Shown here: one piece after another, positions 1 through 62,867 of the stretch
Position numbering within the stretch: position 1 is the first letter of the stretch
Layout: each line of letters begins with the position of its first letter
From: Sphingomonadaceae bacterium
GTDB taxonomy: Bacteria; Chloroflexota; UBA6077
Reading direction: 5' to 3'
Length of the DNA stretch: 62,867 bases
Assembly (NCBI GenBank): GCA_050261575.1
Contig: JBLNDL010000008.1
Coordinates: 1 to 62,867, forward strand
Made by a program: the position numbers and the translations under genes
The notes under the pieces: generated by a model
Seen by the model: the letters and a program-made list of their open reading frames with translations, nothing else
Told to the model about the DNA's origin: nothing
The model's database searches: none

Positions 1-67
1 CGTTATCTCCAGTTCACGACAACTTCTGTGGCGGGAACGCTTACTCAATCTAGTGGTGCCTGCTCAG
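1..67 (-). repeat. ~75-nt dispersed hairpin element, copy 0 (diverged, cut by window edge)
   Basis: Reverse complement reads CTGAGCAGGCACCACTAGATTGAGTAAGCGTTCCCGCCACAGAAGTTGTCGTGAACTGGAGAT, which aligns to the copies at 1536, 29895, 39295 and 42876. Confidence 0.8.
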
Positions 68-139
68 CCAGGACCGGGGCGGTGTGCTGGGCTCCGTATC
101 TCCGGAGCCCAGCACTCCTTCACCCGAAGCGCATGCTCC

Positions 140-188
140 TTGACAGCCCTCGGCTAGTGTGATATTTGTACTACGCTATAGCGTACAA
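140..188 (+). promoter_or_regulatory. Putative promoter (-35 TTGACA) and palindromic GntR-type operator
   Basis: TTGACA at 140-145; perfect palindrome TACGCTATAGCGTA at 172-185; TTGTAC (166-171) and GTACAA (183-188) form an outer inverted pair; just upstream of the ATG at 202. Confidence 0.6.
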
Positions 189-201
189 TTGGAGCTACGC
201 C

Positions 202-1353
202 ATGGACCTGCGCCTGGACCCCTCTTCCCCCGATCCCATCCACCGCCAGATCGTCGATCAGGTGCGTCACCTCGTTGCCACTGGCCGCCTGGTGGCGGGG
301 GATCGTCTGCTGCCGGTGCGCTCCCTCGCGGCCATGTTGCGGGTCAACCCCAACACCGTCGCGAAGGCGTACCTGGAGTTGGAGCGCGCGGGCGTAGTCG
401 GCACCGCGGCCGGCAGGGGGACCTTCGTGGCGGGCGCGGCTCCCTCCAGGGTGGCCGGCTTCCGGGAGGATCGGCTGCGGGAGATCCTGGGTAGGGCCGT
501 GCTGGAGGCCCTCAGCCTCGGCTACAGCCAGGAGCAGATCGAGGGAGCCATGGCCCTCCAGCTCGCGCGGTGGCGAGAGCTGCGCTCCGGAGGAAGCGAG
601 CCTGTGGTGCAGGACGGCGCGGCTGAGCCGGCCACAATCCTGCGCATCGCGGGGAGCCACGATCTCGCGCTGGACCTGCTGATCGGCCAGTTGGCTCGCG
701 CCAGGCCGGAGCTCTCGGTCGTTACGTCCTACGTGGGCAGCCTCGCCGGTCTCATCGCATTGCAGCGCGGAGAGGCGCAGGCCGCGGGCTGCCACCTGCT
801 GGACGAGGAGACTGGGGAGTACAACCTGCCCTTTGTTCGGCGCATCCTGCCGGGCGAGGAGGTGCTGCTGGTGAACCTCGTCCACCGTCAGCAGGGGCTG
901 ATGGTCGCCAGGGGCAACCCGAAGGCGATCCGTGGGCTCGAGGATCTGGCCAGGCCGGAGATCGTGATGGTGAACCGCCAGAAAGGGGCGGGCACCCGGG
1001 TGCTGCTGGACCTCCGACTCTCCCGGTTGGGGATCGCCCCGGAGGCGGTTGCAGGCTACGACCACGAGGTGGGGACTCACACGGCGGTGGCGGCGGCCAT
1101 CGTCGACGGCTCGGCAGACGTGGGGCTGGGGATCCTGTCGGCAGCCAAGGCGATGAACCTCGATTTCATCCCGCTCGCCACCGAGAGGTTCGATCTGGCC
1201 ATTCCCGCGGCTCAGTGCGAGACCCCTGAGGTGACCCACCTGCTGGCGGCCCTGCGCTCCGAGTCCTTCAAGGCTGTGGTTCGGGAGATGGGAGGCTACG
1301 ACACCTCGGAGACCGGTGTCACCGTCGGCACGACCGGCGCGGCGGCGATGTGA
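202..1353 (+). CDS. GntR (YtrA-like) wHTH fused to a molybdate/tungstate-type PBP-like domain; transcriptional regulator
   Basis: N-term PIHRQIVDQ...LLPVRSLAAMLRVNPNTVAKAYLELE; C-term GSHDLALDLL, GSLAGLIALQRGEAQAAGCHLLD, VNRQKGAGTRVLLD as in MoeA-associated PBP domains; GGAG RBS before ATG 202. Confidence 0.9.
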   Translation: MDLRLDPSSPDPIHRQIVDQVRHLVATGRLVAGDRLLPVRSLAAMLRVNPNTVAKAYLELERAGVVGTAAGRGTFVAGAAPSRVAGFREDRLREILGRAVLEALSLGYSQEQIEGAMALQLARWRELRSGGSEPVVQDGAAEPATILRIAGSHDLALDLLIGQLARARPELSVVTSYVGSLAGLIALQRGEAQAAGCHLLDEETGEYNLPFVRRILPGEEVLLVNLVHRQQGLMVARGNPKAIRGLEDLARPEIVMVNRQKGAGTRVLLDLRLSRLGIAPEAVAGYDHEVGTHTAVAAAIVDGSADVGLGILSAAKAMNLDFIPLATERFDLAIPAAQCETPEVTHLLAALRSESFKAVVREMGGYDTSETGVTVGTTGAAAM

Positions 1354-1411
1354 CGTGTGGGGTGGGGACTCGCCGCGAACGAGGACGTCGTGCGCCCTGC
1401 CCCTTCGTATG

Positions 1412-1505
1412 TGGAGCCTGGGTTGTCTCAACCCAGGCGGTCGGTGGCTCCACTTGCCGGGAGTCGATGCCCGAGGTCCGTCGGGGTTGTCCCAACCCCG
1501 GCTCC
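1412..1505. repeat. Pair of REP-like hairpins (GGAGCC-stem-TGTCYC-stem family)
   Basis: CCTGGGTTG-tct-CAACCCAGG and GTCGGGGTTG-tcc-CAACCCCGGC; related hairpins at about 84-114 and 3356-3384. Confidence 0.6.
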
Positions 1506-1535
1506 GAAAGGTCTTACCCGGGTGACTACCCGCCT

Positions 1536-1612
1536 CTAAGCAGGTGTCTCTGGATAGTAGAGCACACGTTTCCCGCCGCCGAAGTTGACGTGAACTGGAG
1601 ATGCCTGCCTAG
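1536..1612 (+). repeat. ~75-nt dispersed hairpin element, copy 1 (tupA leader)
   Basis: CTAAGCAGGTGTCTCTGG...CACGTTTCCCGCCGCCGAAGTTGACGTGAACTGGAGATGCCTGCCTAG; outer stem with G-U pairs, inner stem CACGTT/GACGTG. Confidence 0.9.
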
Positions 1613-1654
1613 ACCGCCGCGTCCAGCGTCCAGGACGAAGAGTTGAGGTGAGGG

Positions 1655-2506
1655 GTGAGAAAGGCATTACTAGCGATTCTGGCGATACTCCTGTTGGCTG
1701 CTGCCGCCTGCGCACCGGCGGCCGCGCCGGCCAAACCCGCCAATCCGGATCTTATCCTCGCGACCACCACCAGCACGCAGGACAGCGGGTTGCTGGACGT
1801 CCTGATCCCGATGTTCGAGAAGTCCTCCGGCTACCGGGTTAAGACCATCGCCGTGGGATCGGGCCAGGCGATGACCATGGGGCAGCGTGGTGAGGCTGAC
1901 GTGCTGCTGGTCCACGCCCCAGACTCTGAGAAGAAGTTCGTCGAAGACGGCTTCGGTGTGAATCGCCAGTTGGTGATGCATAACGACTTCATCATCGTCG
2001 GACCTCCGGAGGACCCGGCGCAGGTGAAGGGCACCAAGGCGGCGGGCGAGGCCCTGAAGAAGCTGGCCTCCACCAAGACGCTGTTCGTCAGCCGCGGCGA
2101 CAACTCGGGCACCCACCAGCTAGAGCTGAAGCTGTGGAAGAATGCTGGCATCGACGTGAAGGGCCAGAGCTGGTACCAGGAGACCGGCCAAGGAATGGGC
2201 GCCACCTTGAACGTTGCGGCAGAGAAGAAAGGCTACGTCCTGACCGATCGGGCCACCTACCTTGCCCAGAAGAGCCGGTTGGGTCTGGACATCCTGGTGG
2301 AGGGTGATGCCGCCTTGATGAACATCTACCACGTCATCCAGGTGAACCCCGCCAAGTTCCCCAAGGTGAACGCCGATGGCGCCAAGGTGTTCGTGGACTT
2401 CATGGTGGCCAAGGACACCCAGGATGTGATTGGGAAGTTTGGGGCGGACAAGTTCGGCCAGCCCCTCTTCTTCCCTGACGCCGGAAAGCCGGAGCCAGTA
2501 CAGTAG
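1655..2506 (+). CDS. tupA: Tungstate ABC transporter substrate-binding lipoprotein
   Basis: Lipobox LAAAAC; TupA signature ATTTSTQDSGLL; SRGDNSGTH motif. Confidence 0.93.
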   Translation: MRKALLAILAILLLAAAACAPAAAPAKPANPDLILATTTSTQDSGLLDVLIPMFEKSSGYRVKTIAVGSGQAMTMGQRGEADVLLVHAPDSEKKFVEDGFGVNRQLVMHNDFIIVGPPEDPAQVKGTKAAGEALKKLASTKTLFVSRGDNSGTHQLELKLWKNAGIDVKGQSWYQETGQGMGATLNVAAEKKGYVLTDRATYLAQKSRLGLDILVEGDAALMNIYHVIQVNPAKFPKVNADGAKVFVDFMVAKDTQDVIGKFGADKFGQPLFFPDAGKPEPVQ

Positions 2507-2511
2507 AGTGA

Positions 2512-2590
2512 CGAGGACTGAGGACTGAGTCTCGGGTGCTGTGTTCTGAGCGCTCGGTTCTGAGCGACACTCTCTCACTCCTCAGTCCCG
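2512..2590. repeat. Heptamer-periodic (AGGACTG/CTCAGTC-type) inverted repeat tract
   Basis: GAGGACTGAGGACTGAG...CTCCTCAGTCC; similar tracts at 3325-3455, 31822-31900, 34792-34868, 39745-39815 and 41289-41350. Confidence 0.65.
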
Positions 2591-2594
2591 ATTC

Positions 2595-3308
2595 TTGGGG
2601 GTAGACGCGTTGGATCTGATTTGGGAGGGACTAAGCAAGGCGTTCTGGCTGTTGGTGTCCGGAGACCCGGAGGTGGTGCGGGTCACCCTGCTCTCCCTCC
2701 AGGTTTCTGGAACCGCTACCCTCCTCAGCCTGGCCGTCGGGATCCCCCTGGGGACCGCCCTAGCTCTCAGCCGCTTTCCGGGGCGTCAGTTGGTGGTGAG
2801 CCTGGTGAACACCGGGATGGGGATGCCGCCGGTGGTGGTGGGTCTGGTGATCTCCGTCCTGCTGTGGCGAAACGGCCCGCTCGGGGTGCTGGGGATCATG
2901 TACACGCCAGCCGCCATGGTGATCGCCCAGACGGTGATCGCGGCACCGATGGTCACGGGCATCACCCTGGCTGCGATGGGGTCGCTGAACCCCAAGCTGC
3001 GGCTGCAGATCCTCTCCTTGGGGGCGACCCGATGGCAGATGCTGTGGCTGCTGATGAGGGAGGCGAAGCTGCCCTTGCTGGCGGCGGTCATGGCCGGCTT
3101 CGGCGCAGTGATCTCCGAGGTGGGGGCCTCGCAGATGGTGGGCGGCAACGTTCTGGGACAGACCCGGGTGATGACCACGGCCATCGTCATGGAGGTCGCC
3201 AAGGGGAACTTCGACGTGGCCTTTGCCCTCGGCGCCCTTCTCCTCCTGCTGATGTACGGGGTAAACCTGGTGCTCACCTACGCCCAGCAGCGCAGCCGGC
3301 CCATGTAG
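2595..3308 (+). CDS. tupB: Tungstate ABC transporter permease (start may be TTG 2610)
   Basis: VNTGMGMPPVVVGL, FGAVISEVGASQMVGGN, TRVMTTAI; follows tupA. Confidence 0.92.
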   Translation: MGVDALDLIWEGLSKAFWLLVSGDPEVVRVTLLSLQVSGTATLLSLAVGIPLGTALALSRFPGRQLVVSLVNTGMGMPPVVVGLVISVLLWRNGPLGVLGIMYTPAAMVIAQTVIAAPMVTGITLAAMGSLNPKLRLQILSLGATRWQMLWLLMREAKLPLLAAVMAGFGAVISEVGASQMVGGNVLGQTRVMTTAIVMEVAKGNFDVAFALGALLLLLMYGVNLVLTYAQQRSRPM

Positions 3309-3463
3309 CAGGTTCAGGGTAGCCTTGGGTCCCGAGTGCTGAGTTCGGGTATCTCGGAGCCGGCGTTATCCCTAACGCCGGCTCATGCTTCTCTCCATCA
3401 GCAGGGTGGTCGGGCAGGAGCACCCAGGACTCAGCCTCCAGCATCCGGCACTCAGAGTTGCCC

Positions 3464-4945
3464 CTAGCCGTCCTCCAGGATGACCACCCGTCCGTGGAGG
3501 CTCCCGTCGGGCTGGCGGAGCGGCATGCCGGTCAGCTTGATGCTTCTCGAGGAGTCCCCGGTGCCCCGCACCGCCAGCTTCGCGGTCACCGTCTCTTTCG
3601 GATTGGCTCGAAGTCGCGCGATCACCTCGTCCAGATCGCGCGCGTCGGCGAGACCCTTCCTCACGTGGGCCGTCCACTCCTTCAGCGGGAGCCCGCCCCT
3701 CTTGGGGCCCACCCCCAGCATCCAATAGACCGCCGGGTTCGCGAAAGTGATGTTCAGGTCGGCATCCAGCAGGCCGATGCCGTGGTTGTTTATCTGGTCG
3801 ATCGCCGTCGCCAGGGTGTGGCGGCCCTCGATGGCTTGCTCATAGAGGCGGGCGTTCCGGATGGCCACAGCCGCGTGCTGGGCGAACGCCTCGGCCAGGG
3901 AGACGTCCGAGGTGTCGAAGCGTATCCTTTCCAGGTAGCAGAATGCGATGGCTCCGAGCACCTCCCGGTCGCAGATCAAGGGCACCGCGAGGGTCGACCT
4001 GTAGTCCGCCGGTTTCGGATCGGCCAGAATGTCCGCCGCGGACTGGGGCCTGGGGCTCAGGTCGATCGCGGGTCTGCCGGCCTCGATCGCCTGCCGTACG
4101 GCGCCGGCAAGTGGGTCTCCCGCGAGTGAAACGGAGCGGCTGCAGTTGCCGTCTCGCTCCCTCCCCACACCTTGGAGGGAGGCACCGGAGGGGGGTTGGT
4201 CTGCCAGGAAGACCGCGCTGAACTCCGCGGCCAGCAGCCTGGAGGCGCAGTGGACCACGCAGTCCAGCACCCGGTCTAGCTCCAGGTGGCTCCCGATCTG
4301 GGTCGCCATCTCCCTCAAGCTGTTGGCCCTGGCGAGCTGCTCCTGCAACTGGTCGAGGAGCCAACTGCGCTCCACGGCCATCGCAACCGGGGAGGCTATT
4401 GCCCTCAGAATGTCCTTCTCCCGAGCGGTGAAGCGATGGGCGCCCGAGTACCCGATCGCCATGGTTCCCACCACGCGGGTCTTACCCTTCAGCGGCATGG
4501 TGCAGATGCCGCCCATGCTGCCGTTTTTCTTGGGATCGGTCTCATCCTCTCGTCGGAGCAGCAGGTTGGCGCAGTGGACCATATCCCCTTTCTGGATCGA
4601 CTTCCGGCCGTAGATCCTGGCTATACCCTCCCAGGCGTACTGGAGGGTGTCGCCGGGGGTGTGGCGCGAGACGCACACCAACTCGTCCTCGCCGTCGGCC
4701 AGATGGATGAAGGAGACCTGCGACCTGCAGATCTTCGCCCCCAGCCGGCACACCGTGTCCAGCACCTCTGGTAGGGGGCGATCGGAGGAGAGGAGGGTGG
4801 AGACCCCCATCAGGGTCGAGAGTTCAGTCATCCGGTCGGACAGGTCGATGGTGTGGCCGAGGCTATCCTCGGGCCACTGGGCGTTTCCGTTGGTTGCGGC
4901 CGCTTCCTCGGGTAGCGGTTTTGTCGAACGGCGGCTTCCCTGCAA
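3464..4945 (-). CDS. GAF-GAF-PAS sensory protein with no evident output domain
   Basis: Two GAF domains (ICTMPLKGKTRVVGTMAI...; STLAVPLICDREVLGAI...AAVAIRNARLYE), then a PAS domain (LLDADLNITFANPA...GRVVILED) and stop. Confidence 0.8.
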   Translation of the reverse strand: MQGSRRSTKPLPEEAAATNGNAQWPEDSLGHTIDLSDRMTELSTLMGVSTLLSSDRPLPEVLDTVCRLGAKICRSQVSFIHLADGEDELVCVSRHTPGDTLQYAWEGIARIYGRKSIQKGDMVHCANLLLRREDETDPKKNGSMGGICTMPLKGKTRVVGTMAIGYSGAHRFTAREKDILRAIASPVAMAVERSWLLDQLQEQLARANSLREMATQIGSHLELDRVLDCVVHCASRLLAAEFSAVFLADQPPSGASLQGVGRERDGNCSRSVSLAGDPLAGAVRQAIEAGRPAIDLSPRPQSAADILADPKPADYRSTLAVPLICDREVLGAIAFCYLERIRFDTSDVSLAEAFAQHAAVAIRNARLYEQAIEGRHTLATAIDQINNHGIGLLDADLNITFANPAVYWMLGVGPKRGGLPLKEWTAHVRKGLADARDLDEVIARLRANPKETVTAKLAVRGTGDSSRSIKLTGMPLRQPDGSLHGRVVILEDG

Positions 4946-5002
4946 CGAGTGCCTCCACTGATTGTTTGGACTGGCGCGGATGCCACCCGCCGTGCGAAAG
5001 GG

Positions 5003-5398
5003 CTACTTGGCCCGACGGGGCAGCCGCCGGACCCGATCGTCGAGGGTCTCTCGGATCCTGGCCATCAGAGCCTCCTCCTCCACCGGCTTCAGCATGAAGT
5101 CGTCGGCGCCTGCCTCCAGACACCGATCGCGGGCCATCAGCACGCTGAAGCAGAGAACGGGTATGCTCGCGGTGGCGGGATCGCTCTTGAGTCGACGGCA
5201 GAGGGAGAAGCCATCTCCTCCTCGTAGGACTGTGTCCAGCACCACGAGGGCGGGATGCTTGGCCCGAATCGTCTCGTAGGCGTCATCGGCATCGTGGGCG
5301 ACCAGCACCTCCCTCCCTTCCTGTTGGAGGAGTTGCAGCAGCTCCGAGACGAAGGGGTCCCTTGCTGCTGCAGCGATGAGCACGGCACGCGGGGCCAT
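5003..5398 (-). CDS. Single-domain response regulator (receiver)
   Basis: PALVVLD, DGFSLCRRLKSDPATASIPV, GADDFMLKP; RBS GAGGAG. Confidence 0.88.
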   Translation of the reverse strand: MAPRAVLIAAAARDPFVSELLQLLQQEGREVLVAHDADDAYETIRAKHPALVVLDTVLRGGDGFSLCRRLKSDPATASIPVLCFSVLMARDRCLEAGADDFMLKPVEEEALMARIRETLDDRVRRLPRRAK

Positions 5399-5638
5399 GG
5401 CGCTCTCCTCGATAGCTACTTGTCTCGTTACGCTGGAACGGGGCTTGGTCGTGCCCTAACGCATTAGACCAACAAGCCCCGAACCACGCCGAGTATACAG
5501 CAACACTGCTCGAAAGGAAATACAATCGCTGCTACGAATGATAGTTGAGGATGGGGAATAGTGATTGCGAAAGTGGTATTACTTCAAGCACGTAGTAGCT
5601 GATTAACGTGGTAATAACAACAAGCAGGTTGTTGCTGG

Positions 5639-6136
5639 TTAGAGGTCGATGTCCAGCGAGCTATCGTGCTCGGCGATGCCCCTCTCCAGCTCGGTAGGAG
5701 TGGCGAAACCGCGGATAAGCACCGTCTTTACCCTCTCTGCCCGGGCCAGCTCTGCGACCCCCCAATCCTTGGTGACCACCGCCACCATCGCCCCGGACCC
5801 TCTGGACTGCTCGGCCTTCGCCCGCAGCACCAACTGCCGATCGGTGCTCACGGTATCGACGGGTGCGCCGGGAAGGATGCGGAAGGTGGTGCCCGAGCGC
5901 CCCACGGGAACCCCGATCTGAATGCCCCGTCGACGGGCCAGCGTCTCCAGGGCGCCGAGCGCGGTGAGTGCGGCGCCCGCCTGCCCCCTCGCCCGGGCTC
6001 GGGCGAGCCCGCGAAGCTCCCGCATCACCTCGGGGATCACCACCACGGTGACCTGCCGGTCGGGCAAGCGGTAGTTCTCCGGCCTGGGGCAGTCCAGCAG
6101 TATGTTGGTGTCGAGGAACAGGATCGCAGGGCGCAC
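5639..6136 (-). CDS. Stand-alone PIN-domain protein
   Basis: LFLDTNILL...IPEVMREL...TDRQLV...VVTKD acidic pattern; GTG 6136 with GGAGG RBS; own extended -10 (TGCTATACT, 6155-6163, minus). Confidence 0.8.
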   Translation of the reverse strand: MRPAILFLDTNILLDCPRPENYRLPDRQVTVVVIPEVMRELRGLARARARGQAGAALTALGALETLARRRGIQIGVPVGRSGTTFRILPGAPVDTVSTDRQLVLRAKAEQSRGSGAMVAVVTKDWGVAELARAERVKTVLIRGFATPTELERGIAEHDSSLDIDL

Positions 6137-6325
6137 GTTACCTCCCCTCTCGCGAGTATAGCACGGGGCTGCGGGGGCGGGACCCGTTTCGAGCCGTAGG
6201 GCCGAAGCATCGGCGCCCGACGACGGCGCAGCGCGCAACGGATACGCGCCAATGCTTCGCCCCAACGGGTTGGATCTCCCCGGCAACGTGCGCTGCGCCT
6301 GCTGGGAGACGGGAGACAGAGGGAA

Positions 6326-8974
6326 TCAGGCGGCGGCCTTCTCCCGATCCGGGTCGACGGCCGGCGCCGCCTGGGCGGGAGGTTGCTCCGGTTCCTCCTC
6401 GGACCGGCGCCCGAAGGGGAGGGAGCGAATCCGCCGTAGGGCCACCTCCACCGGCAGCAGCAGGAGCGCGGTGGCCAGCAGGTGGGGCCACAGGGGCTCC
6501 CACCCCGGGGAGGAGGGCATGCCCGTCCGGCTGAAGGCATCGCGCGGGTCCCGAATGCTTCGCCCGCCCGTCATCGCCGCGAGCTCCTTCAGCAGGGTGT
6601 CGTTGCTCCCCAGCCCCGGGAACTCGGGAGCCCAGGGGACGGCGAAACCGGCCGTCTCCGAGATGGTCACCTGGCCATCCCGAGCCTGGTGGACCTCGAC
6701 CCGGTACACCCCTGGAGTTGCCGCGGAAATGGTCGCCTGGTAGCGACCCGGCGCCGTCTGGCGCAGGGCGACACTTTGCTGCCTCCCCTCGGGGTCCCAG
6801 ACGTCGGCCCGGGTGTCGGTCAGACTGACGTACCGCCCGTCGAGGTCCACGCTGTCCACGGTCAGGATCGTCTCTTGCCCCTCGGTCCGCACCGTCACCT
6901 GGAGGTTGCGGTCGATGGGCGGGGCCATGCTCCAGCGGACTGCCTGGTCCCACACCCGTCGGAAGGTGGGTTGGGAGAGCCACTGGGCGGCCCACATCCC
7001 CCCGGCATCGGAGGTCCAGGCGACCACCCGCCCCAGGCCGTACTGCCATTGCGACAGGAGCGGATCGCCACGCTCCGACTCGAGCACCACCGTGGCCGCG
7101 TCTTTCGGCTTGGTGGCCACGTATCCCGTGAGCGGAGGCATATCCTCTTTGCTCATCCCGCGCAGCACAGGGCTGGGGGACGAGAAGCGCGGATCCACCT
7201 GCCCGTTCACCTCCGCCACCTTGGTCGCGGCGCTCACCTCCCGGTATACGATCCTGGGTACGTCGCTGAACTGCTCCGTGAAGTAGGCGCGGCCGTCTCC
7301 GAGCCCGGCCAGCTCCGACAGCCAATCCCGATCCGCGTCGCCGCCGATCCCGATGGTGGAGAGGGTGATGCGTGATGCCTTGATCCTCTGGAGAAGAGTC
7401 TGGTACGGGCCCTTCCACGACTGCCCATCGGTCAGCAGGGTGATGTGCTTGGTGGTAGCCTGCATCCCCTGAGCGGTGTAGAAGGCTGCCTGCAACGCGG
7501 TGTAGATGTCGGTGCCTCCGTTGGACTGCAGGCTGGAGATGCGGTTGCGGATGTCCTCCAGGTTGTTGCCCACCTTCTGGGGCGGCACGATCCAGGCTGG
7601 ATCGGTGTCGAAGGCGATGACTGCAACCTGGTCCTCCGGCTTCAGCACCGAGGTGGCCTGGATCGCGGCCTCCCGAGCCATGTCGATCTTGGTGACCCCC
7701 TCCAGGGCATCGTCCATGCTGCCCGACCTGTCTACCACGAGGACCAGGGCCATGTCGCCCCGGTCCCGGGAGATCGGCGCCTCCGACGAGACGGGAAGTA
7801 TCTCCTCCAGGAGACCGCCCACGTAGTCGCCCAGACCGTAGCTGGCCCTGCCTCCAACCGTCAGTAACCCTCGCCCCTGGTCTCTCACGTATGCCTGGAG
7901 GGTCTTCAACTGATCCAGCGAAAAGCTGGGACCGGGCACGTCGTTCAGGACGACGGCATCGAATCCCATCAAGAGCGGTAGCTGGCTGGGGAAATCACCA
8001 GCGCCGATCTCAGAGACCTCGAGTCCGGACTCCTCCAGCTCCCGCCTCAGAGAGTCGCTACCCACCGCAGCCCCCTCGACCAGCAAGACCCTTCCCCTCT
8101 GCTTCACCGTCACCCCGCCCGCCGCCCGATTGTTCTCCTCGACGGTGTCCTCCTCGGTCGAAAGCAGCAGATCCACAGAGTGGAAGCCCTGAGGAAGCGG
8201 CTTCTGGGACATGGTGACGAGATTCGCCCCCTTTCCCAGTTGCACGTCCCACTCGCCGCTCTGCTGGCCGTCTACCAGCACGCGGATCCGCGCCGTGGTC
8301 TCGCGGTCGCTGCCGACCACCGCGCTTACGTCGAACCCGTCCCCCTCCCGTAGATAGGAGGGGACCTCCACGGACTCGATCAGCACCTCCGGTAGCCCCT
8401 CCAAGGCCGGCGATTGAACCACATCCACCCGGGTTCCGGCCGGAAGGGAGCGCGCTGTCTCCTCCACCTTGCCGGCGGTATCCCATCCGTCTGACAGCAC
8501 CACTATCCTGCGAAGGCCAGAGGCGGGCAGGAGGCCGGAGGCCAACTGGAGGGCTGCGGACAGGTTGGTGCCATCCTTGAGATCCCCCGTCGGCGCTGGC
8601 CGGTATTCCTTCTCCCCTCCCAGGGGCTTCGTCACCACGGCTTCTCCCGCGAATCTGATGACGGCCGCCCGATCGGTGGATCTCATTCCGCCGATGGCCT
8701 GCCTGACCCACTCATCCTGCTGCGCCCTGGTGGCGGGGGATACGCTGCTGGAGCTGTCCAGCAAGAAGGCCACCGACATGGTGGCATCCTTCAGCGGCAT
8801 GCTGGGGCCTGCCAGGGCCAGGACGACGGCGGCCACCGCGGCCATCCTGATGCCCAGGATCGCCCTCCCGCGCCAGCGGGCCATTAGCGACAGCCTCTCC
8901 CAGCCCAGCAGGTAGATGGCCGGCAGCAGCAGGAGAAGCAGCAGCGCTATCGGGTTCTCCAGCACTAGGGGCAT
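6326..8974 (-). CDS. Membrane-anchored double-vWA protein with central Ig-like and GATase-like domains
   Basis: BatA-like N-term; MIDAS motifs FLLDSSSSV and VVDRSGSM; FDAVVLNDVP...GGRASYGLG; C-terminal TM helix. Confidence 0.85.
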   Translation of the reverse strand: MPLVLENPIALLLLLLLPAIYLLGWERLSLMARWRGRAILGIRMAAVAAVVLALAGPSMPLKDATMSVAFLLDSSSSVSPATRAQQDEWVRQAIGGMRSTDRAAVIRFAGEAVVTKPLGGEKEYRPAPTGDLKDGTNLSAALQLASGLLPASGLRRIVVLSDGWDTAGKVEETARSLPAGTRVDVVQSPALEGLPEVLIESVEVPSYLREGDGFDVSAVVGSDRETTARIRVLVDGQQSGEWDVQLGKGANLVTMSQKPLPQGFHSVDLLLSTEEDTVEENNRAAGGVTVKQRGRVLLVEGAAVGSDSLRRELEESGLEVSEIGAGDFPSQLPLLMGFDAVVLNDVPGPSFSLDQLKTLQAYVRDQGRGLLTVGGRASYGLGDYVGGLLEEILPVSSEAPISRDRGDMALVLVVDRSGSMDDALEGVTKIDMAREAAIQATSVLKPEDQVAVIAFDTDPAWIVPPQKVGNNLEDIRNRISSLQSNGGTDIYTALQAAFYTAQGMQATTKHITLLTDGQSWKGPYQTLLQRIKASRITLSTIGIGGDADRDWLSELAGLGDGRAYFTEQFSDVPRIVYREVSAATKVAEVNGQVDPRFSSPSPVLRGMSKEDMPPLTGYVATKPKDAATVVLESERGDPLLSQWQYGLGRVVAWTSDAGGMWAAQWLSQPTFRRVWDQAVRWSMAPPIDRNLQVTVRTEGQETILTVDSVDLDGRYVSLTDTRADVWDPEGRQQSVALRQTAPGRYQATISAATPGVYRVEVHQARDGQVTISETAGFAVPWAPEFPGLGSNDTLLKELAAMTGGRSIRDPRDAFSRTGMPSSPGWEPLWPHLLATALLLLPVEVALRRIRSLPFGRRSEEEPEQPPAQAAPAVDPDREKAAA

Positions 8975-8980
8975 TGAGGG

Positions 8981-10819
8981 TCAACCTCTCCGAGTGAAAT
9001 AGGCCCACTCAACCGTCAGCAGCCCCAGCAGGAGGACCGCGAAGGCCGGCCACAACTGTGTTCCGGGCACGGGAGCCGAGAAGCCCCGCACCGGCGTGCC
9101 CTGGCCCAAGGGGATGGACCTAGGGGCGACGTCCGACTGGGCCTCGCTGTTCACGTTCACGTGGAAGTTGCTGGCGACCTCTCCCAGCTTGGGCCCCTTC
9201 CACCGGACGGTGTATCGCCCCACCTGCTGGGTCTCTCCGAAGCTGCCGGCCCCCTGGGCGAGCGACAGCTCTCGCCGGGAGCCATCGGGCAGCTCCACGG
9301 TGGCTTCGGCCGCGTCGGCGAGGGGCCTCAGCAGCACGGAGTCTCCAGGGCGCACGTCCTTGGGGAGGTCGAGGGGGTTCAACTCCGCCATCGCGTTGGA
9401 GAGCAGCAGCGGAAATGCCTGCATTCTGGGCAGATCGTACAGGAACCAGTCGAAGTTGAAGATCACGACCCTTCGGCCTCCCAGATCCCCCTTGAGGATC
9501 AACGGACCCGTGGGCCCCTCCACGATCGGCCTGGCCCACTCGGGCGTCTCCAGCCGGACCGTCTGTCCCAACCGCAGGCTCTGCAGATCGACGGCGTCCA
9601 CGAGGGGATCGCCCCGCTTGCTCCGCAGGACCGGAGCCTCGGCACTGCCCGCGGAGGTCACGAAGCCGGGGGCATCGATCGGGGGGTTCATGATGAGCAG
9701 GTCGGCCTGGGGCAGCGGCCGCGGCACGAAGCCGTCCAGGACGACCACGTCGGCGCCCCCGGCCCCTCCGTAGCCGTCGGGCTGCACCGTCGACACCTGC
9801 AGTCCCGGCAGCGTCTTCAATACCCTCTCGATCGGCTCGGGAGCGGCGGAGACGAGCAAGACTTTGCGGGTCTGCGGGATGTCCACCCGCACCTCCGCCC
9901 GGTCGTCGGCCCGGAAGATGTCCTGGCCGCCCAGGGCGAGCGCGAAGGACTGTGTGCCGGGAGGCAACGCGAAGGAGAGTTCAGAGCTGCCACCGGGCGG
10001 TAGCTCCAGTTGCCGGGTGTCGAGGATCAGGCCGTCGGCAGTGGCCGCTGCCGTGGCCTGGGCCGGAAGCTGGGCGTAGTTGGTGATCCTGGCGAAGGCG
10101 GTCCAGCGGCCGGAGTTGTCCAGATCGCGCCTGACGTTCATCGCGGTAATCCCCAGGTTGTCTCCACTGGCCCCGATCGGCCGGAAGTCGACTGGCACGC
10201 CGAGCACGGGGAGTTGGGGGGAACCCGCAAAGCTTCCATCCGACAGAAGGGTCACCCCTCCCAGGCCGCCCGTCTGCTGGATCAGCGATTCCGCCAGTCT
10301 CAGGGCGGCGTTGGCGTCGGCGGTGGCCGCGCCCGGACTCAGGTGGTCGAGAGCGGCCAGGGCCTCGCTCGTCTCGGTACCCGAGGCCATCAACGTCGGG
10401 CTCGGCCCCATCGCCACCAGGCTCACTTGATCTCCGGGCTGCAACTGCGCTATGGCCTGGCGTGCTCGCTGCACCGCAACCGCGAATCGAGAGGGGAAGA
10501 TGTCCGTGGCCTGCATGCCGGCGGAGGTGTCCACCACCACCACCAGGTGGGTTCGACTCTCGGCCGGCAGCGCTGGCTTGAGGAGGGCGATCGTGCCGGC
10601 GAGCGCGGCCAGCAGTTGCAGCAGCATCAGCGGATTCAGGGGGGGTAGGCGCAACCTCTGCCTCGACTCCAGGTCGCGGCGCACGCTGCGCCACAGCATA
10701 GTGCTGGAGACGTGGCGACGGCGATACCGAGACCGCACCATGTAGAGCAGCACGATGGCCGGAATCAGCAGCAGGAACCAGAGGGCCGTGAGGTCGGTGA
10801 CGAGGAAGCGTTCGCCCAT
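8981..10819 (-). CDS. BatA/vWA-domain membrane protein
   Basis: LLLIPAIVLLY...VSSTMLW; VVVDTSAGMQA; C-term LLTVEWAYF. Confidence 0.85.
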   Translation of the reverse strand: MGERFLVTDLTALWFLLLIPAIVLLYMVRSRYRRRHVSSTMLWRSVRRDLESRQRLRLPPLNPLMLLQLLAALAGTIALLKPALPAESRTHLVVVVDTSAGMQATDIFPSRFAVAVQRARQAIAQLQPGDQVSLVAMGPSPTLMASGTETSEALAALDHLSPGAATADANAALRLAESLIQQTGGLGGVTLLSDGSFAGSPQLPVLGVPVDFRPIGASGDNLGITAMNVRRDLDNSGRWTAFARITNYAQLPAQATAAATADGLILDTRQLELPPGGSSELSFALPPGTQSFALALGGQDIFRADDRAEVRVDIPQTRKVLLVSAAPEPIERVLKTLPGLQVSTVQPDGYGGAGGADVVVLDGFVPRPLPQADLLIMNPPIDAPGFVTSAGSAEAPVLRSKRGDPLVDAVDLQSLRLGQTVRLETPEWARPIVEGPTGPLILKGDLGGRRVVIFNFDWFLYDLPRMQAFPLLLSNAMAELNPLDLPKDVRPGDSVLLRPLADAAEATVELPDGSRRELSLAQGAGSFGETQQVGRYTVRWKGPKLGEVASNFHVNVNSEAQSDVAPRSIPLGQGTPVRGFSAPVPGTQLWPAFAVLLLGLLTVEWAYFTRRG

Positions 10820-10825
10820 CAGTTG

Positions 10826-11785
10826 CTATCTCAGCACCTTCTCCCGGCGCAGGCGGTCCAGCAGCAGCCGCTCGACCGGTTGAGAGGTCTCGACCCTCAA
10901 GTAGGTGATGCCCCGGCGCGAGCAAAAGCCCTCGACCTCCTCCAGCCACTCTCGGAGCCACCGGCGGTATCGTCGCAGCGTCGTCGAGTCGATGCTGACC
11001 TGAAGCGCCTCACCCGTCTCCACGTCCTGCAGTTCCAGGTCTCCCTCCAGGGATGGGTTCATCTCCTCCGGACTGAGGACGTGGATCACCACAGGCCGCA
11101 GGGCAGAGCGCGAGAGACGCTCCAGCCCCAACTGGAATCCATCGGGCGAGAGGAGGTCCGAGATCAGCACGGCCACGCCTCGGTGGCTGCCCTGGGCGGT
11201 GTAGGCCGCGAGGGCCGCATCCAGGTTGGTCGTGCCCCCGGGCTGTAGCGCGTTGATCGCACGGACCATCCTGGCCGCGGAGCCGGTGCTCTCCAGCCGG
11301 GCAAGCCGCACGCACTCCTGCCCGTTCAGCACCAGCAGGCTGGCCGAGTCCATGTGGGAGAGCGCGACGAAGGCGAGCCCGGCGGCGACCCGCCGGGTGT
11401 AGCCGAACTTGTCCGGATGGCCCCAGGCCATGGAGCGGCTGGTGTCCACCAGCAGGTGGAGGGTGAGCCGTTCAGGCGCATCGGACAGCTTGACCATCAG
11501 ATGGTCGAGTCGCAGATAGGCGTTCCAGTCCACCCGCCGGAAGTCGTCGCCCGGCGTGTAGCTCCGGTAGTCGGCGAACTCCAGGGCATTCGCCCTCCGG
11601 GGGCCAGCGTGCTCCCCCGTCAACCCGGTGGTGAGTCTTCTCCGCGAAACCAGCGTCACTTTGCGGAGTCTGCTGAGGAAGGTGTCGTCCACTAGCTCCT
11701 GGTCAACGGGCCGGGAGGACGCCGCCGGCCCCAGCGGGGTCTTCAGCCCTCCCCTTCTCTTCAGCAGCCGATCGAACAGCTTCAC
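10826..11785 (-). CDS. DUF58 protein (start uncertain; ORF open to 11818)
   Basis: LEFADYRSYTPGDDFRRVDWNAYLR; LLVDTSRSM; LISDLL. Confidence 0.88.
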   Translation of the reverse strand: MKLFDRLLKRRGGLKTPLGPAASSRPVDQELVDDTFLSRLRKVTLVSRRRLTTGLTGEHAGPRRANALEFADYRSYTPGDDFRRVDWNAYLRLDHLMVKLSDAPERLTLHLLVDTSRSMAWGHPDKFGYTRRVAAGLAFVALSHMDSASLLVLNGQECVRLARLESTGSAARMVRAINALQPGGTTNLDAALAAYTAQGSHRGVAVLISDLLSPDGFQLGLERLSRSALRPVVIHVLSPEEMNPSLEGDLELQDVETGEALQVSIDSTTLRRYRRWLREWLEEVEGFCSRRGITYLRVETSQPVERLLLDRLRREKVLR

Positions 11786-11904
11786 TTTCACCCCTTCTGC
11801 CCTCGACTGGACTTCCAAGAGCTGGAGACCCCCTCTGGCAGATGCTCGCTTTCCTCCCTCCCACTGGGAGGGGGGATCCCCGCCTATCCGCGTCCCCGTG
11901 TCCC

Positions 11905-12897
11905 CTACGCCGCTTCCTCGGGCACCTGCTCGACCAGTTCGTCGATGATGGAGTCCGGCGTGACGCCTGCCAGCTCGGCGTCGAGGTTGGTGATTATCCT
12001 GTGCCGGAGGGCCGGCTTCGCCACCTGCCGAACGTCCTCGTAGGCCACGTTGTACCGCCCATCGAGGAGCGCGCTCGTCTTCGCCGCCAGCACCAGCGTC
12101 TGGGCCGCACGGGGACTTGCCCCGTAGCGCAGGTACTTCCTCGCCATGGGCGGCGCCGAGGGTCGGTCCGGATGGGTGGCGATGGTCAGCCGTACGGCGT
12201 ACTCCATCACGTAGCTGGCGATCGGCACCTCCCGCACCAACTCCTGGGCCCCGATCAGCCAGGCGGCGTCGGCTACCCGCCGGGGTCTCGGCGATTCCGA
12301 GTTGGTGGTGCGCTGCAGGATGTCCACCATCTCCTGAGGCGACGGGTAGTCCACTCGCAGCTTGAAGAAGAATCGATCCAACTGGGCCTCGGGCAGGGGG
12401 TAGGTGCCCTCCATCTCGATGGGGTTCTGGGTGGCGAGGACGAAGAAGGGCTCCGGCAGGGGGTGGGTGGTGTTGCCCACACTGACGCTCCGCTCCTGCA
12501 TCGCCTCCAGCAGCGCGCTCTGCGTCTTGGGTGTTGTGCGGTTGATCTCGTCGGCCAGGACGAGGTTGGCGAAGACCGGGCCCGGCCGGAAGGAGAGCTG
12601 CCGCTGCCCCCCCTCGTCCTCAACCAGCACGTCGGTGCCCACGATGTCGCCCGGCATCAGGTCGGGCGTGAACTGTATCCGGCTGTGGTGGAGGTCGAGG
12701 ACGCCTGCCAGCGTGCGCACGAGCATCGTCTTGCCCAGTCCGGGGACCCCCTCCAGCAGGGCGTGGCCGCCGCACAGCAGGCACACCATTACCCCCCGCA
12801 GGGTCTTCTCTTGGCCGACGATCACCCGGCCCACCTCCTTCTCGATCTCGTGGACGGTCGCTGTCAGTTGGTCAACCTGAGGATTGGTTTCGATCAT
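11905..12897 (-). CDS. MoxR-family AAA+ ATPase
   Basis: LLEGVPGLGKT; RIQFTPDLMPGD; LADEINR; ATQNPIEMEGTYPLPEAQLDRF. Confidence 0.96.
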   Translation of the reverse strand: MIETNPQVDQLTATVHEIEKEVGRVIVGQEKTLRGVMVCLLCGGHALLEGVPGLGKTMLVRTLAGVLDLHHSRIQFTPDLMPGDIVGTDVLVEDEGGQRQLSFRPGPVFANLVLADEINRTTPKTQSALLEAMQERSVSVGNTTHPLPEPFFVLATQNPIEMEGTYPLPEAQLDRFFFKLRVDYPSPQEMVDILQRTTNSESPRPRRVADAAWLIGAQELVREVPIASYVMEYAVRLTIATHPDRPSAPPMARKYLRYGASPRAAQTLVLAAKTSALLDGRYNVAYEDVRQVAKPALRHRIITNLDAELAGVTPDSIIDELVEQVPEEAA

Positions 12898-14522
12898 TGC
12901 CCCCCCGAACCCCCGCTGAAGTAGTCACGAACCGTCGGCCTGCGGTCTCCCGGCACGAACACGTTCTCGGCCGGCACGCTCAACGGACCCTCGGCGCCTC
13001 TCGTGGAGGACGGCCCGGAGTTGGCCCTGCCCTCTCGCAGCACCGACGGCGATTGAGAGCCAGATGCGGGTTGGCCGGGGAACCTATCCCCTATCTGTCC
13101 CTCCACGTCCAGAGGTTTGCCGTCGGGCCCGAGTCTGGGACTCTGCGCTCCCAGCGGGTTCCCTCCTCGGGCGTCGCCGGGGGCTCCACCGGCGGGCGCG
13201 CCGCCGGCCGGGCGACCCAACGAGCCTTCTGACGGAGCGAGGCCGGACCGGAGTTCGCCGTTCGGTGCACCCTGTTGTGGACCCGTCCTGCGTTCACCGG
13301 CCCCTTGCGTCCCCTGCGCGGTGGGGGGTGATAGCCCTCTCTGCTCCTGGCCGGCCTGAACGCCGGGCTGTCCGAGCTGTCTGCTCAGTTCGTCCAGCCG
13401 CCGCCACGTTTCGGCCAGTTCACTCTGGGGAACCACCTGCTCGGCGGCGCGCTGAACCGATTCGGCCAGCCGATCCATGGATTGGACCGTAGAGGAGTAG
13501 TCGCGCTGCTCCAGCGCCCTGGCGGCCTCCCCCTCGCTCCTGGATAGCTCCTCGGCACCCTGACTGCGAGAGGCAGCCCGGTTCAAGGCGTTGGCCAGAT
13601 CCTGCTTGGCCGAGGCCGACAACTGGTCACTCTCCCTGCCCAACTCCCTCATCTGCTCGGCGGCGCGGCCGTAGTCACCCCGGCGCAGGCCCTCGGCGAT
13701 CTCCCTGCCGGCCGCGGTGCCCCTCAGCTCGTCGGCCAGGTCGTCGAGACCCTCCTGGCGGAGGCGAGACTCGTTGGCGACTCGATTCAGCTCGGCGTTG
13801 GCCCGGGAGAGTGCGGCGGAGGCCGCGGCCGACGACAGGGAGCCCACCTGCGCCCGCAGCTGGATCTCGTCCAGCATCCGGCCCACGGGCTCCAGGGCGG
13901 CCGACCTCGCTGGGGGGGGATCAGCTTCCCTGAGGCTCCCAAAGGCGTCCTCTTCCGCAGGACGGGAGGTCTCCTGGAAGGGGGAGGGCAGCCGGATGGT
14001 GGACAGGGGGTTTGGCAGGACCAGCCCACTGCTCACCAGCAGGAGGAGGGTGCCGGTGGCCGTCGCCAGCAGGAGGGCGATGCCAGACTCCCTCTTGGGC
14101 AGGAGGGGGAATGCGCTGGCGATCGGCAGCCCGTCGGCCAGGGCAGATGCTCTGGCGATCTGGAACGGGACGAGCAAGCCGTTCGCGCGCTGGGACAGCA
14201 GCTCGTGGGCGGTGCCCAACTGCTGTTGGAGTCCGAGACTCAGATCCAGGGCGCGAGCGGCCTCGGAAAGCGAGGGGCGCGAGAGGAGGGCGGCGGATAG
14301 GCCGGCCAGGAGAGCGGCACCCGCTGCCATCCAAATCCAGCTTCGCACCGACTCCGGAGCGCGCCATCCGGCGAGGAGGGCAGCCACCAGCGCCACGGCC
14401 AGGGCCACGCAGAGGCTCCGGAGCAGCATGCGGGCGCCTCTCTGCAGCCAAAGCCGATTGCGCGCTGCCCGGAGGCTGTGATTGAGCGGCCGGAGATCGT
14501 GATCCATCGTCTGCGTGGTCAT
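12894..14522 (-). CDS. Membrane protein with coiled-coil and Gly/Pro-rich C-terminus, first gene of the MoxR operon
   Basis: Three N-terminal hydrophobic helices, helical core, C-term VPGDRRPTVRDYF; overlaps moxR start. Confidence 0.75.
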   Translation of the reverse strand: MTTQTMDHDLRPLNHSLRAARNRLWLQRGARMLLRSLCVALAVALVAALLAGWRAPESVRSWIWMAAGAALLAGLSAALLSRPSLSEAARALDLSLGLQQQLGTAHELLSQRANGLLVPFQIARASALADGLPIASAFPLLPKRESGIALLLATATGTLLLLVSSGLVLPNPLSTIRLPSPFQETSRPAEEDAFGSLREADPPPARSAALEPVGRMLDEIQLRAQVGSLSSAAASAALSRANAELNRVANESRLRQEGLDDLADELRGTAAGREIAEGLRRGDYGRAAEQMRELGRESDQLSASAKQDLANALNRAASRSQGAEELSRSEGEAARALEQRDYSSTVQSMDRLAESVQRAAEQVVPQSELAETWRRLDELSRQLGQPGVQAGQEQRGLSPPTAQGTQGAGERRTGPQQGAPNGELRSGLAPSEGSLGRPAGGAPAGGAPGDARGGNPLGAQSPRLGPDGKPLDVEGQIGDRFPGQPASGSQSPSVLREGRANSGPSSTRGAEGPLSVPAENVFVPGDRRPTVRDYFSGGSGGQ

Positions 14523-14756
14523 GCTTTGGCCTCACGGTGGAATGCCGGCTCTCGCAAGCCCATATTCTCCAACCCCTGTTCGACAAGGAAGACTGGAGCT
14601 TCGACCCAGCGTCATGGCCCGTGGGCCGCCGGATGGCGGTGGTGGAAGCCACCGCGGGTCGCTACTAGCTCTTCGGGAGCAAAGCAATAAAGGTGCCATC
14701 GAGGGGGGTGCCGAGGTGCACTTCACGGCGGCAGGCGGCAGGGGGGTGGCTGGAGG

Positions 14757-14834
14757 GCGTTTTCGGCCCGAGGGCTTGCCCTCGGGCCGAAAACGCGAAG
14801 CCCTGCGAGCTGGAACAATCCCAGCCCGCAGGGC
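14757..14834 (-). terminator. Tandem hairpins after the MCP gene; probable terminator plus a perfect inverted repeat
   Basis: 18-bp arms GCGTTTTCGGCCCGAGGG / CCCTCGGGCCGAAAACGC (14757-14796); second hairpin 14800-14834 pairs better on minus and is followed by TTCGCGTTTT. Confidence 0.55.
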
Positions 14835-14874
14835 TCGCATTCTCGGCGCGGCCGCTTCAGCGCCGCACGGCCGG

Positions 14875-17058
14875 CTAGGCGAGCGTGCGGGGCTCCACCC
14901 CGGTAAGGACGGGGCCAGCAGCCTGCCTGCTGCTCCAGTCGTCCCGGCGCCGCCTCATGATGACTTCGGCTTGGGGCTGCTCGTTCAGCTTGAACTGGGC
15001 GACCGCGGCTCGAAGCTCCTCCGCCATGGCAGCTAGCTTCTGGCTTTGGGCCACCATCTCCTGCACCTGGGCGCTCATCTCCTCGGTGGATGCGCTGACC
15101 TCTTGCGCCGAAGCGCTGGTCTCCTCGCTTACCGCCGCGACCTGCTCGATGGCTCTGCTTACCTGCTCGCTGGAGGCGGACATCTGCTCCGTCGCCGCCG
15201 TGGACTCCCCCACGACCGACGCGACCGAGTCCATGATGGTCACCACCTGCCGAGAGGCGGACTCCATCTGCTGGACGGCGTCGGCGATCCGGTTCACCTG
15301 GCCGGTCGCGCCCTCGATGGCGGTCAGGATGCTCTGCAACGCTTTCCCGGCCTCCTCGGCAAAGCGGGCACCGGCCTCCACCTCCTTGGATCCCCGGTTC
15401 ATCGCGTTCACCGCTTCCTGGGTGCCCCTCTGAACCTGCGCGATCAGTTCCGCTATCTCCTTGGTGGAGCGGCTCGATCGCTCGGCCAGCTTGCGCACCT
15501 CGTCCGCCACCACCGCGAAGCCGCGTCCGTGCTCGCCGGCCCTCGCAGCCTCGATGGCGGCATTGAGCGCCAGCAGGTTGGTCTGCTCGGCGATGTCGTC
15601 GATCGTCTCCACGATGGTGCCGATCTGCTCGGAGTACTTGCCGAGATCCTGGATCCGCGCGGCCACGGAGTCGGTGCTCTCCTTGATCGTGACCATCCCC
15701 TGGACGCTCTTCTGCACCGATCCTGCCCCCTGGGCGGCCGCTTGCTGCGCCTCACGGGTCGCGGCGGACACCTCCTGGGATGCCAGGGCAACCTGCCTGA
15801 TGGACCGGCTCAACTCGGAGACCGAGGCGCTGGCGTGCTCGATGGAATTGGCCTGCTCCTTGGCTCCCTGGGCGATCTGGTCGATGGCTCGGGAGAGTTG
15901 CTCGATGGAGGCCGTGGTCTCCTGGATGGAGATCGACTGCTCTTGCGTGCCGCGGGCTACCTGCTGGATGGTCGTGGCGATCTGCTGGGTGGCGAGTCCG
16001 GCTTGGTCGGAGGCCGCGGTCAACTGCTGGCCCGCGTCGGTCACGGCCTCCGCGGAGGCCGTGACCCTGGCGACCATCTCCCTCAGGTTGGCGATCATCC
16101 TCTGGAAGGCGACGCCAAGAGCGTCTCTCTCGGAGTGGGGCGTGACGTTACGGGTGAGGTCTCCGTGGGAGATGGCCTCCGCCACCGCCGCCATTTCACG
16201 CATGTACTGAATCATGTTGGTGAAGGCGACCGCCATCCGCCCGATCTCGTCTCGGGAGGCGACGTGCCGCGACACATCCTGCTCCAGATCGCCCTCGGCC
16301 AGCGCCTGGGCGGCCCGGGTCATCGCCAGCACCGCATTTGCGACCACTTGCGAAATCACCACACCGAGCCCCAGGCCGATCAGGATGGTCAGGCAGAGGA
16401 TGCTCAGCACCATCGTGTTGGCCCGTGTCTCCGCCTCTTGACTCAGCTTGGCCTTTTCCTGGGCCTGCCTCTCGGAGATCTGCTTCAGGGTGCTCACCTG
16501 GTTGTCGAAGCCTGCGACGGCCAGTATGGCATCGCTCAGCCGGGCTGCGGCCCCCTCGGAATCGCCCGTCTTGGCCAGCGCGATCACCTCGTCGGAGGCG
16601 GCCTTGTACTCCGCGTAGTTCGACTTCAGCTTCTGCAGGGCATCTCTCTCAGCTTCCGGCAGATCGCGGGCTTCGTACTTCGCGATGGCGTCGGCGATCC
16701 GCTTGTCGTCCTCGTCCAGCGCCGCGATCCACCTGATCTGCTCCGACAGCTCGTGGGAGTAGGTGATCACGTTTCCCAGGTCCCTCGCCCGTGTGGCGAC
16801 GAGCGCCTGGATCTCGCTCGCCTGGGTAAGCGACTCCACGTCCCTCTGCAGCACCTGGTCGAGGAGGGAGCTCACCAGGTTCAACTGGCTCAGCCCGATC
16901 CATCCGGTGACGCCCATTAGCACCAGGAGGAAGCTGAAGCCGCCGAGCAGCCTGGCCCGTATGGGTATCGGTAAGCCAAGGGCGAAGCGGAACGGATTGC
17001 CCAACCCTTTAGGAAGGCGACTTGGAAGACGACTGGGAAGACCTAAGGGGACGTGCAT
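14875..17058 (-). CDS. Methyl-accepting chemotaxis protein (four-helix sensor, HAMP domains, signalling domain)
   Basis: [38 protein letters not shown]; two TM helices; AAGGAG 7 nt before ATG 17058. Confidence 0.95.
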
Positions 17059-17178
17059 GGCATCACTCCTTGCTGATCCGCGAGTTGGCGCGCCGCGCTG
17101 CCGGGGAACCAAGAGCGCCCCGAGCAACCATCCACGGACATGCTCGGATGCTCTCGGGTGCCAGCCAGGGGGCCTCCC

Positions 17179-17220
17179 TCTGCGCCGATCTGCGACATCC
17201 GTGGATCTGCCGGGGTTCTC
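17179..17220 (-). repeat. CAGAT-periodic repeat, copy A
   Basis: Reverse complement matches 19761-19798 at 36 of 38 nt. Confidence 0.85.
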
Positions 17221-17282
17221 TGCAAAGGCCGACGAGGCCACGCCGACGGGAACGCAGTTGCACGCGCTCCCTCCAACGATTC

Positions 17283-17310
17283 TAATCGGCAGCTTTGCGG
17301 TCTTTCTTTA
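17283..17310 (-). promoter_or_regulatory. Sigma28 (FliA/SigD)-type promoter for the MCP gene
   Basis: Minus strand TAAAG-N15-GCCGATTA versus consensus TAAAG...GCCGATAA, upstream of a chemoreceptor. Confidence 0.8.
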
Positions 17311-17369
17311 ACTGTTGTCCAGGACCGGGTCTTCTCGTTTGTGGTAGTCTTGTCGGCGGGAGGAGACCG

Positions 17370-18350
17370 ATGCTGGACGTGATGCTTCTCGGTACCGGCG
17401 GAATGACCCCTCTGCCCCATCGCTTCCTGGCGAGCGCCATCCTTCGCCACCTTGGCAGGATGGTGCTGATCGACTGCGGGGAGGGCACGCAGATCAGCCT
17501 GAAGATGAAGGGCCCTCTCCCAACAGAGGGGCCGCCTGTGGAGGGATCATCCTGCCGGGCGGGGGCCGCCGGCAGGTCCGGGTGGGGCTTCAAGGAGATC
17601 TCGGTGATACTTCTCACCCACCTGCACGCCGATCACGTTGCCGGCCTGCCCGGGATGCTGCTCACCATCGGCAACTCCGGCAGGAGGGATCCGCTGCTGC
17701 TGTACGGCCCTCCCGATCTGTTGCGGGTGGTGGAGGGGGTTCGGGCTATGGCCCCTCAGCTTCCATTCCCCCTGGAGTGGCAGGAGCTGGCAGGCGGGGA
17801 GGAGCTGCACCTGGGCGGCATCGAGGTCTCCTGCCTGGCTGTGGACCACGGGGTGCCCTGCCTGGCCTACTGCGTCCACGTGCCCAGAGGGCGTCGGTTC
17901 AACCCGGAGCGTGCCCGAGAGCTGGGGATCCCCGTCCATCTGTGGGGCCGGCTCCAGGGCGGCGAGCCGATCGAGTGGGAGGGTCGACGGGTGGAGCCCG
18001 CAGAGGTTCTCGGTGGGGAGCGGAGAGGCATCAAGCTTTGCTACGTCACCGACACGCGGCCCACACCGGAGCTGCCGGGTTTCGTGGAGGGCGCGGACCT
18101 GCTGATCTGCGAGGGGATGTATGGGGACCCCGGGGACCGGAACAAGGCGGAGGGGAACAGGCATATGCTCTTCTCCGAGGCGGCGGAGATCGCCCGCCGG
18201 GGGGGTGTGGGGGAGCTGTGGCTCACCCACTTCAGCCCGTCCCTGTCCGATCCGGCGGAATGGCTGGAGGAGGCCACCCGGATCTTCCCAAACACCCGCA
18301 TCGGCCACGATCGGATGGCGGCCAGCCTCCGCTTTCCAAGTGACGAGTGA
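17370..18350 (+). CDS. rnz: Ribonuclease Z
   Basis: LLGTGG, LIDCGEGTQ, THLHADH, YVTDTRP, LWLTHFSP; contains a 23-aa insertion. Confidence 0.93.
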   Translation: MLDVMLLGTGGMTPLPHRFLASAILRHLGRMVLIDCGEGTQISLKMKGPLPTEGPPVEGSSCRAGAAGRSGWGFKEISVILLTHLHADHVAGLPGMLLTIGNSGRRDPLLLYGPPDLLRVVEGVRAMAPQLPFPLEWQELAGGEELHLGGIEVSCLAVDHGVPCLAYCVHVPRGRRFNPERARELGIPVHLWGRLQGGEPIEWEGRRVEPAEVLGGERRGIKLCYVTDTRPTPELPGFVEGADLLICEGMYGDPGDRNKAEGNRHMLFSEAAEIARRGGVGELWLTHFSPSLSDPAEWLEEATRIFPNTRIGHDRMAASLRFPSDE

Positions 18351-18476
18351 TGAACCGACTCCTGGTCTGCGTTATGCTCTTTTTGATCTACAACCGACGG
18401 GTACGACACCGGAGCCTCCTTGGCTGTCGGCTAAGTGGCCAGCCGGCCATCGAAAACCAAGGGAGTGGCGTGGAAG

Positions 18477-19280
18477 ATGTCGAGCAGGAGCCGTAAGAGT
18501 GGTGCCGAGAAACGGATCTCCCCTCCTGCCAGGTCCGCGCAGGCTGGCAGCAAGGGGTTGGGGCCCGGTGACTCGCGTCCGGCGACCCAGACTCGCCAGT
18601 GGCCCCTACTGGTGGCCCTCGCCTCGACCCTGGGCGTGGCTCTGGGCGTCGTGATGATCGCGCTCAGCCTTCTCTCCGCTGGTTCTCCCGCCGCTCCCCT
18701 GTCCACCGGAGCCGTGGCCCAGAACTCTTCCCCCTCCAACTCCCAGGCGGCGACGGGCCCGGAGCGGCGGGCAGTCGGGAGCCCCGATGCCTCCGTGGTG
18801 GTCACGGAATGGTTCGACTTCCAGTGCCCCGCCTGCCGCATCTACACCCTCACCAGGGACATCCCGCTCGAGCAGCAGTACGCTGCCGCCGGTAAGGTGC
18901 GCTTCGTCTACCGCAACTACGCCTTCCTCGGGCTGGAATCGATCCTGGCCGCGGAGGCCGCCGAGTGCGCCGCCGACCAGGGGCGGTACAACGACTACCG
19001 GCTGGCGCTGATGCAGCGCCAGCGGGGAGAGAACCTCGGCACCTTCAAGGCCGAGAACCTCGAGGCCATCGCGGCGGAGTTGGGGCTGAATCAGGCCACC
19101 TTCAACGCCTGCCTGGACAACGGGGTGTACCGGCAGGCGGTCCTGGCCGAGCGGAGGGAAGGGGAGGCCCTGGGGGTCAACGCGACCCCCACCATCTTCG
19201 TGAACGATCGAAAGATGGAGGGCGTGCCGACCCTGGATCGGATGAAGGCGGCCATCGAGGAGGAGTTGGCGAAGAGGTGA
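18477..19280 (+). CDS. Membrane-anchored DsbA-family thiol-disulfide oxidoreductase
   Basis: TM helix; EWFDFQCPAC; GVNATPTIFVN cis-Pro loop. Confidence 0.9.
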   Translation: MSSRSRKSGAEKRISPPARSAQAGSKGLGPGDSRPATQTRQWPLLVALASTLGVALGVVMIALSLLSAGSPAAPLSTGAVAQNSSPSNSQAATGPERRAVGSPDASVVVTEWFDFQCPACRIYTLTRDIPLEQQYAAAGKVRFVYRNYAFLGLESILAAEAAECAADQGRYNDYRLALMQRQRGENLGTFKAENLEAIAAELGLNQATFNACLDNGVYRQAVLAERREGEALGVNATPTIFVNDRKMEGVPTLDRMKAAIEEELAKR

Positions 19281-19747
19281 TGAAGGTGAAGGCGACGCGG
19301 AGGGGTTGGGCGATACCAGCGCTGGCCGCACTGGGGTTGGGGGACGCCGCCTACCTGTCGGCGCTCCACTTCCAGGGGGAGATACCACCCTGCGGCGGCT
19401 ACGCCGGCTGCGCCACGGTCAACACCAGCCCCTACGCGGAGATCTTCGGCGTGCCCGTGGCGGCGCTGGGGGCAGCCCTCTACCTCCTCCTCTTCGTGAT
19501 CGGGCTGTGGCGGCTGCGGGTAGACGGCGACCGGATGGTCTGGAGCACCCTCCTGCTCTACAGCCTGGTGGTGGCCGGCGCGCTCTTCATGGCCTACCTC
19601 ACCGCCGTGGAGTTCTTCGTCCTCCACGCATACTGCTACTGGTGCCTGGCGCTGGCCGGCATCACCCTTCTCTTGCTGATCCTGGTCACCACGGAGATCT
19701 GGGCGCTCGGCACTCGGGGGGCCGCCTCCTACCCCCGCCGGGCGTAG
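19280..19747 (+). CDS. Vitamin K epoxide reductase (VKOR) family protein
   Basis: Loop cysteines CGGYAGCATVNTSPYA; active-site CYWC; start overlaps the dsbA stop. Confidence 0.92.
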   Translation: MKVKATRRGWAIPALAALGLGDAAYLSALHFQGEIPPCGGYAGCATVNTSPYAEIFGVPVAALGAALYLLLFVIGLWRLRVDGDRMVWSTLLLYSLVVAGALFMAYLTAVEFFVLHAYCYWCLALAGITLLLLILVTTEIWALGTRGAASYPRRA

Positions 19748-19756
19748 CCCGATCCT

Positions 19757-19847
19757 GGAGACCCCGGCAGATCCACAGATGTCGCAGATCGACGCAGACT
19801 AGCATCCCCTGAACCGGCATCTGTGTACATCTGCGCAATCTGCGGAT
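19757..19847 (+). repeat. CAGAT-periodic inverted repeat, copy B
   Basis: ATCCACAGATGTCGCAGATCGACGCAGA...ATCTGTGTACATCTGCGCAATCTGCGGAT. Confidence 0.8.
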
Positions 19848-19868
19848 AAGCCCCGCCTGTTTCTTCAC

Positions 19869-20225
19869 TCACAGTCCAACCACCAGATCCCCGCGTTCAG
19901 GGTGGGGCGGCTGGCGCGACGGCACTGCTGCTGGTGCCGATCACCAGATCCCCGCGTTCAGGGTGGGGCGTAGGTCACCCACAGCCTGGCCCTCCACACC
20001 AGCCAGGCGGCGGTGCCCATCAGGATGTAGAGGGTGGTCCGGACGGGGCCGAACAGCCAGGAGGGAGGCGTCCACTGGGGCTTCCTGACCCGCCGGTACC
20101 AGGTGGGCACCGCCCGGACGGTGGCGACGGAGCCCAGCCCGCCGGCGGCGAGCGGCTTTGGATGCAATCTGGATATTGCTCCTGGCCTGTTGGTAATCCC
20201 TACCGGCCCTGCCCGCTGTCTCCAT
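19869..20225 (-). pseudogene. TspO/MBR tryptophan-rich sensory protein pseudogene
   Basis: [33 protein letters not shown] and C-term TLNAGIW lie in different frames; middle helices missing; 29-nt 3' duplication; RBS and ATG at 20225. Confidence 0.8.
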
Positions 20226-20530
20226 CTCCTTTCGTATTGATGACTGCCATTACCTTTGCTACGACGGCAACTACTACGTTATGTCCGTCCACCAGGATCG
20301 ACAACAGGGGAAACCCTAGTTGTTCTATGGACGAGCTTTCTTCGCAGCTACAGAGAGCAGACGCCAGCTTCTGTGGGCATCCTACCCGTTGCCGCTACTG
20401 TCGACGCTCTTCGCCTCCCCAGTGTCGGTTTGGCCCGTCGGGGTTGAGGCAACCATGACTCCTTTGCCGGCCCAAGCGGAGTGCGACGTCTCCAACAAGG
20501 TCGCGCTCCTCCGCCGCACCCGCACGGCAG

Positions 20531-20559
20531 TTGCCCTCCAGACCCCGCCCCTATATGAT
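20531..20559 (+). promoter_or_regulatory. Sigma70-type promoter for murJ
   Basis: TTGCCC-N17-TATGAT. Confidence 0.55.
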
Positions 20560-20590
20560 GGCGCCCGACCATTCCCGTGGAGGCTTCACC

Positions 20591-22279
20591 CTGGAGAACC
20601 GCGCAGTCATCGCCAAGGCCGCCGGCATCCTGATGCTGGGCAACATCCTCAGCCGTCTGTTGGGGCTGGTGAGGGAGCAGGTGATCGCCGCCCTCTTCGG
20701 CGCCAGGATCGCCACGGACGTCTTCGTCGCCGCCTCCACGGTTCCCACCATGGTGTACGACCTGCTAGTGAGTGGGGCCATCAGCGCGGCGCTGGTCCCG
20801 GTGTTCACCGATTACGCCGACGCCGAGGACAAGAGGGACCTGTCACGGGTCGTGAGCGCTGTGCTCAGCATCGCCACTGCGGCCATGGCCCTGGTTGTGG
20901 CGATGCTGGTGGTGGTGGCACCCTGGCTTGTGGAGATCCTGGGGGCCGGGTTCGACGAGGAGGCGCAGGCCGTCACCACCTTCCTGGTTCGGCTGATGCT
21001 CCCCTCGGCGCTGTTCATGGGCACCGCGGGCATCCTGACCGCCGCCCTCTACGCCCGCCAGAGCTTCACCCTGCCGGCCTTCTCCGTGGCCGTCTACAAC
21101 CTGGGGATCATCCTGGGGGGTGTCCTGCTGACGGACAGGATTGGGGTCTCCAGTCTGGTCGTCGGGGTTCTGCTGGGGGCCATGCTCCAGGTGGCCATCC
21201 AGCTTCCCGGGCTGCGAGGCATCAGTTTGCGACCGGCTCTCGACCTGTCCCACCCCGGGGTCCGAGCGATCCTGAGGCTGTACGCCCCGGTGGCGCTGGG
21301 GCTTGTGGTCTCCAACGTCGGCGTCTTCATCGACCGGTACCTGGCCTCCCAGACGGGTGAGGGAAGCATCGCCGCCATGCGCTTCGCCACCACCCTGGTG
21401 CAGTTCCCCCTGGGGCTGGTGGCGACCGCAACCTCCTTCGCCGTGCTGCCCACCCTCTCGCGGCAGGCGAACGGGGACGCGGAGACGCGGGGGCGGGGGG
21501 CCGCGGGGACGGGGGGATTCCCTCTCCCGGAGGGAGAGGATCGGGGTGAGGGCTCGAGCATCCAGCACTTAGCGCTCAGCCCTCAGTTCTCGTACGCCTC
21601 GACGCTTCGCATGGGGATGAAGGCGATCCTGCTGCTGATCGTGCCGGCGGCGGTGGGGCTGGCGGTGCTGCGGGAGCCTATCGTCGAGCTGCTGTTCCAG
21701 CGAGGGGCATTCGACCCGAGCGCGACGGCGCTCACGGCCCTCGCCTTCCTCGGCTACTCCCCCAGCATCGCCTTCACGGCGGTGGACCAGTTGCTGATCT
21801 TCGCCTTCTACGCCCGAAAGGACACCCGCACCCCCGTACTGGTCGGGGTGATGGCGATCTTCGTCTACCTGGCCGTGGCGCTGGCGCTGATCGGGCCCTT
21901 GGGGATGCTAGGGCTGGTGCTGGCCAACTCCGTCCAGTGGATCTCCCATGCCCTGGTGCTGCTGTGGCTGCTGAATCGGGCCGTCCGGGGGGTGCTGGAT
22001 CGGGAGTTGGGAGTCTTCCTGGCGAGGGTGGCCACCGCAGCCCTGGCCATGGGGCTCGTGTGCCGTCTCTTCCTCTCCATCACCCTGCCGATGGCCACGT
22101 CGGGGCCGCTGGTGGCGCTCCAGGTGGCCATGGGAAGCGGTCTCGGCGCCGCCGTCTATGCCGTGGCAGTGACCCTGCTGCGGGTTCGAGAGGCTCGCGA
22201 GATGTGGGAGGTGCTGCTCTCCCGCCTCCGCTGCGGTTTCCTTCGGCGCTATGACCCGACGGGTGGCGAGCGCCGATAG
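20591..22279 (+). CDS. murJ: Lipid II flippase MurJ (probable CTG start)
   Basis: SRLLGLVREQVIAALFG; GAISAALVPVF; FYARKDTRTPV; about 14 TM helices. Confidence 0.93.
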   Translation: MENRAVIAKAAGILMLGNILSRLLGLVREQVIAALFGARIATDVFVAASTVPTMVYDLLVSGAISAALVPVFTDYADAEDKRDLSRVVSAVLSIATAAMALVVAMLVVVAPWLVEILGAGFDEEAQAVTTFLVRLMLPSALFMGTAGILTAALYARQSFTLPAFSVAVYNLGIILGGVLLTDRIGVSSLVVGVLLGAMLQVAIQLPGLRGISLRPALDLSHPGVRAILRLYAPVALGLVVSNVGVFIDRYLASQTGEGSIAAMRFATTLVQFPLGLVATATSFAVLPTLSRQANGDAETRGRGAAGTGGFPLPEGEDRGEGSSIQHLALSPQFSYASTLRMGMKAILLLIVPAAVGLAVLREPIVELLFQRGAFDPSATALTALAFLGYSPSIAFTAVDQLLIFAFYARKDTRTPVLVGVMAIFVYLAVALALIGPLGMLGLVLANSVQWISHALVLLWLLNRAVRGVLDRELGVFLARVATAALAMGLVCRLFLSITLPMATSGPLVALQVAMGSGLGAAVYAVAVTLLRVREAREMWEVLLSRLRCGFLRRYDPTGGERR

Positions 22280-22452
22280 GAGCAGGCATGTTGCGGTCTT
22301 TCCGAACTGAGCCAGCCGGAAGCTGAAGCCCTCCATCCCCGCCCTACCGCGCGGGACCAGCGGAGCGCCGCACTGAGCACGAGGTTGGAGTAGGGCGAGG
22401 CACGAGGCCCTGTCCTACTCCGCCTTGCGGCCCGCTCTGCACCAGGATCGCC

Positions 22453-23892
22453 CTACAGCAGTGCCCCCACCGTTGCCTGGATCGCCTCGATCATCGGGCC
22501 CGGGTAGACCCCCAGCCACAGCAGCAGGAGGGCGAGTGCAGCCAGAACCAAACCCCCGGCCCACTGCGTGGAGGCAGATACGGGCCTCGCCGGAGCCTCC
22601 ACCGTGGGGCGCTGGTAGACGGCGGACACCACCCGGAGGTAGTAGAAGAGGCTGATGGCGCTGGACAGCACCAGCACCACCACCAGCAGCCACCAGAAGA
22701 CCGATACCCCGGCGGTGACCAGGTAGAACTTCCCGATGAAGCCGGCCGTGAGGGGCATGCCCGCCAGAGAGAGCAGCGCTACCGTGAGGACCACCGCCGG
22801 GAAGGGGCGCTGATAGAAGAGCCCACGGTAGTGGTCTATGCTCTCGGCCTCCTCGTTGCCCGTGGAGAGCACCGTTACCACGCCGAAGGCGGCCAGGATC
22901 GTCACGAAGTAGGCCGCAAGGTAGAAGGTGGCCGCCGAGATGCCCAGGGTGCCGCCCGCCAGGAACGCCACCAGCATGTAGCCCACGTGGGCGATGGAGG
23001 AGTAGGCCAGGATCCGCTTGACGTTGTTCTGCTGCAGAGCCAGCAGGTTGCCGCCCAGCATGGAGGCGATGGCGATCAGGCTGAATGCTATCACCATTGA
23101 GCCGTAGGATCGGACGTCGACCTGAGTGAAGAAGCGGAGCAGCAGGGCGAACATGCCCCCCTTGGAGACGGTGGCCAGGAAGGCGGTAGCGGGTGCCGGC
23201 GCCCCCTGGTAGACGTCCGGCGTCCACATGTGGAAGGGCACGACCGCCAGCTTGAACCCGATGCCGACGACCAGCATCGATAGACCTGCAAGCACCAGGA
23301 GGTCGCCGGAGACGGTGCCCAGCGTCTGGGCGATCCGATCGAACTGCATGGTGCCCAGCTCGGCGTAGATCAGCACCATCCCGAACAGCAGGAAGGCTGA
23401 GGACGCCGAGGCCAGGATCAGGTACTTGATGCCCGCCTCCACGCTGCCGCGCACCGTCCGAGGGTAGGCGAGCAGCGCGAAGAGGGAGATGCTCAGGGTC
23501 TCCAGTCCCAGGAAGAAGGAGGCGAAGTGGTTGCTGGCGGCCAGCGTCGCCGATCCCAGGGTTGCCACCAGCAGGAGCAGGTAGAACTCCTCTCGGTGCA
23601 CCCTTTGCCTCTCGAGGTAGCCGTAGGCCAGGGCGACCACGGCGATGGCCGCGGCCAGTAGCACCCCGACGTAGAAGAGGGAGAAGCTGTCCAGCACGAA
23701 GAGCGCGGTCACCTGGCGGGGGGTGGCGGGGAGGGCCACCCAGAGGGCGGCGAAGGCGATCGCCAGACCCGCTGCGGATAGCAGCGCGGCCAGCAGATGG
23801 GAGCGGGCGAATGCGATGGCGAGCACCGCGAGCAGTGCGAAACCGGCGACCACCTCCAGGGGCAGCAGGGCGACGAGATCGTCGAGGACCAT
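22453..23892 (-). CDS. nuoN: NADH-quinone oxidoreductase subunit N
   Basis: EAGIKYLIL; GFKLAVVPFHMWTPDVYQGAP; KRILAYSSIAH. Confidence 0.95.
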   Translation of the reverse strand: MVLDDLVALLPLEVVAGFALLAVLAIAFARSHLLAALLSAAGLAIAFAALWVALPATPRQVTALFVLDSFSLFYVGVLLAAAIAVVALAYGYLERQRVHREEFYLLLLVATLGSATLAASNHFASFFLGLETLSISLFALLAYPRTVRGSVEAGIKYLILASASSAFLLFGMVLIYAELGTMQFDRIAQTLGTVSGDLLVLAGLSMLVVGIGFKLAVVPFHMWTPDVYQGAPAPATAFLATVSKGGMFALLLRFFTQVDVRSYGSMVIAFSLIAIASMLGGNLLALQQNNVKRILAYSSIAHVGYMLVAFLAGGTLGISAATFYLAAYFVTILAAFGVVTVLSTGNEEAESIDHYRGLFYQRPFPAVVLTVALLSLAGMPLTAGFIGKFYLVTAGVSVFWWLLVVVLVLSSAISLFYYLRVVSAVYQRPTVEAPARPVSASTQWAGGLVLAALALLLLWLGVYPGPMIEAIQATVGALL

Positions 23893-23894
23893 GA

Positions 23895-25394
23895 TCACCT
23901 CCGGGGCTCCACCTGGGCCGTAGCTGCGGATCCCATCGCGTTGGCCAGCCCCTGCCCGGCGGCATCGAGGACCGGTTGCGGGTAGAAGCCCAGCCAGAGG
24001 GCGGTGGCGACCAGCATCGCCACCATCCCCAGCTCGCGGGACGACAGATCGGGCAACTGGCGGCGTTCCGCGATCGGCCCATGGAAGACCCGCTGGATCA
24101 TCCAGAGGGCGTAGACCGTGGCAAAGACGATCCCGAGCGCCGCCAGCACCGCCGCGGCGAAGTTGGCCTGGAAGGTCCCCAGCAGGGTGAGGAACTCCCC
24201 GACGAAGTTCCCCAGCCCGGGCAGCCCCAGCGATGCCAGCGCGAAGAAGAGGGTCGCCCCGCCCATCAGAGGGATGGTGGCCCACAGCCCCCCCATGTGG
24301 TCCATCTCTCGGGTGCCGACGCGCTGCTGGATGGCGCCCGCCAGCACGAAGAGCGCCCCGGTGCTGACGCCGTGGGCGACCATCACCATCACCGCACCCT
24401 GCAGCGCGAGGCTGTTCCAGGCGAAGACACCCAGGAGGACGAATCCCATGTGGCTCAGGCTGCTGCAGGCTATCAGCCGCTTGAGGTCCCTCTGGCCGAA
24501 GGCCAGCACCGCCCCGTACACGATCCCGACGACCGCCAGCGCCAGGGCCACCGGGGCGAAGGAGGGGGCAGCCTGAGGGAAGAGGGGCACGAGAAAGCGA
24601 ATCAGGCCGTACCCCGCGGTCTTGGCCATCAGCCCCGATAGGACGACGCTCGCCCCGGTTGGGGCCTGGGTGTAGGCGTCCGGCAGCCAGGTGTGGATCG
24701 GCACCGCCGGCAGCTTCACCGCTAAGCCGACGAACATCCCCAACATCAACCAGATGGCCCAGTCCGGCGGCAGGCTGGTTCCGAGCAGCTCGGCGTAGTC
24801 GAAGCTGTAGCGGCCCGTGTCCTGGCCGTGGACGAAGTAGAGCCCCAGGATGGAGAGCAGCATCAGCAGACCGCAGGCCTGGGTGAAGAGGAAGAACTTG
24901 ATCGCTGCATAGAACCTCCGCTCGAACCCCCACAAGAAGAGGAAGTAGGAGGGGATCAGCATCAGCTCCCAGAAGAAGTAGAAGAGGAACAGGTCCACCG
25001 CCAAGAAGACGCCGGTGATGGCTGCCAGCACCCACAGGAGGTTGAAGTGGAAGAAGCCGACCCGATCCCCGACCTCCGTCCAGGAGGCTGCCACTGCCAC
25101 GATCCCCAGGAAGGCGGTCAGCGTCACCAGCACCAGGCTCAGCCCGTCCAGGGCAAGGTGGAAGCCGATGCCGAACTGTGGTAACCAGGGGACGCTGAAC
25201 TCCGCCAGCCAGGGTCCTTGGAGGGTGGAGGCCCCCTGCCCGAACTGCTGCACCCAGACGGCGACCGCTAGACCGAGGTTCGCGGCAAGGGCCAGGATGG
25301 AGAGCCGGCGCGGCCAGGCCGTGCTCCAGCGCCCCGAGATCCAGGCGAGGACCGCGGCCGCGGACGGGATGGCGATGAGCCAGGCAAGTATCAT
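23895..25394 (-). CDS. nuoM: NADH-quinone oxidoreductase subunit M
   Basis: DLFLFYFFWELML; VKLPAVPIHTWLPDA; SLGLPGLGNFVGE. Confidence 0.95.
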   Translation of the reverse strand: MILAWLIAIPSAAAVLAWISGRWSTAWPRRLSILALAANLGLAVAVWVQQFGQGASTLQGPWLAEFSVPWLPQFGIGFHLALDGLSLVLVTLTAFLGIVAVAASWTEVGDRVGFFHFNLLWVLAAITGVFLAVDLFLFYFFWELMLIPSYFLFLWGFERRFYAAIKFFLFTQACGLLMLLSILGLYFVHGQDTGRYSFDYAELLGTSLPPDWAIWLMLGMFVGLAVKLPAVPIHTWLPDAYTQAPTGASVVLSGLMAKTAGYGLIRFLVPLFPQAAPSFAPVALALAVVGIVYGAVLAFGQRDLKRLIACSSLSHMGFVLLGVFAWNSLALQGAVMVMVAHGVSTGALFVLAGAIQQRVGTREMDHMGGLWATIPLMGGATLFFALASLGLPGLGNFVGEFLTLLGTFQANFAAAVLAALGIVFATVYALWMIQRVFHGPIAERRQLPDLSSRELGMVAMLVATALWLGFYPQPVLDAAGQGLANAMGSAATAQVEPRR

Positions 25395-27286
25395 GGTTGG
25401 AACACTCCGATGGCAATCAGTATCGCCGCGCCGATGGCGATGCCCATGGCGTACCGGCGTACCACTCCCGATTGCGTCGCACCGAGGATGCGCCAGAGGA
25501 GCAGGTTCAGCCCCGCAATGCCTCTGTAAAGGAGGTCGACGAAATCCCCCCGGTTGGTGTTGGCGAACCATACCACCGGCCGGACGACGAGGTTGTCGTA
25601 GAGCCAGTCGAAGCCCCAACCGGCCAGCCAGAATCGGCGCAGGGTCGCTCCCCAGCCGGTGCGCGCCAGGTTGGAGGCGAGTCTGGGGCTCTGCTGGAAG
25701 AAGAGGTAGGCCAGGTAGATGCCGGCCAGCGACGCCAGCGAGCCGATGGCCGCGAGCACGAACTCCAGGCCCGGTGCGGCGCCTGCCAGCCTGGTGGCTG
25801 GCACGGCCGTTTCCAGGAAACGAGATAGTGAGGGCAGCCGCTGGCCTGCGAAGGGCACCTCCACGAAGCCCGCCACCAGCGACAGGAACGCCAGGACCAC
25901 GAGGGGGATCGCCATGGCCGCGCCCGGCCTCCGCTCCACCTCCATCCTCCTGTCGCGAAAGAACACCAGGAAGAGTATCCGGAAGCCGTAGACGGAGGTG
26001 AGCAGCGCCCCCGCCACGCCGACGGCCCAGAACCAGGGACCGCCCTGGTCGGCCAGCCAGGACTGGGTTAGGATCGCTTCCTTGCTGTAGAAGCCGGCAG
26101 TTACGAGGGGGAACCCCGCCAGCGAGGCGGCCGCGATCAGGAAGGTCCAGAAGGCCAGGGGCAGGTCCCGTCGCAGGCCGCCCATCCTGAACATATCCTC
26201 CTCGTGGTGGAGGGCGAGGATCACCACTCCCGCCGACAGGAACATCAGCGCCTTGAAGAAGGCGTGGGTCACGAAGTGGAAGACCCCCGCCGCCCACGCA
26301 CCGACCCCCAGGGCCAGGAACATCAAGCCGACCTGGCTAATGGTGGAGTAAGCGATGGCTCGTTTGATATTGCGCTGGGTCAGCGCGCTGAAGCCAGCGT
26401 AGATCAGGGTGGCGGCGCCGATGACGGCCACCGCAGACTGGACCTGGGGGGCCAGTGCGAAGAGGGCGTGGGTTCGGGCAATCAGGTAGACGCCCGCGGT
26501 GACCATGGTGGCGGCGTGGATCAGGGCGCTCACCGGGGTGGGGCCGGCCATGGCGTCGGGCAGCCAGGTCTGCAGCGGCAACTGGGCCGACTTGCCCAGG
26601 GCGCCGCCCAGCAGCAGCGTCGCCGCGGCGACGGCCAACGCGGACCCGACCGCCCACCGATCGGTTGCTCTGGCCATCAGTTCCTGGACGTCCAGGGTGC
26701 CCAGGTTGGTGAAGATCAGGAGGAGGCCGATGAGGAAGGCCGTGTCGCCCACCCGCGTGACGACGAACGCCTTTCGGGCCGCCCGCCCGTTGGCCGCCTC
26801 CCGATACCAGAAGCCGATCAGCAGGTAGCTGCAGAGCCCCACGCCCTCCCAGCCCAGGAAGAGCACGAGCAGGTTGGAGCCCAGCACCAGGGTCAGCATG
26901 GAGCCCACGAAGAGGTCCATGTAGGCGAAGAACCGAGCGTACCCCTCCTCCCCCTCCATGAACTCCACAGAGTAGAGGAGGATGAGGAAGCCGACGAAGG
27001 TGACGACCAGCACGAAGACCAGAGACAGGGCATCCAGGTAGAAGCTGATCGACGGGGAGAAGCCGTCGACGCTCATCCAGACCCAAAGGGTCTGGGTGAA
27101 GACCATGCCCGGCGGTGGCGTGGCGACGAAATCGATGGCCACCAGGATGGCGAGGAGCGCCGACAGCGCCACGGAGCCGACGCCCACCACCGCCACGCCG
27201 ATTCGAGGCAGGCTGTCCCCTGCCAGCACGAGGATCAGGGTCCCGGCCAGGGGCAGGGCAGGTATCAGCCAGAGGTTCTGGAGCAT
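25391..27286 (-). CDS. nuoL: NADH-quinone oxidoreductase subunit L
   Basis: GKSAQLPLQTWLPDAMAGPTPVSALIHAATMV. Confidence 0.96.
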   Translation of the reverse strand: MLQNLWLIPALPLAGTLILVLAGDSLPRIGVAVVGVGSVALSALLAILVAIDFVATPPPGMVFTQTLWVWMSVDGFSPSISFYLDALSLVFVLVVTFVGFLILLYSVEFMEGEEGYARFFAYMDLFVGSMLTLVLGSNLLVLFLGWEGVGLCSYLLIGFWYREAANGRAARKAFVVTRVGDTAFLIGLLLIFTNLGTLDVQELMARATDRWAVGSALAVAAATLLLGGALGKSAQLPLQTWLPDAMAGPTPVSALIHAATMVTAGVYLIARTHALFALAPQVQSAVAVIGAATLIYAGFSALTQRNIKRAIAYSTISQVGLMFLALGVGAWAAGVFHFVTHAFFKALMFLSAGVVILALHHEEDMFRMGGLRRDLPLAFWTFLIAAASLAGFPLVTAGFYSKEAILTQSWLADQGGPWFWAVGVAGALLTSVYGFRILFLVFFRDRRMEVERRPGAAMAIPLVVLAFLSLVAGFVEVPFAGQRLPSLSRFLETAVPATRLAGAAPGLEFVLAAIGSLASLAGIYLAYLFFQQSPRLASNLARTGWGATLRRFWLAGWGFDWLYDNLVVRPVVWFANTNRGDFVDLLYRGIAGLNLLLWRILGATQSGVVRRYAMGIAIGAAILIAIGVFQP

Positions 27287-27287
27287 A

Positions 27288-27596
27288 TCAGCCTCGCATG
27301 TTGCTGGCGGAGTCGGTATCCAGGGTCCTGAAGTCGTGGTAGAGGCGGAGCACCAGCGCCAGCCCGACCGAGACCTCCGCCGCCGCCATCGCCAGGATGA
27401 AGATGAACATCACCTGCCCATCCGGCTGCTGCCAGCGGGAGCCAGCCACCACGAAGCCGAGCCCCGAGGCGTTCAGCATCACCTCCAGCGACAGCAGGGT
27501 GAAGAGTACGTTGCGCCGGGCCAGCAGGCCGGCGAGCCCCAGCGCGAAGAGGATCGCCGCCAGGATAAGCCCGTGTTCCATGGGGACTGTAGCCAT
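27288..27596 (-). CDS. nuoK: NADH-quinone oxidoreductase subunit K
   Basis: [27 protein letters not shown]. Confidence 0.95.
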
Positions 27597-28114
27597 CACG
27601 CTCCTCCGAATCTCTCCTCTTCTGCCGGCTGCCTGTGGCCCAGGTGGTAGGCTCCCACGAGGCCCGCCAGCAGCAGGAAGGAGGCGACCTCCACCCCTAG
27701 CAGGTAGGGGCCGAAGAGGGCCATCCCCACCTGCCTGGGATCCACGACGCTGCCGGCCTGGGGTTGGTTGCCGCCGCTGGCCAGCACGTAGACCAGTTCC
27801 GCCACCAGCAGAGTCGCCAGTATCGAGGGGCCCACCCACATCCTCGGGGTCCACCACAGCCTTTCCTCCGCGATCCCCTCTGGGCTGAGGTTGAGCATCA
27901 TGATCACGAAGAGGAAGAGGACCATGATGGCCCCCGCGTAGACGATCACCTCCAGGGCTGCCACGAAGGCGGCCCCGAGGGAGTAGAAGACCAGGGCCAC
28001 GGAGAGCAGCGACACGATCAGGTAGAGCAGGGCGTGCACCGCGAACACGCGCGTTACGGCCAGTGCGGTGGCGATCACCGCCACGGCACCCGAGAGGTAG
28101 AAGACTGCGGTCAT
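27596..28114 (-). CDS. nuoJ: NADH-quinone oxidoreductase subunit J
   Basis: [23 protein letters not shown]. Confidence 0.95.
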
Positions 28115-28297
28115 TTCTAAACCCTCAGCTATCAACTGTCAGCGATCGGCCGCCGATACCTCGTGGGGGCCGTGCGCGCGAGGCTCTGCTCGCTCGCTTC
28201 GCACGCCTGCTCGCGTCACGCCGCGTGTGCGCCCTGGTCCCCAGACCCTGGAGTTGAGGCTGTTCCGACCCCGACGGGCTGCAGGAGCCCCCGGCCC

Positions 28298-28816
28298 CTA
28301 CGGCATCAGACTCCGAATATCCACCGGCGGCCTCTCTTCTATCCCTTGGCCCTTGTCCTTCCCCGCTATCGCGATGCCCGCCACCTTGTAGTAGTTGTAT
28401 CCGTGATACTTGCCGGGGCCGCTGATCAACAGGTCCTCCTTCTCGTAAACCAGGTTCTCCCGCCGGTACTCGCTCATGTAGTAGTCCGGCGTGAGCTGTA
28501 TCGCGTAGGTGGGACATGCCTCCTCACAGTAGCCGCAGAAGATGCAGCGGGAGAAGTTGATCCTGAAGAACTCGGGATAGTGCCTGTTGGTCTCGGGATC
28601 GATGGCCAATTGCAGGGAGATGCAGTCCACCGGACAGGCCACCGCGCAGAGGTAGCAGGCGACGCATCGCTCCTGCCCGTCCGGGTCCCGGGAGAGGATG
28701 ATGCGTCCTCGCCACCTCGGGGGCAGGTAGTGGGGATCCTCCGGGTACTGGACGGTCACCCGCTTCTGGAAGGTGTGCAGCAGCACTACCCACAATCCCT
28801 TGAGCACGCTGAGCAC
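28298..28816 (-). CDS. nuoI: NADH-quinone oxidoreductase subunit I
   Basis: [12 protein letters not shown] and [12 protein letters not shown] ferredoxin motifs. Confidence 0.96.
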
Positions 28817-28828
28817 CTGGTTTCCCTC

Positions 28829-29782
28829 CTATCCCATCGCCGCGACGACGGCGCCCGTCGCCACCAGATTCAGCAGGGTCACGGGCAGCAGAGCCTTCCA
28901 CGCGAAGCCCATCAGTTGGTCGGGGCGCAGCCTTGGCAGGGTTGCACGCAGCAGGATGAAGAAAGAGATGAAGAAGAAGGTCTTGAGGAAGAACCAGACC
29001 AGCGGCGGCAGCACCGGGCCGAGCCATCCCCCGAAGAACAGCGTCGTGATCAGCATGGAGATCAGGGTGATGCCCATGTACTCCCCGACGAAAAACATCC
29101 CGAACTTCATGCCGGAGTACTCGGTGTGGAAGCCTGCCATCAACTCGCTCTCGGCCTCCGGCAGATCGAAGGGCGCCCGCCGGGTCTCGGCGACGCCGGC
29201 TACGAGGAAGGCCACCAGGCCGAGGAACTGCGGCACGCAGAACCAGATCCTTTGCTGGGCCTCGACGATGTCGCTCAGGTTGAACGACCCGGCGATCATC
29301 ACCACTCCCATGAGCGACAGCCCCATGAACACCTCGTAGCTGAGCATCTGTGCAGCGGCCCGCATCGCACCGAGGAGGGGGTACTTGCTGTTAGAGGCCC
29401 ATCCAGCCAGCACGATGCCGTACACGCTCATCGAGGACATGGCGAGGAAGAAGAGCAGCCCGATGTCGAGGTCCGCCACGACGATGCCCGGGGCGAAGGG
29501 GACGACGGCGAAGGAGGCCATCACCGCGATCAGGATGATCGTCGGGGCGAGGACGAAGATGCCCCTGCTAGCGAAGGGCGGGATCCAGTCCTCCTTGAAG
29601 AATATCTTGATCATATCCGCCGGCACCTGCAGCAGTCCGAAGGGGCCAACCCGATTGGGGCCGTACCGGTCCTGCCACAGCGCCAGTAGCCGCCGCTCCA
29701 CGTAGATGAGCGACGCCGCGATGGCGATCACGACGGCCAGGACGGCCAGGACCACCGCTATCGGACCGAGGATCTCGTTCAA
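28829..29782 (-). CDS. nuoH: NADH-quinone oxidoreductase subunit H
   Basis: [31 protein letters not shown]. Confidence 0.96.
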
Positions 29783-29894
29783 TCTAGTACTTCACAATCG
29801 TGTTCTGGTGGCGGCCATCCTGAGCCGGTTCGCCATCCTTTGCGGCAGCTTCGCCCAGTATGGCAACGGGTGTCACAGCCACCTTGGACGGGTG

Positions 29895-29968
29895 CCAAGC
29901 AGGTATCTCCAGGTGCCGTACTCGTTTCCCGCCAGAGAAGTTGACACGAACAAGACATACCTGCTTAG
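29895..29968 (+). repeat. ~75-nt dispersed hairpin element, copy 2 (antisense in the nuoG-nuoH spacer)
   Basis: CCAAGCAGGTATCTCCAGG...CTCGTTTCCCGCCAGAGAAGTTGACACGAACAAGACATACCTGCTTAG. Confidence 0.88.
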
Positions 29969-29976
29969 ACAGTCGC

Positions 29977-32748
29977 TCACCAGCGACCCCACTCGATTTT
30001 GGTCGGCAAGGTAACCCCCTCGAGTCCCGGCAGCCCCGCGGGAACGCCGGCAACCCCTGGGGGTAGGGTTGGGATCAGCTTCAGCGCCAACCGGCGCATT
30101 CTGCCCCCCAACTCCACGTCGAGCTCCTCACCCTCCCGCAGCCCGTGCCGCTCCGCCTCCTCCGGGCTCAGGGCCAGGTAGGGTTGCGGTGCGAGTTCCG
30201 CGATGCCCTTGCTCGAGACGCTCAACTCCTCGGACCCGAAGATGTGGTAGAGAGGGACCACCAGCCACTCGCCGGGCCGAGGCTCGAAGGCTTCGGGTGC
30301 TCTCTCGAAGAGGTCGGGCTCCGCGCCCAGGACGGGCTCGATCAGCCGCTTCCCTGGGGAGCCACCCCGCAGCGGCCCCGAGACCTCCTCCTGGAACTTG
30401 ATGAGGGCCTGCTCGGAGTTCCAGCCGGGGGCCCAGAAGCGCGGGATCAGGGGCGAGGGTGGCTGGCCCTGGTAGCCCTCCATGGAGAAGGCGAGGGGGC
30501 TATCCGGATCGTCGGGCGGCTTCGGCTCGCTGACGTCGATGTTAGCCGTCATGGCTGTGCGCCCGCTGTATCGATAGTGCTGGCGGGCGATCTTCGTGCC
30601 GTGTATCCGGAAGGTGCTGGGGGGCGCGATCTCCGCCACGGGTTCGAAGACGGGCACGGCTTTCGCAAACGCCCCGACGACGTCGTCCAGGGAATCCCAG
30701 AGCATGGGTCTATCCCATCCGGTGGCGACCGCTACATCCCTTAGCCATCGCCAGCTTTCCTGCACCGTGCCCTTCGGAACGAACACCTGGTAGAAGCGCT
30801 GCGCGCGTCCCTCCTGGTTCACGAGGGTGCCGTCGGACTCGGCGAAGGTGGCGGCGGGCAGCACCACGTCCGCCTTCACCGTGGTCCGATTGGCCAGGTG
30901 GTCCAGGACGACCACGTTGGGGGCGGCCGCGAGGAAGGCATCCACCCTCGCGGCATCCGCCCGCCTGTAGAGGTCGTTCTCCAGGACCACGACGGTGTCG
31001 GCTCGCCCCTCCTGCACCGCACGGAACGCCTCCTGGATGCTCTTGCCGCCCAGGAGGCCGAGCCCCAGGGTGTTGCACTCGGATACCACGTAGGAGAGGC
31101 TGGCCGGGCGGCCCGCCCGCCTCAGCGCCCACGCCACATCGGCGGCGGCCTGGACGATCTCTTCGCTGCCCAGGCTGGTTCCGGAGACGACGAGCGGGCG
31201 CTCGGCGTCCAGCAACGCCCGCGCGACGGCATCCGCGAGGTCGCGCACCTCGTCGGGGAGGTCCAGGCCGGCCGCTCCCTTGCCTTTCCCTGCCTGGCCG
31301 CTCACCTCCTCCGCGACGGCGAAGCCGAGGCGGGCCAGATCGGCCGGCGCGGCGTGGAAGCTCCGGGTGGCCACATCCGCGAGACGGGTCTCGGCGGCGG
31401 TAGCCAGGAAGAGGGGTCCGGTCTCCTGGCCGATCACCTCCCGAGCGGCGGCATCGTTCCACTGCGGGATCCCCATGGCTGCCACCTTCTTCAGCGGTTG
31501 CTGTCGCACCGATTGGCGAAGCGCCAGCGCCAGCATGGGAGCCGCGTTGGTGACGTCCTCCCCCAGAACCAGCACGGCGTCGGACTCCCTGACCTGCTTC
31601 AAGGAGGCGGACGGTGCCGGCCCATCTCGGAGGATCCTGAGCATCGTGGAGACGAGCCGAGCCTCCCCCTCGGACATCCCCAGGTAGAAGTTGTCAGGCC
31701 CGACGAGGGTGCGAAGCGCGAAGTTGGCCTCCAGCGAGGCCCTGGGGGAGCCGATCCCGATGACGCGCTTGCTGCGGGACAGGATCTTGCCCAGTTGCTC
31801 TAGTGCCTGTTCCGGCTCGATGGGCCTGAGGGCTGAGGACTGACGACTGAGCCCGGGCGGCGCTTCCTCGGTCCTCACTCCTTGGCTCTCGGTCCTCGCG
31901 AGGGGCTGGCGGATACGGCGGTCGCTGTTCACGAACTCGTAGCCGAAGCGGCCGCGATCGCACAGGAAGTTCCAGTTCACCTCTTCGTTGTAGCGTGTGC
32001 GTATACGCCTCAAGAGGTCGTACCGCTCACCGGGGATGGTGTTGCAGCCCACCGAGCAGTGCACGCAGATGGAGGGGGCGGTTTGGAGGTCCCACTTGCG
32101 GGCGTAGTGGCTGGAGAAGGTTCTGTCGGTGAAGACCCCGACGGGGCACACCTCCACCAGGTTCCCCGCGAACTCGTTCTCCAGGACGCCGTCCTCGTAG
32201 CGGCCGAAGTACACTGAGTCGTGGATGGCGAAGACGTTCAGATCCCGACCTCCAGCGTAATCCCTGTAGTAGCGGACGCAGCGGTAGCACTGGATGCAGC
32301 GGTTCAGCTCGTGGTTGACGAAGGGCCCGAGGTACTGGTTGCGGTAGGTGCGCTTCTTGAACCGGCTGCGCCGGTACACGTGCCCCGTCATCAGGGTCAT
32401 GTCCTGGAGGTGGCACTCGCTCCCCTCGTCGCACACAGGGCAGTCGTGGGGGTGGTTCAGCATCAGCCACTCGATGACCCTTGCCCGAAACGCCTTGGCA
32501 TCGGGGTCGTCGATGGAGATGCGGGCCCCGTCGGCGGCCGGCGTCATGCATGCCATGACGATCCTGCCGCGGGTGTCCTTCTCGTCTCTGAACTGCTTCA
32601 CCGCGCACTGCCGGCAGGCCCCCACGGAGTGCATGGCCGGATGCCAGCAGAAGAAGGGCAGGTCGAAGCCCAGGGAGAGGCACGCCTGAAGCAGGTTCTG
32701 TCCGTCTTTGACCTCGTAGGGCCTGTTGTCCACGTAGATCGTCGGCAT
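29977..32748 (-). CDS. nuoG: NADH-quinone oxidoreductase subunit G (long, E. coli type)
   Basis: CWHP..GACRQC; HPHDCPVCDE..EC; CIQCYRC; N7 motif CVHCSVGCN...C. Confidence 0.96.
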   Translation of the reverse strand: MPTIYVDNRPYEVKDGQNLLQACLSLGFDLPFFCWHPAMHSVGACRQCAVKQFRDEKDTRGRIVMACMTPAADGARISIDDPDAKAFRARVIEWLMLNHPHDCPVCDEGSECHLQDMTLMTGHVYRRSRFKKRTYRNQYLGPFVNHELNRCIQCYRCVRYYRDYAGGRDLNVFAIHDSVYFGRYEDGVLENEFAGNLVEVCPVGVFTDRTFSSHYARKWDLQTAPSICVHCSVGCNTIPGERYDLLRRIRTRYNEEVNWNFLCDRGRFGYEFVNSDRRIRQPLARTESQGVRTEEAPPGLSRQSSALRPIEPEQALEQLGKILSRSKRVIGIGSPRASLEANFALRTLVGPDNFYLGMSEGEARLVSTMLRILRDGPAPSASLKQVRESDAVLVLGEDVTNAAPMLALALRQSVRQQPLKKVAAMGIPQWNDAAAREVIGQETGPLFLATAAETRLADVATRSFHAAPADLARLGFAVAEEVSGQAGKGKGAAGLDLPDEVRDLADAVARALLDAERPLVVSGTSLGSEEIVQAAADVAWALRRAGRPASLSYVVSECNTLGLGLLGGKSIQEAFRAVQEGRADTVVVLENDLYRRADAARVDAFLAAAPNVVVLDHLANRTTVKADVVLPAATFAESDGTLVNQEGRAQRFYQVFVPKGTVQESWRWLRDVAVATGWDRPMLWDSLDDVVGAFAKAVPVFEPVAEIAPPSTFRIHGTKIARQHYRYSGRTAMTANIDVSEPKPPDDPDSPLAFSMEGYQGQPPSPLIPRFWAPGWNSEQALIKFQEEVSGPLRGGSPGKRLIEPVLGAEPDLFERAPEAFEPRPGEWLVVPLYHIFGSEELSVSSKGIAELAPQPYLALSPEEAERHGLREGEELDVELGGRMRRLALKLIPTLPPGVAGVPAGLPGLEGVTLPTKIEWGRW

Positions 32749-32927
32749 CCTCTATCTCCACCGGCACCGTTTCTCGGTGATCACGTCTGGCGGCGGAGCT
32801 GTGGCCGCAGGCTTCAGCCTGCACGCACCCGCAGGTCCGCCCCCTGCAACCGCCCGCGGTCTCTACATGCGTGGCGCGGCGGTGTGCTGCACGTGCCAAC
32901 GGGTGCAGCCAAATGGCCATTCCTCGC

Positions 32928-34202
32928 TCACCGCCACGGGCAGCGCTTCTCCCTCACGTGCCTCTCGAAGTCCTCTCGGAAGAGCTTCAGGGCGCTTTGC
33001 AGCGGCTCGACCGCCCCCGGCGCGAGCGCGCAGAAGGTGTTGCCCGGGCCGAGCAGCCCGCACATCTGCGCGAGCGTCTCCAAGTCCTCCGGTGCCCCGT
33101 TCCCATCCTCCAGGGCCTGGAGCAGGTTCCTCACCCAGGGCAGCCCCTCCCTACAGGGGGTGCACCAGCCGCAGGACTCCTGAGCGAAGAACTGCTCCAG
33201 ATTCAGCACCATCCCCACCGGACAGGTGCGGTCGTCCAGGACGATCATGGTGCCGGTGCCCAGCCGGCTGCCGGCCGCCTGCACCGACCCGTAGTCCATC
33301 TTCACATCCAGGTGGTCCGCCACCAGGAAGTCGGTGGAAGCGCCGCCGGGCTGCAATCCGCGGAATCCGTAGCCCTCCCGCATCCCGCCAGCGTGCTCCT
33401 CCAGGATCTCCCGGATGGTGGTGCCCATCGGCAGCTCCCACACGCCGGGCCGCTTCACCCGGCCGCTCACCCCGTAGATCTTCGTGCCCCCGTCGGGCGA
33501 CCGGCTCAACCCCTTGTACCACTCCGCCCCGTTGTTCACGATGTGGGGCACGTTGCAGAGGGTCTCCACGTTGTTCACCACGGTCGGCTTGCCCCACAGC
33601 CCCGCCGTCTGGGGGAAGGGAGGCCTCGCGCGGGGGGTGGCTCGTTTCCCCTCAAGGGAGTTCAGCAGGGCGCTCTCCTCGCCGCAGATGTAGCGGCCGG
33701 CGCTGGTGTGAAGCCGCATCTCCAGGCTGTAGCCCGATCCCAGGATGTTCTTCCCCAGGTAGCCCGCTTCGTAGGCTTCGCCGATCGCCTTGCTCAACAG
33801 TCGGGCCGACAGGACGTACTCGCTCCTCAGGAAGATGTAGGCGACGTCGGCCTGGATGGCGTAGGCCGAGACGATCATCCCCTCGACCAGTTGGTGGGGG
33901 TCGCGCTCCATGAGAAACCGATCCTTGAAGGTGCCCGGCTCCATTTCGTCGGCGTTCGCCACCAGGTACTTCGGCCGCCGGACGTCGTCGCCCATCGGGA
34001 CCACGCTCCACTTGATGCCCGTCGGGAACCCGGCGCCACCGCGCCCCCGCAGGCTCGAGTCCTTCACCACCTGCTGGACGTCCTGTGGCGACATGCTCCC
34101 GACGGCCTTCCGCACCGCCTGGTAGCCGCCGGCCCTCTCGTATCCCCTCAGGTCCAGGGGCTCCTCCCCGGGCCGGATGTTCTTAGTCAGCGGTCTTTCC
34201 AT
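32928..34202 (-). CDS. nuoF: NADH-quinone oxidoreductase subunit F
   Basis: RGRGGAGFPTG; NADEMEPGTFKD; YICGEESAL; ESCGWCTPCREG. Confidence 0.96.
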   Translation of the reverse strand: MERPLTKNIRPGEEPLDLRGYERAGGYQAVRKAVGSMSPQDVQQVVKDSSLRGRGGAGFPTGIKWSVVPMGDDVRRPKYLVANADEMEPGTFKDRFLMERDPHQLVEGMIVSAYAIQADVAYIFLRSEYVLSARLLSKAIGEAYEAGYLGKNILGSGYSLEMRLHTSAGRYICGEESALLNSLEGKRATPRARPPFPQTAGLWGKPTVVNNVETLCNVPHIVNNGAEWYKGLSRSPDGGTKIYGVSGRVKRPGVWELPMGTTIREILEEHAGGMREGYGFRGLQPGGASTDFLVADHLDVKMDYGSVQAAGSRLGTGTMIVLDDRTCPVGMVLNLEQFFAQESCGWCTPCREGLPWVRNLLQALEDGNGAPEDLETLAQMCGLLGPGNTFCALAPGAVEPLQSALKLFREDFERHVREKRCPWR

Positions 34203-34298
34203 CCAGGTTCCCAGTCCTCGTCGGTTGGCACGGCGGGCGGGCGGGCCAGCAGCGCGTGGCGAGCGCGAGCGCAGCGTCACGCGGTCCCCACGGCCCCC

Positions 34299-34763
34299 CT
34301 ACGGGTAGCTCGCCAGGATCGCCTCCAGCTTCTCCGGGGTCAGATCCCCGTGGAGGTCTTCGTCCACCATCATCGCGGGGGCGTGGTCGCAGGCCCCCAG
34401 GCATACTATGGGCAGCAGGGTGAACCTGCCGTCAGGCGTGGTCTCGCCGAAGTCGACGCCGAGCAGACGGGTCAGGTGGCTCTTCACGTCCTCGTACCCC
34501 ATGATCCAGCAACTGACGCTGTTGCAGACCAGGATCACGTGCCTGCCCACCGGCCTGCGGAATATGAGGTTGTAGAAGGTGGCCACTCCGTCCAGTTCGG
34601 CGGGGGTCATGCCCAACAGCTCGCCCAGGTCGTGGAGGCTCTCGTCGGACACGTAGCCGCGGTGGCGTTGGACCACCTTCATCGCCTCTATGCAGGCGGC
34701 CGACCTGTCCTCGTAGTGGCTCAGCTCGGCTTCGATCTCCCGTCTCTCTTCCTCGGTCAACAT
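34299..34763 (-). CDS. nuoE: NADH-quinone oxidoreductase subunit E
   Basis: VATFY; CNSVSC; CLGACDHAP. Confidence 0.95.
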   Translation of the reverse strand: MLTEEERREIEAELSHYEDRSAACIEAMKVVQRHRGYVSDESLHDLGELLGMTPAELDGVATFYNLIFRRPVGRHVILVCNSVSCWIMGYEDVKSHLTRLLGVDFGETTPDGRFTLLPIVCLGACDHAPAMMVDEDLHGDLTPEKLEAILASYP

Positions 34764-34881
34764 CTTTCTGTCTTGCGCCAGTCTGTTGTTGCCCTGGGTC
34801 CTGGGTCCTGAGTCCCGAGTCCTTCAGACAGCACGACAGCACTCAGGACGCGGGACCCAGCACTCGGGTTTGGCTCCTCGA

Positions 34882-36633
34882 TCATCGGTCCACGTCCGAC
34901 AGCACGAAGTCGATGCTGCCCAGCGTGGAGATCAGGTCCGACACCATGTAGCCCCTGCTGGTAAGCGGCAGCGTCTGCAGGTGGGCGAAGGAGGGGGTGC
35001 GGATCCGGTTCCGGTACGCGGCGGTGCTGCCGTCGCTGATCAGGTAGAAGGCCATCATTCCCTTGGCCGCCTCGGTGATGATCTGCGCCTCGCCGGCCGG
35101 TATGACTGGACCCCAGCTCACGTTCAGGAAGTGGGCTATCAGGGTCTCGATGTCGTACATGGTGTTGGTGTCCTTGATCGGGGGAGTCGCCAGTGGATGG
35201 CGGGACTTGTAGGGACCCTCGGGCATGTTGTTCAGACACTGCTCGATGATCCGCAGGCTCTGCCACATCTCCTCGACGTGCACCACGGCCCGCCCGTAGC
35301 AGTCCCCGCGATGCCAGGTGGGGATCTCGAACTCGAACTGGTCGTAGCCGGAGTAGGGGCGCTTCTTCCGCATGTCCCACTCGAGTCCGCAAGCGCGCAG
35401 GCCCGGCCCCGTCACCCCCCACTCGATGGCCTGGTCCAGGGTGTACTCCCCGATCCCTATCGTGCGTTCCTTGAAGATCCGGTTCCGCATCACCAGGCTG
35501 TCGTACTCTTTCAGCTTCGGAGGCATGTAGTCCAGGAACTCGCGGACGAGCCTATCCCACCCCCTCGGCAGGTCGGCGGCGACCCCGCCGATGCGGAACC
35601 AGCCCGGGTGCATCCGAAAGCCAGTGACCGCCTCGATGATCTTGAATGCCTGCTCACGGTCGTTGAACATGTAGAACACCGGGGAGAGCGCGCCGAGGTC
35701 CTGGGCGTAGGTGCCGTACCACACCAGGTGGCTGATGATGCGGAACAGTTCCGTCAGCATCACCCGGATCACCTTGGCCCGGTCCGGCACCTCGATCCCC
35801 GCTAGCCGTTCCACCGACATCAGGTAGGCGATCTCGTTCACGAAGCCGCCCACGTAGTCGATGCGGTCGGTGTAGGGGAGATAGGTGTGCCAGGTCTGCC
35901 GCTCGCCAAGCTTCTCCTGAGCCCGATGGTGGAACCCTATGTCCGGGACGCAGTCGACGATCTCCTCGCCGTCCAGTTGCAGGACGATGCGGAAGGGGCC
36001 GTGGGTCCCGGGATGCTGCGGCCCCAGATTGAGGAACATGAACTCCCCCTCGGTCCCCCGAGCCGTGAGTCCCCAGTCCTCCGGATTGAACTGCAGCGCC
36101 GCCTGCTCGGTGGCGCCCCTTTCCTCTGTCAGGATGTAGGGACCCATTTCGGTCCCACGAGAGGGGTGCTCCTTGCGCAGGGGGTGGCCTTTCCACGTGG
36201 TGGGCATCAGGATGCGCCGTAGGTTGGGGTGGCCCTCCACCACGATGCCGAACATGTCCCACACCTCTCGCTCGTACCAGTTGGCCGAGGGCCAGATGTC
36301 GGTCACGGTGCGAATGGTGGGGTACTCACCCTCGAGGGCGACCTTGATCCGGACGTCGGCGTTCCGGTCGTAGGACAGCAGGTGGTAGACGACGGTGAAG
36401 TCGGCGGCCGGCTGGCCCTCCCTGCGGGACCTCATCCGCTCGTCGATAGCGGTCAGGTCGAAGAGGGTGCGGAAGGGGCCGGGCACCTCCGTCTTGAGGA
36501 ATCGGAGGACATCCCTGACCCTATCCCTGTCCACCCACAGAGTGGGAAGGCCGTCCACGGTCGGCTGGGCCGTGAAGGCGATGTCCGGAAACCTGCTCTG
36601 CAATTCCCGAATGACGTCCGCGTCGCCGCTCAT
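34882..36633 (-). CDS. nuoCD: Fused NADH-quinone oxidoreductase subunit C/D
   Basis: NuoC part [18 protein letters not shown] joined to NuoD part [21 protein letters not shown]; ends DFVLSDVDR. Confidence 0.95.
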
Positions 36634-36790
36634 CGACTGCACTTCACCACTTTGCACATCAGGTCGTCCCACGATCTCGCGGTGCAGGGCGGGCGTGTCG
36701 CTGCGCTCCCGGGCCGTCCCCACATCGGCAGCCGCAGGCTTCAGCCCGCGTGTGCCGCGGGGCGAACCCACATCCTGCCCCACTCCGGTG

Positions 36791-37429
36791 CTAGACCTCG
36801 TCCGGCGGACGGAGCAGGGTGACCCGCTGCCGCTCGGCTCGCTTCAGGTCCCGGAACGATGGGAGGGCCGGGCGCTCCACCCCCTGGGGGCCGACCACCC
36901 AACTCAAGGGGCGTTTCTCCTTGCCCACCAGGTCCTGCAGGAGGCGCAGCCCCTCTATCAAGGTGTCGGGGCGAGGGGGACAGCCCTGGACGTAGACGTC
37001 CACGGGTAGGAACTTGTCCACCCCCTGCACCACGCTGTAGACGTCGAACATCCCGGCCGAATTGGCGCAGGAGCCCATCGAGATCACCCAGCGGGGAGCC
37101 ATCATCTGCTCGTACAGCCGCTGGATGATCGGCGCCATCTTGATGAACACCGTCCCGGCGACCACCATCACGTCCGCCTCTCTCGGCGAGGAACGGATCA
37201 CCTCCGAGCCGAAGCGGGCGAGGTCGTACTTGCTCGTGAGGGTGGTAGCGAACTCCACGTAGCAGCATGAGAGGCCGAAGTTGAAGGGCCACAGGGAGTT
37301 CCTTCGACCCCACGCCAGGAGGTCCTGCAGACGGCTCAGCAGGACGCTGCGGTGCGCGGACTCCTCGAACGAAGCATCGCCCCCCGCCATCGGCGCCGGG
37401 GCGTCGGGTCGGCTGAACCACCATCCCAT
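36791..37429 (-). CDS. nuoB: NADH-quinone oxidoreductase subunit B
   Basis: [25 protein letters not shown]. Confidence 0.96.
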
Positions 37430-37446
37430 GGATCGGTTATCCCTTT

Positions 37447-37836
37447 CTATCTGGAAGCGCCTCGCTTCAGCCTGGTGGTACCCCAGTCGAGCGCAGCCTG
37501 CCGCCACAGGTAGGCGAGGGCGGCCAGGAGCGACACCACGAAGAAGGCGGCGGCGAAGAATCCGAGCCAGCCCAGGTCGCGGGCCGCCACTGCCCAGGCG
37601 AAGAGGAAGGTGGCTTCCAGGTCGAACACCACGAAGAACATCGCAACCAGGTAGTACTTGACGTCGAAGCGCACCCGTGCGGATCCCGTGGGGACGATGC
37701 CGGACTCGAAGGGCTGCCCGGTCTGGGGTTGCAGGTGGCGCTCTCCCAGGACGTAGGACAGCCCGACCATGATCCCCACGACGGCGATGATGAGGGCGAA
37801 GTAGACCGCGAAGGGCCAGAGAGCGATTTCCTGCAC
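37447..37836 (-). CDS. nuoA: NADH-quinone oxidoreductase subunit A
   Basis: [23 protein letters not shown] start with GGAGG RBS. Confidence 0.94.
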
Positions 37837-38123
37837 CGTGCAGAAGCCTCCGCATCGTGTTCCTCGGCCGCCGTCGGCCCCGCAGCGGATCCTCGTGGTG
37901 GCCAACATCGCGACCACGGCGACGCCCTCGAGGCTTCTCCGGCCTCGGCCGGACGCCCGGAGGGCTGGCGGCCCTGGTGCCCGGATCGATCGTGGGGAAG
38001 CATCTCGGGGCCGCTTCATACCCTCTTGCAACTTGCGGACCAACAACCAGGTTCTCCGGGGTGGTTCACGCGCGGCGCTCCGCTCCGGCACGTTTCCGAT
38101 GTTGCGCGATGTCGGGCATTGCC

Positions 38124-38141
38124 CTATGATTCAGTTCACAA
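38124..38141. promoter_or_regulatory. Possible Rex operator upstream of the nuo operon
   Basis: Minus strand TTGTGAA-ctga-ATCATAG versus TTGTGAA-N4-TTCACAA; one half-site perfect, the other 4/7. Confidence 0.35.
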
Positions 38142-38336
38142 TCGAACAGTCCTTTCGGCTGCTTTTGGGAGCAGGCGATTCCGGTGGTGAACCGGAGTGG
38201 GGCCGGGCTTTGGAAGGCAGCGAGCGTAAGCTCGTGGGACTCGGTGGCCGAGGGGTGATTTCGCGGTCGAGATCGCCCAGGCTGTCGGAGTCCGACGGGC
38301 TTTTCTGTTCCCGTCGATGGAGCGGAGGTTCATGGA

Positions 38337-39257
38337 GTGTTCTCGTCCAAACAGGGGGTGGCTACCCTCTCCGTCGTGTCCAACTCACTGCTGGTAGTCT
38401 TGAAGCTGACCGTGGGTATCGCCATCGGCTCGGTCAGCGTGATCTCGGAGGCCGTGCACTCCGGCATCGACCTGCTGGCGGCCATCATGGCTCTCTTCGC
38501 CGTTCGAGCTTCGTCGCGGCCGCCGGACGATGGCCACCACTTCGGACACGGCAAGGTGGAGAGCCTCTCCGGCGCCGTCGAGGCGCTGCTGATCTTCGTT
38601 GCGGCCATTCTGATCGTCGGCGAGGCCGTCCAGAAGCTGCTACACGGCACCGAGCTGCAGGCTGTGGACCTGGGTATCGGTGTGATGGCGGTCTCCGCCG
38701 TGGTGAACACGGTGGTATCGCGGCTGCTGCTGAGTGTCGCAAGGGCCACCGACTCTGCGGCCCTGGAGGCCGACGGCTGGCACCTAACCACCGACGTGCT
38801 GACATCGGTCGGCGTCGCGTTGGGTCTCATTGCCGTCCGGCTCACCGGCCGCTCGGAGTTGGATCCCCTTATCGCAATAGGGGTGGCCCTCTTCATATGC
38901 AAGGTGGCCTTCGACATCACCTCGAGGTCCGTCCGGGATCTGCTGGATTCCAGCCTTCCCAAGGAGGAGCAGGCGTTGATCCGCCTTGCCCTGGATGCGC
39001 ACCGGGCGGACGTGGTGGGCTACCACCGCATCCGATCCCGCAAGGTGGGCGCCGAGCGCCACGTGGACCTGCACCTCGTGGTACGCCGCGACGCCACGGT
39101 CCAGGAGTCCCACGACCTCTGCGACCACCTGGAGGACCATCTCCGGTCGGCGCTGGGTTCCTGCTCGCTGGGCATCCACGTGGAGCCCTGCCGTGGCGAG
39201 TGTGGGAAGTGCCATCTGGCCTGCCCGCCGTCCGAGGAAGAGGCCAAGCCCGCGTAG
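38337..39257 (+). CDS. Cation diffusion facilitator (FieF-like) transporter
   Basis: SEAVHSGID; HHFGHGKVE; ADGWHLTTD; C-terminal dimerisation domain ending IHVEP. Confidence 0.92.
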   Translation: MFSSKQGVATLSVVSNSLLVVLKLTVGIAIGSVSVISEAVHSGIDLLAAIMALFAVRASSRPPDDGHHFGHGKVESLSGAVEALLIFVAAILIVGEAVQKLLHGTELQAVDLGIGVMAVSAVVNTVVSRLLLSVARATDSAALEADGWHLTTDVLTSVGVALGLIAVRLTGRSELDPLIAIGVALFICKVAFDITSRSVRDLLDSSLPKEEQALIRLALDAHRADVVGYHRIRSRKVGAERHVDLHLVVRRDATVQESHDLCDHLEDHLRSALGSCSLGIHVEPCRGECGKCHLACPPSEEEAKPA

Positions 39258-39285
39258 GGCTGCCTGGCAGGGCCGGAAGGGCCGA

Positions 39286-39294
39286 TGCTATACT
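39286..39294 (+). promoter_or_regulatory. Extended -10 promoter for the gatCAB leader
   Basis: TG-C-TATACT immediately before element copy 3. Confidence 0.6.
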
Positions 39295-39370
39295 CTAAGC
39301 AGGTATCTCCAGAGAGAGCACACGTTTCCCGCCAGAGAAAGCCGACGTGAACTAGGAATACCTGCCTTAG
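39295..39370 (+). repeat. ~75-nt dispersed hairpin element, copy 3 (gatC leader)
   Basis: CTAAGCAGGTATCTCCAGAGAGAGCACACGTTTCCCGCCAGAGAAAGCCGACGTGAACTAGGAATACCTGCCTTAG. Confidence 0.9.
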
Positions 39371-39403
39371 GTTGGGGCGACCGTACGGTCGCCCCAACCT
39401 AAG
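39366..39403. repeat. Perfect 38-bp palindrome (REP-like)
   Basis: CTTAGGTTGGGGCGACCGTACGGTCGCCCCAACCTAAG is its own reverse complement. Confidence 0.9.
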
Positions 39404-39427
39404 AACCCAGAACCGCAAGAGGCAGCT

Positions 39428-39745
39428 ATGAGCATCAGCCGTGAGGAAGTGGAACACGTTGCCTATCTGGCCAGGGTGGGTCTCACCGAGGAGGAGAAGG
39501 AGCGCCTCCGGGGGCAGCTATCGGACATCTTGGGCCACGTGGCCATGATCAACCAGTTGGACACCGAGGCGATCCCTCCGACGGCTCAGGTGATCCCGCT
39601 TCAGAACGTCATGCGCCCCGACGAACCGGGGGTGTGCTACCCGCCAGAGGCGATCCTATCCAATGCCCCCAGGGCCGAGGATCACTATTTCAAGATCCCG
39701 CCTGTCCTGGAGGAAGTCCCTCTCGATGGCCCACCGGAGATCTGA
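39428..39745 (+). CDS. gatC: Asp/Glu-tRNA amidotransferase subunit C
   Basis: [29 protein letters not shown]. Confidence 0.95.
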
Positions 39746-39830
39746 GAAGTGCTGCGTCCTGGGACCTGCGTCCTGAGTAGTCGAATACGCCCGCAGGACA
39801 GGGGACTCAGGACCCGTAAGGAGAACGGTC

Positions 39831-41288
<1,458 letters not shown>

Positions 41289-41366
41289 TGAGGATCAAGG
41301 ACTGAGGAGCTGATAGCCGGTAGCCAATTGCTAGAAGCTTGTCAGTCCTGTTCAAGGAGCGAGATC

Positions 41367-42806
41367 ATGGAATACGAGCCGGTGATCGGTCTTGAGGTCC
41401 ACGCGCAGTTGCTGACGGAGAGCAAGATGTTCTGCTCCTGCAGCGCGGACTACGCGGGCGCGGCGCCCAACACCCACGTCTGTCCGGTCTGCCTGGGGAT
41501 GCCCGGCGTGTTGCCCGTCATCAACCAGAAGGCGGTGGAGTACACCGTCATGACTGCCCTGGCCCTCAACTGCCAGATACCGGAGTTCAGCAAGTTCGAC
41601 CGAAAGAACTACCCCTATCCGGACCTGGTTAAGGGGTATCAGATTTCCCAGTACGATATGCCGCTCAGCCGCGACGGCTGGATTCAGGTCGAGACCGACG
41701 GCCAGGTGAGTCGGGTCGGCATCATCCGGGTGCACCTGGAGGAGGACACCGCCAAGCTGCTCCACGTGACCGACGAGAACGGCCAGAGCTACAGCCTGGT
41801 GGACGTGAACCGCTCGGGGGTCCCGCTCATGGAGATCGTGAGCGCGCCGGATATCCGGTCACCCCAGCAGGCCCGAGCCTACCTGATCAAGCTGAGGGCG
41901 ATCCTCCAGGCGCTGGGGGTCTCCACCGGCAACATGGAGGAAGGCTCCTTCCGCTGTGACGCGAACGTCTCCATCCGTCCGAAGGGGAGCAAGGAGTTCG
42001 GCATCAAGACCGAGGTGAAGAACATGAACTCCTTCCGCTCGGTCCAGCGGGCGCTGGAGTACGAGATCAAGCGGCAGGCGGCGGTGCTAGAGCAGGGCGG
42101 CCGGATCGTCCAGGAGACCCGAGGCTGGGTGGAGGACAAGGGCATCACCGTCAGCCAGCGAACCAAGGAGTACGCCCACGACTACCGCTACTTCCCGGAG
42201 CCGGATTTGCCGCCCATGATGTTGGGCCGGGAGTGGGTGGAGAACGTTCGGGCGAAGCTGCCCGAGCTGCCCGATGCTCGCCGCGACCGCTTCGTCGCCC
42301 AGTACGGTCTGGATAGGGAGAGCGCCCGACTGCTCACCGAGAGCAGGGCGACCGCCGAGTTCTACGAGAAGACGGTCGGCCTCTACCCCAACCCCAGAGC
42401 GGTATCGAACTGGATGCAGGGCGAGCTGTTCCGGCTGCTGAAGGACGGCGAGGGCGACGTGAGCGGCACCAAGCTCACCCCCGAGATGCTGGCCGAGCTG
42501 CTGCAGATGGTGGAGAAGGGGGCCATCAACGCCCGCACCGCCAAGGAAGTGTTCGAGGAGATGTTCAACACCGGCGAGCCGGCCGGGGAGATCGTCAAGG
42601 AAAAGGGGCTCACCCAGATCAGCGACACCGCCCACCTCGAGCTGGTGGTGGACGATGTGATCAAGAACAACCCCCAGGCGGTGGCCGACTACCGGGCCGG
42701 CAAGGCGCCCGCCATCGGTTTCCTGGTGGGCCAGGTGATGAAGCTCACTCGCGGCCAGGCCAACCCCGGGGTGGTCAACAAGCTGCTCAAGGACAAGCTG
42801 GGGTAG
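41367..42806 (+). CDS. gatB: Asp/Glu-tRNA amidotransferase subunit B
   Basis: VIGLEVHAQL; HLEEDTAK; DYRYFPEPDLP. Confidence 0.97.
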   Translation: MEYEPVIGLEVHAQLLTESKMFCSCSADYAGAAPNTHVCPVCLGMPGVLPVINQKAVEYTVMTALALNCQIPEFSKFDRKNYPYPDLVKGYQISQYDMPLSRDGWIQVETDGQVSRVGIIRVHLEEDTAKLLHVTDENGQSYSLVDVNRSGVPLMEIVSAPDIRSPQQARAYLIKLRAILQALGVSTGNMEEGSFRCDANVSIRPKGSKEFGIKTEVKNMNSFRSVQRALEYEIKRQAAVLEQGGRIVQETRGWVEDKGITVSQRTKEYAHDYRYFPEPDLPPMMLGREWVENVRAKLPELPDARRDRFVAQYGLDRESARLLTESRATAEFYEKTVGLYPNPRAVSNWMQGELFRLLKDGEGDVSGTKLTPEMLAELLQMVEKGAINARTAKEVFEEMFNTGEPAGEIVKEKGLTQISDTAHLELVVDDVIKNNPQAVADYRAGKAPAIGFLVGQVMKLTRGQANPGVVNKLLKDKLG

Positions 42807-42809
42807 GGA

Positions 42810-42875
42810 CCCCTATCCCCTGCCCCCTTCCCTTAACGGGAAGGGGGTTTTCATTCTCCCCCCGCACGGGGAGGG
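42810..42875. repeat. CCCTCTCCC/GGGAGAGGG-type hairpin repeats
   Basis: CCCCCTTCCC-ttaac-GGGAAGGGGG and CTCCCC-ccgcac-GGGGAG; same style as 11850-11880, 21520-21552 and 48172-48221. Confidence 0.6.
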
Positions 42876-42951
42876 CCAAGCAAGTATCTCTAGATAGAGT
42901 AGACGTTTCCCCCCATGAGAGTTGACGTGAACCGGAGATGCCTGCCCTGAG
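42876..42951 (+). repeat. ~75-nt dispersed hairpin element, copy 4 (rlmD leader)
   Basis: CCAAGCAAGTATCTCTAGATAGAGTAGACGTTTCCCCCCATGAGAGTTGACGTGAACCGGAGATGCCTGCCCTGAG; abuts the RBS. Confidence 0.87.
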
Positions 42952-42966
42952 GAAGAGGTTAACGCG

Positions 42967-44250
42967 ATGGCGAAGAGAGAGCGCAAGGTAATCGGACCGG
43001 TAGAGCTGACGGACATGGCGTACGGCGGGGAGGCCGTGGGGCGCCACGAGGGGATGGTGGTGTTCGTCTACCTGGGGGCCCCTGGCGACATCGCCACCGT
43101 CGACGTCACCATCACCAAGAAGAGCTTCGCTCGGGGCAGCATCGTCGACCTCGTTCGGCCCTCCGATCTCCGCACCACCCCTCCCTGCCCCTACTTCGGC
43201 AGTTGCGGGGGCTGCCAGTGGCAGCACATCCGCTACGAGGAGCAGATCAAGCTCAAGCAGCACCTGGTGGCCGAGGCGTTCGAGCGGATAGGACACCTGC
43301 CCGTTGAGGTTCTGCCCACTCTTGGCATGGATCACCCGTGGCACTACCGCAACACCATGGAGTTCGGCTTCACCTTCGAGCAGGAGCCGGGCCTCCGGCG
43401 GCTGCGGGGGCACCGCATCGTGCCGATCGGGGAGTGCATCATCTCCAGACTGGAGATCAACGAGGTTCTGGGACTGCTGTGGGACTGCTTCTACCGGGAG
43501 AAGATGGCGGAGGTTACCCCTCACAACGCCTTCGTGAGGGTGGGAGACGGCCCCGCGCCTCGCACCGTGGTCGGACTCTGGGGCCACGGGGAGTGGCCGC
43601 ATATCGCCGACCGGATGGTGCAGGACCGGCCTGACCTGATCGCCGGAGTCGTTCAGCGGAAGGGCCGGAGCTCCGAGAAGGGGCGCATCCTCTTCGGACG
43701 GGACTACACCGAGCACGAACTGCTGGGCAAGCGCTACCGGGCCAGCCTCGCCTCCTTCTTCCAGGTTAACCACACCCAGACCGAGGTGCTGATCCGAACC
43801 GCTCTCGCATTCCTCCAGCCGGAGCCCGACCAGGTGGTCCTGGATGCCTACTCCGGGGTGGGCACCTTCTCCCTCCAGCTCGCCGACAGGGTCGCGAAAG
43901 TGGTGGCCGTGGAGGCCAGTCCATCGGCCAACGTAGATGCTAGAATGAACACGGCCGGGTTGGACAACGTGAGTCTGGTGGAGGGGAACTTCGGCGAGGT
44001 GACCCTGCCGGTCGAGCGGGTCGACGGCGTGGTCATCGACCCCCCGCGAGGAGGGGTTGCCCCCGAGGGGTTGGACGCGCTCGTGCGGCTCTCGCCTGAG
44101 CGGATAGTCTACGTCTCGTGCGATCCCACCACCTTGGCTCGGGACGCCGCCTTGCTGGTTGGGGCGGGCTACCGCCTGGAGCGGGTCCAGCCGATCGACC
44201 TGTTCCCGCAAACCTACCATGTGGAGACGGTGGCCCTCTTCCTGCGCTGA
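42967..44250 (+). CDS. rlmD: 23S rRNA m5U methyltransferase (RlmD/TrmA family, TRAM domain)
   Basis: CPYFGSCGGCQWQH; SFFQVN; DAYSGVG; DPPR; YVSCDP; DLFPQTYHVE. Confidence 0.92.
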   Translation: MAKRERKVIGPVELTDMAYGGEAVGRHEGMVVFVYLGAPGDIATVDVTITKKSFARGSIVDLVRPSDLRTTPPCPYFGSCGGCQWQHIRYEEQIKLKQHLVAEAFERIGHLPVEVLPTLGMDHPWHYRNTMEFGFTFEQEPGLRRLRGHRIVPIGECIISRLEINEVLGLLWDCFYREKMAEVTPHNAFVRVGDGPAPRTVVGLWGHGEWPHIADRMVQDRPDLIAGVVQRKGRSSEKGRILFGRDYTEHELLGKRYRASLASFFQVNHTQTEVLIRTALAFLQPEPDQVVLDAYSGVGTFSLQLADRVAKVVAVEASPSANVDARMNTAGLDNVSLVEGNFGEVTLPVERVDGVVIDPPRGGVAPEGLDALVRLSPERIVYVSCDPTTLARDAALLVGAGYRLERVQPIDLFPQTYHVETVALFLR

Positions 44251-44327
44251 GGGTAGCCTGATTCTCCGCTGGCAGGCACTCTACAGTAGAATACTCCCAG
44301 CCGTGGTGGTATATCTGGAGGGGGTCG

Positions 44328-44578
44328 ACGCCGAGGGCGGGCGCGGAGAAGGCGCAGGTGGTCAGCAGTACCAGCTCCTAGACGAGTACGCCCGTACGCG
44401 GGGGATGACGGTGAACCCTCTCCTGCGAGAGAGCCTCGAGCGCGGCCCGATCGCATCCCTGGAACGCCGCCGCGAGGCAGCCTTGGCGAGGCTGGCGTGG
44501 TAGCGGCTCCCCGCCGCCGACTGGGACGGCATCGAGCGCCAATCGCAGGAGCGTTGGGCCGGCCGTGATGCCCCGTGA
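44328..44578 (+). pseudogene. Degraded ribbon-helix-helix/CopG-like antitoxin
   Basis: QYQLLDEYARTRGMTVNPLLRESLE...AALARLAW-stop-RLPAADWDGIERQ; in-frame TAG at 44501; ACG in place of ATG after a GGAGG RBS; frameshift near the N-terminus. Confidence 0.5.
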
Positions 44579-44679
44579 ACCGATGATGGTGGGCTGCCAC
44601 ATCCCCGTGTTCGCCGCGTGACGTGAGCGCTGCGCAGCGTTGATAGCGACGGCTGATAGCTGATAGAGGTTCGTTCGGT

Positions 44680-47600
44680 ATGAGTTCGGATCAGGAGCCC
44701 CTTGGTGCCACCAACAAACAGTTCGTCCATCTCCACGTCCACTCCGAGTACTCCCTGCTGGACGGCTTGGGGAAGATAAAGGAGTTGGTGGGTCGGGCGA
44801 AGGAGCTGGGGATGCCTGCCCTGGCCCTCACCGACCACGGCGCCATGTACGGGGTCATAGAGTTCTACCTGGCGGCCAAGGCCGCTGGCATCAAGCCGAT
44901 CATCGGCGTCGAGGCCTACGTGGCCCGGCGCAGCATGTACGACAGGGAGGCCGAGGACAAGTCCTCCAGCCACCTGCTGCTGCTGGCGAAGGACTACACC
45001 GGCTACCAGACCCTGGTGAAGCTGGTCAGCGCAGCCCAATTGGACGGCTTCTACTACAAGCCTCGCATCGACCGTGCCCTCCTCGAGAAGTACCACGAGG
45101 GGATCGTCATCTCCTCCTCCTGCCCATCTGGCGAGGTCGCCAAGGCGATCATGAGGGACGATCCCGAGGAAGCGGCCAGGATCGCCGCGTACTACCGCGA
45201 TCTGGTGGGTGCCGAGAACTACTACCTGGAGGTGCAGGACCACGGCCTGCCCGACCAGCCCAAGATCAACAGGGGCGTCCTGGAATTGGGCAGGAGGATG
45301 GGCATCCCCGTCATCGCCACCAACGACGTCCACTACGTGCGCCAGGAGCATGCAGAGGCGCAGGAGATCCTCCTCTGCATCCAGACCAACACCACCCTGG
45401 ATGATCCCAACCGAATGCGGCTGGAGACCTCCAACTTCTACCTCCGGAGCGCACAGGAGATGGCGGCGGTCTTCGGCGAGGTGCCGGAGGTGCTCGGCAA
45501 CACCCTGCGGGTGGCCGAGCAGTGCAATCTGGAGTTCGACTTCAGCCGGGTGATCCTGCCGGAGCTGGACTTCATCCCCGAGGGGATGACTCCCATCGAG
45601 TACCTCTCCCAACTGTGCTGGAAGGGGCTGTACGAGCGCTACCCCAACGTCACCGACGAGATCAAGCACCGGTTGGAGTACGAGCTGTCGGTCATCGATA
45701 AGACCGGCTTCCCGAAGTACATCCTGCTGGTGTACGACTACGTCAACTGGGCCCGCAAGCAGGGCATCTTCTGCCAGCCTCGAGGCTCGGCGGCCGGCAG
45801 CATCGTCCTCTACTGCCTCTACGTGGCCGACGTAGATCCCCTGGAGTACGACCTCACCTTCGAGCGCTTCCTGAACCCCGATCGAGCCCAGATGCCCGAT
45901 ATCGACATGGACTTCCAGGACGACCGCCGCAACGAGGTGATCGAATACGTCACCAAGAAGTACGGCGCAGACCGGGTGGGACAGATCGTCACCTTCGGGC
46001 GGCTGGCGGCGAGGGCGGCGATCCGCGACGTGGGGCGGGCCATGGGGCTGCCTCTGGCAGAGGTGGACAGGGTTGCCAAGCTGGTGCCGACCATTCCCGT
46101 CGGCATCACCATCGACAAGGCGATGGAGGAGAACCCCGACCTCCGCCGGATGTACGAGACCGAGTCCCACATCAAGCGGCTGATCGACGCCGCCAAGAGC
46201 ATCGAGGGGGTGGCACGCCACGCCTCCACCCACGCTGCGGGCGTCGTCGTGTCCCGGGACCCCCTTACAGAGATCGTCCCGATCCAGAAGGCCACCAAGG
46301 GCGAAGAGCTGGTGATGGCCCAGTACTCCATGAAGATGCTTGAGAAGGTCGGCCTTCTCAAGATGGACTTCCTGGGGCTGAACAACCTGACCATCCTGGC
46401 CAACACCCTGAAGCTGGTGGAGGCGACCCGCGGGCAGAAGCTGGACCTGTCCGCCATTCCACTGGACGATCAGGCGGCGTTCCAGATGCTGTCCGACGGC
46501 GAGACCACCGGCATCTTCCAGTTGGAGGGCGCCGGGATGCGCCGCTGGGTTCGAGAGTTGAAGCCCAGCAGCGTTCGCCACCTCATGGCCATCGTGGCCC
46601 TATACCGCCCCGGCCCCATGGCCTACATCCCCACCTACATCGCCCGCAAGGAGGGGCGGGAGAGGATCGAGTACATCCACCCCAAGCTGGAGCCGATCCT
46701 CCGAGAGACCTACGGTGTGATCGTCTACCAGGACCAGGTGATCAAGAGCGTGGTGGCCGTGGCCGGCTTCACCATGGGGCAGGCGGACATCCTGCGCAAC
46801 GCCATGAGCAAGAAGATCAAGGACGTCATGGCGAAGCAGAAGGATCTCTTCATCGAGGGCGCGCAGAAGAACGGCATCACCGAGGCGGGCGCTCAGGCGA
46901 TTTGGGAGCAGATAGAGCCGTTCGCTGGCTACGCCTTCAACAAGGCCCACGCCGCCTGCTACGCCATGCTCGCCTACCAGACGGCCTATCTGAAGACCCA
47001 CTACCCCGTGGAGTACATGGCCGCTCTCTGCACATCCTACGTGGCCGACACCGACAAGATCGCCCTCACACTGGGCGAATGCCGGCGGCTAGGGGTCCAG
47101 TTGCTTCCTCCGGACATCAACGAGAGCAGTTTGCAGTTCAGCGTGGAGTGGCTGCCCGGCGCCAGGCGGCAGATCGATCCCACGGAGAGTGGCACCGAGC
47201 AGCTCGCCATGCGCTTCGGCCTGATCGGGGTGAAGAACGTGGGCGAGGGGGCCATTCTCAGCATCATCGCCGAGCGCGAGAAGAACGGCCCCTTCAAGTC
47301 GCTGGGGGACTTCTGCAGGCGGGTCGACACGCGGACCATCAATAAGCGTGTGGTGGAGAGCCTGATCAAGTGCGGCGCCATGGACAGCTTCGGCGACCGA
47401 GCTCAACTGTTGAAAGGCCTGGATCAGACCCTGGATGCGGCCCAGCAGGAGCAGCGCGCCCAGGAGGTGGGGCAGATCACCATGTTCGACCTGTTCGGCC
47501 CGTCGGCGACCGTTGCCCCCGCTCCGACCGCCTCCTCCAAGACCGTCCCCGCGGCGTCGCTCAAAGAGCGTCTGGCGTGGGAGAAGGAGGTCCTCGGCAT

Positions 47601-48618
47601 CTACATCTCCAGCCATCCCTTCCAGCACGCCGCGTCCTGGCTCCAGAGCCGGATAACGGCCACGAGCGGCCAGATAGGCGAGGATCTGGAGGGGAAGAAG
47701 GTGGTGATCGCCGGAGTCGTCGCCGGTGTGAAATCGCTCACCACCAAGAAGGGGGACCGGATGGCCGCCGTGCAGTTGGAGGACCTCCACGGCGGCGTGG
47801 AGGTAGTGGTCTTCCCCAAGACCTACGAGAAGACCCGCGAGCTTTGGCAGCCCGACGCCGTGGTGGTGGTCGAGGGGAAGGTGGACGCCAAGGACGACCG
47901 GAAGAAGGTGCTGTGCGAGAAGGCGGAGCTGTTCGTGGTGCCGGAGGGCACCCCGCCTCCCATGGTGGAGGCGGCGTCGCCGGCTACCGGCTACGGTGTG
48001 GAGCCCGACGAGGTGGACGGAGGCTTCTACACCGAGGATCCCTCTGGAGAGGACCCGGGCCTGCAGTGGGAGGATCTCTCGGCGGAGGCTCCGCCGGCCC
48101 CTCCCCACGCTCGTGCTGTGGACCGGCCAGACGGAATGTACGCACCTCTTTCGGAAGGGGTGGCGGAGCATGCCTCTCCCTCTGAGAGAGGCCGCCCGAG
48201 CGAAGCGATGGCGGGTGAGGGCTCCGGCGAGGCGACCCCTGCCGTGGCCGTCTCCAACGGGTCTCCCGTGTCCAACGGTGTCCGGAATGGCAACGGTGCA
48301 CGGAATGGCAACGGGAACGGCAATGGACACAACGGCAAGGCCAGGGCGCGCGGGACCGCCAATGGCCGCCCGCCCTGCCACCTCCGGATCGTCCTGACCC
48401 GTCGCGGAACCGACCAGCAGGATGTGGAGCTGCTCCATCGGGTCTATCGGGCCCTCTCGGCCTGGCACGGAGAAGACAGCTACGAGTTGTGCATAGAGAC
48501 CGAGAGCGAGCGGACGATCCTGAAGAACCCCGGTGCCCGCACCTCCTTCAGCACGACCTTGGAGGCCGAGTTGAAGGAGCTGCTTGGACCCGACTGCCTG
48601 ACCGTTTGCGAGGCGTGA
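44680..48618 (+). CDS. dnaE: DNA polymerase III alpha subunit
   Basis: FVHLHVHSEYSLLDG; RGSAAGS; MPDIDMDF; YAFNKAH; OB fold. Confidence 0.97.
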   Translation: MSSDQEPLGATNKQFVHLHVHSEYSLLDGLGKIKELVGRAKELGMPALALTDHGAMYGVIEFYLAAKAAGIKPIIGVEAYVARRSMYDREAEDKSSSHLLLLAKDYTGYQTLVKLVSAAQLDGFYYKPRIDRALLEKYHEGIVISSSCPSGEVAKAIMRDDPEEAARIAAYYRDLVGAENYYLEVQDHGLPDQPKINRGVLELGRRMGIPVIATNDVHYVRQEHAEAQEILLCIQTNTTLDDPNRMRLETSNFYLRSAQEMAAVFGEVPEVLGNTLRVAEQCNLEFDFSRVILPELDFIPEGMTPIEYLSQLCWKGLYERYPNVTDEIKHRLEYELSVIDKTGFPKYILLVYDYVNWARKQGIFCQPRGSAAGSIVLYCLYVADVDPLEYDLTFERFLNPDRAQMPDIDMDFQDDRRNEVIEYVTKKYGADRVGQIVTFGRLAARAAIRDVGRAMGLPLAEVDRVAKLVPTIPVGITIDKAMEENPDLRRMYETESHIKRLIDAAKSIEGVARHASTHAAGVVVSRDPLTEIVPIQKATKGEELVMAQYSMKMLEKVGLLKMDFLGLNNLTILANTLKLVEATRGQKLDLSAIPLDDQAAFQMLSDGETTGIFQLEGAGMRRWVRELKPSSVRHLMAIVALYRPGPMAYIPTYIARKEGRERIEYIHPKLEPILRETYGVIVYQDQVIKSVVAVAGFTMGQADILRNAMSKKIKDVMAKQKDLFIEGAQKNGITEAGAQAIWEQIEPFAGYAFNKAHAACYAMLAYQTAYLKTHYPVEYMAALCTSYVADTDKIALTLGECRRLGVQLLPPDINESSLQFSVEWLPGARRQIDPTESGTEQLAMRFGLIGVKNVGEGAILSIIAEREKNGPFKSLGDFCRRVDTRTINKRVVESLIKCGAMDSFGDRAQLLKGLDQTLDAAQQEQRAQEVGQITMFDLFGPSATVAPAPTASSKTVPAASLKERLAWEKEVLGIYISSHPFQHAASWLQSRITATSGQIGEDLEGKKVVIAGVVAGVKSLTTKKGDRMAAVQLEDLHGGVEVVVFPKTYEKTRELWQPDAVVVVEGKVDAKDDRKKVLCEKAELFVVPEGTPPPMVEAASPATGYGVEPDEVDGGFYTEDPSGEDPGLQWEDLSAEAPPAPPHARAVDRPDGMYAPLSEGVAEHASPSERGRPSEAMAGEGSGEATPAVAVSNGSPVSNGVRNGNGARNGNGNGNGHNGKARARGTANGRPPCHLRIVLTRRGTDQQDVELLHRVYRALSAWHGEDSYELCIETESERTILKNPGARTSFSTTLEAELKELLGPDCLTVCEA

Positions 48619-48741
48619 CGAAGAGATGCGACGGCCCGCTGGCGACGGCTACCGACGTGGTGCGAGGTCTCGTACGCGCGACGCGCCGCCACCCCACGTG
48701 ACGAACGGATGGCAGGGGGCGAGCCCCTGCCCCACAACGTG

Positions 48742-49572
48742 ATGCTGGTCGACTACCACCTGCACTCCCACGTCTCGCACGATGGGGCGGGGAGGATCGA
48801 GGAGCACGCGCGACGGGCGGCGGAACTCGGCCTCGCAGAGATCTGCCTCACCGAGCACCTGGATTTCTACCCTTCCCAGGACGGCCTCTCCTGCACCACT
48901 ATCCCCTCATCCGACCGGCTGGAGCGCTACCTGGAGGAGGTGCGTGAACTGCGGGATCGCAGCCCGGTGCGGGTGCTCGCCGGGATAGAGCTGGACTACA
49001 AGCCGGAGGCCGACCGCTGGGTGCGGGAGCTGCTGGACCGGTTCCACTTCGACTTCGTGCTCGGGTCCGTCCACAACGTGGGTAGCTGGGGCGTATCAGG
49101 GCCGGAGGATATGGCGCTGGACTTCTTCCGGGAGCGGGGCACCGAGCGGGGTTGCCTCGAGTACTACGAGATGGTGGCGCGGGCGGTGGACACCGGCCTG
49201 TTCGACTCGTTCGCACATCTGGATCTAGTGAAGCGCTTCCGGCCGGAGAACGGTACGCTGATCCTCCAGGGATCCATCCGCGATCGGATCGTGGGCATCC
49301 TGGACCGGATGGCGGCCACGGGGACCGGCATCGAGGTCAACGGCTCCGGCCTGGTCCACGCCCCCCGCGAGGCATATCCCAGCCTGTCGCTGCTGAAGCT
49401 GGCCCGCGAGCGAGGGGTGACCGTGCTCACGGCGGGCTCCGACTCGCACCGGCCCGAGACTGTCGGGCGGCACTTGCGGGAATCGCTCGCTCTCGCCCGC
49501 GAGGCGGGCTTCACCCACCTCTACACCTTCGACCGGCGGGTTCGGACGGCGATTGCGATCGAAAACGGCTGA
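48742..49572 (+). CDS. PHP-domain histidinol-phosphatase-like protein (HisJ/HisK family)
   Basis: DYHLHS; TEH; GIELD; GSVH; AHLD; GSDSH. Confidence 0.85.
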   Translation: MLVDYHLHSHVSHDGAGRIEEHARRAAELGLAEICLTEHLDFYPSQDGLSCTTIPSSDRLERYLEEVRELRDRSPVRVLAGIELDYKPEADRWVRELLDRFHFDFVLGSVHNVGSWGVSGPEDMALDFFRERGTERGCLEYYEMVARAVDTGLFDSFAHLDLVKRFRPENGTLILQGSIRDRIVGILDRMAATGTGIEVNGSGLVHAPREAYPSLSLLKLARERGVTVLTAGSDSHRPETVGRHLRESLALAREAGFTHLYTFDRRVRTAIAIENG

Positions 49573-49615
49573 CGAATCGATCCGCGACATCCGCGGATTC
49601 GTTGCCTGTCGTCCC

Positions 49616-50671
49616 CTACTTCGGCAGCCCCTCGATCCCCTCCAGCACCTCCGGCTCGAAACGACCATCCCTCATCAGTGGCTTGCCGTCGTACCAGATG
49701 GAGCAGTCGGTGGGGATTACGTCCACGTGGGTCCTGGCAGACCATTTCGCCCCCGTCTCCTCGGGGTAGGGGTCGCCGAAGGCCACGTGCACGCCGGGGA
49801 TCTTCTCGTCCTGGAGCAGGTTGCCGGTGAGGGCCCGCACCCAGAGGTTCGCCCCGATGGCGAACTCCCCTACTCGATCGCTGTTCTCTCCCGAGGCCAG
49901 GTACTGCTCTAGCTCGCTCTCCAGTTGCCGATCCTCGCAGCGCACCTCCACGGCCCGCCCCCCGGAGATGGCGAAGGTCACCGGCCTCTCCAGCACCCCG
50001 TACTTGCGGCTGAAGTAGTCGCCTAGCACATCGGCTACCAGGACCCCCTCGGCGTCCACCGGCGAGGTGTAGGTCTCCCCTTCGGGGAGGTTTCCCCATT
50101 CCCCCTGCTGGTGGTAGAGGCCGGTGCAGGGCTTCCACAGCAGCTCCTGGGAGAAGGTCGCCAGGAGGTCGGTCCCCTTGGGGTTGGTGACCCGTATGTG
50201 CCTGGCCGGACGCACCAGATCAGTCACCCTCTCCACCAGCGTGGCGACGACGGAGTAGTCGGCGAGCATCCCCTGGATCATCAGCCTCTCGTCGATGTCC
50301 ACCATGTGGCCGTGCCGAGCGTTCAGCTCGTCGATAAGCAGGTGGCGCATGGGGATCCGGAAGGAGACCTCGCCCTTGAGGCCCCTGGCGACGAAAAAGG
50401 TGGCGGTGGGCTGGGCGGCCCGCAGCGCCTCGGCGAAGCCCGCGGGCGTGGAGGTGAAGGGCCGGCGCCCGAACTCCTCCAGGTAGATCGAGTGCACCTC
50501 GGCTCCTGCCCTCAGGGCCTCCTCCCTGAGGGCGAGCCCAATGGCTTCGCTGTCGCGATCGGTGATGATGGCGACCCTGTCGCCTCCATCGATCGCCAGA
50601 CAGGTCCTGACGGCGTTGCGAGCCCCTGGTAGAAGCTCTCCAGGGGTGGTGGTTTTCTCTGGGCTGTTCAC
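49616..50671 (-). CDS. Aminopeptidase, M29/thermophilic metalloprotease-like
   Basis: WGNLPEGETYTSP; VGEFAIGAN; LLQDEKIPGVHVAFG. Confidence 0.87.
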   Translation of the reverse strand: MNSPEKTTTPGELLPGARNAVRTCLAIDGGDRVAIITDRDSEAIGLALREEALRAGAEVHSIYLEEFGRRPFTSTPAGFAEALRAAQPTATFFVARGLKGEVSFRIPMRHLLIDELNARHGHMVDIDERLMIQGMLADYSVVATLVERVTDLVRPARHIRVTNPKGTDLLATFSQELLWKPCTGLYHQQGEWGNLPEGETYTSPVDAEGVLVADVLGDYFSRKYGVLERPVTFAISGGRAVEVRCEDRQLESELEQYLASGENSDRVGEFAIGANLWVRALTGNLLQDEKIPGVHVAFGDPYPEETGAKWSARTHVDVIPTDCSIWYDGKPLMRDGRFEPEVLEGIEGLPK

Positions 50672-50809
50672 GCGTAGCCTCCTAGAAATCGCGCGGATCG
50701 GGGTGGCAGGCGAATTGCCGTTGGATCGGCGATCCGTGGCCGGCGGTGACCTGCCCGATTCTGATAGCGAAATCTGGGCCAATTATACCGCTGGGAGGGG
50801 CGGGAAGGG

Positions 50810-51463
50810 GTGAGTCCGAGGAGGGAGATCCACGACGCCTCCGAGCACGTCCGTCGAACGGCCGAGGAAGAGGGTGGTGGCCGGAGCGAGGTGGGGGACT
50901 TCCGGGTCCGGGCCGCGATCGCCATCGCGGTGCTGGCCGTGCTGCTGGCCCTGGCGAACCTCGGGGGCGAGAACGCGGCCAACGAGATGGTGGGCGCCAA
51001 CATCGATGCTCGCGGCGCGTGGGACCTCTATCAGGCCACCAACGTCCTTCAGTCCACGTATGCCATCGCGGCGGACCGTCTGGAGATCGAGATGGAGTTG
51101 CGCGGGGATTCGCTTTCCCTCGAACAGCGCCGGTCGATCCAGGACGCGATCGACCGCTACCGGGCGACGGTAGACAGCCTGGAGAGCAGTCCCGGCTTTC
51201 TGGCGGGCGCCGCTCCTTCGCCGGTGGAGGGCAAGAGCGAGCTGGCGGACCGGGCGCGCCGCCACGAGGCCATACGCGAGCGAGCCGAGTTGCAGGAGCA
51301 CACATTCGATTACTCCTCGGCACTCTTCCAGATGGCCATCGTGCTCGGCTCGGTCGCGATCGTCGTCGTGTCCAGTCGGGTGCTGTTGCTGGCGCTGATC
51401 CTCGGTGGGGTGGCCGCCCTGCTGATGCTGAACGGCTTCCTCCTGCTGGTGCCGCTGCGCTGA
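50810..51463 (+). CDS. DUF4337-like membrane protein
   Basis: AIAVLAVLLAL...AWDLYQA...ALFQMAIVLGSVAI. Confidence 0.75.
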   Translation: MSPRREIHDASEHVRRTAEEEGGGRSEVGDFRVRAAIAIAVLAVLLALANLGGENAANEMVGANIDARGAWDLYQATNVLQSTYAIAADRLEIEMELRGDSLSLEQRRSIQDAIDRYRATVDSLESSPGFLAGAAPSPVEGKSELADRARRHEAIRERAELQEHTFDYSSALFQMAIVLGSVAIVVVSSRVLLLALILGGVAALLMLNGFLLLVPLR

Positions 51464-51738
51464 GATCCCCCGGTCAACTGCCTGAGTGCGCCTGACGCAA
51501 CCTGTGAAGGGGCAGACACGTAGGTCTGCCCTACGTGCGGAGGAGGCCGCGCGGGCGGACCCGCTGGTCCACCCCTACCGGTATCGTTGGGGTCTCTGAG
51601 TGTATCGATCCCGGAGTAGGGCGGGCTGTCTACGACCGGCCGTGCCTGAGTTGTGCCACTCGGGCCAGCAGGAGTATAGTGAGGGCACCTCTATTCTCCT
51701 TCGTGGCGGGCCAAGTGCAATTGCGGCAATCGGACTCT

Positions 51739-52080
51739 CGTTCCGTTCTCGCGTCCTTCTCACCCGGCTGGCGCAGCCGGCTTCCCTTCTTCTACGGCTG
51801 GGTGGTCGTCGGCTCACTCTTCGTCGCCGTGACCATCGGGTACGACGTCTACTACTCTTTCTCCATCTTTTTCGTGGCGCTGCTGGAGGGCTACGGCTGG
51901 AGTCGTGCCTCCACGGCCGGGGTCTTCTCCGTCTTCCTTGCCACCAGCCGGCTCACCGAGTTGTGGGGGTTGTACGTCGTGGTCGCCTTGGCGGTAGCGG
52001 CGGCGAGCTGCTGTGCCTCGTCCGTCTTCCTGTGGATCGCCGCGCCGCGGAAGGTCCGCCGCGCCCCGTCTGGAGGATAG
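51739..52080 (+). pseudogene. Internally deleted MFS transporter remnant
   Basis: MFS N-term FFYGWVVV...FFVALLEGYGWSRASTAGVFS joined to a middle fragment (LTELWGLY) and a C-term LWIAAPRKVR; about 110 aa in all. Confidence 0.65.
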
Positions 52081-52241
52081 TGGGACACGCTTCACGAGGG
52101 CGAGGCACCGCGATGGTCGTGGTAACCTGTAACACTGGAGCTCGTCCCCGGCGTGGTGCCCGTCGCAAGAGGGCTGCGATGCAGCGCCTTGGACGCGCTC
52201 TGATCTTGCCGATCGAGGAGATGACAGGATGGGGGTGAGTA

Positions 52242-53246
52242 ATGGAAACGGGTAAGCTCTCTCCATCGGATCTGGAGCGGATCGTCTTCCCCTATCTGGG
52301 GGTCAGGCGGCCAGACGTGCTGGTGCGCGCCGCCGTGGGTGAGGACTCCGCGATAATCGACTTCGGCGACTGGGTGTGCGTGCTCTCCACCGATCCCATC
52401 ACCGGAGCCACCAAGAACGCGGGCTGGCTTGCCGTCCACGTCTCCTGCAACGACGTGGCCTCCAATGGGGCTGAGCCCGTGGGGGTGCTGTTAACCCTCC
52501 TGCTGTCGGAGCAAGCCGGCGAGGAGGACCTACGCGCAGTGATGGAGGATGCGCACAGGGCGGCCTCCGAGCTGGGGATCGAGGTGCTGGGGGGCCACAC
52601 CGAGGTCACGCCGGGTCTGCCCGCCACCATCGTCTCCTCCACCGCCGTCGGCAAGGCTCCCAAGAGCCGCTACGTCGTCTCCTCTGGGGCGCGGCCGGGA
52701 GATGCCCTGGTGCTCACCAAGAGTGCCGGGCTGGAGGGGACCGCAATCCTGGCCACCGACTTCGAGGATCGACTGTGGGGCTTCTTGGGGCCGGAGCAGC
52801 TAGTCCGTGCCCAGTCCTTTAGGTGGCAGATCAGCGTGGTCCAGGAGGGGCTGGCGGCGGCGGAGTTGGGCGCCACCGCCATGCACGACGCCACGGAGGG
52901 CGGCGTGCTGGGCGCGATCCACGAGATGGTCACCTCGGCGGGGGTGGGGGTGGAGGTGTGGGCGGACGCCGTGCCCGTGCGGGAGGAGACTCGTGCCATC
53001 TGCCGCTTCTTCCACGCCGACCCGCTGAAGCTGATCTCCAGCGGAACCCTGCTGATCGCCTGCCCCGACGGCACGGCCATGGCGGAGGTCCTCACCCGCC
53101 GGGGCGTACCGGCCGCGGTGATCGGACGGCTGACCGATCCCGCCTCGGGCCGGTGGGTCATCTGCGGCGACCGGCGCCTCCCCCTGGAGCCCTCCTACCG
53201 GGACGAGCTGTGGCGCATCCTGGAGTCGGGTCGTGGCTCCGAGTAG
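52242..53246 (+). CDS. AIR synthase-related (HypE/PurM-like) protein
   Basis: GEDSA; STDPITG; NDVASNG; GGHTE; MHDATEGG. Confidence 0.88.
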   Translation: METGKLSPSDLERIVFPYLGVRRPDVLVRAAVGEDSAIIDFGDWVCVLSTDPITGATKNAGWLAVHVSCNDVASNGAEPVGVLLTLLLSEQAGEEDLRAVMEDAHRAASELGIEVLGGHTEVTPGLPATIVSSTAVGKAPKSRYVVSSGARPGDALVLTKSAGLEGTAILATDFEDRLWGFLGPEQLVRAQSFRWQISVVQEGLAAAELGATAMHDATEGGVLGAIHEMVTSAGVGVEVWADAVPVREETRAICRFFHADPLKLISSGTLLIACPDGTAMAEVLTRRGVPAAVIGRLTDPASGRWVICGDRRLPLEPSYRDELWRILESGRGSE

Positions 53247-53257
53247 CGTGGAGGCGC

Positions 53258-55342
53258 TCAGGCTCGCCAGAGCAGCTTGGCGTCGGCGACCACCGCCCCG
53301 TCCTCGTGCACGATCACGGGATTGAGGTCCATCTGGTCCAGGACCTCGGCCAGTTCGTGCCCCATGCTCGATATCTTGAGCAGGAGGTCGATCACCGCCT
53401 CGCGGCTGGCTTTGATGCCGCGGAAGCCCTCCAGCAACGCGCGGGCCTTCAGTTCGCCCAGCATCTCCACCGCGTCGTCCCGATCGATGGGCACTCGCCG
53501 GAAGGCCACGTCCCGGTACAGCTCCGACAGCACCCCTCCAACGCCGCACATGATGGACAGCCCGAAGGTCGGGTCGGACACGAGTCCGGCGATGATCTCC
53601 ACGCCCTCGGGCACCATCTCCTCTGCCAGCAGGTCCTCGCCTGGGAACCGAGTTCGCATCTCATCGACCGCGGTCTCCAACTGCCGTGGGTCCTGGATGT
53701 CCAGCATCACTCCGCCCCGCTCGGTCTTGTGGAGGATGGTCGCCGATCGCACCTTGAGCACCAACGGATAGTCGAGGGGGAGCGCGGCGGGAAGAACCCC
53801 CTTCTCCAGCACGACGGACCTGGGTGTGGATATGCCCTGCCCTCGCAGGATCGCTTTCACCTCGTCCTCGGCGAGCGGGACACCGGGACGGTAGCTGGAG
53901 AGGATGGCCGGGGGCTCGGAGCTAGGGGTGGAGACGGACCTGCGCCGGCCCGCGCTGGTTCGCCGGAGGTACTCCCCTCGCTCTGCCAGGGCCTGAATCG
54001 CGCGTACCGCCCGCCTGATCGAGGGGTAGGCCGGCACCCGCGCGGCCTCGAGCTGCCGGATGCTCTGGATCGCCGGACCCGAACCCATCGGAACGATGAC
54101 TATCGGCTTCTTGCCGGTCCTTCCCAGTTGACACAGCACCTCGGTCAGGCGGTCGTCGATGGCGGGCGGCTGATATCCGAAGCAGCACAGGATCGCATCC
54201 ACACCCGGGTCGTCCTGGAGTATCTCCAGGGCGTCGGCGAACATCTGGTTGCCGGCGCTGGCGGTCACATCGATGGGGTTTCGCAGTGCGGCGAAGGGCA
54301 GGGTCACCTTTGCCAGCTTCTCCGTCGTCTCCGGAGTCAGCTCGGCGAGCCTTAGCCCGATCCGGCGATCCCGCGCCTCGATGAAGTCCGCGGCGATGAT
54401 CCCCCACCCGCCGCCGTTGGTGAGGACGGCGATCCGGTGGCCATCGAGCGGCCTGGAGTAGGCCAGCGCTCGCCCCACGTCCAGCAGTTCTTCGCAGTCG
54501 TGGACCCTCGCCACCCCTACCTGCCGGAGCGCTCCCTCGGTCACTCGATCCGAGCCCGCCAGCGATCCGGTGTGAAGCTGCACCGCTCGCGCCCCGGACT
54601 CCGAGCAGCCGGCCTTGAGCAGTACGACCGGCTTTCGGTCGACCGTCTTGGCGCAGGAAGCGAGGAAGCCGGAAGCGTCGGCGAAGCTCTCCAGGTACAG
54701 TCCGAGGACGGAGGTGTCGGGGGCGGCGGCGAAGTAGTCGATCAACTCGTTCTCGTCGACATCCAGCCGGTTGCCCAGCCCCACGAAGGCCGAGATGGTC
54801 ATTCCGTGTGTGGCCGCGGCGTCCAGCTCTCCCAGCACCGCCGAGCCGCTCTGCGAGATCAACGCCAGACTGCCCGGCCCCGGGCGCACGAACCTATCTG
54901 GAGAAAGGAAGACCGTGTCCAGGCCGGTGGCTGGGGCGAGGACTCCCAGGGTGTTGGGCCCCAGCAGGCGCGTGTTGCTCCCCCTGATGGTTTCCGCCAA
55001 CTGCGCTTCCAGGGCCCGGCCGGCCTCGCCGGTCTCTCCGAAACCGCCCGCGATGGCGATCACCCCACGCACCCCACGCAGGACGCACTCGGCCGTCGCG
55101 GGGACCGTCACCTCCGCCGGCAGGGCGAGAACCGCTAGGTCCGGAGCCTCCGGGGTCTCCTGGAGGCTGTGGAGCACCGGAACGCCGAGAATCGTTCCTC
55201 CCTTTGGGTTGATCGGGTAGATGGTGAAGCCCTTGCCGAGAAGCTGCTTCACCACTATGTTGCCCACCTTGCCTTTCTGAGGGGACGCTCCCACGACGGC
55301 TATCGACTTGGGGCTCAAGAATGCATCGATCCCATCTCTCAT
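53258..55342 (-). CDS. ADP-forming acetate/acyl-CoA ligase, fused alpha-beta
   Basis: PKSIAVVGAS; LLGPN; ISQSG; HTGSLAG phospho-His; HKTERGGV; DLNP. Confidence 0.92.
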   Translation of the reverse strand: MRDGIDAFLSPKSIAVVGASPQKGKVGNIVVKQLLGKGFTIYPINPKGGTILGVPVLHSLQETPEAPDLAVLALPAEVTVPATAECVLRGVRGVIAIAGGFGETGEAGRALEAQLAETIRGSNTRLLGPNTLGVLAPATGLDTVFLSPDRFVRPGPGSLALISQSGSAVLGELDAAATHGMTISAFVGLGNRLDVDENELIDYFAAAPDTSVLGLYLESFADASGFLASCAKTVDRKPVVLLKAGCSESGARAVQLHTGSLAGSDRVTEGALRQVGVARVHDCEELLDVGRALAYSRPLDGHRIAVLTNGGGWGIIAADFIEARDRRIGLRLAELTPETTEKLAKVTLPFAALRNPIDVTASAGNQMFADALEILQDDPGVDAILCCFGYQPPAIDDRLTEVLCQLGRTGKKPIVIVPMGSGPAIQSIRQLEAARVPAYPSIRRAVRAIQALAERGEYLRRTSAGRRRSVSTPSSEPPAILSSYRPGVPLAEDEVKAILRGQGISTPRSVVLEKGVLPAALPLDYPLVLKVRSATILHKTERGGVMLDIQDPRQLETAVDEMRTRFPGEDLLAEEMVPEGVEIIAGLVSDPTFGLSIMCGVGGVLSELYRDVAFRRVPIDRDDAVEMLGELKARALLEGFRGIKASREAVIDLLLKISSMGHELAEVLDQMDLNPVIVHEDGAVVADAKLLWRA

Positions 55343-55783
55343 CCAAAGCACCCCCTGAACAACACGCGCAGAGTATACCCCACGCGGGCCCCGAGTCCAG
55401 ACCATGGTCAGCACATCTACCAGCCCGTACAACGAATACTCCACGCGGCTCAGGAGTCCAGGGGCTTCGGGGCGAGTCCGCACCTTTGCCTGGCCCTGGA
55501 CCCGGCCGGTCAATAGCGAAGTCGTGCTGTGGGACCTGCCCAGAATCCTCACGGCCGGGCCAAGCATAGGCAGAGTGGCGATGCCTCTGGCAGCCCGAAG
55601 CCCCTGCTGTGCGCGTGCGGACGATGCTGCGGTGGGGTGACGGGCAGGGTGTGTTACCAACTGGCCGAAGTTGCGTTACAGTAGTCGGAAGAATAGCTAC
55701 AATGAAGCGGGCATCGGCGGTTTTCTGGGAGGTTGCGCCTTCCCACGCGGATCATCTCAGCAAATGCTGAGGAGGGCTGCCCA

Positions 55784-56623
55784 TTGGACGCCCAGATCGA
55801 GTTGCGCGCGTCCATCCCCCGGCTGCGGCGATTGGTGGCGAGCCTCGCTTTCGCCGCCAACGCGCTATTGTTCGGCCCCTTCTACCTGCCCGGGGCTCTG
55901 GAAACCCTGCATCGCCATGTTGCCATCGACCCCATGTCTCCGGCAATGCTGAGCGTCGTTTTCGGAGTGTTCTTTCACAGCATCTTCTTCAGCCAGCCGG
56001 GACGCTACCTCCTCCTCAGCGCGATGGGGGTGGGGCTACTTGTGGCCGCCCTACTACTGGCCCGTCCCGGCCGTACCGCTCGGCTCCTGCTGAGCCTCAC
56101 GCTGTTGGGCGTCTTGGCCGTTCCGTGGGTCTACCGCTACCAGCCCGCCCTTTCCGCCGCGCCTGGCTACCGAGTGCTGGTCGCCACCCAGCCGGGGCTG
56201 CTGGAGGGGGCGACCAAGCGAGCCCAGGTAGCGGCGGAGCACCGACCCTGCGATTACTCCCTCCTGGGATGGAGCGCCGACGACGCCCTGTACTATCAGG
56301 AGGGGTGTCGAGGGGGTGCGCCTCGGATCATGGCGATCGCGCCGGGTCGGGAGGAGCAGCCCCGGGTGGTGGAGAGAGTGCCGCCGGACATCAGCGCCGA
56401 GAGCAAGCTATCGGCGGCGAGCCTGGTGCGCTCGAACTCCCGGGTATTTGGCCCCGACGGGCGGCTGCTGGAGAGCGCCGAGGCAGAGCGCAGCCGCATC
56501 CGCATCAAGCTGCGCGAGGGCGGCCTGGAGTCGCCAGATGGGCGGTGGGTAGCCATCGTTGCGCGGCACATCTATGGGCCCGAGGACGTGCTGATCCTGT
56601 CGAAGGATGAGGACGGGGCGTAG
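55784..56623 (+). CDS. Hypothetical membrane protein
   Basis: GAGGAGG RBS with TTG start; about four TM helices; C-term SPDGRWVAI repeat-like motif. Confidence 0.6.
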   Translation: MDAQIELRASIPRLRRLVASLAFAANALLFGPFYLPGALETLHRHVAIDPMSPAMLSVVFGVFFHSIFFSQPGRYLLLSAMGVGLLVAALLLARPGRTARLLLSLTLLGVLAVPWVYRYQPALSAAPGYRVLVATQPGLLEGATKRAQVAAEHRPCDYSLLGWSADDALYYQEGCRGGAPRIMAIAPGREEQPRVVERVPPDISAESKLSAASLVRSNSRVFGPDGRLLESAEAERSRIRIKLREGGLESPDGRWVAIVARHIYGPEDVLILSKDEDGA

Positions 56624-56646
56624 GTGGCTCCGCAGGAGCCACCTAC
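56620..56646. repeat. GTAG-type REP-like hairpin
   Basis: GTAGGTGGCTCC-gca-GGAGCCACCTAC; related GTAG/CTAC hairpins at about 22390, 51510-51580 and 59630-59695. Confidence 0.75.
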
Positions 56647-56711
56647 GCCCCACTGCGCGGGAAGCGGTGCCCGCCGGAACCGATCGATAAGTGGAGGTAA
56701 CGGAACTACCG

Positions 56712-56954
56712 ATGGATACCGAGAAAATGCTGGCCGCACGGTTCGTGTGCGCCAAGTGCGGCGGGAACGGGGCCAGGGTGAAGAAGCTGGCCATGTCGGG
56801 AACGGGGCTCTCCCGCCTCTTGGACCTGCAGTACAACCACTACGCCTTCGCCTCTTGCCAGACGTGTGGCTACACCGAGGTGTACGACCTGGCGACGTTA
56901 GGGGGGAAGATGGGCCAGGGGATGAACATCCTGGACGTGCTGTTCGGCGGCTAG
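56712..56954 (+). CDS. Small zinc-ribbon protein (DUF2082-like)
   Basis: FVCAKCG...LSRLLDLQYN...SCQTCGYTEVY...ILDVLFG. Confidence 0.85.
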   Translation: MDTEKMLAARFVCAKCGGNGARVKKLAMSGTGLSRLLDLQYNHYAFASCQTCGYTEVYDLATLGGKMGQGMNILDVLFGG

Positions 56955-56976
56955 AGAGACCGACAGATCCTCGTCT

Positions 56977-57381
56977 GTGGCGGCAGGCATCGTTGCCGTG
57001 CGTCGGTGGAAGCCCCACTACTACGACGCGGCGGGTCCGGCGAACTACTACTCCGCCAACCTGGTCGTCCAGGGACGCTTCGGGTGGCGCGTCGAGTGTC
57101 GGGCATCGACCACGCTGGGCCGGGTGGAGTCGGGGTTCGCGGCAGGTCGCATGAGGGGCGACTCCGTGGCGCCGGTGAGCTACGGCTACGGGGTGAGCGA
57201 CCGGGGCAGCGGGGTGCGGGTGGAGTGGGAAGACGGCCGGGTGGACACCGAGGCGCTCCATCCCAACGGGTCCTTCCTTGTGGTGCGGGACGCCGCGGTG
57301 GAGGTGGAGAGGGTGGAGCTGCTGGACGCGGACGGTGGGGTGCTGGAGAGCAAGGAGTGGCCGCCGATTGGAGGTCGCTGA
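56977..57381 (+). CDS. Hypothetical protein, possibly 5'-truncated
   Basis: Coding-like composition; VRVEWEDG...NGSFL...VELLDADGGVL beta-rich motif; weak start context. Confidence 0.45.
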   Translation: MAAGIVAVRRWKPHYYDAAGPANYYSANLVVQGRFGWRVECRASTTLGRVESGFAAGRMRGDSVAPVSYGYGVSDRGSGVRVEWEDGRVDTEALHPNGSFLVVRDAAVEVERVELLDADGGVLESKEWPPIGGR

Positions 57382-58187
57382 TGTCGAGAAGGGAGGAGGC
57401 GTCCGCAATCGGGACGATGCTACCGTTACTGGTGGCTCTCGCCTGCAGCGCCTGGCTGCTGTCCGCGCGCTTCCTCGCCGGCTATCTGGTGGACGCGTTG
57501 TGGGAAGTTCGGTACGTGTTGTTCGAGCTGCTCGCGCTGCCCGCCTTCGTCTGGTCGGTCCTGCTGTCCGTGGCCTACCTGCTGCGGGCTCCGGCCTCCG
57601 CCTGCCGAGTGGCTGCCCTACCGCTGGCCGTCGACGCCCTGGCGCTTGCCCTGTTCCTCGTGCCCATGCCCCTGGTCGGTCAGATGGACTTCCAGCGCCA
57701 CCAGTCGACCCGTACCGAGGTGGTGCGTCGGGTGGAGGCCGGGGAGCTATGGAACGGGTCGCCGCACCACTCCATTGCGTTCCTGCCCCGGGAGTACCCA
57801 ACATCCGTCTCGAACGCCGCGGGCCAACGGGGTATCACGGTCTATCGCGAGGATGGCGCCCTCCACGTGGTCTTCTACCCCGTGACGAACGTCCTGGTGG
57901 ACGAGCGCGCTGCCATCGTCTATCGCTCCGATGGCCAAACCCCATCGCCCGCGAGCCCGCGCCTGCCCGACACGGTATCCAGCGAGAGACTGGGGGATCG
58001 GTGGCACCGCGTCGTCTTTGCCGGCTTCGGCCCCACCTTCTACGTGGGGTCGCTGCAGCTCACGCTCGTGGCGGTGCTGGCCAGCAGCCCTCTGGCGATA
58101 CCGCTGATGGTGTTCATCCTTCGGCGGCGCCCTAGTCAGGGCGAGCGCTCCCCGTCCGAGACGGCGCGTGTCTGGGTGAGGGGGTAG
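57381..58187 (+). CDS. Hypothetical membrane protein
   Basis: GGAGG RBS; ATG overlaps the upstream stop; three N-terminal and one C-terminal TM helix. Confidence 0.6.
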   Translation: MSRREEASAIGTMLPLLVALACSAWLLSARFLAGYLVDALWEVRYVLFELLALPAFVWSVLLSVAYLLRAPASACRVAALPLAVDALALALFLVPMPLVGQMDFQRHQSTRTEVVRRVEAGELWNGSPHHSIAFLPREYPTSVSNAAGQRGITVYREDGALHVVFYPVTNVLVDERAAIVYRSDGQTPSPASPRLPDTVSSERLGDRWHRVVFAGFGPTFYVGSLQLTLVAVLASSPLAIPLMVFILRRRPSQGERSPSETARVWVRG

Positions 58188-58340
58188 CGCCTCGAGTGGA
58201 TGGGCTGGCTGTGATACGCTTCCTGACTACGATGTGAAGCTTCACGAAATGGGAGACGGCAGCCGCGACTCTGTAGCCGAACTGTGACTTCCTGGCGGCC
58301 GTTGGCCTCGAAACCCTGTAGATCCCTGGGATGTGTGAAC

Positions 58341-59611
58341 GTGGCAGCACGGAGGGCGCGACTCCTCGCGGCTCTGGCGTTGCCGGTCCTGCTGGCGGCT
58401 ATCGGGTGCGCCGAAGCCCGGGCGCCGCAGGGCCCCGAAGGGGCGGTGGTGGCGATGCGCTTTGCCCAGAGGGCTGGGTACCAGCCGACCTGGACGGGTG
58501 TCTCCCTGGGCGGGGGACAGGTGGTGACCTGCACCCCCTGGGGCGACGAGAAGCCGGCCTTCGATCGGATCGATCTGCTGTGGGGCGATGGGAAGACGGC
58601 CGAGGCGGAGATCGTGAAGGTAGAGGAGAAGTGGGGGATGGCGCTGTTGCGGAGTAGCGACGCTGCACCGCCGGGACCGGGCCCCACCGTGAAGCTGAAA
58701 ACGGGCGACAGGGTGTATCTGTTGGGGCGGGAGGAGGCGCCCTTGGTGGGGACGCCGGTGCCGGAACCGCGGTGAGCGGGGCGGCTGCGGGAGGCTGAGG
58801 GGGAGGTGACGGCGGTGGGTGTGGCCCTGCCCGATCCCGCGGCCCTGGCTCAGACCCACGCGCCGGGGCCCTTCCTGGAGATCAGGGTGGTGGGCTGGTC
58901 CGGTCTGGCCGGCGGTCTCGTCCTGGACTCCCAGCGCCGGTCGGCCGCCGTGGTGCGGTTGGTCCAGGTAGCCGGCACCGACAAGCCGATGCCGTCCTAC
59001 GCCCTGCCCTTGGAAGAGGTTGCCGCTTGGGCGCAGGTGGCGCCGCCCGCGGGCACCCCGCCGGCGACACGGGCGGCGTACGACCTTGGGCAGCTCGTCT
59101 CTGCCTTCAGGGAAACCCTCCCCGGCGACGACGAGGTGGTGGCCCTGGTGGACGGCGAGCCCGTTACCAGGGGGACCGTGCGCAAGGGCGCCCTGGCGGT
59201 TCGGGCGAATCAGCCGGGGGTCGACGGAGGCGAGGCTCGCAGGATCGCCTTCCACACCGCTGCCAAGCGGGCGGTTGCCGTGGCTGAGGCGAAGCGACGG
59301 GGGCTGAAGGTGACTCCCGAGGAGTCGCAGCAGGCAGTCGACTACCAGCGGCAGCTGTGGAGCAAGGCGCCGCCGGAGCAGCGGGCGCTTCTCGAGCGGG
59401 ACATCGCCGAAGCGGCCTGACGGAGGATGAGAACTGGGAGCGGTTCAAGGAGAACCACGCACGCGCCGCGCTGCCGATGAAGCTGGCCCAGCAGCGGGCC
59501 GAGGAGGCGGCCAGGGCTCGGCCACTCGTCCAGCCGCCGCCCTTCGACGACTACCTGGAGGAGCTGCTGAAGAGGGCCCGCATCGAGTATCGGGACCAGT
59601 CCCTGCGGTGA
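58341..59611 (+). pseudogene. Interrupted lipoprotein with protease-like N-terminal and SurA-N-like C-terminal regions
   Basis: Lipobox LAAIGC; in-frame TGA at 58773 joins ORFs 58284-58775 and 58806-59420; frameshift near 59410 into ...FDDYLEELLKRARIEY. Confidence 0.55.
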
Positions 59612-59693
59612 TGGTGAGTTCGGCAGTCGAAGGGGCGTCTGAGGCCCGCCCCTACGCCGGATCCAGGCGGCGGGGGACAAGCCCCCGCCCTAC

Positions 59694-60887
59694 TTACTCA
59701 CCCATCACTTCTTCGATCTCCCCCCACACCTCCTCCACCGCCACCCATCTCAGGCAGCGGTGGTCGATGGGGCACTCCCAGTGTTCGCAGGGGCTGCACT
59801 CCACCGGGCGGTGGACGGTTCGGTGGCGGTCGCGATCCAGCGGAGCCCATCGGCGGGGGTTGGCTGGCCCGATGATCCGCACGCTGCGGGGCGCCAGCGC
59901 AGCGGCCAGTTGGGCGGGGCCGCTGTCGTTCCCCACGAAGAGGTCCACCCGGGCCAGGAGCGCGGCCAGCCCACCCAGGGAGAGCCTTCCGGCGAGGTTC
60001 AGCCCTGGGGCGCCTGAGGCATGGAGCACCTCCTCCGACAGGGTGGCTTCGTCGGGGCCGCCCACGAGCAGCAGAGTCGCCCCCCAGCGCCGGTGGAGCA
60101 GGGCGGCTAGCTCGGCGAAGCGGTCGGCCGGCCACCTCCTCGCCGGGGCTCGGGCGCCGGCGTGCATGGCCACCACCGGGTGGTGTACCGGCAGCTCCTT
60201 CAGCTCGGGTATCGCCACCAGCTCCTCCAGGTCCTCCGGCAGCAGGGGGAACTCCAGGTGAACCCCCGCAGGGCTCACCCCCAAGCTGTGGGCGAGCCTC
60301 AGCACCCGCAGGATCTCCGGTTCCCTGGGGGACATTCGCAGCAGCCGGAGGAAGGAGCGGCCCACATCCGCGTCTCGGCAGAAGCCGGCGGTTGCCCTGC
60401 CACCCAACGCCAGGGCCAGGCGGGCGTGGTCGGGGTCGTCACCCTGAAGCTGCAGGACCAGGTCGTAGCGGCTGCTGCTGGCGTCGTTGAGGGTGTGCTG
60501 GATCGCACCGTCGTGCCTCCAGGATTCCCAGTCGCCCGCTGGCTCCCCCAGTGGGACGATACGGTCCACCCACGGGAGGCGCCGTGCCAGCTCCGCCGCC
60601 CACGGTTGGGCGATCAGCGTGATCTCCGCCCGAGGGAACCCTCGGCGGAGGGCCCGCAGCCCGGGCACGGCCAGCAGTAGGTCGCCCAGCCGGCCGGGCC
60701 GTACCACCGCGATCCGGGCCACCTCGCCTGGGTCGGACCATGGGAGGGCGCGGGGTTCGCCGGGCTCCTGGGGCGGGGGGCTCCCCGCGAAGTGGTGGTA
60801 GAGACAGTCGAAGCCGCCGCAAGTGGACCCGTTGCCCGGGGCGGCGGAGGGACGGCCGCAGCGCGGGCAGGGGGCCACCGGCCTCAC
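59694..60887 (-). CDS. Glycosyltransferase family 9 (heptosyltransferase-like)
   Basis: RPGRLGDLLLAVP.LRALR; HAGA...RRWP; FVGNDSGPAQLAAA; C-term CSPC...CPIDHRC. Confidence 0.9.
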   Translation of the reverse strand: MRPVAPCPRCGRPSAAPGNGSTCGGFDCLYHHFAGSPPPQEPGEPRALPWSDPGEVARIAVVRPGRLGDLLLAVPGLRALRRGFPRAEITLIAQPWAAELARRLPWVDRIVPLGEPAGDWESWRHDGAIQHTLNDASSSRYDLVLQLQGDDPDHARLALALGGRATAGFCRDADVGRSFLRLLRMSPREPEILRVLRLAHSLGVSPAGVHLEFPLLPEDLEELVAIPELKELPVHHPVVAMHAGARAPARRWPADRFAELAALLHRRWGATLLLVGGPDEATLSEEVLHASGAPGLNLAGRLSLGGLAALLARVDLFVGNDSGPAQLAAALAPRSVRIIGPANPRRWAPLDRDRHRTVHRPVECSPCEHWECPIDHRCLRWVAVEEVWGEIEEVMGE

Positions 60888-61714
60888 GCCGCCTTCCCCC
60901 GCCGTACGTGGCACTCCGCCACCCGTTGCTCCCACGCTTCCTGGCGGGCGTCCCGGTAGCCCCACTCCGTGATGTCCAGACTGTAGGTGCCGATGCCGTC
61001 CAGCAGGAACCCCCGGCACAGCTTCCCTCCGGTCCACGGCTCGGCCCTGGACTGCTCGAATCGCGCCAGCAGGGTGTCTATCACGCGTGCGGGGATCTCC
61101 TCCCGGTGGGATGGGAAGACGTACCGGAAGAGCACCAAGATGGAGTACAGCACCTCCCAGTGCTCGCCGAAGAGCATCAGGACCCGATCCCAGTCCATCG
61201 ACCTCGAGGCCACAACCAGCATGTGGAAGACGTCCGCCCAGTCGAAGCGCTCGCGGCTGGCGACGAATGCCTTGGAGTAGATCATCTCCTCCGCCGACAG
61301 CACCGGGGCGGGGATGCCCAAGATGTCCCCGACCGTGGCGCGATTCAGGTAGTCTCGATCCACGTAGTCGAGCCAGTTGCCCATGCCGTAGATCAGATCC
61401 ACCTTACGGTTATCCTTCAGCGCCTCCGCCAACCACTCCGGGTGCTTGATCCGGGCATCGAAGCCAACCGACTCCAGCAGCTTCATGGCCCAGTCCGTGT
61501 GCTCGGGGAGGAGGAAGATGTCCAGGTCCTTTGCCACCCGCCAGAAGCCCGTGTACCAGTGAAGCGCGAAGGCGCCCCCCACGGCGTACGGCAGGCGCGC
61601 CGCGTTCAGGGTCAGCAGCGCCCGCTGGAAGATCTCCCTCGTCTGCGGGTCCACCGGGTACTCGGTGGGGGGCATTTCTCGATCCGGCCAACCGCGCCCG
61701 GCGGGCTCGTCCAT
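60884..61714 (-). CDS. Uncharacterised nucleotidyltransferase
   Basis: YAVGGAFAL..YTG..R..KDLDIF Pol-beta-type motif; RERFDWADV. Confidence 0.85.
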   Translation of the reverse strand: MDEPAGRGWPDREMPPTEYPVDPQTREIFQRALLTLNAARLPYAVGGAFALHWYTGFWRVAKDLDIFLLPEHTDWAMKLLESVGFDARIKHPEWLAEALKDNRKVDLIYGMGNWLDYVDRDYLNRATVGDILGIPAPVLSAEEMIYSKAFVASRERFDWADVFHMLVVASRSMDWDRVLMLFGEHWEVLYSILVLFRYVFPSHREEIPARVIDTLLARFEQSRAEPWTGGKLCRGFLLDGIGTYSLDITEWGYRDARQEAWEQRVAECHVRRGKAA

Positions 61715-61719
61715 GATGG

Positions 61720-62754
61720 CTACCTCCTGCCCGGCTCCAACGCCGGATGGCTGTTCGCAAACTCGCCCCGAATCGCCCTCTCGTACACCTCGATGTAGCC
61801 GTCCACCATGCGATCCACCCTGAAGTTGGCGCTGGCGTGCTCCCTGCAGCGCTGGGGGTCGAGACTGCCGGCCAGAAGTACGGCCTCGGCCATCTCCTCG
61901 ACGCCGTCGACCAGGAAGCCGGTTTCGCCCGGCACCACCAGCTCGGGCAGCGCTCCCCTGCGCATAGCTACCACGGGAGTGCCCGAGGCGGCAGCTTCCA
62001 GCGCCACGAGTCCGAAGGGTTCCTCCCAGCGATCTGGCATCAGCAAGCAGTGGGCCTCGGCCAGCAGCTCGCCCTTTCGCCGGCCGGTGACCTCGCCCAG
62101 GTACTGTATGTGGTGGTTCAAGTGGGGTCTCACCTGCTCGTCGAAGTATGCCTGCTGGTCGGGGTGGGGCGGCGGAGCCGCGATGAGCAGCCGCATACCC
62201 AGCCGTTTGGCCACCCGGATGGCCAGATCGACGCCCTTGTTCGGGTGGAAGCGTCCCAGAAACAGCAGGTAGTCCTTCTTGGCAGACGCGGGCTGGAAGA
62301 GCCGCAGGTCGATGGCGTTGTGGACGACGGCGACGACGTTCAGGTGGGCCGAGGCCGACTTCTGGGCGTGGCTGACCGCCACGTAGGGGTGCTCGGGGAC
62401 GGCCGCCAGCACCGGATGAACGTAGTGGAGGGTGCTGATGCATCGGGTCTCCCGCAGGCTGGCCATGGCAGGGCCCGCGAAGAGACAGTGGTTGTGGATC
62501 ACGTCGAACTCTCGGGACAGCGCCAGCGCCCGGCTGACGTGGACCAGCTCCCTGTAGTCGAAGCGATGCACGGCCTCGACCTCGGGGAAACGAATGAAGC
62601 GGGCAGAGGTCGTGGAATCGCCGTGGGCGAACAGGGTGACCTCGTATCCCCTGCGAACCAACTCCTCGGTGATCAAGGAGGCTATCAACTCTGATGCCCC
62701 GTAGCCTCTCGGCGGTGTGGGCAGGTGAGGCGTCGACAGTTGGGCTATCCGCAT
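61720..62754 (-). CDS. Glycosyltransferase family 4
   Basis: PPRGYGASE; FLGRFHPNKG; WEEPFGLVALEA..SGTPVV. Confidence 0.92.
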   Translation of the reverse strand: MRIAQLSTPHLPTPPRGYGASELIASLITEELVRRGYEVTLFAHGDSTTSARFIRFPEVEAVHRFDYRELVHVSRALALSREFDVIHNHCLFAGPAMASLRETRCISTLHYVHPVLAAVPEHPYVAVSHAQKSASAHLNVVAVVHNAIDLRLFQPASAKKDYLLFLGRFHPNKGVDLAIRVAKRLGMRLLIAAPPPHPDQQAYFDEQVRPHLNHHIQYLGEVTGRRKGELLAEAHCLLMPDRWEEPFGLVALEAAASGTPVVAMRRGALPELVVPGETGFLVDGVEEMAEAVLLAGSLDPQRCREHASANFRVDRMVDGYIEVYERAIRGEFANSHPALEPGRR

Positions 62755-62867
62755 CGACCGGGACTCCCCATCGTCCGAGAGATACCCGACGCTCTGGTCC
62801 GGCGCCGACGGTGAGGAGGGGCAAGAGGTATACCAGGGGGGAGAACAGGGGCGAAGCCGGGGGGGCC

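Follow-up and report, generated by a model that had tools for sequence, protein, structure and literature searches.

Correia elements of Neisseria, also termed NEMIS, are repeats of 100-155 bp that contain IHF sites and parts of promoters. The account in PMC2229807 describes them as having a terminal TA, long terminal inverted repeats, of 24 bp in Correia, duplication of the target, a long hairpin in the transcript and many intergenic copies. In the same account RUP, a MITE of pneumococcus ascribed to IS630-Spn1, appears as a short, non-coding, intergenic sequence of 107 bp with terminal inverted repeats, present in some 100 or more copies and inserted at TA, whose contiguous 9-bp termini resemble those of an IS in the same genome and for which mobilization in trans by a transposase of the IS630 family is presumed (PMC2229807). 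IS630 is tabulated as having CTAG as its target and a 2-bp duplication (PMC2577343, Table 1, citing Tenzen and Ohtsubo 1991), and IS5-type elements are reported to favour CTAG too but to duplicate 4 bp (PMC3189936, PMC9241763). MITEPsy1, an IS5-type MITE of Pseudomonas syringae, measures 100 nt, has termini of 18 nt and is reported to favour CTAG or YTAA (PMC3189936), and in Coxiella functional genes are described whose final 1-50 bp are overlapped by copies of QMITE1 and QMITE2 (PMC5896051).

Here we characterize a dispersed element first noticed in a window of 62,867 nucleotides, the whole stretch of DNA analysed, which is contig C8 of a bacterial assembly (G000) of 3.72 Mb in 103 contigs with 65.4% G+C. 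An earlier note on this window had described five copies of a hairpin-forming sequence, three of them ahead of genes, and had left two readings side by side: a new cis-regulatory RNA or protein-binding motif, or a MITE-like element that ends in CTAAG/CTTAG, is moved in trans and may have been co-opted as a leader. From a genome-wide census, alignments of the copies, their gene contexts and comparisons with related genomes, we conclude that the element is very probably an old, decaying MITE, inserted into CTAG with duplication of TA, and not a regulatory RNA.

Copies in the window and across the genome

All five copies are present where they had been placed in the window (Table 1). The four complete ones lie on the + strand; the fifth, on the minus strand, is truncated and matches positions 2-66 of the 76 positions of the model. 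With up to two mismatches tolerated, a 13-mer from the core has 7 matches in the window, where 2.14 would be expected; none of 100 shuffles contained as many. The layout originally proposed was borne out as well, comprising an outer inverted repeat, a purine-rich linker, CACGT...ACGTG and a conserved centre, and the four G-T pairs described in the outer stem of the focal copy are found there together with one A-C mismatch. The inner stem does not hold up across copies, its central position being a C-A mismatch in most of them (C-G in 9 of 44). As had also been reported, the focal, gatC and rlmD copies end 42, 57 and 15 nt, respectively, before the called starts of genes for a tupA-like binding protein (PBP_like_2, tungstate/molybdate type), GatC and an RlmD-like methyltransferase. 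The nuo copy is antisense to the nuoH/nuoG-like operon in which it lies. Twelve DNA sequencing runs, from soil or sludge metagenomes, carry the window; no RNA run is among those listed.

Table 1. Coordinates of the element and of neighbouring features in the window, and of nested copies on other contigs whose in silico excision restores an outer copy
Feature	Position	Strand	Detail
Copy cut by contig/window start	1..67	-	nhmmer match C8 67-4, E 9.8e-10
Second dispersed repeat	1412-1513		just upstream of focal copy
Focal copy, full length	1536..1612	+	nhmmer E 2.3e-21; covariance model 77.3 bits
Focal copy, left terminal inverted repeat	1536..1553	+	includes target C and TA
Focal copy, right terminal inverted repeat	1595..1612	+	includes TA and target G
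Focal copy, target halves	1536 and 1612		C and G of CTAG
Focal copy, TA duplication	1537-1538 and 1610-1611		
Focal copy, mobile core	1539-1609		
nuo copy	29895..29968	+	between nuoH-like (28829-29782, -) and nuoG-like (29977-32748, -) genes
NiCo (nickel/cobalt) riboswitch match	38158-38244	+	39.5 bits against gathering 37; directly upstream of CDF cation-efflux gene
gatC copy	39295..39370	+	between cation-efflux gene (38337-39257) and gatC (39428-39745)
Palindrome	39371-39400		G+C-rich, 30 nt; directly after gatC copy
Terminator-like hairpin	42822-42848		with T tract, 3' of gatB; just before rlmD copy
rlmD copy	42876..42951	+	between terminator-like hairpin and RlmD-like gene (42967-44250)
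Nested copy (outer copy restored on removal), contig C76	21748-21821		score 86
Nested copy (outer copy restored on removal), contig C6	49505-49578		score 84
Nested copy (outer copy restored on removal), contig C73	9797-9870		score 40
Nested copy (outer copy restored on removal), contig C58	34419-34491		score 38

The window also yielded a further dispersed repeat, roughly 100 nt long and with two 15-bp palindromes (GGGTTGTCYCAACCC; Table 1). It recurs at C25 8031-8134 and C7 9190-9287, its copies being 72-79% identical, and solo palindromes occur near position 60596 of C43 and near position 109288 of C11. The window copy of this repeat was considered as a Moco-type riboswitch or operator pair and rejected as such: its best Rfam score was 17 against 39 bits, and the other copies adjoin unrelated housekeeping genes.

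To inventory the element genome-wide, an HMM was constructed from the four complete window copies and applied with nhmmer at a cut-off of E <= 1e-5. It retrieved 175 non-overlapping loci (92 on the + strand and 83 on the - strand), 162 of them near full length, and, with two mismatches at most, the 18-mer terminus occurs 173 times in the genome, against a single match for the reversed control. The consensus of the 162 copies is 74 bp long with inverted termini of 18 bp. Its ends read C-TA-AGCAGG...CCTGCT-TA-G, of which AGCAGG...CCTGCT constitutes the mobile core, and the terminus reads TA-AGCAGGTATCTC. Alignment of these copies with 25-nt flanks revealed sharp borders, the information content dropping from 1.4-1.5 bits at the outermost C and G to about 0 in each flanking column. 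The element thereby combines the attributes of a MITE: it is short and non-coding, with terminal inverted repeats, dispersed copies, random orientation and a target-site duplication. A further attribute, a cognate autonomous IS with matching termini, was not found in the genomes searched.

Orientation, folding and decay of the copies

A new structured RNA, whether a riboswitch-like leader or a protein-binding hairpin, acting in sense orientation ahead of genes such as tupA, gatC and rlmD, is very unlikely to explain the element. In its favour, three of the four complete window copies are sense and lie 15-57 nt before gene starts, the folds of copies are slightly more stable than those of shuffled sequences (z -1.6 to -2.8), and the centre of the element is well conserved. 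Genome-wide, however, orientation is random. When gene contexts were assigned with a crude, purpose-made ORF and codon-score caller (3041 calls), 103 copies lay between tandem genes, 51 of them sense and 52 antisense; the remainder were divergent (27), convergent (20), overlapping a call (19, mostly through over-extension of start codons) or at contig edges (6). Within 100 nt upstream of called starts there are 30 sense and 34 antisense copies, and at 10-65 nt there are 17 and 16. The three sense copies in the window are accordingly a small-sample effect, and the suggested co-option as a leader gains no support. The genes adjoining copies have no common function.

Nor do the stems covary. At the 27 base pairs of the consensus fold there are 73 compensatory double changes across the 162 copies, where column frequencies predict 77.8, and mismatches in the outer stem are as readily A-C (244) as G-U (258). 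A second alignment comprised 44 copies, namely the four from the window and 40 of the 116 other near-complete copies, taken in even steps down the score ranking. In this alignment 87.2% of the cells of helix 1 are paired, pairs altered on both sides number 5 against 7.1, and the two stems originally proposed (23 pairs) have a covariation score of 0.112 against a shuffled mean of 0.121, which 469 of 500 shuffles reach. The earlier note had itself held that random orientation without covariation would argue against an RNA function, and that combination is what the copies display. Its further proposal that the fold is strand-specific did not survive: the focal copy folds at -25.8 kcal/mol on the + strand and -25.2 on the - strand, and over 162 copies the means are -26.19 for the model strand and -26.84 for the opposite strand, the model strand being the stabler in 76 (p 0.23). 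The single copy in the relative G001 retains near-perfect termini around a different centre.

The element also went unrecognised by Rfam: a scan of the window at gathering thresholds found no match at the element, only the NiCo riboswitch elsewhere, and scans by E-value of 20 copies and the focal region yielded one sub-threshold match to a miRNA hairpin, at one of the 20 loci (34.5 against 80 bits), and no other.

It is true, as had been observed, that the unpaired core is kept about as well as the stems, yet the centre is no better conserved than base composition predicts: conservation in the termini is 0.79 at A/T and 0.93 at G/C consensus positions, and in the interior 0.77 and 0.90, respectively. 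The 'loop' appears conserved because all positions decay alike, conservation following the consensus base and not the region. A>G (626) and T>C (530) predominate among the substitutions, with 134 C>T and 119 G>A; from a consensus at 45% G+C the copies have shifted to 53%, in the direction of the 65% of the genome. Identity to the consensus ranges from 0.68 to 0.95 (median 0.85), and no pair of copies is more than 92% alike. This pattern of decay is that of one old burst followed by neutral change. As part of the reading of the whole element as a MITE, the hairpin and its conserved 'loop' were in all likelihood inherited from one master copy, and are not a selected structure. Some 13 kb (0.35%) of the genome then consists of one hairpin-forming repeat that, in a single window, mimics a leader RNA motif, and masking it prevents false riboswitch or sRNA calls.

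One departure from uniform decay was noted. The TA within C-TA-G contexts of the element (consensus positions 2-3, 16-17, 58-59 and 72-73) decays more quickly (conservation 0.69) than the remaining A/T positions (0.80; p 0.0007), nearly always through a single transition to CCAG or CTGG; double changes are rare, at 6-7 per site. Vsr was considered as the cause and set aside, no Vsr domain having been found in the genome.

Insertion at CTAG and candidate transposases

Copies nested within other copies disclose how the element inserts. From 161 copies the core and one TA were removed in silico, and the rejoined flanks were aligned to the consensus. An outer copy was restored across the junction in four cases (Table 1), all of them complete insertions at the outer copy's own TCTC-TA-G, and in 138 of the 161 the rejoined-flank score stayed at the background of 10-19. 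Several one-sided nested remnants were seen in addition (on C42, C63, C40 and C67). Restoration of these four outer copies by removal of the core and one TA identifies CTAG as the target and TA as what is duplicated; the TAs are flanked by C in 146 and by G in 149 of the 162 copies. A direct duplication of 3 or 4 bp was rejected, the left CTAA and right TTAG being inverted with respect to each other. The suggestion of a MITE-like element with CTAAG/CTTAG ends is in this way both supported and sharpened, the outermost C and G being the halves of CTAG and the TAs its duplication. No filled and empty pair of orthologous sites was seen, so the target model rests on the four nested copies, which constitute a natural record of CTAG/TA targeting in a lineage without genetics. 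Contigs from four sequencing runs covering window positions 29001-43500 include, among the joints listed, none that skips a copy, and one such contig spans the nuo copy in its filled state.

A transposase supplied in trans would have moved the element by cut-and-paste, entering the TA of the palindrome CTAG and duplicating it, a signature that has been published for IS630 (IS630/Tc1-mariner superfamily). We infer on this basis that the mover was an IS630-type transposase, for which no partner was found. A single old burst would then have generated about 175 copies, followed by neutral decay towards high G+C.

The genome itself contains no DDE_3 gene, and a search for mariner-type domains, whose control matched nowhere, found none. 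Its lone DDE_Tnp_1 gene was considered as the partner and rejected, with ends unrelated to the element, and no transposase or HUH gene bounded by the element's ends, which the earlier note had thought worth seeking, was found there. The 20 orphan termini in the genome include no pair 1-2 kb apart; several are the outer halves of nested copies. Since the assembly lacks contigs shorter than 3 kb, a collapsed IS may have dropped out of it, and the partner's absence is weak evidence either way. Among five relatives, four possess DDE_3 genes, and three of the relatives' DDE_3 elements have C-TA...TA-G ends: those at L057 (arms 1203 nt apart), L053 (1158 nt) and L056. The termini of these three IS630-type elements, however, start with GT after the TA, and those of the MITE with AG; a TAAGCAG terminus was present at none of nine DDE_3 loci in four relatives. 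A partner with matching termini was likewise not found in 65 other genomes of the class, in 400 other genomes of the phylum (overlapping samples) or in metagenome contigs. In one relative (G001, contig C83) an unrelated MITE of about 156 bp was observed at L056 1210-1365, with 34-nt arms starting CTAGTACAC; it adjoins an IS630-type element with the same ends.

These searches leave some room for a transposase of another kind, such as one of IS5 type favouring CTAG/YTAR, or an undescribed enzyme. That possibility, which we regard as improbable, draws on the failure to find an IS630-type partner with the element's termini and on published IS5-type elements, MITEPsy1 included, that insert at CTAG or YTAA (PMC3189936, PMC9241763). 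IS5-type elements, however, leave a direct 4-bp duplication, at odds with the inverted CTAA and TTAG ends seen here, and the nested copies fit only a 2-bp duplication of TA. In this genome, moreover, DUF4096 was not found and DDE_Tnp_1_2 gave a sub-threshold match only. Least probable of the readings weighed is a REP-like palindrome mobilized by a RAYT/HUH tyrosine transposase of IS200/IS605 type. The element is an abundant, extragenic, palindromic repeat, as that reading would have it, but its terminal inverted repeats are genuine and it duplicates TA, and no Y1_Tnp (HUH) domain was found in the genome by a search whose control matched in 6 of 14 genomes. REPs are described, furthermore, as units of 20-40 bp in BIME arrays of alternating orientation, and the element is not so arranged.

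Gene ends, relatives and known elements

The preferred reading, a MITE targeted to CTAG, bears on where copies are tolerated. CTAG is depleted in this genome (3033 observed against 6514 expected from trinucleotides); outside the copies, 1739 instances lie in coding sequence, 804 are intergenic and 311 are at C-TAG stops. TAG is the most used stop, which is unusual for a genome of 65% G+C: in our own ORF calls it accounts for 47-48% at every score cut-off, with TGA at 40-42% and TAA at 11%. The core has A as its first base and T as its last, so that a C-TAG stop receiving an insertion would become C-TAA on either strand, and the gene would keep its stop. With CTAG rare and TAG the commonest stop, gene ends would offer frequent and harmless landing sites. 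The called stop of a neighbouring gene coincides with the terminal triplet in 55 of the 162 copies (TAA in 28, TGA in 16, TAG in 11), or in 55 of the 158 cases where an element end faces the 3' end of a gene, and it is through such insertions that 28 of 327 called TAA stops stand in a CTAAG context. Occupancy is higher at stop-CTAG (55 of 366) than at other intergenic CTAG (88 of 892), with an odds ratio of 1.6 (p 0.011) as reckoned from present-day CTAG and crude calls. This excess is modest, and selection against other sites can explain it.

Could the hairpins at gene ends have acquired a function? REP elements affect translation, and a subset of the MITE might have been co-opted, the hairpin at the stops of 55 genes stabilizing the mRNA 3' end or slowing termination and so tuning expression. 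Besides the start of these 55 copies inside a stop codon and the higher occupancy of stop-CTAG, this would accord with effects on expression of MITE or REP hairpins at 3' ends, as raised in the discussion of Coxiella QMITE (PMC5896051). We nevertheless consider co-option unlikely: no part of the element bears a sequence sign of selection, and purifying selection against other sites accounts for the stop-site excess equally well. A stronger version would have the ends themselves adapted to colonise stops, TA-A and T-TA rebuilding a stop on either strand, with the hairpin at about 55 stops subsequently recruited for termination or mRNA 3' stability; judged from sequence, this too seems unlikely. 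If it were true, a TAG-rich genome would offer a MITE safe harbours at stops genome-wide.

Beyond this genome the family is sparse. A search of 40 relatives with a covariance model matched three: G001 with one copy, G002 with about five copies having a co-varied terminus, and G016 with one mini form of 54 nt. Of 65 other genomes of the class, 4 contain the terminus, each one or two times, and in 400 other genomes sampled from the phylum, outside the bacterial family, matches are single per genome, with singles of the reversed control similarly scattered. The variant terminus proper to G002 has 28 matches there, against 3 for the control. The MITE family is old and confined to one bacterial family. 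Single terminus matches in G002, G003 and G064 were discounted, being variously a related but longer MITE, a solo end and a coding sequence that matches by chance. A 16-mer terminus scan of genome contigs, with at least 112 single matches in unrelated taxa and none of 80 scored loci real, was set aside as uninformative on distribution. Metagenome contigs contained no match to a 20-mer or to an 18-mer terminus, and a blastn search of a plasmid collection with one copy gave none.

Sister MITEs were observed in two of these relatives. Those of G001 are 150-300 nt long with a third variant of the terminus (L201 1971-2267, L202 1973-2251, L203 2142-2292), and those of G002, on many contigs, come in two lengths, 75 nt with co-varied termini and 146 nt. 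Both families share only the terminal C-TA-AGCAG with the element described here. A superfamily sharing so little across genera would point to an undescribed, long-lived lineage of transposases. In G001, an ORF at L042 441-1574 (contig C103) covers the one copy of the element there in full and has as its stop the TAG of the right terminus; the element may thus encode a C-terminal extension of the protein.

Set beside described systems, the element shares target and duplication with IS630 (PMC2577343) and its C-TA...TA-G architecture with the relatives' DDE_3 elements, but it has no transposase gene and its termini are unlike those of the relatives' IS630-type elements. MITEPsy1 is described as duplicating 4 nt directly (PMC3189936), and this element duplicates only TA. 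The overlaps of Coxiella QMITEs with genes are reported to vary in length and to alter C-termini (PMC5896051), whereas here a fixed 3-4 bases recreate the stop. No literature joining MITE, Chloroflexi and IS630 was found in the part covered. Correia elements resemble it in their terminal TA, long inverted repeats, target duplication, hairpin and abundance between genes, and differ in that no promoter or terminator consensus was found inside the window copies. RUP shares its short, non-coding, intergenic character, terminal inverted repeats, high copy number, insertion at TA and presumed mobilization in trans by an IS630-family transposase; in contrast to RUP, this element is 74 bp long with 18-bp termini, is strict for CTAG, has no known partner, and is old and decayed in a high-G+C soil bacterium. 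RUP with IS630-Spn1, together with the Correia elements, are nonetheless its closest known counterparts.
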